Below, one piece after another: positions 1 to 64,000 of a stretch of 64,000 bases of DNA (positions are counted from its first letter, which is position 1; each line of letters starts with the position of its first letter). The notes under the pieces are model-generated. The model ran no database searches, had not been told where the DNA came from, and was given only the letters and a program-made list of their open reading frames with translations. Source of the DNA: Candidatus Heimdallarchaeota archaeon (GTDB taxonomy: Archaea; Asgardarchaeota; Heimdallarchaeia; Heimdallarchaeales; Kariarchaeaceae). The stretch is taken from NCBI GenBank assembly GCA_015523565.1, contig WAKA01000232.1:1-64000 (forward strand), written 5' to 3'. Position numbers and translations under genes: made by a program.

Positions 1-1
1 T

Positions 2-238
2 AAACCAAGTAGAACCTCAAACCAAAGAACTTTTGCCCCATCGCCCCCACCAGTCAATCGTCCTCAACCTTCTGCACCCCCTACCAATCTTAAAAAACCA
101 GACTATGATCTCCCTCCTCCCGCTTCAATCCCTCCCGCTAAAATACCCAAAGGCGCACCTATCCCCCCTGACCTAAAAAAGAAACAAGAAACAAAGGATA
201 AAAAAGATAAGAAAATCGGTTGGTCTCAATGGGACTAA
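2..238 (+). CDS. 3' end of a CDS truncated by the window edge; proline-rich low-complexity C-terminus ending KKIGWSQWD
   Basis: Frame +2 is open from base 2 to TAA at 236-238: KPSRTSNQRTFAPSPPPVNRPQPSAPPTNLKKPDYDLPPPASIPPAKIPKGAPIPPDLKKKQETKDKKDKKIGWSQWD*. Not in the ORF track because there is no start codon in the window. Confidence 0.75.
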   Translation, partial: KPSRTSNQRTFAPSPPPVNRPQPSAPPTNLKKPDYDLPPPASIPPAKIPKGAPIPPDLKKKQETKDKKDKKIGWSQWD

Positions 239-273
239 TGGCATCATTAATAATTTAACATGTAAAATTTGAT

Positions 274-1770
274 ATGTTTATGAGATTTCTCGCATTATGT
301 TCTTTATCTTTGGTAATTTTACTATCTTCTGCAAATGCCCAAATTCCTACTTCTTCACCCGTTGATTTCAATATTTATTACGGAAAAGGATGGGGTGTGT
401 CTGGCATCGCTGAAAGCCTTATTGATGCAAGTCTAGCTTTCAATTTCACACAAGAAACTCTCAATTCAACACTAACCAAATCAATTGAATATATTACCTC
501 AAATAGGTACTCATTTAATGGAGTTCATTATTTTGCTTGGGAAAAAGGTCCAAAACAAGAAACAGGTATTTACCCTGGGATTAAGTACGGTGCCGCAGGC
601 ATAATTGACCTTTATGTTTCTGCCTACCAATATTTTGATGAGCCAAAATATCTGGAATATGCAATAAATTCGTTCAATCAATTAATGCTTTCCTCACAAG
701 GTTCTTTGCCACATTGGGGATATAATTTTCCAAGCCCCAACAATGCCTCAGGCATTTCCTTGACAGGATACGAATTTGGTGCGGCGGGTATGATCAATGC
801 TGCACTTTCATTGTATCAAACTACTTTGAATGCTTCATTTCTTGAAACTGCCTTTCGGATTGCTGATTGGATATACTCTGTCTCCCATTTTCCAACTTCT
901 GATACAATGGCTGTGCCTTGGTATTCACATGTGCCAGGTTTTCAATCCGTTGAAATATTTGAATTCGACAGGGGAATGGCAGGCATTGCTTCTGTTTTGA
1001 CAGATTTAGCCATTGCCTCTGGAAACAAGACAATTGAAACTATGGCAAAAAACATTGCAAATTATTTAGTCAATAGCCAAAATGAGGATGGGTCTTGGTT
1101 CCAACAGAATGATACCGATGTGACACCCTTGACATTTTCAACTGGAACGGCAGGCATTATCTATTCCTTGACTAAAATCAATGAGGCATATCCCTCTACA
1201 AATTATGAGGAATCAATAACAAAAGGAGTCTCTTTCCTTCTGTCACACTTATCAAACAATAAATTTGTGGATGACAATGGACAGTCCCTCTCCAGTTCTT
1301 TCAGTGAAGGGGCACTAGGGGTTCTGTACTCTTTATTCAAGGCGCAAAAATTCCTCACCTCTCAGCAACAGACAATATTGAATGACCTTCTTAATCAGTA
1401 TGCAAATTCCTTTTTCTTGATATTGCAAAATAATGGTCAACAATATCTATTCCTGAAAATTGATGAAAAAACTGTATCTAGAGTCGATCTGTCACTACGA
1501 AACGGGCTAGCTGGATTTCTCCATTTCAGTACGGAATTGAAGAATAATCTAAAAAATTTTGGTGATTATCAAGTGGATAACCTTGTCAAATGGAGTATAA
1601 ATTCATTGAACATGGTGCAAAATTTAAATGGTAGTTGGAATCGACAGGTCTCCCCTCCCAGTGGATTTTCAACAATCCAAGGAACTGTGGATGATAGTCC
1701 TGCATTTTATATTTCTGCAATTGCTTTCCTCATAATAGTCCCTCGGAAAATTAAAAATCGTGCAAACTAA
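274..1770 (+). CDS. Secreted, C-terminally anchored LanC-like / alpha-alpha toroid protein
   Basis: Signal peptide; seven GxxG helix-start repeats (GVSG, GAAG, GAAG, GMAG, GTAG, GALG, GLAG) as in LanC-like barrels; QW-like motifs QNEDGSW and QNLNGSW; C-terminal SPAF + hydrophobic segment + basic tail. Confidence 0.7.
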   Translation: MFMRFLALCSLSLVILLSSANAQIPTSSPVDFNIYYGKGWGVSGIAESLIDASLAFNFTQETLNSTLTKSIEYITSNRYSFNGVHYFAWEKGPKQETGIYPGIKYGAAGIIDLYVSAYQYFDEPKYLEYAINSFNQLMLSSQGSLPHWGYNFPSPNNASGISLTGYEFGAAGMINAALSLYQTTLNASFLETAFRIADWIYSVSHFPTSDTMAVPWYSHVPGFQSVEIFEFDRGMAGIASVLTDLAIASGNKTIETMAKNIANYLVNSQNEDGSWFQQNDTDVTPLTFSTGTAGIIYSLTKINEAYPSTNYEESITKGVSFLLSHLSNNKFVDDNGQSLSSSFSEGALGVLYSLFKAQKFLTSQQQTILNDLLNQYANSFFLILQNNGQQYLFLKIDEKTVSRVDLSLRNGLAGFLHFSTELKNNLKNFGDYQVDNLVKWSINSLNMVQNLNGSWNRQVSPPSGFSTIQGTVDDSPAFYISAIAFLIIVPRKIKNRAN

Positions 1771-2251
1771 ATTTCCCTTTTCCCCAAAATTCATACTGGG
1801 TCTCCAAATAGACCTTGACAGGCGTCAAAAATCCATCAAAAATTCTTTCAATTTCTTCTTTTATTTCCCTGTCATGCATATCCCTTAATTCTTTGACAAT
1901 TGAATCCCTAATGGATGGAAGCAAGTCTTTTAATCCTGATAATATTACTAATCCTGTTGTGTCTGTAGGCGTTTTCACCAATGAAATCATGAATTCATCG
2001 TTTCCTCCCCTTGCATGGCTGCGGGGGATTCTGAACATGAGATTATAACTCATGAAATATGGATTGGAAAAAAGAAACGGCTCTTTTCTCATTGTTTCGT
2101 CTTGTATGTCCATTAGGGATGGAAGCAAATTCACTATATTTCTAGAAATAGGGTTTTCCAAACGAGGAGAAACAGTAAACAAAATTGGGCCAATTATTTC
2201 ATCAAAATAGCTTAAGGTTATATGCATGCTTTCCTCAATAGATTGGTCCAT
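1751..2251 (-). CDS. Longin / uDENN-like protein (eukaryotic signature protein)
   Basis: N-terminal LSYFDEIIGP and later ARGG motifs resemble uDENN/longin domains of the FLCN/SMCR8/NPR2 type and their Asgard homologs. Confidence 0.65.
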   Translation of the reverse strand: MDQSIEESMHITLSYFDEIIGPILFTVSPRLENPISRNIVNLLPSLMDIQDETMRKEPFLFSNPYFMSYNLMFRIPRSHARGGNDEFMISLVKTPTDTTGLVILSGLKDLLPSIRDSIVKELRDMHDREIKEEIERIFDGFLTPVKVYLETQYEFWGKGKFSLHDF

Positions 2252-2397
2252 CTTATTCTACTTGATTTCGTTGTTATTTATCAATTCTAGGTATTTTCCC
2301 CCTCTTTTCCAGACTCATATTTTCTATAAGAAACTCTATGCTAGAAACCTATCAGCTACCGAATAGGTTTTATCTTATATGATTCTCTAAAATTCAT

Positions 2398-3228
2398 ATG
2401 TCATTACCACCTGAATACGGAATGCTCCAGAAAAAAATAGCAAAAGAAATGATGAATGCTATTGGGGATGATCTTGTAGACATTATTGTATACGGAAGTG
2501 CTGTTGAAGGCAAACTTTTCTCTGGCGTTTCTGACAACAATTTCATTTTTGTCATCAAGGACACCCCCTCAAATGAATTTGATCAAGTGGTTACAAAGAT
2601 TGCTGAAATCGTTAAAACATATCGGGACAATCCCATGTTTGCCACCATGATTCAATTTCAAATCATGTCAGAATCGCAAATGGCTTCTGCTAACTCATTG
2701 AACGGCATTCCCGCCGTTATGGCGTTAGCTCTCAAAGAAGGGGTTTCTTTGAAAAACAAAGGTTCAAATCCATATAAGGATCTTGAAATAAATAAAGAGC
2801 AAGTCAAAGAAAATGCCATCTCAATAATTAGTGATCTGATCTCAAAAATGGTTGATGCAATTTCCATCCCATCTTTTGATGAAGAAGAAACTGATGTGTC
2901 CAGTGAAAAGGATTATCTGGCCATAGAAAATGGTCTTTTGGCTACCCAGATCTATATGATGGCAAAAAAGATGAAATATGTCCCAAAATCTGAATTGGAT
3001 TTTATGGTTGAGGACGAGGAAAAGGACAATATGGATTATGAACTCGTTAAGATAATATCAACTAAAAGGCAAGGTGCAGATTTTGCCGGTGCCATTTTCG
3101 AAAGCGATGAAACGGATGATGTAACCGAAAAAACAGATGATCCTTCTTTAATCTATAACATCCCTGACCTTTTTGAAAGAACATTAAATCACATGTATAA
3201 ACTTGTTAACTTGATTGTTGGCTTGTAA
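2398..3228 (+). CDS. Pol-beta superfamily nucleotidyltransferase-like protein with an acidic helical C-terminal domain
   Basis: IIVYGSAVEG...SDNNFIFV matches hG[GS]x(9-13)DxD, with the second Asp replaced by Asn. Confidence 0.6.
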   Translation: MSLPPEYGMLQKKIAKEMMNAIGDDLVDIIVYGSAVEGKLFSGVSDNNFIFVIKDTPSNEFDQVVTKIAEIVKTYRDNPMFATMIQFQIMSESQMASANSLNGIPAVMALALKEGVSLKNKGSNPYKDLEINKEQVKENAISIISDLISKMVDAISIPSFDEEETDVSSEKDYLAIENGLLATQIYMMAKKMKYVPKSELDFMVEDEEKDNMDYELVKIISTKRQGADFAGAIFESDETDDVTEKTDDPSLIYNIPDLFERTLNHMYKLVNLIVGL

Positions 3229-3300
3229 ATATAATTTTCAATCACTATCGAAAACCTTTTTTTGAAAGAATCAAAGAAATGAATGCCGGAAGCATTACAA

Positions 3301-3416
3301 AGCCCCATGGTGTAGTGGTCAAGCATTGCTGACTCTGGCGCTTGTTGGAGCAATCAGCAGACTCCGGTTCGAAAAAGAAAATCTGAGGGTTTTTTTCGAA
3401 AGTCCGGATGGGGCTA
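3301..3416 (+). tRNA. tRNA-Gln(CTG) with two introns (3339-3352 at 37/38; 3374-3402 at 59/60)
   Basis: Acceptor AGCCCCA/TGGGGCT (A1-U72, typical of archaeal tRNA-Gln), D arm, anticodon stem GCTGA/TCAGC with CTG at 3335-3337, T stem TCCGG/CCGGA. Removing both introns gives a 73-nt cloverleaf with T-loop TTCGAAT. CCA is not encoded; a T-rich run follows. Confidence 0.93.
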
Positions 3417-3481
3417 TTTTTCCGGCTTTTTTTTATTAACCATTACAAAATTAGATAAGCAAAAAAAATTAATGACATGAG

Positions 3482-4897
3482 ATGGTAAATGGATTGCTTG
3501 TAGGTTATTCCAGCAATATGGATGTCCTTGATGACTTAGAACGTGATCTGATCATTATGTCCTTTCGTGAAGCACAACTTGCAGGCTATATTGAAAATCC
3601 AACAAGCAGATCCATTACTGATTTCTTCTCTTGGTATGTCGAGGGTGGACATATCGTTGGTCTTCACGTAAGGAATCTTTCTGTCCTTCCTGGATTCCTT
3701 TTTGAACTTCCAAAACTCGAGGAACTTATTGTCTTTTCCAACTCAATTCAACGAATTCCATCTTTTGCCAACTTAAAGCGTATGGTCTTGGTAAACTTAA
3801 AACCTGGCACTCGACAGATTGAATGCATGGCTCAACCCAAACTTGAAAATCTTCAATTGATCGGATTTTCCCCCACAAATCAAGATATTTTTGAGAACAT
3901 CTCCTCTCTTTCATTGAGAAGAATAAATTTTGATGAATTGAGTCCAATTATCTCCCAATTAAATCTGAAACGCATTGAACTTAGCAATATTGACGGAGAC
4001 ATTACATGTCTATTAGATATGACTTCATTGGAACAACTTGAAATATTCATTGCCAGACCTGAAATCGACTTGACAAAAATTGATAATCTCAAGAATTTGA
4101 AAAGCCTCGTTTTATTTGATATCAATCTTCGTGAAATCCCCAAAAATATTGGAAACCTTTCAAAATTGGAATACTTGGATTTAGGAAAGAACAGTTTGAC
4201 AACTCTTCCAGAAGAAATGGGTGAATTGACGGCACTAAAAATCCTGAAGGTACGTTCAAATAAACTATCTAAACTTCCATCTTCCCTGGGGAATATCAAG
4301 GATATTTTGGAAATTGACTTTAGAGACAATAAAATTAATGCTCTTCCTTCTTTTTTCAAATCATTGCCCTCTCTCTTTAAACTTCAAGTTGAAAACATTG
4401 CCTTGGAAAGCTTAAGGCATCTGAAAAATGCATCATTGGAATATTTAAGCATAGTTAATTGCAAAGGAGATTCACTTCCTGAATGCATTTTTGAGCAATT
4501 TAAACTAAAAACCCTGATCATCTGGAAAACTCCAATAACCAACATTCCAGGCTCAATAGGAAACCTAAAATCCTTGAAATGGCTTTTCCTTAGATCCTTA
4601 AAAATTGAAAGCCTGCCAAAAGAAATGTTTGAATTAACAAAACTTGAAAAACTTAACATTGAGGATTGTCCTGTCAAATTTATCCCAAACAATATTGGTG
4701 GTCTTAAATCATTAAAATCAATTAGCATATTCTCTAACGTGCTCACGTATTTCCCAATAGGTCTCTCCTCCCTCCAAAACTTGAAAAGAGTTGAGCTTCA
4801 AATCCCTAATTCCCCTATCCCCAATGACTACAAAGAAATTCTTGAGAATGTTGAGGTTGCAATTATACGTTCCAGAAACCAATCGATTATGTTATAA
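3482..4897 (+). CDS. Leucine-rich repeat protein
   Basis: Many LxxLxxLxLxxN-LxxLP repeats (e.g. IGNLSKLEYLDLGKNSLTTLPEE); no Roc/COR domain. Confidence 0.92.
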   Translation: MVNGLLVGYSSNMDVLDDLERDLIIMSFREAQLAGYIENPTSRSITDFFSWYVEGGHIVGLHVRNLSVLPGFLFELPKLEELIVFSNSIQRIPSFANLKRMVLVNLKPGTRQIECMAQPKLENLQLIGFSPTNQDIFENISSLSLRRINFDELSPIISQLNLKRIELSNIDGDITCLLDMTSLEQLEIFIARPEIDLTKIDNLKNLKSLVLFDINLREIPKNIGNLSKLEYLDLGKNSLTTLPEEMGELTALKILKVRSNKLSKLPSSLGNIKDILEIDFRDNKINALPSFFKSLPSLFKLQVENIALESLRHLKNASLEYLSIVNCKGDSLPECIFEQFKLKTLIIWKTPITNIPGSIGNLKSLKWLFLRSLKIESLPKEMFELTKLEKLNIEDCPVKFIPNNIGGLKSLKSISIFSNVLTYFPIGLSSLQNLKRVELQIPNSPIPNDYKEILENVEVAIIRSRNQSIML

Positions 4898-6662
4898 TTG
4901 TCCATTCTCCAAGAAAAATGTGGATTTTGATTACAAAACTGGTGGTTTTCTTAAACGACCAATACTTCCTTTATATGACTCTAAAATCAAAGGGAATGTT
5001 TTTGTCTATTATTTTGGGAAATCAATCTATCTCATTTTTTTGGCTATTTACAACTACTATATTTTAAGATCAGTCTATATTATTTTTTCCACTAACGAAA
5101 ATATCTTGGCAAATCTTCTACTGCTAATGAGTGAATTTTTACTTGGAAATTATTTCATTTTCCTGATATGGGTATATGCACGTACCTTTTTGCCCTTGGA
5201 AAGAGCACCTGGATATATAGGTACCCAAATCCATGATGGAACAGGCAGGGGTGTTCATTTCCAAAGCGTCAAAGATAGACTGCCTTTCGTCTCTGTTTTG
5301 ATTCCTGTATACCATGAACATTTCCCTGTTGTAAGAAAAACCATTTTAGGTGCTTTGGATTTAATATATCCCCCTGAAAAACTTGATGTCAATATTATTG
5401 ATGACAGTCCTGAAGATGATACCTTGAAAACATTTTGTGATGCAATGGGTGTCAATTATTTCTCTCGTCAAAACAGAAAGGGGTATAAGGCAGGTGCAAT
5501 TAATTTTGCCTTGAAAAGACTAAAAGGTGATCTTGTTCTTTTCCTTGATGCAGACCATATTCCAGAACCGAGAATCATCTTGAATTGCCTCAACAGTTGG
5601 CGAAATAACACTGTTGGTGTTCAGGCACGTATTGATTTTGTAAATATGGTGGATTTTCTGACGATCATGGGTACTTATCTTCACCTAATCTTTTACTCAC
5701 TTTCGCAACGGAGCAGAAGGGCAACAGGGACTGCACTTTTCGCGGGAGGGACTGCCCTGATGGATCGAAGAATATTGTTGAAAGAAGGGGGAATTAATGA
5801 GCTTACAATTGCGGAGGACACAGATACTTCAATCCTCTTGGAAATGAGGGGATATCGTATTGAATTCATTGATCATGTAGGAAGTTGGGCATTGGTTCCA
5901 TGGGACCCTCTATCACTTGTCAGACAGGTGTGGCGGTGGATGACTGGATTGACACGAAGCTTGAGAGCCCGTGCCATTTCAATTATTAAGTCTCCCCTCC
6001 CCATTTTTTCAAAAATCGATTTCCTTTATGCAGAGTTTTTGCCGACACTGGGTGTATATGCTTGGTTTACTACTTTTCTTCTTGCATATTTGGCTCTTGT
6101 TGACGGTTCAATTCATCGTTACAACCAAGTTATATCCGTTTTTGGATATTCCATTTCTATTTTCACAACTCTTCTGTCAATATTGGGCACGGTTCCAGCT
6201 TTTGTCGGCATTCTTTCTCTTATGGTTGATAGTCCTTTTCTAATTTATGTACGCAGAGGTACGATATTTCGTGTGAAAAATACCTTCCTCTTTTTCATGA
6301 TATCAATTATCGGTCAACCCCTGATGATTTTTGCAGTGATAAAAGGATGGCTGGGTACCAATGTCTCATTCAATCGAACCCCCAAAAAGAAGAAAACAAA
6401 TGAACCAGAAATTCCAAGGTTGAAACGAATGTATTCTTTTGGGACTTTTACCTTGTTCTTGATTGGAATTGTGTTTTTTTACACTGCTATCAATGTAGGA
6501 ACTACATCCCCATTTTTCATTCCCTTTTTCTATGGCTTTTATTCCAGTTCGTTTCCCCTTGTAATTGCACTTCTTTGGTATTGGAAACTTGAACCGTATT
6601 TGGACAAAGTTAAGGAAATATCTGCTGACATGATTATTGAGGAACATACGGCATATTCATAG
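4791..6662 (+). CDS. Cellulose synthase-like processive GT2 glycosyltransferase; true start probably GTG at about 4920
   Basis: DD, KAGAIN, DAD, AED and QVWRW (D,D,D,QxxRW); FNRTPK gating-loop-like motif; two N-terminal and several C-terminal TM helices; no PilZ domain. Confidence 0.88.
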   Translation: MSFKSLIPLSPMTTKKFLRMLRLQLYVPETNRLCYNCPFSKKNVDFDYKTGGFLKRPILPLYDSKIKGNVFVYYFGKSIYLIFLAIYNYYILRSVYIIFSTNENILANLLLLMSEFLLGNYFIFLIWVYARTFLPLERAPGYIGTQIHDGTGRGVHFQSVKDRLPFVSVLIPVYHEHFPVVRKTILGALDLIYPPEKLDVNIIDDSPEDDTLKTFCDAMGVNYFSRQNRKGYKAGAINFALKRLKGDLVLFLDADHIPEPRIILNCLNSWRNNTVGVQARIDFVNMVDFLTIMGTYLHLIFYSLSQRSRRATGTALFAGGTALMDRRILLKEGGINELTIAEDTDTSILLEMRGYRIEFIDHVGSWALVPWDPLSLVRQVWRWMTGLTRSLRARAISIIKSPLPIFSKIDFLYAEFLPTLGVYAWFTTFLLAYLALVDGSIHRYNQVISVFGYSISIFTTLLSILGTVPAFVGILSLMVDSPFLIYVRRGTIFRVKNTFLFFMISIIGQPLMIFAVIKGWLGTNVSFNRTPKKKKTNEPEIPRLKRMYSFGTFTLFLIGIVFFYTAINVGTTSPFFIPFFYGFYSSSFPLVIALLWYWKLEPYLDKVKEISADMIIEEHTAYS

Positions 6663-8298
6663 TGTCCACTTAGATAGGTTCATCAAACCATTGCACAATG
6701 TGCTTTCAGTGAAAATTGAGCGCGATGTGGTTGGGAAATACCCCTCTTATTTAAATGATGAATCTGGTCTTGTCTCTGGAAATGCTGATAAAATTTTCTT
6801 TCCTGAGAACGAAAATGATGTTAAAGACATAATGAAAAAAGCCCAAAATGGAAAAATTCCTGTCACCATTTCTGGAGGGGGAACTGGAATTTCTGGTGGT
6901 CGTGTACCATTGAACGGGTGGATACTTGCTACCGATGCAATGACAAAGTTGGATATCGGGAATATGGAATGGACAGACCCAGAATTTAATGAAACTTTTC
7001 AAATCTCCCTTATCGAATTTAACAATGAAGCAATTCTTTTGGCACCAGTGGCAATGAGGCTTAAATCAATCCAAAATTTCGCCCGTGAAAATGGATGGTT
7101 TTACCCACCAGATCCAACAGAAAGAAGTGCCTTTATCGGTGGTAATGTGTCTACCAATGCATCAGGTGCACGATCATTTAAGTATGGTTCCACTAAAAAA
7201 TGGGTTGTTGGGCTTAGGGCTGTACTTCCCGATGGATCATCCGTATCATTGTGCAGATGGGAATACCGTGATAAATTGCCAGAACAATTCTTCCAGAACA
7301 CTGATGTCACAATTACTAAGGACGGTCGTAAGTTTATCATTCATAAACTTGGCAAGGAAATTGTCTTGCCGTTTCCCACATATGAACTGCCAAACGTGAC
7401 CAAAAATGTGGCTGGTCTAGTTTGGACTGATGATTCTGAACCATTAGACATTTTTATTGGCTCCAACGGAATTTTCGGTGCAGTTACTGCCGTTGCCCTT
7501 AAACTAATTCGACCACCACAAAACATTCTAAGTATCCTTATTTTTTGCAAAAATAACATTCAAGCTCTTGAAGTCATTAAATTAGCACAAAATCAAAGAC
7601 GAACGCAAAACTTTCCAATACCTATGTCTGTAGAATATTTGGATGATCGTGCTGTTGAAATAATGCATGGTAAAGACCATACCATTCCAAATGCAAAAGC
7701 CGCAATCATCTTGGAACAAGACCTTACCGATGATTTACTTGATAACGGAATTGAATTCTGGGTGAACTCACTTGACAAATTGGGTATCGAATCCTCGTCA
7801 GTTGCTCAAACACATAAGGAGATAGAGCATCACAAATTCCTGAGGCATCTTATTCCTGAAACCATTAACCTGATAGTCAGGAAAAATGGGCAACCCAAAT
7901 TAGGGACTGATTATTCGGTTCCTGATCAATATTTTCCTGAACTTCTTGAATTGGCCAAAACGAAGGGTGATGAGTTCGAAAGCCAAAGGTCTGATCAATC
8001 AAGGTTGGGATATGCTATTTGGGCACATGCAGGTGACAGTCATCTTCATCTGAATTTCCTTCCTGCAACTTTGGAAGAGGTAAAAAGAGCAAAACAAATG
8101 ATGGTTGAAATCATGTCTTATGTGGTTTCTGTTGGTGGAAGCATCGCCGCCGAACACGGATTGGGGAAGAAAAAGTTCAATGGAAAACCCGCTATTGTAT
8201 TCCAATATGGTGAAAAAGGATTGCAGGAGATTAGAAACCTTAAACAAAAGGTTGATCCTACTTTGCTTTTGAATAGGGGAAATATCATTGGGGTGTAG
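6637..8298 (+). CDS. FAD-linked oxidoreductase, GlcD / D-lactate dehydrogenase family
   Basis: GGGTGISGG, PPDPT, IGGNVSTNASG, GSNGIFG, HAGDSHLH, AEHGLG and LLN-G motifs. Confidence 0.9.
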   Translation: MRNIRHIHSVHLDRFIKPLHNVLSVKIERDVVGKYPSYLNDESGLVSGNADKIFFPENENDVKDIMKKAQNGKIPVTISGGGTGISGGRVPLNGWILATDAMTKLDIGNMEWTDPEFNETFQISLIEFNNEAILLAPVAMRLKSIQNFARENGWFYPPDPTERSAFIGGNVSTNASGARSFKYGSTKKWVVGLRAVLPDGSSVSLCRWEYRDKLPEQFFQNTDVTITKDGRKFIIHKLGKEIVLPFPTYELPNVTKNVAGLVWTDDSEPLDIFIGSNGIFGAVTAVALKLIRPPQNILSILIFCKNNIQALEVIKLAQNQRRTQNFPIPMSVEYLDDRAVEIMHGKDHTIPNAKAAIILEQDLTDDLLDNGIEFWVNSLDKLGIESSSVAQTHKEIEHHKFLRHLIPETINLIVRKNGQPKLGTDYSVPDQYFPELLELAKTKGDEFESQRSDQSRLGYAIWAHAGDSHLHLNFLPATLEEVKRAKQMMVEIMSYVVSVGGSIAAEHGLGKKKFNGKPAIVFQYGEKGLQEIRNLKQKVDPTLLLNRGNIIGV

Positions 8299-8375
8299 GG
8301 AAAAACAATTCTTGTTTACCCGAAAGATTAACTGTACTCTCTATGCAAAACTTTCCTTTCTCGATGGATTAAAAA

Positions 8376-10088
8376 GTGTGCAAGTGTAATTTTTCATGTA
8401 AAATGAAAAAAAAGATATTGCTTTCATATCTCGCTATAACATTGATATTGATCTCTCAACTTCCAGTTGCATTTTCAAATTCTGCTTCTCGTGAAATTGT
8501 TTTTGACGGAAACGGTCAAGGACTTAAACTTTCCCTATTTGGTGATAAAGTGATTGCATTTTCTCAAAACTCAAACTCCAAAATCCTTGAAAATACAATT
8601 AAATTGAACTCACAAACAATCCCCTCATCAATAACACTCCTTAATGCTCCTGAATCCATTATTGAAGGTCAAGTTTTTGAGGGAATTTCGTTGGTTGTTG
8701 AAGATTCTCCAGGTTCCACAATTCGAAACAATACCTTCATCAATCTGTCAAGTAAAATAAGCATATCTGCAATCAAGCTAATCAATAGTCCTGACACCGA
8801 AATTTATGGGAATGTAATTAAGGAACTTGCATTGAGCAATGATGACCTGAAAGCAACAGACACTTTTGTGGCAACAGGTATCGAGGTCATTTCAAGTGAT
8901 GGTGTACAAATCCATTCAAATTCCATTTCTAACATTCAATCAAGTGCTTCCTCTTTATCAAGAACTATTACAGTAGGAATCCGTGTTCTTTTTTCAAATT
9001 CGCCATCTATCTCCTCCAATTTAATTGCAAACCTCTCAAGCGCCATTTCTGTTAATCGCATTATTGGCATATACCTCTTGAAATCAAACTTTTCATCTAT
9101 TATGGACAACAAAATCAACAACATCTATGGACGTAACCAAAGGTATTCCACCTATGCGTCCGGCATTTATTCTGAAACAATCACGAACCTCACGATATCT
9201 GGAAATGAACTAAGTCAATTGACAACACGAGGGACATCAATCACAGCAGGTATTCGCCTTTTCAACATACAACAAATATTGGTAAAGTCAAATACAATCC
9301 AATACCTTTCCTCTGGAAAATATGCACATGGTGTATTTCTTACAAAAGTGGAGATAGGTACTGCCACACAAAACTATTTCCAAAATATCTCAAGCGAAGG
9401 AATTCCATTTTCCACAGCTTTCAATCTCGAAGAATCCAATTACTTGACAATTGACGAAAATCAGGCTGTTTATGTAGACAGAATGGTGGCCTTGGATATC
9501 TATAGCACTGAAAACATAATTTACAACAATGTATTAAACGAAAACGAGTTGGGGGGCATTGATTCATCCCCTCTTATTTCCCCCCCAAACAATATCATTT
9601 ATCGTGTAGATTCAAATCAAACCTACCTTATTTCTTGGGTTGTAATTGATACAGACCCTGATACCTTTATTGTGTACAAAGATGAAACAGTATTCCTTGA
9701 TGGAAAATGGAACAGTGGTGTACCTATTATCGTCAATGTCACTGGTCTTCAACCAGGTCGATATAATTATACCCTCCTTGTTTTTGATAAGGCTGGTCAC
9801 AAAAGCAAGTCTACCGTATTTGTCACCGTGACACCCAGGAATTTCCTGTCTGAAAGTGCTGATCGGATTGAACACTTCCTGAAAAAAATTACACTAAAAT
9901 CCATTCTTAATCTTTCACCAATCATCATTTTTCTTTATTTATTGACCGAATTTATTCGAATTCAATACAATCTCCACAAAAAGAAAAAGATTGTCAAAAA
10001 AAGACAAATAGAGGAGACGTGGGATGAGCTTAAGTCTAACTATGATGAATTTATCGATAACATGTTTCCCTATAAGGAAAAAGAGTGA
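8376..10088 (+). CDS. Membrane-anchored surface protein with a right-handed beta-helix (NosD/CASH-like) and an Ig-like domain; likely start at about 8403 (MKKKILL)
   Basis: Signal peptide; repeated GI-x-L-x-x-S...I-x-x-N-x-I units; GRYNYTLLVFDKAGH Ig-like motif; C-terminal TM followed by KKKK. Confidence 0.75.
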   Translation: MCKCNFSCKMKKKILLSYLAITLILISQLPVAFSNSASREIVFDGNGQGLKLSLFGDKVIAFSQNSNSKILENTIKLNSQTIPSSITLLNAPESIIEGQVFEGISLVVEDSPGSTIRNNTFINLSSKISISAIKLINSPDTEIYGNVIKELALSNDDLKATDTFVATGIEVISSDGVQIHSNSISNIQSSASSLSRTITVGIRVLFSNSPSISSNLIANLSSAISVNRIIGIYLLKSNFSSIMDNKINNIYGRNQRYSTYASGIYSETITNLTISGNELSQLTTRGTSITAGIRLFNIQQILVKSNTIQYLSSGKYAHGVFLTKVEIGTATQNYFQNISSEGIPFSTAFNLEESNYLTIDENQAVYVDRMVALDIYSTENIIYNNVLNENELGGIDSSPLISPPNNIIYRVDSNQTYLISWVVIDTDPDTFIVYKDETVFLDGKWNSGVPIIVNVTGLQPGRYNYTLLVFDKAGHKSKSTVFVTVTPRNFLSESADRIEHFLKKITLKSILNLSPIIIFLYLLTEFIRIQYNLHKKKKIVKKRQIEETWDELKSNYDEFIDNMFPYKEKE

Positions 10089-10095
10089 TTTGGCA

Positions 10096-11574
10096 TCAGA
10101 TATATTGTCTTATTTTTTGAAAAGAAGCACAAATAAATCCATTATTTGATTTCAATAATTCTTCGTCCACTTGATCACTCATGACCGCACCAAGAAGATA
10201 TGCGAGATGCTTTTCTTTTGCAACCTCTATCATTCTCGGTGAAATAATTCCATCAATGAGTGTTGAATGGACACCATCTAATTTTTTCAAATAATCGTAA
10301 GCTTTTGCTGTTGGAACAATTTGAATGGGGTTATGATTTTCATCAAGGAAAACTGTTTGCAAGGAATGCCTGATTTTCCGTATCATTGAAACCAATGGTC
10401 TAGGAACCGTATGGGTGACAATTTTCCGAACAGTTCTCTTCCTTGGCTCTGATGGTTTTCTTTGGCTGTATCTTTGAAGCTTTCTACCGCCACCATCTTT
10501 CTTTTTGGAGTAACTCCTAGCCTTTATTGCCTTTGGTTTCTTTAGCTTGGTTGTTCCAGATTTTCTTTTGAGTTTCATCTCTGAAAGTCTTGTCACTTTC
10601 TTCTCTGGCTCAACCTTGACTTTCTTGATCTTGGAATCAAGATCCTTCTTTTTAGTAATCAATTTTGCAGATTTTTTACCTTGTTCGCCCCGTTTTCTCC
10701 CTTTCTTGAAATCCTCGATCTTATCGTTGTAATAAAGGAAGTCTGCGTCTTCTAACCGAACTTTGTTTTCCAAGGCCTTAATCAATTGCTTTTTGGAAAG
10801 ATCCTCAACTTCCTTATTTTTCGGGGCTCTTGCAACAAAATCAATTGATATCCCTTGTGATAAAAGATTCTTGAGGATTTGATCACCGCCTCCATCACCG
10901 TCCAAAAAGACTGTGACTGACTTCCTTTTACACAAATTTTTCAGTGTTGATGGGATATTACTTCCCCTAACTTCAACGGCATTGGTAATATGGGCCTTAA
11001 GCAAATTCATTACATCTGCCCGACCTTCAACAAGAATGATTGATTCACTCCTGAGAAGGTCAGGTCCAGCAGTTAATGCATCTGGTCCATATTTGATTGG
11101 TTTAAGCACCCTTGCGGTTTTTTCAACCGTTTCAATTAGGTTTTCTATTTCTGGCTCTCCTGGCCAAGACTTCATAATTTCCGCTGCCCGTTTTGCAATA
11201 GTATTACGTTTTTCTTTTCGTACATCTTCAATTCCAACAAGTCGAACTTTTGCCTCATTGGATCCTACTCGATCTACTGTTTCTAAAGTGGCAGCTAAAA
11301 TGGCTGTCTCAGTTTTGCTAAGGCTTGACGGTACTTCAATTGTTCCAATTGTCTTTCCCTTGGATTTCTTGATCCTCAGGACAATCCGTCCAATCCTTCC
11401 AGCCTTTTGCAGTTGCTTGAAATCCATTTCCTCCCCCAACAATCCTTCAGTCTGTCCAAACAGCGCGCCTACGATATCTGACTCTGATGCCATTCCTTCT
11501 ACAACAATTTCTGCTGTGAGTCTATATTTTATTGATTCTTCATATGTTTTTGCGCCGATAGTAAAGACCTCCAA
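10096..11574 (-). CDS. dnaG: Archaeal DnaG (TOPRIM; exosome-associated)
   Basis: DIVGALFGQTEGLLG, GRIGRI, ETAILAATLET, ILVEGRADV and FLDGDGGGD; long Lys/Arg-rich linker before the C-terminal domain. Confidence 0.95.
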   Translation of the reverse strand: MEVFTIGAKTYEESIKYRLTAEIVVEGMASESDIVGALFGQTEGLLGEEMDFKQLQKAGRIGRIVLRIKKSKGKTIGTIEVPSSLSKTETAILAATLETVDRVGSNEAKVRLVGIEDVRKEKRNTIAKRAAEIMKSWPGEPEIENLIETVEKTARVLKPIKYGPDALTAGPDLLRSESIILVEGRADVMNLLKAHITNAVEVRGSNIPSTLKNLCKRKSVTVFLDGDGGGDQILKNLLSQGISIDFVARAPKNKEVEDLSKKQLIKALENKVRLEDADFLYYNDKIEDFKKGRKRGEQGKKSAKLITKKKDLDSKIKKVKVEPEKKVTRLSEMKLKRKSGTTKLKKPKAIKARSYSKKKDGGGRKLQRYSQRKPSEPRKRTVRKIVTHTVPRPLVSMIRKIRHSLQTVFLDENHNPIQIVPTAKAYDYLKKLDGVHSTLIDGIISPRMIEVAKEKHLAYLLGAVMSDQVDEELLKSNNGFICASFQKIRQYI

Positions 11575-11677
11575 TCAGTGATTTTACTTTCGTAATACTA
11601 CTGCATAATTCAACTTTCTTTTCCAACATTATAAATGTATATTTCCTCTCCAAATTAATTGAATGTAACTGCTGGAC

Positions 11678-13309
11678 TTGCTCTTCTCGTCATCGGTTTC
11701 CCTCAGGAAGCCCTCGATCCAGCAAATGAATTTCATATCACTGGAAAATAAGAATACTTGTTTGTTCTTCTTTTTTTTATCTCTCATTTTACAAACATTT
11801 ATGTTTGTGACCGTTACATCCCTATTAAACAATGTTCGATTTGTGATAGTTATGCACCGAGACGTACTTGAATTGTTTATAATTGTCAATTCTGTCCCTG
11901 TCCTCCATCTGAACCAAACAAAGGAGGACAATTCTGATACGGTGCTGAAAGCAGGACGCATTTCTGCTCAGGATATGCTTGGAGAAGAGACAACAGGGGA
12001 ACTGATCCAAAAAGAAGTTCTCTCGGATTCAGTTATTTATTACGGTCGAGAGGAGGATATTCTTCTTGCATTGAGAGTTAGTCGATCTATGAGTGATCAA
12101 GGAACCCATTCCCTTTTGCAAAAAGTTATTTCACTTGTAAGGCTTTACAAGCCAGCTCTATACAATAGTTTCGGTGATCGCGAAATTTTGCAACCCCTGA
12201 TAAATCGTCTCAACTATATTCTTGGATCAACATTACCCACAAACCCGTTTTCCATGGCAAAAATCAATCAAATGATGGGTGAGTTCCTTGAAACATTTCC
12301 ATACTTTGACAGGATTGGTTTGGTTACTCAGGAAGGTTGGGTTGTCAATATTTTTGAACAGGAAACATATGTCCCTACAAAAGTCAGTAAGTATGTTTGG
12401 CGTAATTCTGTTGAAATCTTGCACCTTTCCTTGGGAAATAGAAATAATGGTACAATTGTAAATGACGACGAATCAATATGGTGGTTGAAACCTATTTATT
12501 TTAATGACTATACGGCGCCTAATGGACAATCATGGTGGGCGCTTATTGTTCAGGTAAATTTGGCAAGGCTCTATATGGATGCCAGAAAACCAATCCCGAA
12601 AGAAATTGCTGCTGGAAAGACTTTTTCTGTTTCAAGCAAACTCCTTCAAAAGTTGCAAATGGAGATAAATTCCATTTTCTTCCAAAATATGGCGCCGATT
12701 ATTCAAAAAATGGTGGAACGGGAAACGAGAAACCAAGGAAGATCTGGTCCTCTTGGAAAGATAATTGCTTTTGCAGAATATTTTGCAGAAAATCCGCTTA
12801 ATTTCAAAATATTGAACGAAACCGCCATAATCGAAAATGATGACTCATCCCCTAAATCCTTTGTGTCAACAAATGTTCTTGAAAAAATCGTCTTTTTTGA
12901 TTTGAAGGACTTTTGGTCTAATCCCACTGATACCATATTCCTTACTTTGGATTTGCCAAACCTCAAGTTTTTCATTAGCCAATTATTGAAAAGGCCTTAT
13001 TCAAAAATATACTTTGGTCCTGGTTCTATTGACCCTTTAGCCTTGAAAAACAGGTTTGAGAGTAATATTGAAATTTATGTTGAAAATACATTTGAGCTGC
13101 CACCTATAGCTACTGGAAAAATTCAATCTATTAGCTTTGAAACCGAGATTTCGCAATATGTGTTTCTGTTTCTGGAAAATGACAACTCCAATAACTTGGT
13201 TGCCATTTTTCGAAAGGAAAATGACTCGATTTTCTCTGGTTTCTACTCTGCCAACAATGATTTAACCAGTCTCTCTTTTAATCAAATTCAACAACTTAAG
13301 CTTGTATAA
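11678..13309 (+). CDS. Longin + roadblock-like multidomain protein; likely start at ATG 11852 (MHRDV)
   Basis: LELFIIVNSVPVLH...DTVLKAGRISA...ILLALRV follows the longin beta-beta-alpha-beta-beta-beta pattern; FDRIGLVTQEGWVV resembles the start of a roadblock/profilin-clan domain. Confidence 0.5.
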   Translation: MLFSSSVSLRKPSIQQMNFISLENKNTCLFFFFLSLILQTFMFVTVTSLLNNVRFVIVMHRDVLELFIIVNSVPVLHLNQTKEDNSDTVLKAGRISAQDMLGEETTGELIQKEVLSDSVIYYGREEDILLALRVSRSMSDQGTHSLLQKVISLVRLYKPALYNSFGDREILQPLINRLNYILGSTLPTNPFSMAKINQMMGEFLETFPYFDRIGLVTQEGWVVNIFEQETYVPTKVSKYVWRNSVEILHLSLGNRNNGTIVNDDESIWWLKPIYFNDYTAPNGQSWWALIVQVNLARLYMDARKPIPKEIAAGKTFSVSSKLLQKLQMEINSIFFQNMAPIIQKMVERETRNQGRSGPLGKIIAFAEYFAENPLNFKILNETAIIENDDSSPKSFVSTNVLEKIVFFDLKDFWSNPTDTIFLTLDLPNLKFFISQLLKRPYSKIYFGPGSIDPLALKNRFESNIEIYVENTFELPPIATGKIQSISFETEISQYVFLFLENDNSNNLVAIFRKENDSIFSGFYSANNDLTSLSFNQIQQLKLV

Positions 13310-13310
13310 C

Positions 13311-14921
13311 TTATTCTCTTCTTTGGATAAATGAATATACAACGTATGCAATTAATCCCAGAATGACAATCCCCATGAATGTTCCCCAAACTGGATCGAA
13401 CAATGCTCCTTTCTGTGGAAGCTCTGGCTCAGAGATTGTGAACAATAGGGATGAACTGATTTTATTTCCTGCTTCATCCCAAATCTCCAATTTAGCCTCA
13501 TATACGTCAAAGTCGTTATAGGTATATGTGAAAGACTTCATTCCTGTCACTTCTACAGAAACACCATTTCCCAAATCCAAAGTTGCAATCCTGATTCCCG
13601 AATGGTCATCTTCAAAATCAAATGTGAATGTGACTGTCTTGTTGAATCGAGTTACAACTGCTCCATCAAAATCAGTTGAAAATGATTTAATCGTGGGAGC
13701 CACTGCATCGGTAATGACAGTATATTTTTCAGAGGCATTTAAGTTCTTGTCAGTGTATGCTGTAATTTGAATTTCAAAATCCTTATTCATTTCGAGTGTT
13801 TCATTGATTGAAGTCTGGTTTGAATTTGATTTGATTACCTGAGTACCATTGTTTGATAAATCTACTATCTTAACCTCAATGCTTGTAATGTTTCCTTTTG
13901 GAACCAACGCTGATGCATTGATGAACAATGTGGGATTGTTGGTATAAACTGTCTTGTTGATGATCGGAAATTCATGTGGAATTTCAAAAGTCAATCCCAA
14001 TTCAGGTGTGCCATCTCCCACATCTACACTTTGTGTATCAAATTGTGAAAGAAGCACGGTATGGTTTCTTGCATTGTCAAAAATAAACACAATAGTTCTC
14101 CAAATAATTGATCGTCCTGGATCAAAACTGCCTAAATCCAATGTGGCATTGAATTCCCCTGATGTAGTGTTTACATTGACACTTGTAAAGTTTGCAATTT
14201 TATATAGACTGCTTGTTGAAACCCTCCATTGGATACCATATGTTGCATTTGGATTATGCCCCTTGCCTGATAGGGTAATCGTGACATTCTCATTCTGAAT
14301 GTAAAAGTCATCCACTGCCTCAGTTTCAGGAGAAACATCCAATGAAAACATATTTCTTATTTGGTCGGCATCCTCCGAGACTCCATTGACTTCCGCATAG
14401 AAAATCGCATATTCTGCTGTCAAATTAAAGGTAATCCTATATTTTGAAACAGTGACATTGACCAATGGGTTTTCCAAATCATATGGCAATACAAATTCTG
14501 TCTTGTTTTCAGTGGAAACATATTCCATGGCGGGTGCCGTTTTGTTATTGTAATCCAGTGTTGAATTAACCCCTGGGATGTTTATATGCAATAATGGTCT
14601 TGTTTCTTGGGTTCCATTTACAACAAGGTAGGTAAGTGTGTAATTTTCAAATAAATCCGCCTTAACAATCGCACCAAGTCCCAAGCTATCGTTTCTTTCC
14701 CTCAACATTGAAACAGAAGATCCGTTTTGAAAAGTCACACTTTCCAAAATCGGTCGGGAAAGATTTGTTGCAACCTGTGCAAGGGTCGTTTGAGTCGGAT
14801 GCTCTATCCCTTTTAGTGTTATTGGTTCCGTCACATCAATGTTCGATGCGATAACACTAAAATAAGAAAGGAAGAGCAATGTAAGGAGTGTTGTTGTTTT
14901 TGCTAAATTTCTTAGTTTCAT
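13311..14921 (-). CDS. Cell-surface glycoprotein with Ig/PKD-like domains and a C-terminal TM anchor
   Basis: Signal peptide; about two dozen N-x-S/T sequons; D-x-x-AP-x-I ... DDHSGI ... WDEAGN Ig-like motif; C-terminal TM + RRE. Confidence 0.75.
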   Translation of the reverse strand: MKLRNLAKTTTLLTLLFLSYFSVIASNIDVTEPITLKGIEHPTQTTLAQVATNLSRPILESVTFQNGSSVSMLRERNDSLGLGAIVKADLFENYTLTYLVVNGTQETRPLLHINIPGVNSTLDYNNKTAPAMEYVSTENKTEFVLPYDLENPLVNVTVSKYRITFNLTAEYAIFYAEVNGVSEDADQIRNMFSLDVSPETEAVDDFYIQNENVTITLSGKGHNPNATYGIQWRVSTSSLYKIANFTSVNVNTTSGEFNATLDLGSFDPGRSIIWRTIVFIFDNARNHTVLLSQFDTQSVDVGDGTPELGLTFEIPHEFPIINKTVYTNNPTLFINASALVPKGNITSIEVKIVDLSNNGTQVIKSNSNQTSINETLEMNKDFEIQITAYTDKNLNASEKYTVITDAVAPTIKSFSTDFDGAVVTRFNKTVTFTFDFEDDHSGIRIATLDLGNGVSVEVTGMKSFTYTYNDFDVYEAKLEIWDEAGNKISSSLLFTISEPELPQKGALFDPVWGTFMGIVILGLIAYVVYSFIQRRE

Positions 14922-15051
14922 AATCCAAAAACCTACCTAACGGATGAATCTACGTAGAGTTCGTATTTTCTAGGTCTCATGGAAGAATTTCGATTTAAAT
15001 ACATTCTCTTAAAGTGCTCAATTCAACTTCAATAATCATCCCAAACTCATC

Positions 15052-16413
15052 CTAACGGATAATTTTCACTTTATCTGCAGAAATCAATAACCAGCCTGTA
15101 TGGCTTGTCAAATAATATTTCGAATGATAAACTCCCTGAAGATTGCGTGTGCTTTCTGAATCCTGAAAAATGCTTTTAAGATCAATAAGGAGCGTTCCTG
15201 ACGAGATATTTTTTGTCACTGCTTGGTTTTCATACAGTTCTCCCTGATGGATTCTTATCAGCAAATCTGCTTTTTCTCTTCTTTGTATTATCTGGATGCC
15301 TCCCTTTTCAATCAACCCCAAATTGTCAACGGACGATATTATGTCCTCAAATCTTAATTTACCTGTATCCATCACTAGATTTGTATAATGGGGATGTGGT
15401 GGAAATTCAAAGCTATGCGGCGGGAACCGATTTAGTTTATATCGATACGCATTGCCTCCATATTGGATGTATTCTCTTAATTCATCTTCCTTTGCGATTA
15501 CTTCCCCATTATCCAATATTCTCATAGGATAGGTTTTAATTCCTTCATCATCAATCGTTGTGGATGTGTATGAATATGGTTTCAAGGGGTCTTCATAGAT
15601 GTTGGTTCTTTCTGAAAAAATTTCATTAGACATTCTAAAGTCTGTTTCAAGTAATATTTTAGCCACTATTTTCCCAAAAATCTCTGGACTCAAGATGAAA
15701 TGGTCATAGTTGTCTGTCACTTTGGTTTGTGGTTTTTCTTTCATAAATCCTTTGTGCCTGCTGAAGGTCATGATCTTGGATTCAAAATCCCTCAAGTCCT
15801 TCCCCAAATTGAACTTTCCATTTATTTTGACAGATTTTGACTTTTCAAAACTTTTTGATACAAAAAGACCTCTTTGAATTTCCCATGTCTCTTCCGAATA
15901 CGAATTGGTAATCAATTTAATTTCTTCAGTCTTCTCAACCTTGCTTTCAAATTTATCGTCCACTTCGAGAATTTCATGATTGAACTTCTCATCAAACGCC
16001 TGAAATGAAATCTTAGGAATGGCAACCCTGTTTGGTCTTAATGGTGCAAAATCCCTTTCTTCGATTGAACTCAATCTGTTTGCTTTTTCTGAGATGATGT
16101 CCAATAGTTTACTTGCTTGGGATACCGTTCCAGTAAAAAATCCAAATCCATTCTGGCTTGAGATTACTCGGATCGCTAGACCAGTTGACGATAACCCATT
16201 CACTGATTTTATTGTTCCATATTCTTCTATTGTCTGTTTTAAATGATGAATGAACACCTCAAAAGATTTGATTGATTTAATTCTATCTAGCCTTGTAACA
16301 ATATCATCTTTTATTTGATGCAATTCATCTATCAAGATCGTAACCTCACATTTTCTATTGCCACTTTTGGTGAGATCATTCCTACTGGGATTCTGTCGTT
16401 GTTTTTTATGCAA
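15052..16413 (-). CDS. TldE/PmbA-like protein (divergent); real start probably near 16335
   Basis: GLAIRVI...GF, IYEDP, DDEG, GGNAYR and TNLVM motifs; directly downstream of tldD; no HExxH. Confidence 0.75.
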   Translation of the reverse strand: MHKKQRQNPSRNDLTKSGNRKCEVTILIDELHQIKDDIVTRLDRIKSIKSFEVFIHHLKQTIEEYGTIKSVNGLSSTGLAIRVISSQNGFGFFTGTVSQASKLLDIISEKANRLSSIEERDFAPLRPNRVAIPKISFQAFDEKFNHEILEVDDKFESKVEKTEEIKLITNSYSEETWEIQRGLFVSKSFEKSKSVKINGKFNLGKDLRDFESKIMTFSRHKGFMKEKPQTKVTDNYDHFILSPEIFGKIVAKILLETDFRMSNEIFSERTNIYEDPLKPYSYTSTTIDDEGIKTYPMRILDNGEVIAKEDELREYIQYGGNAYRYKLNRFPPHSFEFPPHPHYTNLVMDTGKLRFEDIISSVDNLGLIEKGGIQIIQRREKADLLIRIHQGELYENQAVTKNISSGTLLIDLKSIFQDSESTRNLQGVYHSKYYLTSHTGWLLISADKVKIIR

Positions 16414-17702
16414 AACGCAGGTCTATTTATTATGTCCTTTCCAATAGCTCCCAAGTTCCTCAAAACATCTACTGCATTCCCATAAAATGGTGGGCATAGA
16501 AATATATCTCTAAGATCCCCATCTTCAATCTTCTGAATGTACTGTGGGTATATCATAAAATGACCCGTAGAAACATCGGCAGATGCAAAAAACATGGGTC
16601 CAATAAAATAACCATTGTTTGACCTCTCCAAAAGCTCTTCTGTTGTAAAATCTCCTGGTTCTATGATCAAATTGGATTGACGAACTTGCGGTTTCGTTTT
16701 ATAGGTGCTTGACCTAGTGTTTCCAGTCGGCATGACATTTCTTTTCAAATCTTTTAACCCATAAAGCATAGTGTTTAAAATTCCTTCTTCTATTATCATT
16801 GCTCCTGCTGCCTTGAATCCTTCATCATCAAACCCATAGGATCCAACAGAATCAATTCCCTTATCGTCAATTACGGATACATGGCTTGGTGCCACTTTTG
16901 TTCCCAAATAGTTTTCTAAATATGTGGAAACATTATTCTCGCTCTCAACTGCGTGACCAATGGTTTCATGAAATAAGGTCCATGTAGCATCATTCGAAAA
17001 AAGCAATGGTCCCTCTAACCTCGTTTCTATTTTCGCTTTTGATAGGAGGTTCGCCTCTGCTGAAATTTCTGTCACTGTCTTCAACAATTTTTCCCATGAG
17101 ATGGACGACATGTGAATCCCGCCAATCATTCGATATAGGTCAATTTTCCAGTGTTTTATTGAAATCAAATGAACTAAAAGATATACCCTCGAAAATTTTT
17201 GGACAATGTGTGCTCCCGATGAAGATGTGAATGTCTTTTGCTCTTCCTCTATTTCTAGACTTAATGTTATCTTGAAGTCATCTTTGAGGTATTCTTTCAA
17301 ATGTGTCCTTATGTCGTTCAATAGATTTTCTCCCTCATTTTTCAAAGAATCTCTATCAATGTCCCCAAATTTCAGAATACCTTTCGGAAAGTGTTGCTGT
17401 TCAAATATTTGATCATATGAACCCCCTATTTGTCTTCTCTTGATTGAATTTGTGAATTCATCGATGCTTCGTTGTGGATTGCGCATATTGTCCAATGCCA
17501 AAAAATTGTCTGTATCAGATGTCATGTGTCGGAAACAAGTCCCAAAAGATAAGTTTTCCTTTTCCTCAAAATGACCATTATGGTTCATTGTAAACTTTTG
17601 ATTCTTTATATTCACTGATCTTCCATGAACTATACCGCCGACTTTCTCCTCAATTTCAAGTGTGAGCAGATAAAGGTCTAAGGGTTCAGTTGACACTAAC
17701 AA
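16332..17702 (-). CDS. tldD: TldD-family metalloprotease
   Basis: FHETIGHAVE (HExxGH), FDDEG, TGNTR, RQSN and C-terminal CxK...PVG motifs. Confidence 0.88.
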   Translation of the reverse strand: MLVSTEPLDLYLLTLEIEEKVGGIVHGRSVNIKNQKFTMNHNGHFEEKENLSFGTCFRHMTSDTDNFLALDNMRNPQRSIDEFTNSIKRRQIGGSYDQIFEQQHFPKGILKFGDIDRDSLKNEGENLLNDIRTHLKEYLKDDFKITLSLEIEEEQKTFTSSSGAHIVQKFSRVYLLVHLISIKHWKIDLYRMIGGIHMSSISWEKLLKTVTEISAEANLLSKAKIETRLEGPLLFSNDATWTLFHETIGHAVESENNVSTYLENYLGTKVAPSHVSVIDDKGIDSVGSYGFDDEGFKAAGAMIIEEGILNTMLYGLKDLKRNVMPTGNTRSSTYKTKPQVRQSNLIIEPGDFTTEELLERSNNGYFIGPMFFASADVSTGHFMIYPQYIQKIEDGDLRDIFLCPPFYGNAVDVLRNLGAIGKDIINRPAFCIKNNDRIPVGMISPKVAIENVRLRS

Positions 17703-17813
17703 TGTTTCTCATCAATGTTGATAAATGTCGCCTTATGCCATTTATTATACTGGTTTTTTTGATTACTTCGTGAAACGTATATTTAATTACTTGTTTTTTG
17801 ATTATCATTTTGA

Positions 17814-18602
17814 GTGATGGACATCGAAAAAGCCGTTGAGACTCTGATGAAACTAGGTTGGTCAGAATACGAGTCAAAAACCTATGCGGCTTTAGTCAAG
17901 GAAGGGCTCTCTACAGCCTCCCATATCGCAAAAAATAGCTCTGTGCCTTCAAACAAAGTCTACCAGATATTGGACCGCCTTTCTTCAAATGGTTTTGTCA
18001 ATAAGATCCAAGGAAAAGGAAGTCCAACACTATACGTGGCCAAACCGCCGGAAGAGGTACTTTCCATCGTGAAAAAAGATTTTGAAAGCCTTGTCGAAGA
18101 AGCACAAATCGCCCTTGGCGAAATCCAAGAGCGCCAAAGATGGAGAGAGTTCCCTCATGCCTTTACAATCACTAGCAGGGGTGAATTGACTGCCCAATTG
18201 AAACTCTTGATTGACCGTGCTGACGAAGAAATTGTCTTGATGTTGGATACGCTTTCAGAACTCAATAATGGTCGACTCATTCAGCTTCTAATCAATAAAT
18301 TCCAGGAAGGCGTGAAAATACTCATTATAACTGCAATCCAGGGTATCAATGACCCCTATGAGATTGAGGTTTTCCACAAGCTCAATCCCCTTGAAATTCG
18401 AATCGCTGATGGCAAATTCTCCCATATAACTTTAGTTGTCGATGGAACTGTCTCATTGCTTGCCACTTATGCCCTGAACTCTCCTGCAGGATTGGAAAAA
18501 TCTTTTGTTGGTCTGCTTGTTGAAGACCAAACCTTTGCTAAGCTCCTTAGAAAAACCATTGTCTATGAATGGAAAGAGGCCACCCCTGCCTTGAGAAATT
18601 AA
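17814..18602 (+). CDS. TrmB-family transcriptional regulator
   Basis: LGWSEYESKTYAAL, SSVPSNKVYQIL and YVAKPPEE; C-terminal PLD-like effector domain. Confidence 0.9.
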   Translation: MMDIEKAVETLMKLGWSEYESKTYAALVKEGLSTASHIAKNSSVPSNKVYQILDRLSSNGFVNKIQGKGSPTLYVAKPPEEVLSIVKKDFESLVEEAQIALGEIQERQRWREFPHAFTITSRGELTAQLKLLIDRADEEIVLMLDTLSELNNGRLIQLLINKFQEGVKILIITAIQGINDPYEIEVFHKLNPLEIRIADGKFSHITLVVDGTVSLLATYALNSPAGLEKSFVGLLVEDQTFAKLLRKTIVYEWKEATPALRN

Positions 18603-18654
18603 TGTTTTACGTTTATTGAAGAAACTATTTAATATACTGCTATGATTTTGCATT

Positions 18655-19659
18655 GTGGGTTTTCATGGCAAACACTTCGATGACATCAATTTAGACAGCA
18701 CTCCACAAATGTCTTTTGGGGCTTTGGCCAACTATGTCTCCAGATGCGCATCAATTGCCATGAATTTGCATTATTCTCCATTGTTGCTACAAGGAATTCT
18801 AAATTTGGATCCACAACTCTGGAAATCTTACCCCCAAAAAGTCTTTGCTACAATCGGTATGTCTGCGACCTTTTTTGATGCTGCAAAACGTGGTATCCTT
18901 GTTCAACGGGAGTATCTCAATTACTTTGAAGTTGAACTTGGAATGCTTTATTCCCAAGCATATAAACAAGTTGGAGAATGGCAATCAGGGAATCCCAATC
19001 GTTTTATCAGGAACATTTTTCTGATGGTTCCTCTTTCTCTTGCGGCAGGTTATGAAATCTCAACCAGAGATAGTTTTAAATCTGGCATTAACATCAAAAT
19101 CATTCAACATGAAGCATCCCAATTCATAGCTGAATCCATTCCTGACGACGTAGTGGCAGTAGTTGAAATGCTTTTCACCCTCGGCGAAAATGATAAGGAC
19201 ATGGGTGTACTTGCAGATGCGAAAATTGTCCAGTCAATTGAAGACTTTGAAAAAAGTGAACTCTCGTTGCTTGACTTCTTTAAAATGTCTGGTATTCATA
19301 ACCTAGTCTATGAGGAACTCTCAAATAACTTTGAAATAATATTCAATACTGGCTTGCACAGCTTTGAGGAAGCATTTAATGAAACAAATGACATCGTCAC
19401 CTCAATCGGACACACTTACCTCTCGCTTTTAAGTGAGTATAAGGACAGCTATTTGATTGCCAATGGATTTGATGAAGCCGCGAGAAAGGCATTGTCCAGA
19501 GGGAAGGAAGTTATGGATATGGGAGGTCTTCTAACTGACGAAGGGAAAAAGGGGGCTCGTGATTTGATCAACTCAATGAAGGGTATCACTCCTCGATCCA
19601 TAGAGGCATTGACTAGTTCAGTTACTTTTCTGGCAGTGCTTGGTGGAATTCGTCCTTAG
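18655..19659 (+). CDS. CitG-like protein (triphosphoribosyl-dephospho-CoA synthase family, divergent)
   Basis: Overall pattern of archaeal CitG (LG-L---A, L-PL--AA, YL-LLS---DS-I, A--V---GG), but the KPG and NTN/GxxAD signatures are not recognisable. Confidence 0.6.
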   Translation: MGFHGKHFDDINLDSTPQMSFGALANYVSRCASIAMNLHYSPLLLQGILNLDPQLWKSYPQKVFATIGMSATFFDAAKRGILVQREYLNYFEVELGMLYSQAYKQVGEWQSGNPNRFIRNIFLMVPLSLAAGYEISTRDSFKSGINIKIIQHEASQFIAESIPDDVVAVVEMLFTLGENDKDMGVLADAKIVQSIEDFEKSELSLLDFFKMSGIHNLVYEELSNNFEIIFNTGLHSFEEAFNETNDIVTSIGHTYLSLLSEYKDSYLIANGFDEAARKALSRGKEVMDMGGLLTDEGKKGARDLINSMKGITPRSIEALTSSVTFLAVLGGIRP

Positions 19660-19696
19660 AATCGAATCAAATTTTGTGGTTACTGAAGATTTAATG

Positions 19697-19711
19697 GAAA
19701 AGCTTATATAG
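19697..19711 (+). promoter_or_regulatory. Putative BRE-TATA promoter of grpE-dnaK-dnaJ
   Basis: GAAAAGCTTATATAG about 60 nt upstream of grpE. Confidence 0.5.
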
Positions 19712-19770
19712 TATGCGAGGTATTATACATTTGATATAATACTTGGAGCATCATACTGTTCTTCGGATAT

Positions 19771-20595
19771 ATGGTGATCATTATGGCGGAAAACAAGCAA
19801 ACTTTAGAACAAAAGAATCCAAAAGACAAACCTCAAAACAGTGGGAATGGAAAAGAAAATTCTGAAATCACTGATACAAAAATCGCCAAAGAACAAAAGG
19901 AAGAGACTGGTATGAATACCAAAGAGGAAAAAGGGAATAAAACTCAGAAAGGTGAAAATAAAGACCTTAACGAGGAAAAAGAGGACAAAGATGAGGAAAA
20001 TAAAACTCAAAATGAGGAAAAAGAAGAAATGATGCAAATACCGAAGAAAAGATATGAAGAATTGGTTAATGCTGAGGCTGTTGCACTTGAAGAAGTTAAA
20101 CGTGCAAGGGCAGATAGCATAAATTTCAGAAGACGTGTTGAAAAAGAAAAAGAAGAATTTAAAAAATTTGCCTCAGCACAGGTTTTCAAGAAATTGATTC
20201 CTTTATTGGATGATATCAAAAGACTGATCGAGCATGGAAGGGATGAAATCCCTGAAGTGCATTTCCAATCAGTCTTGAATCTTGAGCAAAGGCTTGAATC
20301 AATATTCAAGCAAGAAGGTGTCAAGATCATTGAAATCAAGAAAAAAGAGACAAAATTCGATCCAAAATTCCACGATGCTGTATATGCACAACCAACTGAT
20401 GAAGTTGAGCCAAATGTCATATTGGAAGTGGTTTCCAACGGATTTTATAAGGATAACACTGTCTTAAGACCTGCAAAGGTTGTAATCTCAAAAGCTGTGG
20501 AAAAACAAAGCACTTCCGAGGAAAAGGAAGGGCAGGGTGTTTCCACTGACCAAGAAGGGCAGGATGATGCTTCAAGTATTGAAAACAAGAAATAA
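19771..20595 (+). CDS. grpE: GrpE nucleotide exchange factor
   Basis: [20 protein letters not shown] and [10 protein letters not shown]; long charged N- and C-terminal tails. Confidence 0.95.
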
Positions 20596-20597
20596 AG

Positions 20598-22460
20598 GTG
20601 ATAGATATGGCAAAAGAAATAGTAATTGGTATTGATCTTGGAACAACTAACTCTGTAGCAGCTTATCTGGAAAATGGACAACCAAAAATTATTCCTTCCG
20701 CAGAAGGTGGAAATCTTACTCCATCTGTTGTTAGCTTTAACGAAGATGGAAGTGTGGTTGTCGGCATTTTGGCCAAAAGACAAGCTGTAGCAAATCCCGA
20801 AAACACCGTAATTGAATCAAAAAGGTGGATGGGTACTAACAAAAAATGGAAAATACATGGCAAGGAATACACACCACAAGAAATCGGTGCGTTTGTCCTT
20901 CAAAAAATCAAAAAGGATGCCGAGGAATACTTTGGCCAGCCAGTAAATAAGGCTGTAATAACTGTTCCTGCCTATTTCAGCGACAGCCAAAGGACGGCAA
21001 CAAGGGATGCGGGCCGCATTGCCGGTTTCGAGGTATTGCGACTCGTGGCTGAACCAACTGCTTCCGCATTGGCTTATGGACTTGAAAAAGATAAAAGCGA
21101 AACAATTCTTGTATATGACCTCGGTGGTGGAACCTTTGACGTTTCCGTTCTTGAGCTTGATGAAGGCATCTTTGAAGTGAAAGCAACATCAGGAAACAAC
21201 AAACTCGGTGGAAAGGATTTTGACCAAAGAATTGTTGACTGGCTGATTGAAGAGTTCAAAAAAGAAACTGGAATCGATCTCTCAAATGACAGGATAGCAT
21301 TGCAAAGGCTCAAGGACGCTGCAGAAGAGGCAAAAATTGCTCTTTCCACAGTGATGCAAACTACAATCAACTTGAACTATATAACTGCGGATGCAAGTGG
21401 TCCAAAACACCTTAACAAGACATTGACCCGTGCAAAATTTGAAGAACTCACCAAAGATCTTGTAGAGGCAACAAGAGGTCCGCTTTTACAGGCCGTTAAG
21501 GACGCTGGAAAAACAATGGACGATATTGCAAAAGTTATCTTGGTTGGTGGTTCAACAAGAATTCCCGCTGTACAGAAACTGGTGAAAGAAATCACTGGAA
21601 AGGACCCATACAAGGGGATTGATCCGGATCTTGTTGTTGCTGAAGGGGCGGCCGTTCAAGCAGGTGTCTTGACTGGTGAGGTTGAAGACGTACTTCTGTT
21701 GGATGTTACCCCATTAACATTGGGTGTTGAGACACTTGGTGGTGTAATGACCCCTATCATTGAAAGAAACACCACAATTCCTACAAGGAAATCACAAATA
21801 TTCAGCACTGCTTCAGATAACCAAACCAGTGTGGAAATCCATGTCTTGCAAGGTGAAAGACCAAGGGCTAAGGACAACATTTCACTTGGTAAATTCTCTC
21901 TTGTTGGCATTCCTCCAGCACCTCGTGGTGTTCCACAAATTGAAGTTACCTTTGACATAGACAGTAACGGTATTGTTCACGTTTCTGCTAAGGACAAGGC
22001 CACTGGCAAGGAACAGAAAATTACAATTGACCGTGCCCAGACTTCCCTGTCTGAAGAGGAAATCCAGCAAAAGATCAAAGAAGCAGAAATGCATGCCGAG
22101 GAGGACAGGAAATTCCGTGAGCTTGTCAAGGCGAAAAATGAACTCGAAGCCCTCACAATTGGTATCCGTAATGCATTGAGGGAGGCTGGTGACAAGTTGA
22201 CGGAAGATGAGAAGAAAGAGATCGAGGAAATGGTGAAGAAAGCTGACGATGCCTTGCAATCTGAAGATATGGATACTGTAGTGCAAGCAAAAGAAAGATT
22301 GACAAAGGACTTCGAAAAATATGCCGCTAAACTCTATGCTGGACAAGGCATCCCGAATCAAGGCAATTTTGGAGTGACTCCTGAAACCGCAAAATCTGAA
22401 GACAGCACTCCTTCAGACGACGGATATATTGATGTGGATTATGAAGTTGAAGACGAATAG
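20598..22460 (+). CDS. dnaK: DnaK / Hsp70
   Basis: [23 protein letters not shown] and VGGSTRIP; lacks the N-domain insert, as in archaeal/monoderm DnaK. Confidence 0.99.
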
Positions 22461-22538
22461 GCATAAGAACTTTTAACTTCATCATGCTAGCATAATTAAT
22501 TAAAAAATACTTAATTTAATTATAAAGGACGGATTATT

Positions 22539-23669
22539 ATGGCTGATAAAGAAGATTATTATAAAATTTTGGGTGTTGATAGGAATGCAGACCAGGAAAC
22601 CATCAAGAAAGCGTACCGTAAAATGGCTATGAAATATCATCCTGATAAATATAAGGGTAGCAAAGAAGAGGCTGAAGAGAAATTCAAACAATTGAATGAG
22701 GCTTATTCCGTCCTTTCTGACCCTGAACAAAGACGGATTTACGATCAATTTGGACATGAGGGACTAGATCCCAGCCTTAGAAGAAATGTATACGAAACAG
22801 ACCCCTTCGATTTCATCTCATCAATTTTTGGTGACCTTTTTGGTGGTGGTTTTCGAAGAAGAGGTGGTTTTGATGACTTTGGCTTCCAAACTGGACGTCA
22901 AAGAGTCAGAAAAACAAAAGGAAAGGATGCTGTACTTGATCTCCATCTAAGCTACGAAGAAGTTTACTCTGGAACGTCCAAAAAGGTCAAACTCCCTTAC
23001 CACAAAGCATGCAATGTTTGCCATGGTTCTGGTGCAGAACCTGGAAGTGAAATGAGAACCTGTCCCCAATGTGGTGGTCATGGTGTCGTTGAGGAACGTA
23101 CTAGACAAGGTATGTTTGTCCATATTACAAGAAGCACTTGCAATAGATGCAAGGGTCAAGGGGTTATTCCTTCCAAAAAATGCAAAACCTGCGGTGGAAG
23201 GGGTCATCTGAATGAAAGGGAGGTCATCTCGGTAAAGATCCCTCCTGGCGTTGATGAAGGTGAATTAATCCGAGTTCAAGGAAAGGGATACCCTTCAGAC
23301 AGTGGTGGGGAACCTGGTGACCTCATCTTTCGGATCTCCCTGAAACCACACCCAATCTTCCAGAGAAATGGACTGGATACATATATGGAGTTAAGAGTTC
23401 CCTTTGATATCGTGGCTCTTGGTGGTGAAATTGACGTGCCCGTTATCGGGGGCAAGGACGAAAAGCGAACTGCAAAGCTCAATGTTCCTTCAGGAACACA
23501 AGTCGGAGATAAATTGAAACTCAAAGGCGTGGGTTTTGTTCGTAAAGTCAGGGGTAAAAACCATGTTGGGGATGGCTATTACATAATAACCATTGATGTA
23601 CCAAAGAAACTTTCAAGAGAAGAAAAGAAAGCTCTCTTGGAATACAGGCGTGCAAGAATGGCAAAATAA
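22539..23669 (+). CDS. dnaJ: DnaJ chaperone
   Basis: J domain with HPD, G/F-rich region and four CxxCxGxG repeats. Confidence 0.98.
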
Positions 23670-23675
23670 CTAAAA

Positions 23676-26603
23676 TCAAAGTAAATCCAATTGGTTTTTG
23701 AATTCCTTTTCAATCTCTGCATATTTGTCTTCATCCTTTTCATTTTCACCTAAATCATTTTTGTTCTGCTCAAGACTAGATTGATCTTTTTCCCCAAGTG
23801 ATTTTTCTTCAAGGTCGACTCCCGCCCGTTCCATTAGTTTATCAAAGTCTATGTCTGGCTTTTCTCCAGTCACTTCAACCAAGTTTGATAAAATCTCTGT
23901 GAGTATTAGGTCCAATTTTGTTAGACGTTCCTCTTTTTCAATTTCTTGCATTTTGTCAATAATCTTTCCTGATGCTTTGACAAGTAATGTGAGTGATTGG
24001 CTTGGGCTGATATTTCTCTGCACTGTATTTATTTCTTTTAAAATTCGAGCATAAATTGTTTCTAAAATTCGTCCTAGATGCATTTCCTCATTTTGTCTCC
24101 CTGCATTCTTAATTTCCTCAAGGTCTGCATCTAACGTTGAGAGCAAAGTATTCCAATGTATTTCAGACCTAACGAAAATATCTTCCAAGACGGGATAGAT
24201 TCCTCTTTTCAATGCTTCAATGTTTACTGAAATCTGATTGGAAATGTTTTCATGTTCCACCCGCAAATTCATATCAGATTTGGATAGTCGCTGTTTTATT
24301 GTCTCCATGATTCGGGAAAGTATTGTCACAATTTCAAAGGAAAGTGCCTCTATTTCTTGAACCCTGATTCCTTCAATCTTTTCTATGGAAGCAATGACTT
24401 GGTCTCTCAAGTTTATGAATTCTGACAATGGTTTATCCAGTTGCTTACTTAATTTTTCGAAAACTGACTGATTTCCCTCCTCTAATTTCCTGTTGATGGA
24501 TTTCCTATAATTTTCAATTGAATCGAAAATTCTCTCATTCATTTGGTTGAAATAATGCTCCATGCTTGAAAGCAATGATTCCTTCATTGCACTGAATTCT
24601 CCTGTCAATATCAGTCCAACATTTGCTTGGTTTTCTTCGAGCTTTACCAAGTTCTTTTTCGCCAAGGCTGTAGCTTTATCCAAAATTTCAATAAATATGT
24701 TTTCCAATTCTGAAATTCTTCTGGAAGCCTCTTTAAACATAGCTGGCAGTTTCATTGAATGAAAGTCATTGAAATCATAGGCCAATAGCCTTAATGACTT
24801 GTATATGTCTTCAAAACTTTCCGTAATCTGACTGATTGTTTCCGTCTCAAAACTATTTTTTGTCTCATTTAAGTCAGAAAGTGCCTTATTGGTCTTTTTG
24901 ACATAATCCTCCCTTTTTTCTTTTATTTTTTCAAAAGAGTCAGAATATGTTGTTGAAATCTCGATTTTTCCATTTTCCAATTGCTGGAATATCTTTTCAA
25001 ATGGGTCTGTCTGAATTTGTTTCTTCCTTTGATCCGATGTTTTCTTCATCTCAATTATTTCTTGTGAAAAATTTGTCAACATAGCCTCCTTAAATGATTT
25101 TATCTGCTCATTATTTTCTTCTATTGACAAAGAGCCTGCTGATTCCCTTGGTACTAACACAAAACGTTCCTGGATCTCATTGAATGCTTTGAGTAGGATT
25201 CCTGAAGTTGCATTGATAAGATTGTCTGTAATGCCTATTTCTTCCAATTCATGCTCTATTTCACTCTTAAAATTCAATAAGGCATCTTTTGTCAAATCCA
25301 GCTGGTTGTGGGCTGTGTTTTTGATTTTCTCAACGGAAAAAGAACTTGAATCTGCCATATCTGTCAAACTCGTTTTGAAAGACTCAATCAAATCTGTCTC
25401 TGTCTGAAGCATCAAGCTTACAATGTCCCGGAAACTGGTTTTTGTTTCTTCCTCTGTTTGCTGAATCCCTTCAATTCCTATTGCCAACTTCTTCTCTGTC
25501 TGCTCAATTGATTTCCTGAGCTCATTTTCCATTGAATTTAAATTCTGTAATATGTTCTGTTGAACTCCCTTACTGCTCTGGTTTAATGCATCCAATGCCT
25601 CAACAACATCTTTCAGAATTGCCTTGTTCAAATAAAAGACTGAACTGATTAGGTTCTCTATGCCTGAAATGGATTCTTTTTCTGTTAGCTCACTTACTTT
25701 TTTCAATTCCAAATTAATGCTTTCCAATGTCTTTTTTGTGTCCATAAAAAGTAAGTCAACAATTTGTTTAGTCTGTGAAGCAATTTCATCCAGGGAGGAA
25801 AATACAAGGGATCCGAGCAATTCATCTAAATTATTTATGAAATCTGTCTGGGAACGATTAAGCTTATTGATTTCCATTTTTATTAGTTCAATTCCTGTTG
25901 TCGATCTTGACTTGTAAGAGGAAAACTTGTCTTTAGTCACCAACAACTGGTTTGAGAGATTTTGAAGTACATCATCCAATATTTGTAGGGGATTGTTTGT
26001 CTGCCCTTGGGCCAAAATTGCAGGAATCTGAACCTTCAAATTGTCCAAACTCTCATTTATCTTTTCCAATGCATTCTCATAAGAGCTTTTGATTTCAATT
26101 AGCGACTCCTTTGCCAACTGATTGCTGAATTGGGAAATCATCTGGAACTTTCCCAAAAAATATTTTTCCGTATCTTCTGTATTTTCTAGTTCTGAAAGTT
26201 TTGATTTTATTTGATCAATCAATTTGTCGATGAAAATCCGTAAATTTCCGAACTGTGTCTTATATGTGCTGTCATAATCTCTGAAAATCTTCTCCATTAT
26301 GGAGAAAAACTCAGTTATCACTTCTATGTACTTTTTTAACTGTCTTTCACTATTTACCTCATTTAGGTCAAGAAATAAAATTTCCTCAACAATCCTTTGA
26401 ATTATCAACTCCAACGGGGGTGATTTGATTCTTTCGTTTTCTTTTTCAAAAACCTTCCAAGCTGTCAGCTTTGTGATGAGATCATTCGGGAAATACTCTT
26501 GAAGTTGGATTTCATCATATTCCTGCTTTACCGTATTGACTAGTTTTAGCCACTTTTCTAGGATATCTTGTTCCCTCAGCAATGAAATGTAATTTGAAGG
26601 CAT
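23676..26603 (-). CDS. Very long all-helical coiled-coil / apolipoprotein-like protein
   Basis: 975 aa, rich in E/K/L/I/S amphipathic helices, almost no Cys/Trp, no NTPase motif, no TM segment. Confidence 0.7.
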   Translation of the reverse strand: MPSNYISLLREQDILEKWLKLVNTVKQEYDEIQLQEYFPNDLITKLTAWKVFEKENERIKSPPLELIIQRIVEEILFLDLNEVNSERQLKKYIEVITEFFSIMEKIFRDYDSTYKTQFGNLRIFIDKLIDQIKSKLSELENTEDTEKYFLGKFQMISQFSNQLAKESLIEIKSSYENALEKINESLDNLKVQIPAILAQGQTNNPLQILDDVLQNLSNQLLVTKDKFSSYKSRSTTGIELIKMEINKLNRSQTDFINNLDELLGSLVFSSLDEIASQTKQIVDLLFMDTKKTLESINLELKKVSELTEKESISGIENLISSVFYLNKAILKDVVEALDALNQSSKGVQQNILQNLNSMENELRKSIEQTEKKLAIGIEGIQQTEEETKTSFRDIVSLMLQTETDLIESFKTSLTDMADSSSFSVEKIKNTAHNQLDLTKDALLNFKSEIEHELEEIGITDNLINATSGILLKAFNEIQERFVLVPRESAGSLSIEENNEQIKSFKEAMLTNFSQEIIEMKKTSDQRKKQIQTDPFEKIFQQLENGKIEISTTYSDSFEKIKEKREDYVKKTNKALSDLNETKNSFETETISQITESFEDIYKSLRLLAYDFNDFHSMKLPAMFKEASRRISELENIFIEILDKATALAKKNLVKLEENQANVGLILTGEFSAMKESLLSSMEHYFNQMNERIFDSIENYRKSINRKLEEGNQSVFEKLSKQLDKPLSEFINLRDQVIASIEKIEGIRVQEIEALSFEIVTILSRIMETIKQRLSKSDMNLRVEHENISNQISVNIEALKRGIYPVLEDIFVRSEIHWNTLLSTLDADLEEIKNAGRQNEEMHLGRILETIYARILKEINTVQRNISPSQSLTLLVKASGKIIDKMQEIEKEERLTKLDLILTEILSNLVEVTGEKPDIDFDKLMERAGVDLEEKSLGEKDQSSLEQNKNDLGENEKDEDKYAEIEKEFKNQLDLL

Positions 26604-26663
26604 TACAAAACAACAACAACATGAAAAATTAATTATATTTATGTTACACTACGTTGGTTTTGA

Positions 26664-27251
26664 TTATCCTTTTTTCTTCTTTTCCAAAAGGGTTTTTCCT
26701 ATTTTATAGAATGCCTCTTCTACATTTTCCCCTGTGAGCGCTGATGTTTCTATATAGTCAATGCAATTCAGTTCCTTTGCCTTTGCAATCCCTTCCTCTT
26801 CAGAGACCTCCCTCAAATCCTCAAGGTCATTCTTGTTTCCAACCAAAATGAATAGTGAATTAGGTGATTCACTTTTTGCCTCCTTGATCCAATTGGCAAC
26901 GTTTTCAAATGTCTGACGTCTTGTCAAGTCAAAAGTTACAAGTGCTCCCATTGCTCCCCTAAAGAACATACCCCGCATGGCTTTGAATCTATCTTGCCCT
27001 GCTATATCCCATAGACTAAAACAAACTTTTGTATCGTCTATTGTTTCATACCTGCTATACGGTTCCATGCCAATCGTCATAAGGTATGCCTTTTGGAACT
27101 TCCCGTGAACAAAACGTTGAACCAATGCGGTTTTACCTACTGCACCGTCACCCAAAAGCAAAATCTTGAATGTATATGAATAGTTTTGTGACATGTTTCT
27201 TTCCCTTGTAAATTCCTTAATGAATTTTGAGATTGGTATTCTATAAATCAA
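26664..27251 (-). CDS. Rab-like small GTPase; likely start MSQNY at 27194
   Basis: GDGAVGKT, TIG, WDIAGQ, GNKND and ETSA; polybasic C-terminus KKKKG, no CaaX/CC motif. Confidence 0.95.
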   Translation of the reverse strand: MIYRIPISKFIKEFTRERNMSQNYSYTFKILLLGDGAVGKTALVQRFVHGKFQKAYLMTIGMEPYSRYETIDDTKVCFSLWDIAGQDRFKAMRGMFFRGAMGALVTFDLTRRQTFENVANWIKEAKSESPNSLFILVGNKNDLEDLREVSEEEGIAKAKELNCIDYIETSALTGENVEEAFYKIGKTLLEKKKKG

Positions 27252-27298
27252 TCGATTACAAATTAAGTGTTGTCACAGTTGAATGCAATAATTTGACA

Positions 27299-29080
27299 TC
27301 ATGGATGAACCAAATGCCCTTTAATCTCTTGATTTTCTATATGAAGCCTTGCAAATCCTATTCTCTCCAAATGTACAATCTCATCTTGTGAAATTGACAA
27401 TAAATTGTGTTCACCTTTAAATCTGACTTTTTTAAGTGATTTCTTGTTGATTTTCCCCTTGCTTGGTTCCAAGAGATCTGGAACAATCAACAACCCTTCT
27501 TTGGCTGTCTGCGTTGGAACCCACTGTATCTTCGGAATTTTTGCAGTAATTTCCTGACTTTCTGCATAAGTGCAGATTCTTATTCCACTTTTTTCATCCA
27601 CTGACTTGACCGTAATATTATATAGGTCTTTCAAACGAATTGTGTTTCCTGGCTTGAAATATGACTTGTCTTGAAAGTCAATGTAGAATGAATCTTTTGT
27701 ATGGATTTTCCTGTAACCTTTTTTCTTATTTTCCGGAATGTAGGGAAGTTCCACTTCTCTCTTTGGGGCATTTTGCACATAAATTACAAATGGCTTCCTG
27801 ACAGCAAAGAAATGACGGCTTTTTGGTGTCAAATGTATTCTATTGAACTTGACTAGGTCACTCCATGCAATTGTTGTACTTCGAGGAGTCGTTCCTTTTT
27901 CCCTTATAAGATCCGTAATGACTTCTGGTTGTATCCCCCTTTTCTTCAATCCTTGGATTGTCACTAGGCGGATGTCATCCCACCCTGTTACAACGCCTGT
28001 TTCAACAAGCTCCCTAATGACCCGCCCTTTTGTCGGGCAGCCCACAATATTATACCGTCCATAACTGAAAAATGTAGGCTTCTTGCCGCCAAAGGCTTCA
28101 ATCAATAAACTTTGAAGCTCTTCCCGCATAGTCCCAAATTCACTGGATCGAATGATATGTGTCGTCCCAAGCTTAAAGTCCATATATGCACTTTCGTAGT
28201 CGTACAATGGCCATAGATAATAATATCTTTCATGAAGAGGGTGCTTGGCATGAAGGATTCTGAATAAAATTGGGTCACGCATGACACTGTTATTTGCCTT
28301 CATGTCTCCCCTGAGCCTGACAACTGCCATGTTTTCCTTTACCTTGCCTGCCACCATTTCTTCGAATTCCTTTAGGTTGACATCTGTTGACTTGTTCCTG
28401 CACTCACACTCAACTCCCTCATTCCTGTTTTTCTTGACTGTCTCATTGTCACAATTACAAATGTACAAAAGTTCTTTCCTGATAAGCTTCCGGGCTGATG
28501 TGTAAAATTCCTCCATGTGGTCTGAAGCCCTGTATTCATTGTCCCATTTGGCATTTGCCCATAAAAGTCCCTCTTTTATTGCCTCATAATATTCTGGCTT
28601 TACCTTTTTGGGATTTGTGTCATCAAATCTTAAATTGACAATTCCCTGATACTTGTCCGCATACATTCTATTTATCCGATAATTGATTGCATGCCCCAAA
28701 TGTGGATATTTGCTTGGATCTGGTGCATACCTCCCCACAAATTTTCCAATTTCCGCATTAGGCAATTCAACTAATTCACTCTTTGACTTTTCCGTCTCTG
28801 CTTTTTTCTGCTTCCTTATCTTCTCTTTCTCTTTCAACGCATTGGGGTCTATTTTTTGCAGTGTCTCCTCAATTTCCTCTCCTGATTTCGGAAATTCCGT
28901 GGAAATGATGTTTTCAATCAGTTCTTTCACTTTTTTTGCTTCTGCTCTCGCTTCTGGATGCTTTGCCATTACTTTTCCGATAACTGCCTTGGTGTTTGGC
29001 AATCCTCCGAATTCTTTTGCATTCAATAAGGCTTCAATATATGCGGTTTTTATTATTGGATTCTCTAAGTCTAAACTCAT
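27299..29080 (-). CDS. gltX: Glutamyl-tRNA synthetase (archaeal/eukaryotic type)
   Basis: RYAPDPS, HLGH (HIGH), RFDDTNP, MRDPILFR, HIIRSSEF, GWDDIRL and ERIGF. Confidence 0.93.
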   Translation of the reverse strand: MSLDLENPIIKTAYIEALLNAKEFGGLPNTKAVIGKVMAKHPEARAEAKKVKELIENIISTEFPKSGEEIEETLQKIDPNALKEKEKIRKQKKAETEKSKSELVELPNAEIGKFVGRYAPDPSKYPHLGHAINYRINRMYADKYQGIVNLRFDDTNPKKVKPEYYEAIKEGLLWANAKWDNEYRASDHMEEFYTSARKLIRKELLYICNCDNETVKKNRNEGVECECRNKSTDVNLKEFEEMVAGKVKENMAVVRLRGDMKANNSVMRDPILFRILHAKHPLHERYYYLWPLYDYESAYMDFKLGTTHIIRSSEFGTMREELQSLLIEAFGGKKPTFFSYGRYNIVGCPTKGRVIRELVETGVVTGWDDIRLVTIQGLKKRGIQPEVITDLIREKGTTPRSTTIAWSDLVKFNRIHLTPKSRHFFAVRKPFVIYVQNAPKREVELPYIPENKKKGYRKIHTKDSFYIDFQDKSYFKPGNTIRLKDLYNITVKSVDEKSGIRICTYAESQEITAKIPKIQWVPTQTAKEGLLIVPDLLEPSKGKINKKSLKKVRFKGEHNLLSISQDEIVHLERIGFARLHIENQEIKGHLVHP

Positions 29081-29147
29081 TTATACTAACCGAACCTTTT
29101 CTCAGCACTTAAATAAATTATGGATTATTTCAATCCAAAAATTAAGT

Positions 29148-29435
29148 TCAAAACTTTCTAAAGACAAAATGACTGTTTGCAAGAGGATTGTCCAATTTTC
29201 CTGCTTTCTGATTCGCGATGTCTTTCATGATTTTCAACTCAGTACAGAACGTTCCTCTTCTACAGCTTCCCTCACAATTATACTTCTGCTTTTCCGTGAA
29301 ATATGATAATCTGCACTCGTTCTGTTTCCCTTGGCAGACAACCCTAAATGAACCCCTGACATCATTGGTTGTCTCCAAACTTTTCCATCTTCTGAAAAAT
29401 GTGCTTGCGGATGGATGATGTGACATGGTTCCCAT
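29148..29435 (-). CDS. Small Cys-containing hypothetical protein
   Basis: Fills an intergenic gap; C-x3-C-x5-C cluster; a BRE-TATA-like GAAAGCTTATAATA lies upstream on the same strand (29497-29510). Confidence 0.5.
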   Translation of the reverse strand: MGTMSHHPSASTFFRRWKSLETTNDVRGSFRVVCQGKQNECRLSYFTEKQKYNCEGSCRRGTFCTELKIMKDIANQKAGKLDNPLANSHFVFRKF

Positions 29436-29567
29436 AAAAGTTAACTCGAATTAAATCAATAGGGAATACCTACATGTTATCATCCGAAAAATAGGGTATT
29501 ATAAGCTTTCTGGGTTAGAATCCCGTTAAGAACATTGGCTTGTATTATCTGCATATTATCTTGATGT

Positions 29568-30191
29568 CTATAGTCTGTTGTTCGCATATACTAACTGTAA
29601 AACTAATACAAATGAAGAAACAAACAAAATGACCTCCAATGATACAATAAACGAAAGCAATCCAAAATAGGCAAATGCACCACCCAATAACAACAAACCT
29701 ATTCTTGTTGAGTTTTCAAAATAAACAAATTTTGTATGGATTTGCAATGAGCCAAACTTCGCATTTACATATGATACCGCTAAAGTCACCACCAACAAGA
29801 CCAATATCAATAATTTAGGAAACAATTGATTGGCGTCATTGAAGCCAAATAAAATTCCAATTAAAATCAGGATTTCAGAAATGAAGGAGCTTGCAAGATC
29901 AATAAATTCAATTCGTTTTTCTGGGTTTTCCTTCACTATATATGTTGTAATCTGGTTAATGGCCAAATAGATGGACAAGAAGGAAAGAAAAAAACGCAAA
30001 TCTTCCAAATCAAATGTTAATGCACCAATTAGTGCACTTATGGCTTTCAACAATGACAACAAATGTGCAAATTTGGTGGATACAAAAAAAGTCTTTTCGT
30101 TGGTGTTTAAAGAGTCCACAATGGGCTTTGATTGGAAAATTATTAAATTATTTTGAAAAAACCATGTCTGATATTGAATAGAATCCATCAA
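29568..30191 (-). CDS. Membrane protein, degenerate CDP-alcohol phosphatidyltransferase-like
   Basis: About 6 TM helices; EFIDLASSFISE and VSYVNAK...ENSTR resemble the family, but the DxxDG catalytic motif is absent. Confidence 0.5.
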   Translation of the reverse strand: MMDSIQYQTWFFQNNLIIFQSKPIVDSLNTNEKTFFVSTKFAHLLSLLKAISALIGALTFDLEDLRFFLSFLSIYLAINQITTYIVKENPEKRIEFIDLASSFISEILILIGILFGFNDANQLFPKLLILVLLVVTLAVSYVNAKFGSLQIHTKFVYFENSTRIGLLLLGGAFAYFGLLSFIVSLEVILFVSSFVLVLQLVYANNRL

Positions 30192-30470
30192 TTACTTTGC
30201 CATTCTTTTCCAACCAAATATGTTCATGACTACTGCAAATGCAATTCCAATAATGAATTGGTTGAAAACAAAAGCGATTACAGCACCAAAAGTTCCCAAT
30301 ACAATATATATCAGTCCAATAATCATGTCCATAGTACTGCCTTGCCTTTTAGTTGGGACAGGGTCTTCTTCCTCAAGTAATTCCCCCTTAAGTTGTTCCA
30401 ATTTCTTCTTTTTCCTCTTTTCCAATTTTTTATATCCTTGCTGTCTGAGTAAATCTCTTTTAGATGGCAT
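30192..30470 (-). CDS. Small membrane protein (basic N-terminus, 2 TM)
   Basis: Lys-rich N-terminus followed by a hydrophobic hairpin; abuts the downstream gene. Confidence 0.7.
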   Translation of the reverse strand: MPSKRDLLRQQGYKKLEKRKKKKLEQLKGELLEEEDPVPTKRQGSTMDMIIGLIYIVLGTFGAVIAFVFNQFIIGIAFAVVMNIFGWKRMAK

Positions 30471-30546
30471 TCATAAGCCTTATCTCTTCAAATTTAAAAA
30501 AGTCTCCGTTAATGCGTGTAGGTAAAAAAACGTGTGGGATTTCGAT

Positions 30547-30576
30547 AAAAAAAACACCCTCGCGGGCGTTTTTTTT
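30547..30576 (-). terminator. Hairpin + U-tract terminator downstream of the histone gene
   Basis: Minus strand reads AAAAAAAA-CGCCC-GCGA-GGGTG-TTTTTTTT (GNRA loop), about 20 nt after the histone stop codon. Confidence 0.7.
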
Positions 30577-30597
30577 GGTGTTGTTTACAAAGCGAGA

Positions 30598-30771
30598 TTA
30601 TACATCCTTTGCCATCAAGGTCTTTCTGTCGTTGGCTTTTGCCCTGCGGATCGCATTGTCAAGGACACCCTTAAGGGCCTTTTCAATTGCTTCAAGGCTG
30701 TCGCCACCGGTGTTCAGACCTGCTTCTTTGATGTATGCTCTAACTTTGGATTGGACTAGTAGTTCTACCAT
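30598..30771 (-). CDS. Short histone-fold protein (57 aa; alpha3-truncated, face-to-face / HTkC-like)
   Basis: Manual translation: MVELLVQSKVRAYIKEAGLNTGGDSLEAIEKALKGVLDNAIRRAKANDRKTLMAKDV*. Has the histone RKT...D L2 motif, SD GGAGGT at 30780-30785 and its own TATA box. Below the ORF-track length cutoff. Confidence 0.93.
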   Translation of the reverse strand: MVELLVQSKVRAYIKEAGLNTGGDSLEAIEKALKGVLDNAIRRAKANDRKTLMAKDV

Positions 30772-30835
30772 TTGTTGTTACCTCCGTTCCACGGTCTTTC
30801 AGACCTTCAGGAACAAATAATCTCTCACGGCTTAA

Positions 30836-30850
30836 TATTTAAAGGTTTTG
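30836..30850 (-). promoter_or_regulatory. BRE-TATA promoter of the histone gene
   Basis: Minus strand CAAAACC-TTTAAATA about 65 nt upstream of the ATG. Confidence 0.7.
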
Positions 30851-31339
30851 TGGGGTTCAATTCAAGATTCAATATTTCACTCTTTCTTCTCAAACCTGAG
30901 CATTTTTTCTAGCTGATCTTCCATCCAATTTCCGACAGAAATATCTGTTTTCTTTTTAAATAATGGTCGCTGAAATTGTTTATTTGTTTCATTTTCCAAT
31001 AAAATCATGAACGTTGAATTTTAGAGCCCTGCCCTTTTTCCCCCTTTTTTTCATTGTGTTTTTCCCTGAATCTCCCAGAAAATGGCGCCTAAAACTTTTG
31101 CAGTTTAGCGCTCTTTATTTTCACCGTTTCATGCATTGAAGGCTTGTTTTAATATCCATTTAATTATATTGCTATGGTGTTGATAATTTTTCCAAAAGTA
31201 TTGATTTTTCTATGAACAATTCTTTTCCCCCTATTTTTTATGGTCTAAACAAATGTTCAACTTTTCACCGAAACTAATTGTGAGATTGCTTGCGACTATT
31301 TCGAAAAAACTCTTATTCTTTAAATGAAGTTGTGTAATT

Positions 31340-31990
31340 ATGCTGATTGAAATCTATGACAATGGTGAGATGCATGAGATCACCAATCATGAAACAACCC
31401 TAAAAGAAGACTCCGTGTATCTTCTTTTGAGCTATCGAAACAAAAGAACATACATATGGGCAGGAAAGGATGCAAATGTGAGAAAGAGATTTATCGCCGC
31501 AAAGGAAGCACGAAGAATTAAGATGGAGACTGGATTCCAAACGTTCAATGTACAGCATGACGATATGTTTGCTGACTTCGACGAAGACTTCAACGCCTAT
31601 ATGAACGATCTCAAGGCACATATTGGTCTTCCAAGTGTCTTGCAAGAGCAAAGGGAACGGATTCGAAAAGAGTATTCATCCTTGGAGCCAAGTTATGCTC
31701 CGCCTGCCCAGAAAAAACCCAAAAAGGAAAGCCAGAAAAAAGTCGATGTTATGAAAACAGCAAAATCAATTGCAGAGGAGTTTTCAAAATTGGAGAAACC
31801 TAAAGGGATGGTTAGGGACTATATAATTATTGGCGACAAAGTGTATAGTATTCTGGAAGATAAAAAATCTCTGTCTCTTTCTCCTGTAACGGATCTTCCT
31901 GATGGATTCTTTGATGCAAATGGATATGAACCCCGCATTCTGATTGAAAATGCCAAAATCAAGGGCATTGAACTTTGGAGAAAAAGATAG
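31340..31990 (+). CDS. Gelsolin-domain protein with a C-terminal X domain (Asgard 1DGelX-like)
   Basis: LKEDSVYLLL...TYIWAGKDA..RKRFIAAKEA gelsolin pattern; charged/proline linker; C-terminal PKGMVRDYIIIG...LPDG...PRILIE...IELW domain. Confidence 0.8.
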   Translation: MLIEIYDNGEMHEITNHETTLKEDSVYLLLSYRNKRTYIWAGKDANVRKRFIAAKEARRIKMETGFQTFNVQHDDMFADFDEDFNAYMNDLKAHIGLPSVLQEQRERIRKEYSSLEPSYAPPAQKKPKKESQKKVDVMKTAKSIAEEFSKLEKPKGMVRDYIIIGDKVYSILEDKKSLSLSPVTDLPDGFFDANGYEPRILIENAKIKGIELWRKR

Positions 31991-31993
31991 GTT

Positions 31994-32521
31994 CTATGTT
32001 TCCAATTCTTTCAGGACATAATCTATATAAAGTTGGAATAAGTCTGTAACGTTTTCTCCACTCAATGCCGATGTTTCGAGATAATCGGCACCCAATTCTT
32101 TGGCAAACGCTTCTGCTTCTTCCCTGGAAACTTCTCTTTCTTCAACAAGGTCTGTTTTGTTGCCTACTATGACGGTATATATCTCTCCTACCTGTTCTTT
32201 GACCTCATTAATCCATACTGTTATGTTTTCAAAGGTTTTTCGCCTTGTAACGTCATAAACGATAACTGCCCCATGAGCCCCATAATAATATTTCTTTCTT
32301 ATGGATGAAATTGATTCCTGCCCCGCTGTGTCAAACACCAAAATTCTAAGTTTTCTATTGCCGACCGTCACTCTTTTGATAAGAAAATCCACCCCAAGGC
32401 TTGGTTTATAATTTGCTTGAAATTTTCCTTGGATATATCTTACAGCTAGGCTTGTTTTTCCAACTCTGCCATCTCCTAATAAGATAACTTTCACTCTAAT
32501 GTCTGAAAATTTTTGAAGCAT
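31994..32521 (-). CDS. Rab-like small GTPase
   Basis: GDGRVGKT, SLGVDF, DTAGQE, GNKTD and ETSA; no prenylation tail. Confidence 0.95.
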   Translation of the reverse strand: MLQKFSDIRVKVILLGDGRVGKTSLAVRYIQGKFQANYKPSLGVDFLIKRVTVGNRKLRILVFDTAGQESISSIRKKYYYGAHGAVIVYDVTRRKTFENITVWINEVKEQVGEIYTVIVGNKTDLVEEREVSREEAEAFAKELGADYLETSALSGENVTDLFQLYIDYVLKELET

Positions 32522-32587
32522 TCCATTATGATTTCAATCTTTCTTATTCTAAAACATTATTCAAAACATTATGACTTTTTCCTAATT

Positions 32588-33661
32588 TCAAATCAGTTTC
32601 TGAATACTTGTGCCACAGGCATGGCAATATTCATTTATTTTGTTGTTTTGCGTACCGCAATTGATGCAATAGACATAAGACGTTTCATTTTCTGTTTTGA
32701 CATTCTTGGCAATTTTGTCTTGGTCTTCCAATTTCACTTTTTCAATCAGCTTTTGGATGGATTTTGTAGCGCTTTCTGTTGAGACATATTGGAATACTGA
32801 ATTATTTTCTCTTGGTTCTATAATTGGTTGGCTTATCGGATTTTCATCATCTAGCTCCTGTAGGATTGAAAGGTCTTCCAAAGTATCATCCTGAAGCCCT
32901 AATGCTGAAAGAAAAGGCAGGTCGCGATCTGGATCCTTTGGATTTGCTTCTAATGGGATATTTTTCTTCTGCTCTTCTATTACAGTTAGGCATGCATTTT
33001 CAAAATATGTCCTCTCTTTGCCTATTGAGAACAATTGAAAGACCACAGCAATCATAAAGACCATTATTGGCAAGATAATTTTTTGTGTCTTCAATAGGAA
33101 CATGGAAGATATCAATGAGATTAGTAGGCTTACTCTTGCCAAAATGAAGCCTTTCTTGCCTTCGATATGCAGATTCAAGCGACGCTTTGACCAAAAGGGG
33201 ATTCCCAAAAGATATTGATGGATTTGTCTTGATGCAAGAAAATCTTCCATGAACATAATGCCATACGCCAGGATGATTATGACCCATACTGGTATTGAAA
33301 AATTGAGCAAATTAATCCCTAACTCAGGACGGATTGCTTTATATATTAAAACTATTGATCCATAAAAAAAAGTCAATAAGGTCATTGAATGTACAAATGC
33401 AAACTGCGCAGAATTGGGTTTAAGTTTGAAAAACCTATTGTGTTCCAATATCGGCTCTGTATAATGTGAAATTTTCAAAATGTCGATAAGTGTTGACAAA
33501 TAAGTGAAAACAATGAAAAACAATGTCAAACTCAATTCTTGTCCTAACGAACTCAAGAAGATTGATGAAACAGTCAAACCAACAGAGGAAATTCCAACCA
33601 AAAAATAAATTGGTCCGTTTGAAACAACATTTGGATTATTTGCTTGCTGCTCCGCTATCAT
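32588..33661 (-). CDS. Multi-pass membrane protein with a C-terminal zinc ribbon
   Basis: About 6 TM helices, acidic linker, CINCG...CHACG. Confidence 0.75.
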   Translation of the reverse strand: MIAEQQANNPNVVSNGPIYFLVGISSVGLTVSSIFLSSLGQELSLTLFFIVFTYLSTLIDILKISHYTEPILEHNRFFKLKPNSAQFAFVHSMTLLTFFYGSIVLIYKAIRPELGINLLNFSIPVWVIIILAYGIMFMEDFLASRQIHQYLLGIPFWSKRRLNLHIEGKKGFILARVSLLISLISSMFLLKTQKIILPIMVFMIAVVFQLFSIGKERTYFENACLTVIEEQKKNIPLEANPKDPDRDLPFLSALGLQDDTLEDLSILQELDDENPISQPIIEPRENNSVFQYVSTESATKSIQKLIEKVKLEDQDKIAKNVKTENETSYVYCINCGTQNNKINEYCHACGTSIQKLI

Positions 33662-33717
33662 TTATTATTTCATAAATTCGCTTGGTTATATAATGAAATA
33701 ATACAGGGATATTATGA

Positions 33718-34542
33718 TCAAAATTCAATTATATGCCTCATCTTTTTGAAAATCTCTTTGGGATCCAGCTTTCGCCATGTCTCCAACTGTGAAAGGTTTA
33801 TCCACCAAGGGTCTAATGCCTTTCCCTTATGCTTTGACCCGTCCATGATAAAAGCATTGACTGAAGAATGTGCAATCAGATATTCTATAAAGAGGTCAAT
33901 TGACGACCTATATCCATGAAATCGTAATATTCTGGATTCTGTATCCGGTTCCCAATCTTCTTTAAGAAATGAGTTCAGTAAAGGACGCCAGCCCTTCTTC
34001 AGCATAACAATTCCTGTATATATGGATCGTTTTTCATCATATGGCTTTTCTCTGAATTCAATGATCTTTCCTGTTTTAGTGTCAATTTTTGCCAATCCTA
34101 CCCTGTATTGTACTCCTTTAGAAACAAGAATGGTCACAAGGGAATCTGAAGCGGTATGGAATTCCATCATCTTGCTAAGGTCTGCATTAGTCAAAATATG
34201 ACCTGGATATAATAAGACTGGTTCATCATTAATTCTTATCAACTGCTCCACTGAATATTCTTCATTTGTCTCTTTCACGTTTACAGAAATCCCTTTCCTA
34301 TAGCTCAAATTTTCTGCAAGTTTGTACGTTTGAAGTATTTTCTTGCCCAACCATAAATGATTTGTAAAGCCATGAAATACTAGGTGGTTGGTTATTATTT
34401 CAAGAACGCTGAAATTGTTGTTATTTCCCATCTTTCCATTTAACTCATTGTCACCTATTGCCCAAAGACCTGGATGAAGATAAGTGTTAATGGGACTCAA
34501 CCCTTCTATTCTTGGAAACTGGATAATTACCTTGTAGCTCAA
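33718..34542 (-). CDS. Sugar-phosphate nucleotidyltransferase-like protein, degenerate
   Basis: FREKP, IYTGI and WWINL motifs present; GGxGxRL and GD motifs absent. Confidence 0.65.
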   Translation of the reverse strand: MSYKVIIQFPRIEGLSPINTYLHPGLWAIGDNELNGKMGNNNNFSVLEIITNHLVFHGFTNHLWLGKKILQTYKLAENLSYRKGISVNVKETNEEYSVEQLIRINDEPVLLYPGHILTNADLSKMMEFHTASDSLVTILVSKGVQYRVGLAKIDTKTGKIIEFREKPYDEKRSIYTGIVMLKKGWRPLLNSFLKEDWEPDTESRILRFHGYRSSIDLFIEYLIAHSSVNAFIMDGSKHKGKALDPWWINLSQLETWRKLDPKEIFKKMRHIIEF

Positions 34543-35339
34543 AATTGAACCTCCATTGATAAATGTGCCATTTGTCTCAAAAGTATATGTGGGGAGAGGG
34601 ATGTCAGTCTTGTAATGCTCCCGACATCAACCCACCAATCTTCTGAGACATATCCTGCGAGTTTGCCTTCTTTGGCCAATGCAGAGAGCACATCCGCCGA
34701 TAGGTCAATTTCTACAATATCTTGTTCTTTTTTTTCTTCAACAAGCTTTTCAATGATATCAAAAATATCATTTCGCAAAATGGATATGCCTGTATTGATG
34801 TATATCCTGTCGTCTTTTGCAACACTTTTGTCATTCAATGTGGTGACAAACCTTTTCACCGTCATATCATCATTGAAATCGACCATTTTCTCCATTTCAT
34901 TCCAGTTTTGATCCAGCCAGAGATTTCCCAATGCCCAAGGTTTTTTGTAAAAATCATCAATGAAGCCCTTTACATCCAATGATGTTAGGATATCTGTATA
35001 ATAAACCAGCATATCCCTGTCTCCAATAAGGTCTTTTGCATTCCATAAGACTGCACCAGTTCCCTTTTTCCTTGGATCATCAAAACAATATTGGATTTTT
35101 ATTCCAAACTTTTCACCATCTCCAAAATATCTGCGTATCATCTCTCCTCTGTAACCGATTAGTGCAATAAACTCTGTAATTCCGTGATATTTCAGATGCC
35201 TGATTACAAACTCCAAAAGAGGAGTACCATAGGCACCAATTGGCATCATGACTTTTTGGTAAAATTCATTGATTGGAAATAACCTAGATCCTTTTCCACC
35301 ACTAAATAGAATTCCAACAATATTGTTCTTCTTTTGCAC
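34539..35339 (-). CDS. Sugar-phosphate nucleotidyltransferase (GCD1 / mannose-1-P guanylyltransferase-like)
   Basis: SGGKGSRLFP, K-MMPIG, YFGDG, GTG, INTGI and WVDVG. Confidence 0.85.
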   Translation of the reverse strand: MQKKNNIVGILFSGGKGSRLFPINEFYQKVMMPIGAYGTPLLEFVIRHLKYHGITEFIALIGYRGEMIRRYFGDGEKFGIKIQYCFDDPRKKGTGAVLWNAKDLIGDRDMLVYYTDILTSLDVKGFIDDFYKKPWALGNLWLDQNWNEMEKMVDFNDDMTVKRFVTTLNDKSVAKDDRIYINTGISILRNDIFDIIEKLVEEKKEQDIVEIDLSADVLSALAKEGKLAGYVSEDWWVDVGSITRLTSLSPHILLRQMAHLSMEVQF

Positions 35340-35395
35340 TATTTTCGAATTTGACTATTCCTTTATTTTAATTATGTAACGTTAGTATAGAAAAT

Positions 35396-36946
35396 TCACT
35401 TTTTCCTCCTACGTTTTCTCTTTCTTCGTTTTGGCGCTGTTTCTACTTTTTTCTCGGTTTTTTGCTCTTGAGGTGCTTGTTCCTTCATCATCTTTTCATA
35501 TTCTTCCCTTGAACTAATGGCTTTTCCTTTTTTGATAATGTCTTGAATTTCATGTTCTTGGATAATCAGTTCCTCTGATGCTCTTGAGAAATTGAGTATT
35601 TTAATTAAGAACATTGAAATCCCCAATATCAAAAACACTAGTGGTATCATGACTAGAAGAAGCCCTTCTGGCTGGTCAAACTCAATCGAATTAACTAAGG
35701 TTGGTGGGAAATTGATGCTCTCATAAAATATCGTTGGATTGATAATCAGCCATGTAAGGAATATTATCCCTGTAAGTCTGATTGTTGAAGAAAGTATTAC
35801 ATAAAACAATGTGAAGATTGGGTTGAACGTTTTACCAGACGTTCCTCCAAGTTTGTAAGGCAATTTCCGGTCATGGGCCAATAATGCCTCGTAATATCTT
35901 TGAAGCCGAACGGTCAAACGTTGTTGCTCTCCTTCAGGTCTAGCGAGCATTGAATCATGAGCACTTTCCAAAAGAAACATCAAGGCTTCCGCACCAAATT
36001 TTTTCGCAGTGGTTGAACCTGCACTTCCTGCTGAAAGTTCCGAACTGAGTTTTTCTTCCTCTTCAGGCTCTTTTTCCTCCACTTTGACTTTCGGTTTTTC
36101 TGTTTCTTCTGTTGTGATCCCTAATTTGAATTTTTCAAGACGCTCAATCTGCTTTTGTACTCTCGTCTGTCTTGCTAGATTTGGTGATGCAATAGAGGAA
36201 AGGTAACTGGTTTGCAACGAATACTCCAAAAAAAGATATGTCATGAAACCAATCTGAAACATTGAGGAGTTAATCAATGCACTTACTGTTCCTGTCTGAA
36301 GTGTCAATCCGACGATTCTTTCCTTCATATAACCATAACCAATTATGAATTGGCTCAACAAAAATGAACTAATGGCCTGTGTGGTATTACCCTTGAACAG
36401 GAAATTGATCCCTGCAATTACCATCAGGATAAGTGCAAAATATAACGTTCCATTGACAAATGCTGTATTGTAAATTTCTCTTTGGGGTTTATTCAAAAGA
36501 TAGGCAAGTGGCGCTAAAGGATCTGTTCCAGTTCCCAAGAACTCATTTTTATCTAGTCCTGTCTTTTCAATGTTAATTGAACTGAACATAATGATTTCCA
36601 CAAATGCCCTAGTAACGTAAACTAGTTCTGCACTCAATTCATTTGCAGGAATGGTTATCAATGGTATGGATGAAATACCTATCGCCAAAAGACTTCCTAT
36701 AATTGTAAAGGCTGCTAAAACAACAGAGAACAATATGAGAAACAGGATCAGGAAGAAAACCTGCAAGTTATCCGTATCAAATACCCCAGGGATGGCATTG
36801 TCCAAAATGGTTTTTACCATGAAATAAAGAATCACTGCCCCTAAAATTCTAACCAAGAATATGGACGCCTGAATTTGTCTACGTGTTGACCTGAAAATCT
36901 CTGCAGCTCTTCCAACCCGTTCCTGGACACTCATTTCTCTCACCAA
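35396..36946 (-). CDS. Polytopic membrane protein of the MoxR/DUF58 operon
   Basis: About 8 TM helices, charged loop, polybasic C-terminus; abuts moxR. Confidence 0.7.
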   Translation of the reverse strand: MVREMSVQERVGRAAEIFRSTRRQIQASIFLVRILGAVILYFMVKTILDNAIPGVFDTDNLQVFFLILFLILFSVVLAAFTIIGSLLAIGISSIPLITIPANELSAELVYVTRAFVEIIMFSSINIEKTGLDKNEFLGTGTDPLAPLAYLLNKPQREIYNTAFVNGTLYFALILMVIAGINFLFKGNTTQAISSFLLSQFIIGYGYMKERIVGLTLQTGTVSALINSSMFQIGFMTYLFLEYSLQTSYLSSIASPNLARQTRVQKQIERLEKFKLGITTEETEKPKVKVEEKEPEEEEKLSSELSAGSAGSTTAKKFGAEALMFLLESAHDSMLARPEGEQQRLTVRLQRYYEALLAHDRKLPYKLGGTSGKTFNPIFTLFYVILSSTIRLTGIIFLTWLIINPTIFYESINFPPTLVNSIEFDQPEGLLLVMIPLVFLILGISMFLIKILNFSRASEELIIQEHEIQDIIKKGKAISSREEYEKMMKEQAPQEQKTEKKVETAPKRRKRKRRRKK

Positions 36947-36947
36947 C

Positions 36948-37937
36948 TTATACAGGAACTGTAGTTGAATTCATTATGTCTTCAATTACTACTTTGCCTG
37001 TTACCCCTTCCAATTCAAATTCTGATTTAATCTGCAATCTATGGTGGATTGTATGAACCATTACTCTCTTGCAATCGTCTGGGATAACATAGCTTCTCCC
37101 TTTCAATGCGGCATGTGCTTTTGAATGACCCAGCATTGCAATTGAAGCACGGGGAGAACATCCCAGCACTAGTCTTGGATCAGTACGTGTTTTGACTATT
37201 ATATCTCTCATATATGCCATGACATCATTGGAAATATAGATGCGCTCTCTCACAACCTCAATCATTTTGTTGACTGTCTGTGCTGTTGTTACTCTCCTGA
37301 CTTTGAGTTTTGTTCCTTCATGTTTTAACTTAATGATGTCCAACTCTTCATCTGGTTCTGGAAGGGATAAAATCAACTTCATTCCAAATCTATCAACCTG
37401 TGCTTCTGGGAGGGGGTATGTTCCTTCTTGTTCTACTGGGTTCTGTGTGGCAATGACAATGAATGGTCTGTCCAACTTATATGTCGTGCCTTCTATTGAA
37501 ACCTGCTTTTCTGCCATTGCCTCCAATAATGCCGCCTGTGTTTTTGGCGGACTTCGATTTATTTCGTCTGCCAATAACAAGTTGGTGAATATTGGTCCTC
37601 TCCTTAATTTGAATGTTCCTGTTTTAGGGTCATAAATATTTGTCCCAAGAACGTCTGATGGCAAAAGATCTGGTGTGAACTGCGCACGATTGAATTCCAA
37701 CCCGATTGCTGAGGCAAAAGAATTTGTGATATGGGTTTTGGCTATTCCTGGAACACCTTCCAAAAGAATATGCCCCTCTCCAAGCAGAACAATCATAATG
37801 TCTTCCAAGACATCTGTTTTTCCTATGACCACTTTCTTGATTTCTGAGAAACATTCTTCCCAAATGTTCTTGATATCAGCAGGAGTCATTTGAGCTTCTT
37901 TTTTCTTTTTCGCTGGTTTGTTCTCACTTTCCGACAT
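36948..37937 (-). CDS. moxR: MoxR-family AAA+ ATPase
   Basis: EGVPGIAKT, QFTPDLLPSD, DEINR, ATQNPVEQEGTYPLPEAQVDRF and SPRA. Confidence 0.96.
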   Translation of the reverse strand: MSESENKPAKKKKEAQMTPADIKNIWEECFSEIKKVVIGKTDVLEDIMIVLLGEGHILLEGVPGIAKTHITNSFASAIGLEFNRAQFTPDLLPSDVLGTNIYDPKTGTFKLRRGPIFTNLLLADEINRSPPKTQAALLEAMAEKQVSIEGTTYKLDRPFIVIATQNPVEQEGTYPLPEAQVDRFGMKLILSLPEPDEELDIIKLKHEGTKLKVRRVTTAQTVNKMIEVVRERIYISNDVMAYMRDIIVKTRTDPRLVLGCSPRASIAMLGHSKAHAALKGRSYVIPDDCKRVMVHTIHHRLQIKSEFELEGVTGKVVIEDIMNSTTVPV

Positions 37938-38038
37938 GATTGCATCACTAATCGTCTTTACTGCTTATCGATAGTAGAACGTTTACTAAAAAAAAGCTTA
38001 CCCATCCAATGGTTGATTGATGTTATTTTTTTGTTCTC

Positions 38039-39577
38039 TCATGAACCAATTGCTTTCAATTTTGAAAATTCTGCCATTACATTTGCAAGCATGTCATCTG
38101 GACCCACACTCAATGAAATTACGTCCAAGCCCCTTAAAAGCTTGAACAATTCTGTCCTTTGTGAAATCAATCCCTCTTGAATTGCCTCACCAATCACTCT
38201 GTCTGTTGGTGAGAGTTCTGCAACTCTCGTTTCAAACCAAGGTCCAAATGGGGAGATGATCATGACTCGATGCTTGTGGGCTCTTAACTTTCGCATTGCC
38301 TCAATCACTTCATCTTTGTCCATTTCCAAATCTGAGAAAAGAACAAAATAACTCGCTTTTGTCATTCTGGGAATAATGTTTTCCACAACCCCTACGATAT
38401 CTGGTCTGCCTTGTGGTGTAATATTCGCCAATTCCTCAAGAAATTGATACATGAAATTTTGGTTTCCTGATGGTTCCAGAAAAGTACGCATTTCTTTGTC
38501 AAACACAACCAATCCAACAGAATCCTTCTTTTCTAGGGCTAAATATGCCATCAACACAGCTCCACGAATTGAATATTCCAATTTTGTATTTCTTGGCAAT
38601 CCTGCTCCCATTGAGGCAGAGGCATCTATCATTATTATTACCCTAATGTTTTGTTCAGATTCAAATTCCCTGACCATCATCTTTTCCCCACCAGATTTGG
38701 CGACTGATGGCCAATGCACAAATTTCAGAGGGTCTCCAGGTTGATAAACCCTTATTCCAAAGAAGTCTGTGCCAGATCCCTTGATTTTAGTCTTATGGGC
38801 TCCAAACAACACTCCCAGTTGTCTCTTGGATCCAAGCATCTGCAACTTCTTTATGTCCTCATATGAAGGATAAACCAATACTTCCGTCATTTCTGCCAAA
38901 ATTGCTTCTGTTGAAAAAAATCCTTGGCGGTCATGTATGATAACTTTGGTGGGACCAATAAGGAACCTTCCCCGAACTGGAATTCTCAAAACATAAGCAA
39001 AAACCGTTGACTGTTTGCTTGCCAACTGTGTAGCTACAAAATTTTCCCCTAGCGCCAAATCAAAAACCTCAGGGTATGCATCATATACTTCCAATACAGG
39101 GATTTGATTCAATGATTTGTTTTTGATCTTGACTTCAACCAACAAATAGTCTCCTGCAAACACTTTCTCCCTTTCTATCCTTCTGACAAGTTTTACAGAT
39201 TTATAGTCTGCTCCTGCTGCAAAAAACGGGAAGCTGACAACAACAGAAAAGATCAGCATTGATCCAATCATCAAAAAATAAAACACTAATGACGTGTTGA
39301 TAAGCACTAATCTATCCAATATGAACCTGAAAAAAGCTTCCAAGAATGTTATTAACATAATTTGCCCGAATGCTGCATAGCCATTTCCTGATATGTCTTC
39401 ATTTGGTGGATAAAGTTGCCTAATGCTGTCATCTGTAAGGTAATCACTAAGACCTTCTGCCAAAAAAGTGTTTGTGAATATCCCTATTGATTTATATCCT
39501 GCCATGGCTATGCCAATAGCAATAAACATCAACCCATTGAAGACTATGAGTCCGCCTCTTTTCGTGAAAACCGTCAT
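38039..39577 (-). CDS. DUF58 / vWA protein with N-terminal TM helices
   Basis: GTDFFGIRVYQPGD, HW, VREFE, DASASM (MIDAS) and FSD. Confidence 0.9.
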   Translation of the reverse strand: MTVFTKRGGLIVFNGLMFIAIGIAMAGYKSIGIFTNTFLAEGLSDYLTDDSIRQLYPPNEDISGNGYAAFGQIMLITFLEAFFRFILDRLVLINTSLVFYFLMIGSMLIFSVVVSFPFFAAGADYKSVKLVRRIEREKVFAGDYLLVEVKIKNKSLNQIPVLEVYDAYPEVFDLALGENFVATQLASKQSTVFAYVLRIPVRGRFLIGPTKVIIHDRQGFFSTEAILAEMTEVLVYPSYEDIKKLQMLGSKRQLGVLFGAHKTKIKGSGTDFFGIRVYQPGDPLKFVHWPSVAKSGGEKMMVREFESEQNIRVIIMIDASASMGAGLPRNTKLEYSIRGAVLMAYLALEKKDSVGLVVFDKEMRTFLEPSGNQNFMYQFLEELANITPQGRPDIVGVVENIIPRMTKASYFVLFSDLEMDKDEVIEAMRKLRAHKHRVMIISPFGPWFETRVAELSPTDRVIGEAIQEGLISQRTELFKLLRGLDVISLSVGPDDMLANVMAEFSKLKAIGS

Positions 39578-39631
39578 TACTGTTCATTCTTGAAATAAAA
39601 TAGAACTTAAAACTAGCTGAATCTGGATGGC

Positions 39632-40699
39632 TTGTTGATTGAAATTGACCAATATAATTCAATTTTTATGCTAAAGCTCTATCCTACGGTTAATAAACTA
39701 ATTTTCAACATCTGTTTTGTGGTAAAGGAAATTTTAATTGGATATGGAAACATGGGACGGCTCCATGCACGTGTCATGAACAAACTAGGTGTACTGGCGG
39801 CTATTATTGAACCTGACAAGAAATCCGCAATTAACGCATCTGAGGATTATGATGTTCCTGTTTATTCTTCTATAGAGGAAATGCCTGATAGTTTAAATCC
39901 TGATGGTGCAATAATTGCAGTTCCAACAAAATATCACAAATCCGTTGTTGAAAATTTACTCACAAGCATTTCTGGTTTAAAGGGAATTCTTTTGGAAAAA
40001 CCTATTGCATCGACCCTCGACGAATCATATGAGGTTCAGAAGTTTATTGAAAAATATGGTATCCCCATTTTAGTTGGTCATATCGAAGTATTCAATCCTG
40101 TTGTGTCAAAATTCATTGAGTTAGTTAATTCAGGACAATTTGGAAAAATTCGAACGATCTCAATCAGCAGAAAAGGTGCTGTACCTGTTGAACGTTTAAA
40201 TTCCCTTTCTGGAGTACTTGAGGACTTGGGTGTCCATGACTTTGATATACTTACAAGGTTGATATCTGGAAATATTTCCATATATTCAACAGGTATTTAC
40301 AAAAACAATTCGTTGAATTCCGCTTTAATTTCTGTAAAAGGTTCTGATTTCCACGGAATTATTCATCTCTCTCGTGAATTTGCAGGCAAGGAAAGAAAAA
40401 TCGTCTTGGAATGTGAAAAATCAACTTTCCACATTGACCTTATTGCACAGACAATAGAAATCAGAGCTTTAGGCAACATTACAAGTGACAAAGGAATGAT
40501 TTCAATTCCACATGGTCCTGGTTCTTCAATCAAAGTTTATGGAGAACCCTTGTTGGAAGAGCACCTCAATTTTTTAGACACGCTTCAGTCCAAATCCAAA
40601 CCATTGGTGGGAATTGCCAATGGCATCAAAGTAATGAAAATTGTCGAGGCATGCAAACAATCATTGGAAAAAAATTGTCCTATTGAAATTTCTCTTTGA
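39632..40699 (+). CDS. Gfo/Idh/MocA oxidoreductase (NDP-sugar dehydrogenase-like); true start probably downstream
   Basis: IGYGNMG, EKP, VGHIE-FNP and DLGVHDFD. Confidence 0.88.
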   Translation: MLIEIDQYNSIFMLKLYPTVNKLIFNICFVVKEILIGYGNMGRLHARVMNKLGVLAAIIEPDKKSAINASEDYDVPVYSSIEEMPDSLNPDGAIIAVPTKYHKSVVENLLTSISGLKGILLEKPIASTLDESYEVQKFIEKYGIPILVGHIEVFNPVVSKFIELVNSGQFGKIRTISISRKGAVPVERLNSLSGVLEDLGVHDFDILTRLISGNISIYSTGIYKNNSLNSALISVKGSDFHGIIHLSREFAGKERKIVLECEKSTFHIDLIAQTIEIRALGNITSDKGMISIPHGPGSSIKVYGEPLLEEHLNFLDTLQSKSKPLVGIANGIKVMKIVEACKQSLEKNCPIEISL

Positions 40700-41123
40700 A
40701 AAATAGCTTGTCTGAATATTTATCCCCCCATTTTCTCAACTCTTCCAGCACTGGTTGCAAATCTTTTGCCATAGGGGTGGCATGATAAAGGATTTCGACT
40801 GGCTCTAGATCCTTGAGAATAACCTCCCTTTCCACTAAATTTGATTCTTGAAGCCGTTTCAAAACTCTTGAAAGTGAAGCGGGTGTAATTTCCCCCTCAA
40901 TTCCCATGGAAATCAATTTTTTTAATTCTTGAAAGTGTTTGGGTCCTGTAATTAAGTTTGATATGATTATCAAGTCCCATTTTGAACTTAGCAATAACGA
41001 TGCCATTGCCAAAGGGCAATAATCGGTTTTTTCCTCAATTTGTGCCATATAACGTTCTACCTTGTTAAATTCTACACTTTCATGTTTTAATAGCTTTCTT
41101 TGTATCAATAAATAATTTACCAA
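40680..41123 (-). CDS. HxlR-family winged-helix regulator
   Basis: CP...LL..KW..II..L..G..F.EL...I....LS..L..L....LV.R...P....Y...W pattern. Confidence 0.88.
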   Translation of the reverse strand: MVNYLLIQRKLLKHESVEFNKVERYMAQIEEKTDYCPLAMASLLLSSKWDLIIISNLITGPKHFQELKKLISMGIEGEITPASLSRVLKRLQESNLVEREVILKDLEPVEILYHATPMAKDLQPVLEELRKWGDKYSDKLFFKEKFQ

Positions 41124-42028
41124 AACTCCTTTTGTTTTGCTCTTTTCATTCCAAATAAAATTCCAATGATTAAAATTAGTATTGTGTTGATCAATGTTGC
41201 AACCTCATTGAAGTTGTAGATCTCACGTTTAACCAGAAATCCTGGAAATGCATCGTCATATCCAATTAGCATCCGAACAATAAAATTAATTGATAGATAC
41301 AACGGTTCAATTCGGTTGTCTATCAAATCAATCAAAATCTGTTCAATGAGGATTCCAAATCCAATGAACAAGTTTGCCAATAAGGGTCTTCTCAATAGCA
41401 TTCCTGTTGTAACAAATACAATTCCTAAGGTGGAAACAAGAATGAAAAGTCCAACAACAAAAATAAGCCAATTATAGGTTGAAATCAATAAATATGACAT
41501 CAATGTGTCTCCCTTTCCTGCATAATCAAACTCTGCATCAAAAATAAAACTTGCCAATACAGCAGTCCAAAAAGATACTGTAAGTGCAGGCATGGTAACT
41601 GCAAGTGCCATCCTTAAGTATGCCAAATATTTTTGGATGAAAATATAGTCTCTAGGCAATGGTTTCGTCATGATATAGGAAATTGTGTCTTCATTTATTT
41701 CATCCCGATACATGTTAGTGCCCAATATTAATGCGGCCATTGTATAAAAATATGGAAATGCCGCATTAAACTGCACTTTCATCATTCTCTTATAAAAATT
41801 CCCTCCTGTCAAATCTCTTCTTTCAATTTGCAAAAATCCCCATCTGTTATCATATATGCCATAAAAATAAATGATGAGTTGAACCAAATATGGCAGCAAC
41901 ATTCCAAGCAAAAGAAACAATGTTGTTTTATTGACTGTTTTAGCCTTTACTGACAATGAATATACTGGTCTTGTCCTCCGAAAGTTTTCTTTGAATTCAC
42001 TGAACGTGATCATGCAATATACCTCCAA
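41117..42028 (-). CDS. ABC-2 type permease
   Basis: EINEDTISYIMTKPLPR....QKY signature; 6 TM helices. Confidence 0.85.
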   Translation of the reverse strand: MEVYCMITFSEFKENFRRTRPVYSLSVKAKTVNKTTLFLLLGMLLPYLVQLIIYFYGIYDNRWGFLQIERRDLTGGNFYKRMMKVQFNAAFPYFYTMAALILGTNMYRDEINEDTISYIMTKPLPRDYIFIQKYLAYLRMALAVTMPALTVSFWTAVLASFIFDAEFDYAGKGDTLMSYLLISTYNWLIFVVGLFILVSTLGIVFVTTGMLLRRPLLANLFIGFGILIEQILIDLIDNRIEPLYLSINFIVRMLIGYDDAFPGFLVKREIYNFNEVATLINTILILIIGILFGMKRAKQKEFW

Positions 42029-42954
42029 CTTGCTGAATCCCTTTTCTTCAACAATTGGTAAATCGATGAAAGGTCACCATCCACAGAGTAGAATTCTGTG
42101 ATCTCAATGGATTTTTCCTGTTGAAGATCAAGGAGCATTTTTTCAAAATTTCTTCTCTTTCGGACAGCTACCTCTATTTTATTTTCATCAACTCGTTTTA
42201 ATTCATCCACTTCTGAAACAATAAATGAAACCAATTGGGAAATATTCGGTGAGGAAATCACTAAATGTTGGGGAATGTCACTTAAAGCTAAACGTATGCC
42301 ATGTATTGTCCCCTCCGCTACCAACTTCCCATTTTCCAAAACCAAAACCCAAGAACTTAGGCGTTCCAGTTCATGTAAAACATGGGATGACAATATTATA
42401 GATTTTCCTTCTTCCTTTTGCAACCTTCTGAAGGTCTCCGCAATTGTGTATCTTCCCAGAGGGTCTGTGCCAGACATCGGTTCATCCACAAAAATTATGT
42501 CTGGATTGTTCAAGAGTGCCTGACCTATTTTTATTCTCTGTCGCATCCCCCTTGAATACCCTGCAATTCTTCTGTCTTTTGCTTCCCTAAGGTTCATTAG
42601 TTCAAGGATCTCCATTTTTCTGGTTTCCAGTTCCTTTGGTTCCATTTGATAGAACTTCCCATTCCAATCCAAGAATTCCTCTCCAGTCATCCAATTGTAT
42701 AATTTATCTTTCTCTGTTGCATAACCTATTCTTGAAAGATACCCTAGATTTCCCCAAATTGGTTCATCATTTACAGTTACAGTTCCTAAGTCTGGTTTTA
42801 GGAGAGCCACGCACATTTTCAAAGTTGTTGTTTTCCCTGCACCATTTGAACCAACCAGTCCTGTGATTCCCTTTGGTATGCTAAATGTTACATCATTCAA
42901 CCCTACAACCTCCCCATAGAATTTACTTACACTGTCAAATGAAATTCCAGTCAT
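42010..42954 (-). CDS. ABC transporter ATP-binding protein
   Basis: GSNGAGKT, YSRGMRQR, DEP and SSH. Confidence 0.95.
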   Translation of the reverse strand: MTGISFDSVSKFYGEVVGLNDVTFSIPKGITGLVGSNGAGKTTTLKMCVALLKPDLGTVTVNDEPIWGNLGYLSRIGYATEKDKLYNWMTGEEFLDWNGKFYQMEPKELETRKMEILELMNLREAKDRRIAGYSRGMRQRIKIGQALLNNPDIIFVDEPMSGTDPLGRYTIAETFRRLQKEEGKSIILSSHVLHELERLSSWVLVLENGKLVAEGTIHGIRLALSDIPQHLVISSPNISQLVSFIVSEVDELKRVDENKIEVAVRKRRNFEKMLLDLQQEKSIEITEFYSVDGDLSSIYQLLKKRDSASWRYIA

Positions 42955-42955
42955 C

Positions 42956-43858
42956 TCAATCCCTCCTTAAAAATTGAAGACGCTTATACGTCAAAAACAA
43001 TGACAGCAATGCATATAGGATGACCATTCCAACTGCATAGGGTACTAAATCTGGGCTCTCTTTTTCCAATGTCGGAAACTGACCTGTTGAAATCACCTCT
43101 CTTGTGAAAAAATTGGTAAACACTATGTACATCGATGTTAATGGGCTTAGCAATCGGAAAGGTTCAAATCCTGTTGTGTCATATAGGATTCCGTCGAAAA
43201 TCACTGAAGAGGCAATTAAATAAACAATAAACAGTACTCCTGCATTGATCGACTTCTTTGTATATGCCGAAAAAAGCAAAATGACAGAGGAATAAAGAAA
43301 AACAATGAAAATTGTGAATAAAACTAATTTGGATAGGATGACAAAGTACTGACCAATCAAGTTCCAATTGAAAGGGAATATTGGAAGGCCCCGTTTGTAA
43401 ATTGCTACAATGAAGTATGCGAATGCAACCAATGGAAGACCAAGGAATGTCAGGACTATACTTGCAATGACTTTTGAAATAAAATATGTCTTCAATTTCA
43501 TCTTGGTCAAATATAGGTTAAAGGTATTATCCCCAAGGTCTGTGGCAATCAATCCAGAATTGATGATTGCAACATGCAACCAAATCAAGGAACCTGGTCC
43601 CTCTCTCGGAGTCAAGAAAAAGGAAGAAAAAAACTCCAGATTGGTCACAAAATCATCTTCTGGAAGAATCAGCAGGGCTGGGAGTGATGTTAGGGCAATG
43701 AAAAGAAAGAATGCGGCAAATATCAATGGAATTTTGCTCCATTTACCGCTAATTGACTTGCCAATCTCAAATCGAGTCATTATCTTTGCATTATCCATAA
43801 AAGCCCTTTCCACTTTTTCTTCTCTTAAAGGTCTGTATCTGCTTTCATAAACGCTCAT
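42956..43858 (-). CDS. ABC-2 type permease
   Basis: IATDLGDNTFNLYLTK...YFISK; multiple TM helices. Confidence 0.85.
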   Translation of the reverse strand: MSVYESRYRPLREEKVERAFMDNAKIMTRFEIGKSISGKWSKIPLIFAAFFLFIALTSLPALLILPEDDFVTNLEFFSSFFLTPREGPGSLIWLHVAIINSGLIATDLGDNTFNLYLTKMKLKTYFISKVIASIVLTFLGLPLVAFAYFIVAIYKRGLPIFPFNWNLIGQYFVILSKLVLFTIFIVFLYSSVILLFSAYTKKSINAGVLFIVYLIASSVIFDGILYDTTGFEPFRLLSPLTSMYIVFTNFFTREVISTGQFPTLEKESPDLVPYAVGMVILYALLSLFLTYKRLQFLRRD

Positions 43859-44790
43859 GCTTTGACCTCCTCTTTTATCCGATCCACAAAAAGATTTTCC
43901 AAACTGACTTCCTCATCCCTGAATTCAATAAGTGTCGCCCCATTTTGTTCAGCAATTTCATGGGCAAAACTAAACGACAGTTTCTCATGCGTCCTTACAA
44001 AAAAGGCGTTTTCCTGCCTCCAGTCTTTAATGACCTTCATTCCATGTTCAATAAAATCTCTCGTGACCTTTTCTACATTTGTTGAAACAACAATTCGTTT
44101 GCCTTTTTTCGCATCTTTAATGATCTGAGATGACGAGCCTTCATAAAGTACTTTCCCTAAATGAAGAATGATAACATTATGGCAGATCTTTTCAACGTCA
44201 GGCAGGATATGTGTTGAGAACAATATTGATTTACCATATTCCTTGCTTATCTCTGAAATTAGTTGAAGCATTTCACTTCGTCCCTCTGGAGACAACCCCG
44301 TTGTTGGTTCATCCAAAATCAAAAACTCAGGATCATGTACAAGTGCCTGTGCAAAAAGAATTCTTTGTTTCATCCCTGTAGAATAGCCTTTGATTTCCCT
44401 ATACCTCTCCTCAAAAATGCCAACATAATCAAGAACTTCATGAGCCCTTTGCAAGGCCAAATTATATGAAAGACCACTAATCATCCCTATGTGCCTGATG
44501 AACTTGACTGCATTCACACCAGAAATCAATGAAGGGGTTTCTGGCATATAGCCTACTCTCATTAGCTTTTTTCCAATTGATTCATTGATTCCTGGAAAAA
44601 GCTCGATTTTTCCACTTGTAGGTGTAAGTAACCCTAATATCAATTTGATTAAGGTAGATTTGCCACTCCCATTCGGTCCCAATAAGGCAGTGGCCCCGTT
44701 TTTTATATCCAAATCAATATCGTCCAAAGCTGTAATTTCCATTTTTTGCTCATAAAATCTCTTTGTTAGCCTTTTGGCTTTTACAATCAC
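43855..44790 (-). CDS. ABC transporter ATP-binding protein
   Basis: GPNGSGKS, YSTGMKQR, DEPTTGL and STH. Confidence 0.95.
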   Translation of the reverse strand: MIVKAKRLTKRFYEQKMEITALDDIDLDIKNGATALLGPNGSGKSTLIKLILGLLTPTSGKIELFPGINESIGKKLMRVGYMPETPSLISGVNAVKFIRHIGMISGLSYNLALQRAHEVLDYVGIFEERYREIKGYSTGMKQRILFAQALVHDPEFLILDEPTTGLSPEGRSEMLQLISEISKEYGKSILFSTHILPDVEKICHNVIILHLGKVLYEGSSSQIIKDAKKGKRIVVSTNVEKVTRDFIEHGMKVIKDWRQENAFFVRTHEKLSFSFAHEIAEQNGATLIEFRDEEVSLENLFVDRIKEEVKA

Positions 44791-44953
44791 AAATGACAGA
44801 CGGATATCCGATATATAAATTGGCGCTAATTGGTAAATCCGTTTTATTTATTATGTCAATTGTTTTCTGTTTGTTTTTTCTACTATTTCTAAATCATATA
44901 GACGAATATATGCCTCATCAATACTGTTTAAATATTCAATATCAAAACAATAC

Positions 44954-45376
44954 TTGCCTGTTATGGAGGTATTTGTTATGGTTTACGAAGAAATATTTCT
45001 AGTTGGAAGAATTATTTCAGGTCTAATGCTCTTTATGTTTGGCCTGAACCACTTTATGAAATTCGAGATGATGACTCAATATGCCGCATCCAAAAATGTC
45101 CCTGCTCCAAAAGTCGCTGTAGCTTTTACTGGGTTGCTTCTTTGGATTGGTGCTTTCAGTATCCTGTTTGGAGCTTTTCCAATAATTGGACTTGGTGCTC
45201 TTGTCCTGTTTTTTTTGGGTGTAACTCCACTAATGCACAATTTTTGGGCATTGGATGATGAGCAGATGAAAATGAACGAAATGGTTCAATTCATGAAAAA
45301 TATGGTTATTTTAGGACTTGTTCTTTCTCTTTTCATTTTTGCTAATTCTGAATGGCCCTATGCTTTAAATCCATAA
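44954..45376 (+). CDS. DoxX-family membrane protein
   Basis: GR....F...G.NHF, HNFW and FMKN motifs. Confidence 0.9.
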   Translation: MPVMEVFVMVYEEIFLVGRIISGLMLFMFGLNHFMKFEMMTQYAASKNVPAPKVAVAFTGLLLWIGAFSILFGAFPIIGLGALVLFFLGVTPLMHNFWALDDEQMKMNEMVQFMKNMVILGLVLSLFIFANSEWPYALNP

Positions 45377-45424
45377 TGGATTTCCCTAGAAAGATTAATT
45401 ACTTCAATAATAATTGGAAATCAG

Positions 45425-46348
45425 ATGAGAATTCTGGTTCTCTCAGATTTGCATGGCATGGTTCCCAAGATCGGTTCCGTAATCAAAAATGAGAAACCAG
45501 AGATTATTGTGTTGTCTGGAGATATTGTACAGACATTGGACTTCCCTTCATTGGTCTATTCCTATGTCATTAAAGGTGGTTCAAGAAAAGAATATATACA
45601 TTACTTGAAAACAAAATTTCTGGACCGATATACCCAGTTGCAGATTTTGAGTGCAAAATCAATTATTAGACAACTTACAGTCCATGAAATCCCAATTCTT
45701 GCAATTCCTGGAAACGTCGAGACTCCTGGCGTTCGAGAATGGATGAAAATCCAATCCGATATAAATCCTTATTTTATTTGGTTACAAGAGAAATCATTGG
45801 TTATTGATGATATCCAATTTTTTGGTTTTGGATTTGTCACTGATTCTTCTAACAGCAAAAGAGCTCGTTCTTTTGGAGAAATTGCTCCCTTGCCAGCTTA
45901 CAAGAAGCTGAATAAATTGAGTCGACAGGTAATTGATGATATGGGATCAAAAATTCTCATATCACATTCTCCTCCTTACCTGACTAAACTTGATTATGTC
46001 CCTACAAAGAAAATTCACGTGGGAAGTAAACCAATACGCTATTTTATTGAAAATGCAGAAATTGATGTGGTCATATGCGGTCATATCCACGAATCAAGGG
46101 GTATTCATAGAGAGAAAAAATGGTGGGGAATTAATTCAGGGGCCGCCATTGAAGGATCAATTTCGTTAATAGATACCTCAAAAACAACTGTCAAATGGAT
46201 TCGGGATTTTAGGTCAAAATTTTCATTGACATCGCTTATCTATAAAGTCAGGAGTAAACTTCGATATGATGAACCATTTAAAAACAAATTAAATTACCGT
46301 CTCTTAAAGGATCCCAGTCGCATTCCCAGTACAAAAAACAGTGGATAG
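45425..46348 (+). CDS. Calcineurin-like metallophosphoesterase (Icc-related)
   Basis: SDLHG, SGD, PGN, SHSPP and CGHIHE. Confidence 0.9.
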   Translation: MRILVLSDLHGMVPKIGSVIKNEKPEIIVLSGDIVQTLDFPSLVYSYVIKGGSRKEYIHYLKTKFLDRYTQLQILSAKSIIRQLTVHEIPILAIPGNVETPGVREWMKIQSDINPYFIWLQEKSLVIDDIQFFGFGFVTDSSNSKRARSFGEIAPLPAYKKLNKLSRQVIDDMGSKILISHSPPYLTKLDYVPTKKIHVGSKPIRYFIENAEIDVVICGHIHESRGIHREKKWWGINSGAAIEGSISLIDTSKTTVKWIRDFRSKFSLTSLIYKVRSKLRYDEPFKNKLNYRLLKDPSRIPSTKNSG

Positions 46349-46752
46349 AATATGTCTATGAGCCTTAAGGTCTCGATTTGAATGTTTTCTTGGTCATCCA
46401 TCAATATTCTGATGTACAATATGACTGCCAAAGTGAAAAATAAAAACATTTCAAGAATGAAAAGATCATTGAATAGCATCCATTTCCAACCAGCATTTGA
46501 TTTTTTTATCTCGTCCTCATTCATTAAAAATGATTTGTAATCAGAAAGCCTAACTCCAAGAAATGATGCTAATATCCCTGCAAAAACAAAAGCCAAGACT
46601 ATTTTCATTTTAAACGCAAGTTCATACTCCAACCAAAGATAATTTTTGGAAAAGTTAAGCAAAAACCATTTTGTAGGTACAAAATAGGCAATTGCAAGTG
46701 ATAAAATCAAGGAAATGAAAATTGGCATAATTTGGTTTTTAAACTTGCTCAC
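46294..46752 (-). CDS. Hypothetical membrane protein (about 4 TM) downstream of oxidase subunit I
   Basis: Hydrophobic helices; same strand as, and 49 nt from, subunit I. Confidence 0.65.
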   Translation of the reverse strand: MSKFKNQIMPIFISLILSLAIAYFVPTKWFLLNFSKNYLWLEYELAFKMKIVLAFVFAGILASFLGVRLSDYKSFLMNEDEIKKSNAGWKWMLFNDLFILEMFLFFTLAVILYIRILMDDQENIQIETLRLIDIFYPLFFVLGMRLGSFKRR

Positions 46753-46801
46753 ATCAAAAATTCAAATTCTTTTCTTTTTATACTTATTGAAATCCTTCTG
46801 T

Positions 46802-48295
46802 CTAACTTGCAGACGCTGTAGCTGCGGGTGCCGCTTTTGACTTTCCAAATGCCGCTGAAAATGCAACATATACATTGATCCAAATTCCAATGACGGCTAT
46901 AATCATGAATGGAATACTGAGGTAAGTCAACAAAGTGAGGTTTTCTGGTGTTGAGGCATATGATCTTCTAATTCCTCCCCAAAGTCCTTGAATGAACCAA
47001 AAGTGTGTAAATCCTAATGCACCAATGACATATGTCCAAAGGGCTTTGGATGCAAGATTCTTATTGAAATCTCCTTCCGTGTAATCTGTGATAAGGTGAT
47101 ACCCCATACCAAAAATCATTGTGGACAATGCAAGTAGAGCCATAACATGGAAATGGGCTACAACCCATAATGTGTTATGGATGTGTATGTTTAGTGAAAT
47201 AGTTGCATTGACCCATCCTGACATTCCTGCAAGCAACCAAAAGGCCAATGATGTAAACATGTATTGAGATGCAACACCCCAATGAAAATCAGAAATGAAA
47301 ATTGTTGCCGTAATTGAAAAAATTGAAATTAGGGAGGGGATAATGATCGCATAAGTGCCCAATTGGGACCAAACATGGATCCAAGGTGCTTGTGCCATGT
47401 CATTGTATACATGGTGAGCTCCTATAAAGTTTTGAACAATTGTCGCTAAAGCCCATGCAAGTTTTGCATATCTCTCACCAATTAGTTTCATCCCTGCATA
47501 CACTTCTGTGACATAATAAAAGAAACCGACAACTGGGAAAAGAATTAGGTAGACAACAGGATGACCAAACCACCAGAGCATATTCTTTGCCAATAACGCA
47601 TCCATGCGTGTATTTATCAATCCTATAAGTTCTAGGAATTGATAAATCAATAAAATTGCAAATGGTATGGTGGCAACAATCATCCCCAAACCAATTACTG
47701 CAAATGGAACAGCTGGCAATGGCACTCTGTTTTCCATTTCGTCAAAATCTTTCTTGAAGGATTCAAATCCTAATGCTGCCCAGAATCCATATCCTGCTTT
47801 TCTGATTGTCAAAAGGATCTCTAGCCCATAAAGAATGATTCCGACACCTGCCAAAATAACTCCCAATGTCCAAACAGTTGCCGCCCATGTGTCCCAATAG
47901 CCATAAAATGCAATGGGATAGAGGAACACCCAAGATCCTCCAAAATTTCCAAATAGGACACTCACAACCAATAAGACAAATCCTGTTGCAAAAAGCCAAT
48001 AAATAAACTTAACAAGCTTCGGACTATGAAGTGGAGAATCAAGTGTCTTAACAAGGACATACCATGTCAATCCGATTGATGTAAAACATCCCCATCCAAC
48101 AAATGCCGCCATCCCATGCAATGTCATGAGGGAATAATAGAGTTTGGGGACATTACCCAACATTCCTGTTTGGCTTATTCTTGTCAATAAACCAAGCAAA
48201 ACGGCAATTGCCAAGACTAACCCGCCTGTTATGAAATACCCAAGCGAAATATCTTTAGCTTCTTCAATATGCTTTTTTTCACTCATTTCAATCAC
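46802..48295 (-). CDS. Heme-copper oxidase subunit I, B-family (ba3-like)
   Basis: TLHG, WWFGHPVVY (cross-link Tyr, no A-family Glu), GAHH, HNTLWVVAHFH and RR; 12 TM helices. Confidence 0.92.
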   Translation of the reverse strand: MIEMSEKKHIEEAKDISLGYFITGGLVLAIAVLLGLLTRISQTGMLGNVPKLYYSLMTLHGMAAFVGWGCFTSIGLTWYVLVKTLDSPLHSPKLVKFIYWLFATGFVLLVVSVLFGNFGGSWVFLYPIAFYGYWDTWAATVWTLGVILAGVGIILYGLEILLTIRKAGYGFWAALGFESFKKDFDEMENRVPLPAVPFAVIGLGMIVATIPFAILLIYQFLELIGLINTRMDALLAKNMLWWFGHPVVYLILFPVVGFFYYVTEVYAGMKLIGERYAKLAWALATIVQNFIGAHHVYNDMAQAPWIHVWSQLGTYAIIIPSLISIFSITATIFISDFHWGVASQYMFTSLAFWLLAGMSGWVNATISLNIHIHNTLWVVAHFHVMALLALSTMIFGMGYHLITDYTEGDFNKNLASKALWTYVIGALGFTHFWFIQGLWGGIRRSYASTPENLTLLTYLSIPFMIIAVIGIWINVYVAFSAAFGKSKAAPAATASAS

Positions 48296-49036
48296 CTATA
48301 CTACTTGAATATATGACACCATCACTTGGTGACCTGCTCCACAATATTCCATGCATAAAACCTTGTAGATGCCTGGTTTTTCAAATTGAAAATAATAGTA
48401 GTTGTCATAACCTGGTACAATTTGATTTTGACCTAACAACACGCCATCTGGAGAATATAATCCAAATCCATGAGTGGTGTCTGTTGTCTTCATGGAAAAT
48501 AAATACATTACATTTGTCTTGAGAACAACTTCTGGATTATCTTTTGAAAATGATTGGACATAGGTTCCATTGTTGTTCACATCAAATTCAAAATAAAATT
48601 GATGCGCTAATATGTTTACCTGTTTATCAAATGGTTGGTCATTAGTGTGGTTATGGAACTGTTCCACTTCATCTCCTCCAATATATGGGATTGCAAAGGA
48701 GAGTATCAGGAGAAGTACCAATAGTGCTGCAACCAATTGAAAGTATTTCGGTTCAAATGCCTCAATCTTTTTCTTTGTGTCTTCGCTGGCTGGTTGCGTT
48801 GCTTTCATTGACAACCTAATGTAGAATATCGCCCAAAATGAAAGCCATAAGAATTCCAAGCCAATGAGGAATAGTCTTACAATTGTAAATGTGCTTTCAT
48901 CCAAATTCGCGGCAATTGCATTTTGGCTTCCTGGACTTATCTTGGTAGATCCTGTAAACAGGAATCTTAATAGCAAGATAACCCCCACTCCTCCAAACGC
49001 AATCAGAAACATTTTCACTTGCTTTAAAAATGACAT
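48296..49036 (-). CDS. Heme-copper oxidase subunit II (CuA)
   Basis: N-terminal TM helices; DTTHGF ... CMEYCGAGHQVM is a canonical CuA motif. Confidence 0.92.
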   Translation of the reverse strand: MSFLKQVKMFLIAFGGVGVILLLRFLFTGSTKISPGSQNAIAANLDESTFTIVRLFLIGLEFLWLSFWAIFYIRLSMKATQPASEDTKKKIEAFEPKYFQLVAALLVLLLILSFAIPYIGGDEVEQFHNHTNDQPFDKQVNILAHQFYFEFDVNNNGTYVQSFSKDNPEVVLKTNVMYLFSMKTTDTTHGFGLYSPDGVLLGQNQIVPGYDNYYYFQFEKPGIYKVLCMEYCGAGHQVMVSYIQVV

Positions 49037-49245
49037 GATTTCACCTCAAAGTGGTTATCGAATATTCAATATTGCGTTTATAAACAAATTGCTATCCTTT
49101 TGTAATGCATAATCAAATAATTTATGATTCTGTCCAATTTTCAATAAAAATAGCAATTTGCCTTAATGTTGTGTGAATCAAAAACACGAAACTATTTTAT
49201 CAATCAAAATATTGTTCAAATGCAATCTTTACTATATTAAAATTA

Positions 49246-49638
49246 TCATGTTACTATTAATGTTCCCCAATGATCTGAATGACCAACTCCACAGAATATG
49301 TCACAATAGAAAATAAAGCTCCCTCGCTTGTCTGCAACAAAAGAGACTTTGGTTTCCTCCCCATTTTGAATTTGTACATCATGGATATTGTATTCATCAA
49401 TATGAAACCCATGGATAACATCCTCTGATGTCAAAATGAATGTTACCTTTGCCCCATAGGGGACTGTCACGTTCTGGGGTTCATATTCAAATTGTCTTGC
49501 AACCATTCTTATGACAATTTCATTTTGATTTAGTTTCTTTGGCTGATTTTGAGCATAATATCCAATATAAAAAATAGAGCCAAGAAATATTACTCCAAAA
49601 ATTGAAATCATTATTGCCGATTTTGAATTGACTTGCAT
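49246..49638 (-). CDS. Small membrane-anchored cupredoxin with a CuA-like site (second subunit-II-like protein)
   Basis: One TM; DVIHGF ... CDIFCGVGHSDH, with His in the axial Met position. Confidence 0.85.
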   Translation of the reverse strand: MQVNSKSAIMISIFGVIFLGSIFYIGYYAQNQPKKLNQNEIVIRMVARQFEYEPQNVTVPYGAKVTFILTSEDVIHGFHIDEYNIHDVQIQNGEETKVSFVADKRGSFIFYCDIFCGVGHSDHWGTLIVT

Positions 49639-49646
49639 GTTATCCC

Positions 49647-50495
49647 TCAGATTTCATGAAGAACTGTAAATAGGTAGAATATTAAGAGTCCTATTGTGGT
49701 AGTTTCATTAATTGTTTTCAAATGGTTCTTCGATTCAAAAGAAGAAAACAGATGGATTAGGACATATACTATTGAAATCATTGTTACCGTATAGAAGTAA
49801 ACAATGTATCCTCCAAATAAATTGATGTTATAATATCCTGCAGGTACTCCAAATAAAATCGGAATCCCTGCAACCAATCCATAAACAAACCCCTGACTTT
49901 CATTTTTTTCTTCCCAGTTAATTAAAATGCCTCCCAAATATCCCTCAACAAGTTTATGAAATACAAAACTCAATCCTGGCAAAAATCTTATGACATCTGG
50001 TTCTGGCAACAGAAAATTTGATCCCATTATTATTCCTTCAGCAATGCTGTGAATTCCAACCCCAAATATCCATATCCAATGGATTGGAATTCTTTTTCCA
50101 TCATTGGTCCTAACAAGAAGAAGTAATCCTCCAAAAAAGATTATTGGCAATAAAACCCTTTTTGCAATATCTGTAGAATTTAATCCTATAAAACTTGAAA
50201 GAGAACCAAAATCATAAAACAGAAATAAAAGAAATCCTGTTCCTATTCCCTTCAATACAATATCTGGATTATCGCCCAATAATTTCCTGAAAACTCCTTT
50301 TTTGACTATGAAATAGGGGATAATAAAACCAAACATTATGGGTAATACACCCGTTGCAACAGCTGTAACCATTGCAAACCAGATGGGAAATGAAGGTTCT
50401 GATGGCGTTTCATGCGGAATATCTCCATGACCTAAAACTGGTACAACTGCTAACAATGCAATTGACAGAAATAAACAAGTTATTTCTTTTTTCAT
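49647..50495 (-). CDS. ZIP-family divalent metal transporter-like protein
   Basis: GIHSIAEG and FHKLVEG helix motifs; signal peptide followed by HGDIPHE. Confidence 0.75.
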   Translation of the reverse strand: MKKEITCLFLSIALLAVVPVLGHGDIPHETPSEPSFPIWFAMVTAVATGVLPIMFGFIIPYFIVKKGVFRKLLGDNPDIVLKGIGTGFLLFLFYDFGSLSSFIGLNSTDIAKRVLLPIIFFGGLLLLVRTNDGKRIPIHWIWIFGVGIHSIAEGIIMGSNFLLPEPDVIRFLPGLSFVFHKLVEGYLGGILINWEEKNESQGFVYGLVAGIPILFGVPAGYYNINLFGGYIVYFYTVTMISIVYVLIHLFSSFESKNHLKTINETTTIGLLIFYLFTVLHEI

Positions 50496-50596
50496 GTTTC
50501 ACCTTTTCAAACAAAAAATATGAACATTACATATCAAAATGATATTAAATTGGTGCAGTCAATAACATTTTAATTTTTGAGTTCTTAACAAACTCA

Positions 50597-52141
50597 ATGA
50601 ATAAGTCAATTCTTTTGTTGCTCCTGATTTGTGTCTCTCTTGTTCCAAGTATCCATGCAAAGCCTATTCATTCACAAAAGAATTTACAGCTTGAAAGCGA
50701 TCAATATAGGCCAAATATTATCAAAGAAATAATTGGCAATATTACTTCTTTCCAAGTTAATTTTTCGTCAAATAGTGTCATTGACAATTATGACCTTCCC
50801 ACAAATGAAACTGTTTTTGATGTTCTTCCAATAAATGCAACTCATGTATGGTTTACAATTTTAGACAAGAACTCACTTTTTCTTCTCGATACCGCGAAAA
50901 AAGTTGTTTGGCAATATTCTTTCTCTAACAAGGTTTATCCTTTTAAAATTAAAAATGACAGTGATGGAAATATTTGGTTTACAGACTATGTATATTCTTT
51001 TCAGGACGAAAATACAAGCTTATGCATATTTTCTCCAACTAATCTTACTCTCACGATTTTTGAAATCAAGGAGAAGAATGTTGCTCCATTTGACTTATAC
51101 GTATCACCGACAAAAATATGGTACAGTCAATGGCTTGGAAATAAGATTGCCTATTTGGATTTGTTTTCCAAGAATTTTACTGAAATAGATATTTCATGTC
51201 AAGAAACTTGTGGACCATTGGGCATAGTCGAAAACAATGATGGATCTATCTGGTTTGTAGAATCTTATACTGACAATATCGTAAAATATGACCCACAGAG
51301 CAAATTGATTGTTAAATATCCCTTGGGTGAGGATTTTGTTGCTCCTGTTGGATTGGCAGTCGATTCAAATGGAAACTTTTGGACTGGTGCACATGGTGGA
51401 GATGCCATTGTGGAATTCTTCCCGCAAAATTCGAGTGCAAAAGGATATTATGTTCCCAAACCTCGGGAAGAAATAAAAATACGCCTTGCTGGAATAAACG
51501 ACCTGCATTTTGATACAAAAGGGAATCTTTGGGCAATTGAGCATTTCAAGGATTCTGTTGCTTATCTAGACATGAATTCTGGAACTATCATGGAATACAT
51601 TACTGATGGAATCGAACCAAATATACAGTTTGGAAAGCCTTGGCTTGATGATTTCTGGTTTGCACAATATAATTATGGACGTCTTTCCCATATCAAAAAT
51701 GAATCCAAATTTATTTTTAAAGTTGAAGTCCCACAATACGTATTTGAAATTGCTAAGGCTTCTTCTTTAAATATAAATTTCAAGGTTACATATGTTTCTG
51801 GACCATTAGATAAACTCAATCTTGAACCATTCGGAGCAGTTGTAAAAAGCGAACGATTCTCATATAAGGCAGGTCACTCCAATACAATAAAAATTGGTGA
51901 AACTGTCGAATTCAACATAAAAGTTACAGTAGACAATAATGCAAAAGTCCAAGAATATCAATACTTAATTGGTGTACAAAATCAATTGGTAAGGGCATTC
52001 CATACGATAAAATTCATTGTACATGAAAACTTCTTCCAAGCTGTTTTTTTGGATACCATTGTTGGTTATATTGCCTTTTTCATCTATGTTGCATACAAGC
52101 GAAAGATATGGCATAAATTTATGAGATTTGACTCCAATTGA
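50597..52141 (+). CDS. Surface Vgb (virginiamycin B lyase)-like beta-propeller with an Ig-like domain and C-terminal TM
   Basis: Repeats of P..I..D.DGN[IF]WF[TV]; signal peptide; C-terminal TM + basic residues. Confidence 0.8.
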   Translation: MNKSILLLLLICVSLVPSIHAKPIHSQKNLQLESDQYRPNIIKEIIGNITSFQVNFSSNSVIDNYDLPTNETVFDVLPINATHVWFTILDKNSLFLLDTAKKVVWQYSFSNKVYPFKIKNDSDGNIWFTDYVYSFQDENTSLCIFSPTNLTLTIFEIKEKNVAPFDLYVSPTKIWYSQWLGNKIAYLDLFSKNFTEIDISCQETCGPLGIVENNDGSIWFVESYTDNIVKYDPQSKLIVKYPLGEDFVAPVGLAVDSNGNFWTGAHGGDAIVEFFPQNSSAKGYYVPKPREEIKIRLAGINDLHFDTKGNLWAIEHFKDSVAYLDMNSGTIMEYITDGIEPNIQFGKPWLDDFWFAQYNYGRLSHIKNESKFIFKVEVPQYVFEIAKASSLNINFKVTYVSGPLDKLNLEPFGAVVKSERFSYKAGHSNTIKIGETVEFNIKVTVDNNAKVQEYQYLIGVQNQLVRAFHTIKFIVHENFFQAVFLDTIVGYIAFFIYVAYKRKIWHKFMRFDSN

Positions 52142-52856
52142 AAAACTTGGAATCCCTCAAACCACGGAAAAACTTAATTCTGAACTTTTCTCGCAAGTCT
52201 GTTGCATTTTCTTCTCTTCTAAGTTCAATTGTACCATCTATTACTGATTCAATTTTTGCTAACAGTGATTCATTGATGACTCCATGATCCAATACCAACA
52301 AACAGCTTTGATTACGTGATGAGACTCTTGCAGAAAGAGTTTGCAAAAAATCTATCAGTGCCCTTTCAGGTGAATATATTGCCAATAAGCTGAACGGGTT
52401 GATCACGATCCTCATGTCTTCAAATTGCTTGGAAATTCTGTTCAAATGAATCGACAGTTCTGTCAAATCTGATACTGTGTCCAAAAAATATGTCCCAGGT
52501 GCCCTGTCCTCTGGAATACCGCTTCTGTAAGAATAAAGATCTATTATTTGGAGTCTCTCATTTAAAATTGCCTCATTTACCGTCATTGTTGCATCATTGG
52601 ATACACTGCTCAATTCTTCAATCACTTGGCTTGCACCTTTATTCAATGTTACAACACAAGCCACTCCTCCATTTTCCATGATTTTGAGCAAAAAATCATC
52701 AATCAGGTATCTTCTTGTAAATGTTATGTCGGAATACAAAGAAATCGTTTTTCCTTTCATGTTTGGGAAAATGTAGTCCATAGAAAATTCTTCTGCCACA
52801 TAAGACAATCTGATAAATGGAAATTTAAGTAATTTCAAATATTTTGGAATAATCAT
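52119..52856 (-). CDS. KaiC/RAD55-like RecA-fold protein lacking Walker A
   Basis: RLQIIDLYS, DLTELS, DGTIELR and RIKFFRG match the family; the P-loop position reads YSDITFTRR. Confidence 0.7.
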   Translation of the reverse strand: MIIPKYLKLLKFPFIRLSYVAEEFSMDYIFPNMKGKTISLYSDITFTRRYLIDDFLLKIMENGGVACVVTLNKGASQVIEELSSVSNDATMTVNEAILNERLQIIDLYSYRSGIPEDRAPGTYFLDTVSDLTELSIHLNRISKQFEDMRIVINPFSLLAIYSPERALIDFLQTLSARVSSRNQSCLLVLDHGVINESLLAKIESVIDGTIELRREENATDLREKFRIKFFRGLRDSKFFNWSQIS

Positions 52857-52912
52857 CTAAATTAAAAGAAACCTTTTCCCATTCAAGGCATTAAGCAAGG
52901 ATTGAAAATACC

Positions 52913-53749
52913 TTGAAATATTATCATAACATGGCCAATCCTTTTGATACATTTCTTACCATTCTTGTTGCAATGCTACCATTTCTTTTTTTTGTGGCAT
53001 TTTTAGTGGTAAATCTCTATGTTGGCAAGAAATATACCAGTAAAAGACGTGAACTTGTCATTGAGCATATGGACAAAATCTTGCCTCATTATTCCAAAGA
53101 ATATAATGCAGTCGACCTAAAGCCAGAAGTGATTGAATTTAGATGTGTGCCCTCACGAAAAGGGATTGGTGTTCAAACCCTTAATTACACAATGATCAAC
53201 CAAACTTTTGGAACAAACGTTCTGTTGAACAAACTGATAAAAGGAAAGGAAAAGCTCTTCATTGGTGTTAAGTTCAGGGAGGGAAACATGAATATTGATC
53301 CCGCCTACCGATTTTATTTTGTTCCATATCGCAATAAAGGACTTATCCGTCGAAATTTCGATACATATGTACAAATGGATGATGTGCCTACTGAACGACC
53401 TGACGTCGATAAGCTATACATGATAAAAGCAAACAGACCAATTGAAATCAAGCATTTTGTCACTAACAAGGATTTTTTGGCAAAAGCAAAATCATTGGAG
53501 CCATACTTGGACTTGTTGTCAATTCAACCCGCCAAAGAAAAAACCGATCCCCATTTGCAAATGACATTTTCATTCAAACAGGATGAACTTGATATGCTTC
53601 CAAAATTCCTTGATTTCTTCTTCCTTGTTGCAAAACTTCATCATGAAAACAATGATACTATCAAAAAGCTGTCCTCATCCAAAAAGGTAAGGCAAGTCTC
53701 ATCAAAAACCAAATCTGCCAAACGGAAAGGAAAATCAAAGAAAAATTAA
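52913..53749 (+). CDS. Single-pass membrane protein, probable CCDC47/DUF1682-like
   Basis: TM helix ending NLYVGKK, followed by an alpha/beta domain whose motif order matches the CCDC47 cytosolic domain by eye; basic C-terminal tail. Confidence 0.5.
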   Translation: MKYYHNMANPFDTFLTILVAMLPFLFFVAFLVVNLYVGKKYTSKRRELVIEHMDKILPHYSKEYNAVDLKPEVIEFRCVPSRKGIGVQTLNYTMINQTFGTNVLLNKLIKGKEKLFIGVKFREGNMNIDPAYRFYFVPYRNKGLIRRNFDTYVQMDDVPTERPDVDKLYMIKANRPIEIKHFVTNKDFLAKAKSLEPYLDLLSIQPAKEKTDPHLQMTFSFKQDELDMLPKFLDFFFLVAKLHHENNDTIKKLSSSKKVRQVSSKTKSAKRKGKSKKN

Positions 53750-55425
53750 GTATGGTAAACTAATTCCACCCTTCTCTCTTCTAATTTCTTGATGCGTCTG
53801 GCTATCTCAGGGATAATGTCTGATGCGATTAGCCCATTTCCGAATTCTTTAGCAACTTCCTCTCCACATAGCCCCATCACGTAACATCCTAAGGCCGCTG
53901 CCATTAAGGGGTCTTTAATTACTGTCGTGAATGCACCAATGGTTCCAGCAAGAACATCTCCAGTTCCTCCCACCGTCATCCCCGGATGTCCTGTCATATT
54001 GTAAATTATCCTATGTCCATCCGTGATTATGTCTGTAGAACCCTTCAATACAAAAATAACCTCAAGGTCTCTTGCCTTTTCCATTAAAAACTGGATTAGT
54101 TCCTCTTTCTCACTTGGAATCTCTTCATGCAACATATGTCTAAGTTCAGCCCTATGGGGTGTCATGATTGCTTTTGTACCATTTAAGAGATTCAAATTGC
54201 CCCTGAAGGCTCTAATGGCATCTGCATCAAGTATCAATTGAATTGGTTCTTCCTTCATGTTCTTTATGAATTCCCTTACAAATTTGTATACTGGCTCCTT
54301 ATTTGAAAGCCCCATTCCCATTACAACGGAATCGTGCCTTTTAATGGCCAATTCCTTGAGAATCTTGATGTTTTTTGGAGAATGGCTCTGTGTTCTTACC
54401 TTAAATAAAAGTAAATCTTTTGTTTGGGATGCTAATATATCCCTTATCTTTTCAGGAATCACTATTCTGACAGTATCAATCCCAACCCGAAGTGCTGCAT
54501 TTCCACTTAAGAGAGGAGCGCCAGTATATTCGTCAGATCCGCCAATCACTAAAAGGCGCCCATTCATCCCTTTGTGGCTCTCTGGATCACGTTTCGGCCA
54601 ATGAGATAAAAATAATCCTGTGTTTGTAAAATATAGGTTTTCTTGAGGAATCCCAATGTCCAAAACTTCAGCCTCAATATTTGCTTTGACATGACCATGT
54701 TTCAGATATTGGAATGTATATGTGTAATTTGGTTGCAATGTTGGACCGTGCCACTCTCCTGTATTTGCATCAAGTCCTGAAGGAAAATCCAAAGCACAAA
54801 GAATCTTTTCTTGATTCTCTCTGAGAATTTCAGCCAATTTCTCCAAATATGAAAAAAATGGCTCTCTCACTTTTGATTTGAGGTTTAGTCCAAAAATTGC
54901 ATCAAGAATGACTTCTGCTTCCATTAGAATATCAACAAACTCGTCTTGATCAATTTGTGTCCACATTTCTTTCATTGGCAAATTTTCAGGAGTTCCCAAC
55001 ACCATCAGTCTGCTATAGACATTCTCCCCTACATTCCATAATGTTTGTTTTTTTGCTTCAGAAAGTTCTTTCCAATGGTCTATCATTCTTTGCATAACTT
55101 CTTTTGCCTCATTGCTCTTCATGCCCCTTGGATCCAGTAAAATCAGGCAAATGTCATGAGTTTGCATAAGCAAGTCAAATACTACTATTCCATCTCCTCC
55201 ATTATTGCCGCCAGAGATCAAAACCACTGAACGCTTGTTTTCAGCAACAATTGAAAAATGATCTGCAACAGCTCTTCCTGCACGTTCCATTAATTCTAAT
55301 GGAGTGATGCCTTTCAGATATTCCATGTACTCTATCCCTTGCATCTCTTCCCGTGAAATCGATTTTCGGGTCGGAAAGGGAAAGTCGAATTTGCTTTCCA
55401 ACATAAGACAATCTAAATATGTCAT
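53746..55425 (-). CDS. nnr: Bifunctional NAD(P)HX epimerase/dehydratase
   Basis: LMERAG, GNNGGDG, DAIFG, DFPSG, SHKG..G, DADA, TPH..E and GGTGDVLAG. Confidence 0.95.
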   Translation of the reverse strand: MTYLDCLMLESKFDFPFPTRKSISREEMQGIEYMEYLKGITPLELMERAGRAVADHFSIVAENKRSVVLISGGNNGGDGIVVFDLLMQTHDICLILLDPRGMKSNEAKEVMQRMIDHWKELSEAKKQTLWNVGENVYSRLMVLGTPENLPMKEMWTQIDQDEFVDILMEAEVILDAIFGLNLKSKVREPFFSYLEKLAEILRENQEKILCALDFPSGLDANTGEWHGPTLQPNYTYTFQYLKHGHVKANIEAEVLDIGIPQENLYFTNTGLFLSHWPKRDPESHKGMNGRLLVIGGSDEYTGAPLLSGNAALRVGIDTVRIVIPEKIRDILASQTKDLLLFKVRTQSHSPKNIKILKELAIKRHDSVVMGMGLSNKEPVYKFVREFIKNMKEEPIQLILDADAIRAFRGNLNLLNGTKAIMTPHRAELRHMLHEEIPSEKEELIQFLMEKARDLEVIFVLKGSTDIITDGHRIIYNMTGHPGMTVGGTGDVLAGTIGAFTTVIKDPLMAAALGCYVMGLCGEEVAKEFGNGLIASDIIPEIARRIKKLEERRVELVYHT

Positions 55426-55685
55426 TCTCTAATTTATTATATTCGTTATAAATCCGCCTTTTTCGGATAACCGATCAAATTATTGTCCCATCCTTGAAGA
55501 TGTTTCCACTTTTTGTTCCATCTTATTTTTATAGGATTATGTACATATATATTCTGTAGAAATATCCAATAAGATTAGGACGTGCTAAAATGGACAATGA
55601 ACTGTTGATCACCACTTATGAGGCACAAACCATGGATATTTCTCTATTTTTCTAAGACCCCATCAATTGATGGAGAGGAGATGCT

Positions 55686-56270
55686 ATGCAGAACAATATG
55701 AGGAAATCTGACCTTCTGCTCAATGAAGTTGTTAACGTTAGGCGTGAATTAAAAGAAGTGCAAGACAAATACAGTCAAACTGTCAGTGAACTTGCTCTTC
55801 TTACTAAAGCCGATCTTGTCCCCAAAATCAAAGGACTTACGAATGGTACATCCCTTAATGCCATTCGCAAGAATACCGAACCTGTTTTTGAAAATATTGA
55901 TTCTTTGTTGTTTTCACTTCAGGAATTGCAGGTGCAAATGGATGAAATTATTCAAAACATGGACGGTTGGGATTTTGCAGAAACAGCCCATATGAAAATA
56001 CTAGAAATATTACGTGCACAAGAATCCATGCAAAATGTATTGAGAAAGGATTTGCAAAATATTGAACAGGAACTCAATGAAAATTATGAGATTGATGACG
56101 AAAAAACCGCAAAAGAGGATGTGCTTCATTCATTGGATGATTTCCTGCTTGATTTCTCAAGATTGCAGGATTATGTCCAGGAATACATTCCAAGAATTGA
56201 GACCCTATTTGATGAAATTGACGATGCATTAAAGACATCGATAAAATACTCTAATACTAGAGCAATTTAA
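55686..56270 (+). CDS. Helical / coiled-coil hypothetical protein
   Basis: Acidic heptad-rich sequence; SD GAGGAG upstream. Confidence 0.7.
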   Translation: MQNNMRKSDLLLNEVVNVRRELKEVQDKYSQTVSELALLTKADLVPKIKGLTNGTSLNAIRKNTEPVFENIDSLLFSLQELQVQMDEIIQNMDGWDFAETAHMKILEILRAQESMQNVLRKDLQNIEQELNENYEIDDEKTAKEDVLHSLDDFLLDFSRLQDYVQEYIPRIETLFDEIDDALKTSIKYSNTRAI

Positions 56271-57708
56271 GATTTTCCTGAATTTTTCTGACAAACGATA
56301 TGCCTTTTTCATTCAAGTAATTACATACTTTTTCATTTTGGCTTTCTGTAAACACTCGCATATTGTCTTCAGTTCCAGACTGCCTCAATAAAATCCATGA
56401 GCCATTGGAAAAGTCAATTCTGATTCCATCCATGGTATGAATTTTCCTGATTTGGAATTCATCCCCAAGATCTGAAACAAAATCATTTAGATGTTTCTCA
56501 ATTTCTCCCATCAATTCAGACGAAACAGCTCTTGAAGATGGAGTTTTCCTCTTGAGCTGATAATATCTTGGAAATTCCTCTGCAAGTTCATCCAATGTTT
56601 TACCTGTACTGTCCATGATGTGTAAAAGAAATATTGTGGTTGCCAAACTGTCTGGATAAAGATTGAAATCCCTGAAAAAATATTTCCCAGTTTCCTCAAA
56701 ACCAAAGACTGCATTTGTCTCACGCATTTTCTGGATAATACGCGGCGCTCCGACTTGACAATATTCAAATTCAACACCAAGTTTTGCCGCCAAATCAGAA
56801 ATTATCGCTGATGTGTTGATGGGAATTACAACAGTCTCTTTTGGATTCGCCTCCCAAAAATACTTTGCAAAAATAGCTCCTATATAATCTCCAGAAAGTA
56901 TTCTCCCTTTGCCAGTAATGTAGATGACTCTGTCTCCATCATAATCCGTAGTAATTCCAAAATCAAAACTTCCTTCACGAAATGCATCCATTGTTGTGTT
57001 TAATGTTTCTGGCTTTGGTTCTGAAGGTCTTGCCTTAATCATTGGATCCATTTCAAAATTAAGATGAACTACTTTGTCAACAAGATTCGTCAATATTTTA
57101 TTCATAGGCTCTCCCATTGGACCAGAAATGGTGTCGACAAGTATCTTGAAATGTTGTTTTTTCAGTTGCAATGTTTCAATCATTGAATCCAAATGAGACA
57201 AATATTCTTCTAAATATCCCGAAACAAAAGATAGGTTTCCCATCCTTTCCCAATTCTGTACCTGATGTCTATCCAACTTGATTTTACCGCGATAATAATC
57301 TCCATTTCCCAATAGCCATATTATCCCATTGTCAGAAGGTGGAAGATGGCTTCCTGTAACAATTATCCCTCCATTATAGCCTTGGGATATCATATATCGG
57401 ATTAATGCAGGAGTGGGAATTCGATCTACAATAAGGGTAATATCCAATCCCTCATATAGAAGCCCTGAAATCAATGAAGTAATCAAAAAATCTGATGTCT
57501 TTCTTGAATCCCTTCCAACAACCATTGTTTTGCTTCCATTGTGTTTCATCCACTGTGCAATTGCTCTTCCAGCGGAAAACGTGAATTCTGGGGTAAAGTC
57601 CCGTTCTACCTTTCCTCGAATCCCTGTTGTCGAGAAATGAAATTCGAGGTCCGATTGTTGTTCCATGTCTTTTGCAATTATTTGCATTAAATAATTCTCG
57701 CGTTTCAA
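56257..57708 (-). CDS. Phosphohexomutase (GlmM / PMM-PGM family)
   Basis: FSTTGIRG, TGSHLP, DYDGDR, GFEETG and RQSGTE. Confidence 0.92.
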   Translation of the reverse strand: MKRENYLMQIIAKDMEQQSDLEFHFSTTGIRGKVERDFTPEFTFSAGRAIAQWMKHNGSKTMVVGRDSRKTSDFLITSLISGLLYEGLDITLIVDRIPTPALIRYMISQGYNGGIIVTGSHLPPSDNGIIWLLGNGDYYRGKIKLDRHQVQNWERMGNLSFVSGYLEEYLSHLDSMIETLQLKKQHFKILVDTISGPMGEPMNKILTNLVDKVVHLNFEMDPMIKARPSEPKPETLNTTMDAFREGSFDFGITTDYDGDRVIYITGKGRILSGDYIGAIFAKYFWEANPKETVVIPINTSAIISDLAAKLGVEFEYCQVGAPRIIQKMRETNAVFGFEETGKYFFRDFNLYPDSLATTIFLLHIMDSTGKTLDELAEEFPRYYQLKRKTPSSRAVSSELMGEIEKHLNDFVSDLGDEFQIRKIHTMDGIRIDFSNGSWILLRQSGTEDNMRVFTESQNEKVCNYLNEKGISFVRKIQENLKLL

Positions 57709-57758
57709 AACCTGTTTGTATCAACAAGAATAAATGAAGAAATGTCAAACAAAATTTA

Positions 57759-59132
57759 GTGATATCTGACAAAGTATTCAAGGGAAACGACATTCGTGGA
57801 GTCTATCCTTCTGATATTGATAACCATTTTGCTGAACGTTTGGGGTGGGCAATTGCTGATTTCCTTGGCTATCAGGGAACAGTTGTTGTCTCTGGTGATG
57901 CAAGGGAAAGTACAGAACCATTGAAACAATCATTGCTTAAAGGTCTGACTGAATTGGGGATTAATGTTGTTGACATCGGACTGGGTCCAACTCCCATGAT
58001 TTATTTCACTATGGCAAATAATCATGACTTTGATCTTGGCATTGCAATCACCGCATCCCATAATCCTCCTGAATACAATGGCTTCAAGGTTTGTAATGAT
58101 AAAGGGGTTTCACTTAGCTATGAGAACTTTTTCTGGACCATCAAAGATCGAATGAAAATGGACAAGGAAAAATTCATCTCAAAATCAAAAAAAAGTTACA
58201 GCAAAGGGAAATTGATACAAAGAATCGATCTACAGGATGAATATTTCCAATTTCTCAAAAAAGAGCTGGGTAGCATTGAACCGATAAATTTGGCAATAGA
58301 ATTTGGCAACGGCAGTGCGGGTCGCTTCCGGGAATTGTTCGATTTCCCTGTTATTTCACTTCATGAAGAACCTAAAGGAAATTTCCCCCATCTTAATCCT
58401 GATCCGACAAAAGAGGATTCATACACTTTTATAAGAGAACAATTTAATCTTGAAAAATCAGAAATAGGCATTGTATTTGATGGGGACGGTGATCGAGTCG
58501 GTTTCATGGATGAAAAAGGAAGGATAATCTCCCCTGACAAAATTGTGATGATGTTTCATGATTTTCTGGAAATTAATGGATCACCTCTAATCGTCCTTGA
58601 TGTCAAAATGAGTAAGGCAACAAAAGAATATATTGAAAATAACAATGGCAAGGTTTTATTGTCAAAAGTTGGTCATTCATATATTCAAGAGTTGGTTTTG
58701 GAAGAAAAAGCCGCCCTTGCAGGGGAATTCTCTTGCCATTATTATTTTTATGACAAATACTTTGGATTTGATGACGGATTATATAGCGCCGTCAGATTTC
58801 TAAAAATTGCCAATGAGATCAAAAAAAATGGCAAGACCGTTGCTGAATGGATTGATCAACTTCCATCATATCATTCCACTCCAGAATATCGCATCAAAAT
58901 GGATAAAGACAAACACCCCGCATTAATCAAAGAATTGAAGGAATGGGCGATTTCCGAAGGTTGCAAAATTTTGGATATTGATGGTATCAGGGCTGAATTT
59001 GACAATGGATGGTTCTTGGTTAGGAGCAGTAACACAGAACCTAAAATTTCCTATAGGATGGAAGCCAACAATGAAGCAACATTAAATTCAATAGAAAAAA
59101 AAGTCAAGGCCATAATAGCCAAATACAGTTAA
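57759..59132 (+). CDS. Phosphomannomutase/phosphoglucomutase
   Basis: DIRG, TASHNP, DGDGDR, GEFSCH and RSSNTEP. Confidence 0.94.
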   Translation: MISDKVFKGNDIRGVYPSDIDNHFAERLGWAIADFLGYQGTVVVSGDARESTEPLKQSLLKGLTELGINVVDIGLGPTPMIYFTMANNHDFDLGIAITASHNPPEYNGFKVCNDKGVSLSYENFFWTIKDRMKMDKEKFISKSKKSYSKGKLIQRIDLQDEYFQFLKKELGSIEPINLAIEFGNGSAGRFRELFDFPVISLHEEPKGNFPHLNPDPTKEDSYTFIREQFNLEKSEIGIVFDGDGDRVGFMDEKGRIISPDKIVMMFHDFLEINGSPLIVLDVKMSKATKEYIENNNGKVLLSKVGHSYIQELVLEEKAALAGEFSCHYYFYDKYFGFDDGLYSAVRFLKIANEIKKNGKTVAEWIDQLPSYHSTPEYRIKMDKDKHPALIKELKEWAISEGCKILDIDGIRAEFDNGWFLVRSSNTEPKISYRMEANNEATLNSIEKKVKAIIAKYS

Positions 59133-59443
59133 AATGTCAAAACCTCCTCTAATGTAATTAATCCTTGAGATCCAACTAAGTTTTTTAACTTAGGAAGAAA
59201 CTCTCTAATGACTGCTGGCTCATCAACAATTTCAATGACTTGGGGCAATTCGTGTATTCCCCGAAGAATACTTGGCTGATAGTCCCTGTCGCCATATCCG
59301 TGAAGACATTGGATGACAACTGCCCCTATTATTCCTTCTGACTTGCATAGGTCTAAAATGTCACGGACAAGGGATTTTCCCCTTTCTGATTTCGCCCCTC
59401 CTGATGTCCTGATCATGATTCGTAGCATCTTGCGGAATTCCAC
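59129..59443 (-). CDS. DUF190 (PII-like) protein
   Basis: GI.GA.V....GYG ... LP.VIEIVD ... GLITLEEV; usual partner of crcB. Confidence 0.88.
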   Translation of the reverse strand: MEFRKMLRIMIRTSGGAKSERGKSLVRDILDLCKSEGIIGAVVIQCLHGYGDRDYQPSILRGIHELPQVIEIVDEPAVIREFLPKLKNLVGSQGLITLEEVLTF

Positions 59444-59832
59444 TATAAGTTCCTCCTGATCTGGTATATTGCCAATGACTGACCAAAAAACCCTCCAAGA
59501 AAAACCAATGCCAAGGTCATGCCAAGATTCAATATTCCAAATTTTGGCTCCTCATTTCCCAATGAAAGAGTTTCCACAACAAATGTTGACATGGTCGTAA
59601 AACTTCCCATAAAACCAGTTCCCAAAAAAACTAACCAACTTGGTTCAAAAAGATTAAATCGGTTTAATGTGAAAATATATGCCAACAAGAATGACCCCAA
59701 TACATTTACTGTTAAAGTTCCTATTGGAATTACCCACCAGTTTTTCATCAATCCAGAAATCCAATATCGAAACATGGCTCCAATCATCCCACCAATTGCT
59801 ACAAGAAGGATTGGTGGCAATTTGTCAATCAT
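59443..59832 (-). CDS. crcB: Fluoride efflux channel Fluc/CrcB
   Basis: GG..GA..RY, GTL.VN..GSF and GFMGSFTTMSTF..E. Confidence 0.96.
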   Translation of the reverse strand: MIDKLPPILLVAIGGMIGAMFRYWISGLMKNWWVIPIGTLTVNVLGSFLLAYIFTLNRFNLFEPSWLVFLGTGFMGSFTTMSTFVVETLSLGNEEPKFGILNLGMTLALVFLGGFFGQSLAIYQIRRNL

Positions 59833-59877
59833 TAAGTATTGAACTTTTAGGATGCCTAAAAATATTGCTAAATTATC

Positions 59878-62124
59878 TCATAATTTCCTGAGCAAAGAAA
59901 TAAGACCAGAATTGATTGTACTCGTAATTCTCTCAAAGAATGAAGGGTTGATGATTTCATAAGTATTGTAGGTACTTGGACAAAGCCCAAAATTCTGTGT
60001 GACCTCTGAACATACCCCGCATCCAACGCATGTATCCAACATCTGGCGAATGGTTCCCTTTCTTAATGGGTTTGGTGCATCAACTTTTGTTTCGCTGGGA
60101 CATCCAATATATTCTGCACATGGCCAACAACCTTGACAAAGTCTTTCGTCTACCTGAACCTTGGGGATTTTTACACGTTTCCCTTCTTTCAGACGTTTGG
60201 CATTGATTTTTCTTAATGTTCTCTGTTTTTCTAACATGCATTCCCCATCAGAAATTATGATTTTCAATCCCGGTTCATTCAATGCTTTCTTAATAGTTCT
60301 CTTCATCTTGTCTATTTCATAAGATGGGATGGTTTTAACCCATCTTGCACCATGTGCCTCAAAAACGTGGCTAAGATCGACTCTAGGTACCGCCTCTCCA
60401 CGCATGTTCCTACCTATTTTCTTCTTAAAACCGCCAAGTTCATCTGAAATATCATAGATTGTCATCGGATTTTCTTGATCTCCAGTCATTGCTGTGTGAT
60501 AATTCAAAAGAATAAACAAAAGGATGTTTGCCCCCTTTTTCTTCAATCCTTGTTCCCTGTATAACCTGTTTAAGTTATTGTGGATTGCATTGTCTATATT
60601 CCTAAACCCTCCATGGAACAATGTTCCATCGCCAAAAACAACGATTATTGGTCGTTCATACAAGTTTGCCATCCCTGATCCAACATCTAATGCAGATCCC
60701 ATTCCTGTACATGAATCACTCATATTGAAAGGCGGCAATTTTGCCATGGTATAGCAACCAATGTCTATTAATCGTATGAACCTTGTATTCATCTCTTCCT
60801 CGGCACGTTTAAGGGATGCAAAAACTGGTCTTTCAGGACATCCTGTGCAGAATGACGGGGTTCTTGGTAACCAATTGGTCAAAATTTCATTCGCAATCTG
60901 GTCATCAACCTTTTTCTTTTCTTCGAGAAATTTTTCAACAAATTGCTTTTGACCATTTAATGGTGTGTTTTCCAAGAAAAATCTTGCAACAGGAAGAATG
61001 AGTGTATCATAATTCAAGGCATCTGTTTTTGGGATATACCCCTTTTGGAATTCATTTCCTTCCTTGCCGAAGATCGATACATTCAACCCTAAATCAAAAG
61101 CTATATTCTTGACTTCTTGTTCAATGAAATTTGGCTCTCCCTGTTCTACAATCAAAACCTTTTCCTTATCCTTCAAAAATTCCCTGATTTCAATCGGATC
61201 CAATGGAAAGATGACATTCAATGTCAAAAGGTCAAAGGCAACCTCCCCTAATGGATTTGCAAAGCCCAATTCTGTCAATGTCGTTATTAATGAATTGTAT
61301 ATGCCCCCATGTGTAATAATCCCTACTTTTGATGTTGAAAGGCCCTTATCAAATCTGTTAAGTTTCCTTTGGCGGATAAATTCAATTGCTTTTGGTTTCC
61401 TTTGCTTGTACTTTTCCTTGGCATGCACTAATGTATCTGGTGGTATTGGCACCCTTGACAAATCTGGTGAAAATGTGTTTTTCTTCTTGTGAAATGAAAT
61501 TTCTGGTTCCTTGTTATTCCCTACAATTGAGGTTCCTATCATGTTACTGCTTAATGACCTAAAAAGCATCATGACTGGTTGGTTGCAAGCCTCTGAAAGT
61601 TCGAATGCATCTTTTGTTATTTTGAGAATATGTGCTGGAGAAGCGATGGGGTCGATGATGGGAAGAAAAAACCCCTTTGCATATACTTGGCTTTTCATCT
61701 GGACAGTAGTGGATATGCATTCCTCATCTTCTCCAACTAAGACGATTGCCCCCCCTTTCACTCCGCTTGAAGATATATGTGCCAAAACATCAGAAGCTAC
61801 ATTTGTCCCTACAACTTTCCAATTCACAAAGCCTCTTATCGGGTCATTGATGGAAAGGTAAAGTTTCGTTGCCGCCGCCGCTTCATTTATTGAAGGTTCA
61901 AAATAGATCCCATACTTATTCAATACCATTTTCGTTGCGTCACTCAACAAATCCATGACATTGGAGGTGGGCGCCCCTGGATATCCTGCCGCGTAGCTTA
62001 TTCCCGATTCCAAGCACCCCTTCAAGAAAAACATGCCCATATCTCCAGTCATTGATTCTCCTTCTTCCAATAAAAGCTGTCTTATGTCATGATCTGAATA
62101 ACTTCTTCCCATTTGCTTTACCAA
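59878..62124 (-). CDS. iorA: Indolepyruvate ferredoxin oxidoreductase alpha subunit
   Basis: GYPGAP, NEAAA, VGTNVASD, CTGCPER, DIGCY, GDGTLFHGG, TAMTGDQ and a C-terminal 2x[4Fe-4S] domain. Confidence 0.9.
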   Translation of the reverse strand: MVKQMGRSYSDHDIRQLLLEEGESMTGDMGMFFLKGCLESGISYAAGYPGAPTSNVMDLLSDATKMVLNKYGIYFEPSINEAAAATKLYLSINDPIRGFVNWKVVGTNVASDVLAHISSSGVKGGAIVLVGEDEECISTTVQMKSQVYAKGFFLPIIDPIASPAHILKITKDAFELSEACNQPVMMLFRSLSSNMIGTSIVGNNKEPEISFHKKKNTFSPDLSRVPIPPDTLVHAKEKYKQRKPKAIEFIRQRKLNRFDKGLSTSKVGIITHGGIYNSLITTLTELGFANPLGEVAFDLLTLNVIFPLDPIEIREFLKDKEKVLIVEQGEPNFIEQEVKNIAFDLGLNVSIFGKEGNEFQKGYIPKTDALNYDTLILPVARFFLENTPLNGQKQFVEKFLEEKKKVDDQIANEILTNWLPRTPSFCTGCPERPVFASLKRAEEEMNTRFIRLIDIGCYTMAKLPPFNMSDSCTGMGSALDVGSGMANLYERPIIVVFGDGTLFHGGFRNIDNAIHNNLNRLYREQGLKKKGANILLFILLNYHTAMTGDQENPMTIYDISDELGGFKKKIGRNMRGEAVPRVDLSHVFEAHGARWVKTIPSYEIDKMKRTIKKALNEPGLKIIISDGECMLEKQRTLRKINAKRLKEGKRVKIPKVQVDERLCQGCWPCAEYIGCPSETKVDAPNPLRKGTIRQMLDTCVGCGVCSEVTQNFGLCPSTYNTYEIINPSFFERITSTINSGLISLLRKL

Positions 62125-62131
62125 TTTTCCT

Positions 62132-63136
62132 TTATTGAAGGATATTTTTAAACCCTATCTCTTTCGGAGAGGATAATTCATCTTCTGAATAACCAAAATC
62201 TTTAAGCAATTGCCTCCCTATCTGGAAAGCTATCATGCTTGGAACTGCCTCCCCCACAATGTCATAAGCCTGTTCCATTGATCCCACTAACTTATGACTG
62301 TCTGGAAAAGTCATCAATCTTGCATGCTCTCGAGGTGTAAGAACCCTGTCATCAATTGGATGGATAAATCTTGACTTTCCCATGACAACCTCTGCTGGTT
62401 TATCATATTCCAATCTGATGTAATTCCTCATTTGTTTTTTTGCCCCTCTAAAATAAACTAGTGCTTGACCTTGTGACAACCAAATGACTTTGTTCTCAAA
62501 TTTTTCAGGAACAGGGACGAATTCATGCCATTCATACTTGTTGGGGTACTGTGGTGGCGGCAAATCGCCTATTGCATCTCTTACTGTTTGTACAGGAAGT
62601 CTAGGGGAAATGAGTTTCTTGTTCGAAATAAAAACCCTTGTCCTCTTTGAAGGAACTCCCCATTCATGCGCCTCTACTATGTTGAAATAAGGACTGTCTA
62701 AACCTAAACGGTCAAACTCATCAATGATAAGTTCTACATTGCCCCCCTCTAGAATTCCCATTACGTTTTCAATTACATAGTATTCTGGATCCAAATCTGC
62801 AATGATTCTTATGGCGTGAACCATGAGCCTTCCAATTGGATCATCAAACATCCTCATATAAGGGTCTTTGATCCTTTTCTCATTCGCGGTTGTATATGGT
62901 TCACAAGGAGGTGATGCATTCACCAAAAAAGGTCTGTCTTTCCCAATCCTGTCTACTATTTCTAAAGAATGAAGTTTGCTTACATCTCCTTGAACTATTA
63001 CATTTCCAAAATTTGCCTTATATGTTTGCACACAATGCCATTCTGAATCTATTGCAAACCTTGATTTCAATCCTGCTAAATGATATCCTGCAGAGGAACC
63101 TCCTCCACCAGAAAAAAGGTCGACAAAATATTCCAT
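62132..63136 (-). CDS. C5-cytosine methyltransferase, orphan
   Basis: DLFSGGGG (motif I), SPPC (IV), ENV (VI), R-R (VIII), R.LT.RE.ARLM.FPD (IX) and GEAV (X). Confidence 0.92.
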   Translation of the reverse strand: MEYFVDLFSGGGGSSAGYHLAGLKSRFAIDSEWHCVQTYKANFGNVIVQGDVSKLHSLEIVDRIGKDRPFLVNASPPCEPYTTANEKRIKDPYMRMFDDPIGRLMVHAIRIIADLDPEYYVIENVMGILEGGNVELIIDEFDRLGLDSPYFNIVEAHEWGVPSKRTRVFISNKKLISPRLPVQTVRDAIGDLPPPQYPNKYEWHEFVPVPEKFENKVIWLSQGQALVYFRGAKKQMRNYIRLEYDKPAEVVMGKSRFIHPIDDRVLTPREHARLMTFPDSHKLVGSMEQAYDIVGEAVPSMIAFQIGRQLLKDFGYSEDELSSPKEIGFKNILQ

Positions 63137-63147
63137 ATCATTATACC

Positions 63148-63306
63148 TTACTTATACTTCTTGGGTCTAAGATTTTTAGATCTGCATCTCTTCTTTCTGC
63201 ATCTTCTTGCTCCTATAGGATTGGACGCATAACATTTGCGACAAACCCATTTGTCAACCAACACACTTCTTGCTATTTCTCTATGCTCTGGATTTGCAAC
63301 TGGCAT
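63148..63306 (-). CDS. rpl40e: 50S ribosomal protein L40e
   Basis: Manual translation: MPVANPEHREIARSVLVDKWVCRKCYASNPIGARRCRKRRCRSKNLRPKKYK*; SD AGGAG upstream. Below the ORF-track cutoff. Confidence 0.96.
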   Translation of the reverse strand: MPVANPEHREIARSVLVDKWVCRKCYASNPIGARRCRKKRCRSKNLRPKKYK

Positions 63307-63379
63307 GATTTTCTCCTAACCTCTTATGGATCGTCCCATTAAAAAGCTCTCCTAAAGATTCCAGTGGATCATCCAGACT

Positions 63380-64000
63380 TTATCCATTCTTTTGGTAATT
63401 TCGCTCATATAATTGCCTATACAATCCGTTTTTCTGGATCAATTCATCATGGGTTCCTTTTTCAACGATTTCCCCAGCATCCATCACCAATATTTGATCC
63501 GCATTTCTGATTGTAGATAGGCGATGTGCAATGACAATGACTGTCCTTCCTTCAGATACTTTTTCCAAGGCCTTTTGTAACTTCAATTCTGAAATGGAAT
63601 CCAATGAACTCGTTGCTTCATCAAGAATTAAAATATCTGGATCATGAATTAATACTCTTGCAAACGCCACAAGTTGTCTTTGTCCCATTGAGATAGATGC
63701 ACCTCCCTCCATAAGTTCCGTGTGGATTCCCTCTGGCAAATTTTCAATCATACGGTTTAACCCTAAAATTCTTACTATTTCCTCAACCCTCTCTTCATCA
63801 ATATTGTCTGTACCGTAGGTAATGTTTTCAAAAATGCTTCCACTGAATAAATAAGGCGTTTGAGGGATGACGCCAATTCTTTCCCTTAAAGATTTGAAAC
63901 TCACTTCCTTGATATTTTGCCCATCGATAAGTATTCTCCCATTGATTGGATCATAAAATCTGGAAAGCAATTTGATGAATGTTGATTTCCCTGCACCTGT
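63380..64000 (-). CDS. ABC exporter (MsbA-like) ATP-binding domain, 5' part outside the window
   Basis: GAGKST at the window edge, RFYDP..G.I.IDG, ISMGQRQ, DEATS and IAHRLSTI. Confidence 0.93.
   Translation of the reverse strand, partial: TGAGKSTFIKLLSRFYDPINGRILIDGQNIKEVSFKSLRERIGVIPQTPYLFSGSIFENITYGTDNIDEERVEEIVRILGLNRMIENLPEGIHTELMEGGASISMGQRQLVAFARVLIHDPDILILDEATSSLDSISELKLQKALEKVSEGRTVIVIAHRLSTIRNADQILVMDAGEIVEKGTHDELIQKNGLYRQLYERNYQKNG

Follow-up and report, generated by a model that had tools for sequence, protein, structure and literature searches.

The protein encoded on the plus strand beside a divergent KaiC-like gene in a 64,000-nucleotide contig portion of a Candidatus Heimdallarchaeota archaeon (hereafter the window, meaning this whole stretch of DNA) is very probably a true homologue of the eukaryotic protein CCDC47. 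The archaeal CCDC47 homologue proposed in the earlier note was borne out by matches of the protein's relatives to the Pfam family PF07946 and the agreement of an AlphaFold2 model with CCDC47 structures in Foldseek searches. Eukaryotic CCDC47 (calumin; PF07946, formerly DUF1682; structure chains 7tm3_4, 7tut_4, 6w6l_7 and 9i78_4) is a subunit of the PAT complex and of the multipass and SND3 translocons. It acts as a ribosome-docking scaffold of the endoplasmic reticulum (ER) machinery for multi-pass membrane proteins and is, according to published papers, absent from prokaryotes (Sundaram et al.; PMC9630114, 2022). The presence of a conserved CCDC47 homologue, in single copy, in the class of archaea regarded as nearest to eukaryotes would place the origin of one ER-translocon scaffold before eukaryogenesis. 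Furthermore, with approximately 270 amino acids, no luminal domain and no Asterix, it would offer a minimal version for study, which could reveal the role of the CCDC47 core itself. It should be added that the family is not wholly new to databases: some relatives already carry the PF07946 tag, as does the precomputed annotation of a Candidatus Freyrarchaeum guaymaensis protein in nr (P0020), and the core fold occurs in bacteria too.

The gene lies within a 278-codon open reading frame (ORF) at positions 52913..53749 of the plus strand, which is present in the ORF list of the window. The frame and the stop codon given for it previously stand, but the start needs correction. The TTG at 52913 is the earliest possible start and is situated 6 codons upstream of an ATG at 52931 (MANPFDT...); the N-termini of P0003 and P0004, its closest homologues (75% and 72% identity), align with this ATG. 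As the ATG matches the N-termini of homologues and the TTG is merely the first start codon, the protein was taken to have 272 amino acids, and the TTG is probably not used (Table 1). All sequence elements listed in the earlier note were recovered in the translation: VVNLYVGKKYTSKRR, IEFRCVPSR, NVLLNKLIKGKEKLFIGVKF, YRFYFVPYRNK, LYMIKAN, FLAKAKSLEPYLDLLSI, LQMTFSF, DMLPKFLDFFF and the basic tail.

Table 1. Coordinates of the CCDC47-like gene, of the parts of its product and of the neighbouring genes in the window
Feature	Position	Strand	Details and evidence
Possible metal transporter	49647-50495	minus	no Pfam match; adjoins beta-propeller gene
Membrane-anchored beta-propeller protein	50597-52141	+	Vgb-lyase, SGL and Reg_prop Pfam matches
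KaiC/RecA-like ATPase	52119-52856	minus	divergent, 74 nt upstream; PF06745, weak DUF7504
CDS, CCDC47-like protein	52931..53749	+	272 aa + stop; ORF, translation, N-termini of homologues, full-length family profile match
Single N-terminal transmembrane (TM) helix, predicted N-out	52952..53023	+	~residues 8-31; AlphaFold2 helix 4-53, charge pattern
Basic membrane-adjacent stretch GKKYTSKRR, helix continuing into the cytoplasm	53024..53089	+	conservation count on A3, AlphaFold2 model
Predicted cytoplasmic alpha/beta globular domain, CCDC47/TtfA fold	53093..53578	+	residues 55-216
Long C-terminal helix with strongly basic tail	53588..53746	+	residues 220-268; model, structural alignments, tail statistics
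NAD(P)H-hydrate epimerase/dehydratase (Nnr)	53746-55425	minus	convergent; stops overlap by 4 nt

The distribution of the gene was assessed with profiles of increasing depth. An exhaustive HMMER search with a profile of three close sequences matched 13 cluster representatives among 1.84 billion. The 16-sequence profile A2 found matches in 97 of the 400 genomes of the window's phylum; since intact homologues occur in these genomes, the ORF is not a product of chance. Within the window's class (families f1-f7), 73 of 82 genomes were matched, the window genome being excluded from this count, and outside the class 23 of 317; in the largest family, f20, the gene was nearly absent (1/135 genomes). 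The family profile search revealed the CCDC47-like gene as single-copy in the window genome, which, together with its presence in most genomes of the class, is as expected for a housekeeping gene. An alignment of 64 family members (A3) was built from extracted ORFs; all of them have 217-306 amino acids and one N-terminal hydrophobic helix, and the homologue search with A3 returned Asgard proteins only at E ≤ 10.

Searched alone, the window protein had no match in Pfam, NCBIfam or among PDB sequences, even at E ≤ 10, and the PF07946 model found nothing in the whole 3.57-Mb window genome. The sequence link to CCDC47 is therefore transitive, because the window protein itself lacks a direct match. 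When scanned singly against Pfam, 30 of the 64 family members matched PF07946 at E ≤ 0.01, the best at 9.5e-10; PF07946 was the only family to recur among the Pfam matches. One of the relatives, L006, comes from the same GTDB family and shares 37% identity with the window protein (BLASTP E 8e-51); it reached 37.9 bits (E 1.5e-9) against PF07946, the curated cut-off of which is 27.7, with its residues 14-195 aligned to profile positions 8-202. Members from family f3 cover PF07946 positions 8-316 of 326, including the C-terminal tail. The HMMER comparison with DUF1682 suggested in the earlier note was thus negative for the window protein alone but positive for its relatives. In a six-frame scan of the 400 genomes with PF07946, 40 genomes were matched, 13 of them above the cut-off, and nearly all matches fell at loci also found by the window's family profile. 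No PF07946 matches were obtained in 14 control prokaryotes. Searches of PDB sequences with the family profiles A2, A3 and A4 (hmmsearch) gave noise only and reached no CCDC47 chain, and phmmer with L006 against PDB gave nothing. Towards the K/E-rich end of the PF07946 model, composition could account for part of the matching; as aligned to the Pfam profile, the matches above the cut-off span 180-300 collinear residues in many members.

The fold of the protein was predicted with AlphaFold2. With only 3 sequences the prediction failed (pLDDT 33), so the 64-sequence alignment A3 was needed, which gave a pLDDT of 93 and a pTM of 0.85. The model consists of a helix (residues 4-53), an alpha/beta domain (55-216) and a long helix (220-268), towards the basic end of which the pLDDT drops to 57-69. 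Foldseek against PDB at E ≤ 1e-3 returned three matches only: 7tm3_4 (E 1.5e-10), 9i78_4 and 6w6l_7, which are chains of the rabbit multipass, the Chaetomium SND3 and the human TMCO1 translocons, respectively. That these chains are CCDC47 was checked indirectly, through the aligned residue ranges of two of them, which fit CCDC47; the structural comparison called for in the earlier note thus came out in favour of CCDC47. In 9i78_4 the aligned range begins at residue 76, where the CCDC47 chain docked by the authors of this SND3-translocon structure also starts (PMC12572126). The aligned range in 7tm3_4 begins at residue 135, at the edge of the transmembrane helix of human CCDC47.

Moreover, a fold search in the ESM Atlas aligned 245 residues with a TM score of 0.71 and an rmsd of 4.0 Å to an arthropod cluster that was 100% PF07946, and in the feature search of the Atlas no named family ranked ahead of CCDC47. 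In an independent fold search only CCDC47 chains stood on top, the next unrelated fold being 10 Z units lower. Full-length superposition gave an rmsd of approximately 9 Å, because the transmembrane and tail helices are angled differently relative to the domain. One could suppose that the resemblance to CCDC47 arose by chance or convergence from a transmembrane helix and charged, low-complexity sequence; the missing direct match of the window protein and the sequence identity of only 6-12% in the structural alignments would fit such a reading. Set against the collinear Pfam matches above the cut-off in many members and against the distance between CCDC47 and the next fold, it is close to refuted.

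The core fold is nevertheless not confined to CCDC47. Atlas clusters labelled mostly bacterial have the same core (TM 0.62-0.70). Pfam DUF3137, weakly matched by two family members, and a ‘mini-CCDC47’ linked to CstA are more remote relatives that share the core and have a single transmembrane helix; the CstA-linked forms have short tails, unlike the window protein. One such member (genome G092, locus L057) was found by the window's family profile (E 2.3e-4) approximately 1.2 kb from CstA. Trehalose monomycolate transport factor A (TtfA, PDB 6T84) of Mycobacteriales also has the core fold in common with the window protein, at 4% identity in the structural alignment and with no detected sequence similarity. 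TtfA works with the lipid exporter MmpL3. Our literature search returned no paper joining CCDC47 with TtfA, nor CCDC47 with Asgard archaea.

These relatives allow for a different function on the same ancestry: the protein would have its origin and fold in common with CCDC47, and would act, in the manner of TtfA or of the CstA-linked forms, as a cytoplasm-facing accessory subunit that binds a particular membrane transporter or lipid exporter and stabilises or regulates it, away from the translocon. This is the main rival reading, which we consider possible but rather unlikely. No CstA was detected in the window genome, which is about 90% complete, and no transporter gene is found among the conserved neighbours. 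The CstA-linked member L057 had no PF07946 match, whereas Heimdall-type members match the model over its full length. The long basic C-terminal helix, a CCDC47 feature, is lacking in the TtfA match, which ends at model residue 247. The window gene was also considered as a ‘mini’ form of a CstA operon and rejected as such, the genome being without CstA and the neighbours being the KaiC-like ATPase and Nnr genes.

As to its architecture, CCDC47 has a published layout of an N-terminal transmembrane helix, a cytosolic globular domain and a positively charged C-terminal coiled coil (‘latch helices’). The archaeal protein has the same order of parts, i.e. a predicted N-out transmembrane helix followed by a cytoplasmic alpha/beta domain and a basic C-terminal helix. 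Within the transmembrane helix, 68% of family members share the proline at residue 17; after the helix, 98% have G32, and N occupies position 36 in 73% (conservation counts on A3). The net charge changes from -1 ahead of the helix to +3 behind it, in the window protein and in the family median alike, and so the bulk of the protein should face the cytoplasm; the charge pattern predicts an N-out helix with a cytoplasmic domain, in line with the positive-inside rule, across the family.

The tail has approximately 56 residues with a net charge of +13 over the last 30. The structural alignments reach model residue 272, corresponding to chain residue 433-434; as the aligned part of the tail ends at about chain residue 434, the C-terminal helix is, going by the model, probably the counterpart of the connecting helix and the first latch helix of CCDC47. 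A single long helix with a basic end was seen in the model and the structural alignment, and a second latch helix was not evident; the archaeal protein probably lacks it together with the exit-tunnel tip. Further differences from CCDC47 are the absence of a signal peptide and of the acidic luminal domain, the short N-terminus, with some 7 residues ahead of the transmembrane helix, and the size (272 amino acids vs ~480 in the animal protein, 486 in the arthropod cluster). The membrane in question would be the plasma membrane in the archaeon and is the ER in eukaryotes.

Taken as a whole, the best explanation in our opinion, to which we give even chances, is a pared-down archaeal CCDC47-family protein acting as a scaffold or gate at the site where SecY and the ribosome meet. 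Docking at the ribosome-SecY translocon by a cytoplasm-facing scaffold through the basic helix is argued from analogy with CCDC47, and taken separately we place it slightly below an even chance. The protein would be positioned on the cytoplasmic side of the membrane, beside the SecYE-beta channel, with its basic C-terminal helix touching rRNA and protein close to the exit tunnel of the ribosome, and it would aid the insertion of multi-pass membrane proteins as a scaffold or gate, possibly in cooperation with one of the two Oxa1/TMCO1-type insertases of the genome. The tail after the core varies among families: it has 49-77 basic residues in the window's family f1, mostly about 92 residues rich in K, R and E in f3 (one of 61), about 25 acidic residues in f7, and about 33 and 56 residues in the shorter-tailed and longer-tailed paralogues (1 and 2) of f5. 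Given the short or acidic tails of sister clades, tail-mediated ribosome docking cannot be universal in the family.

The search for further translocon components gave a mixed picture. The window genome encodes one SecY and two EMC3/TMCO1-family proteins. Asterix (PF03669) had no match in the window genome and none above the cut-off in the 400 genomes, small membrane proteins being hard to detect, so that a diverged partner may have escaped the search; 7 weak matches were obtained in these genomes, five of which contained in-frame stops. Since no Asterix was found, we do not call the gene part of a PAT complex, and the existence of such a complex, of which the earlier note proposed a prokaryotic precursor, is not shown. 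Recurrent small ORFs in the neighbourhood were examined as Asterix candidates and discarded as spurious, lying antisense inside the Nnr gene. TMEM147 (PF09767) gave no match, yet the model matched no control genome either, which makes this test powerless. Co-folding of SecY (A5) with the CCDC47-like protein (A3) scored 0.00 and gave no answer, so that it counts neither for nor against binding. A proto-multipass translocon in the Heimdall group, an accessory scaffold docked to the ribosome at SecY and formed by the tailed CCDC47 homologue with an Oxa1/TMCO1-type insertase and an Asterix-like membrane partner, is in our judgement unlikely; if true, this part of the ER machinery would predate eukaryotes and would have been inherited vertically.

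By context, the gene was not linked to secY or to any ribosomal or insertase gene. The neighbours of the CCDC47-like gene vary between clades, and none of them suggests a translocon. The related-locus search with A2 found no conserved stretch around the loci, and that with A1 found one ‘uncultured archaeon’ contig. The most frequent arrangements were a convergent Nnr gene (36 loci), a directly upstream Ras/Rab-family GTPase gene in families f3 and f5 (28 loci, e.g. L008:2387-2947, minus), in most cases on the strand of the CCDC47-like gene, and a divergent KaiC-like gene upstream in 16 loci of five families (f1, f2, f4, f7 and f29). Such recurrence would fit a membrane-tethered adaptor recruiting to the membrane the ATPase or GTPase encoded next to it, KaiC-like here and Ras/Rab-like in sister families. 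This reading strikes us as very improbable, as the neighbour changes with the clade and is on the opposite strand in the window, and a gene order shared within a single class may simply have been inherited. The Ras/Rab-like GTPase neighbour is absent at the window locus, and the Walker-A region of the KaiC-like ATPase reads only MKGKT there.

A few minor observations were made on the way. The SecY of the window genome (G000, contig C207; L081:1438-2904, minus) carries a Gly/Gln-rich insertion, GTTDAGGGQQQQVPTGG, and its reading frame stays open for another 41 codons before the conserved start. In family f5, genus g14, genomes such as G062, G074 and G071 have 2-3 SecY paralogues together with a pair of CCDC47-like paralogues, of which one is short-tailed and the other has a tail of approximately 56 amino acids. 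In family f5 a JAB/MPN-domain gene is located just upstream of the CCDC47-like gene (L040:2278-2874, +). Finally, in two unplaced Asgard-like contigs (L079:8636-12759 and L080:1-5844) the CCDC47-like gene (P0017 and P0015, respectively) directly adjoins a type-I PKS/FAS-like gene encoding approximately 3,130-3,160 amino acids with KS, AT, KR, DH and ACPS Pfam matches, and genes for a RuBisCO large subunit and an Arf/Ras GTPase are found nearby.
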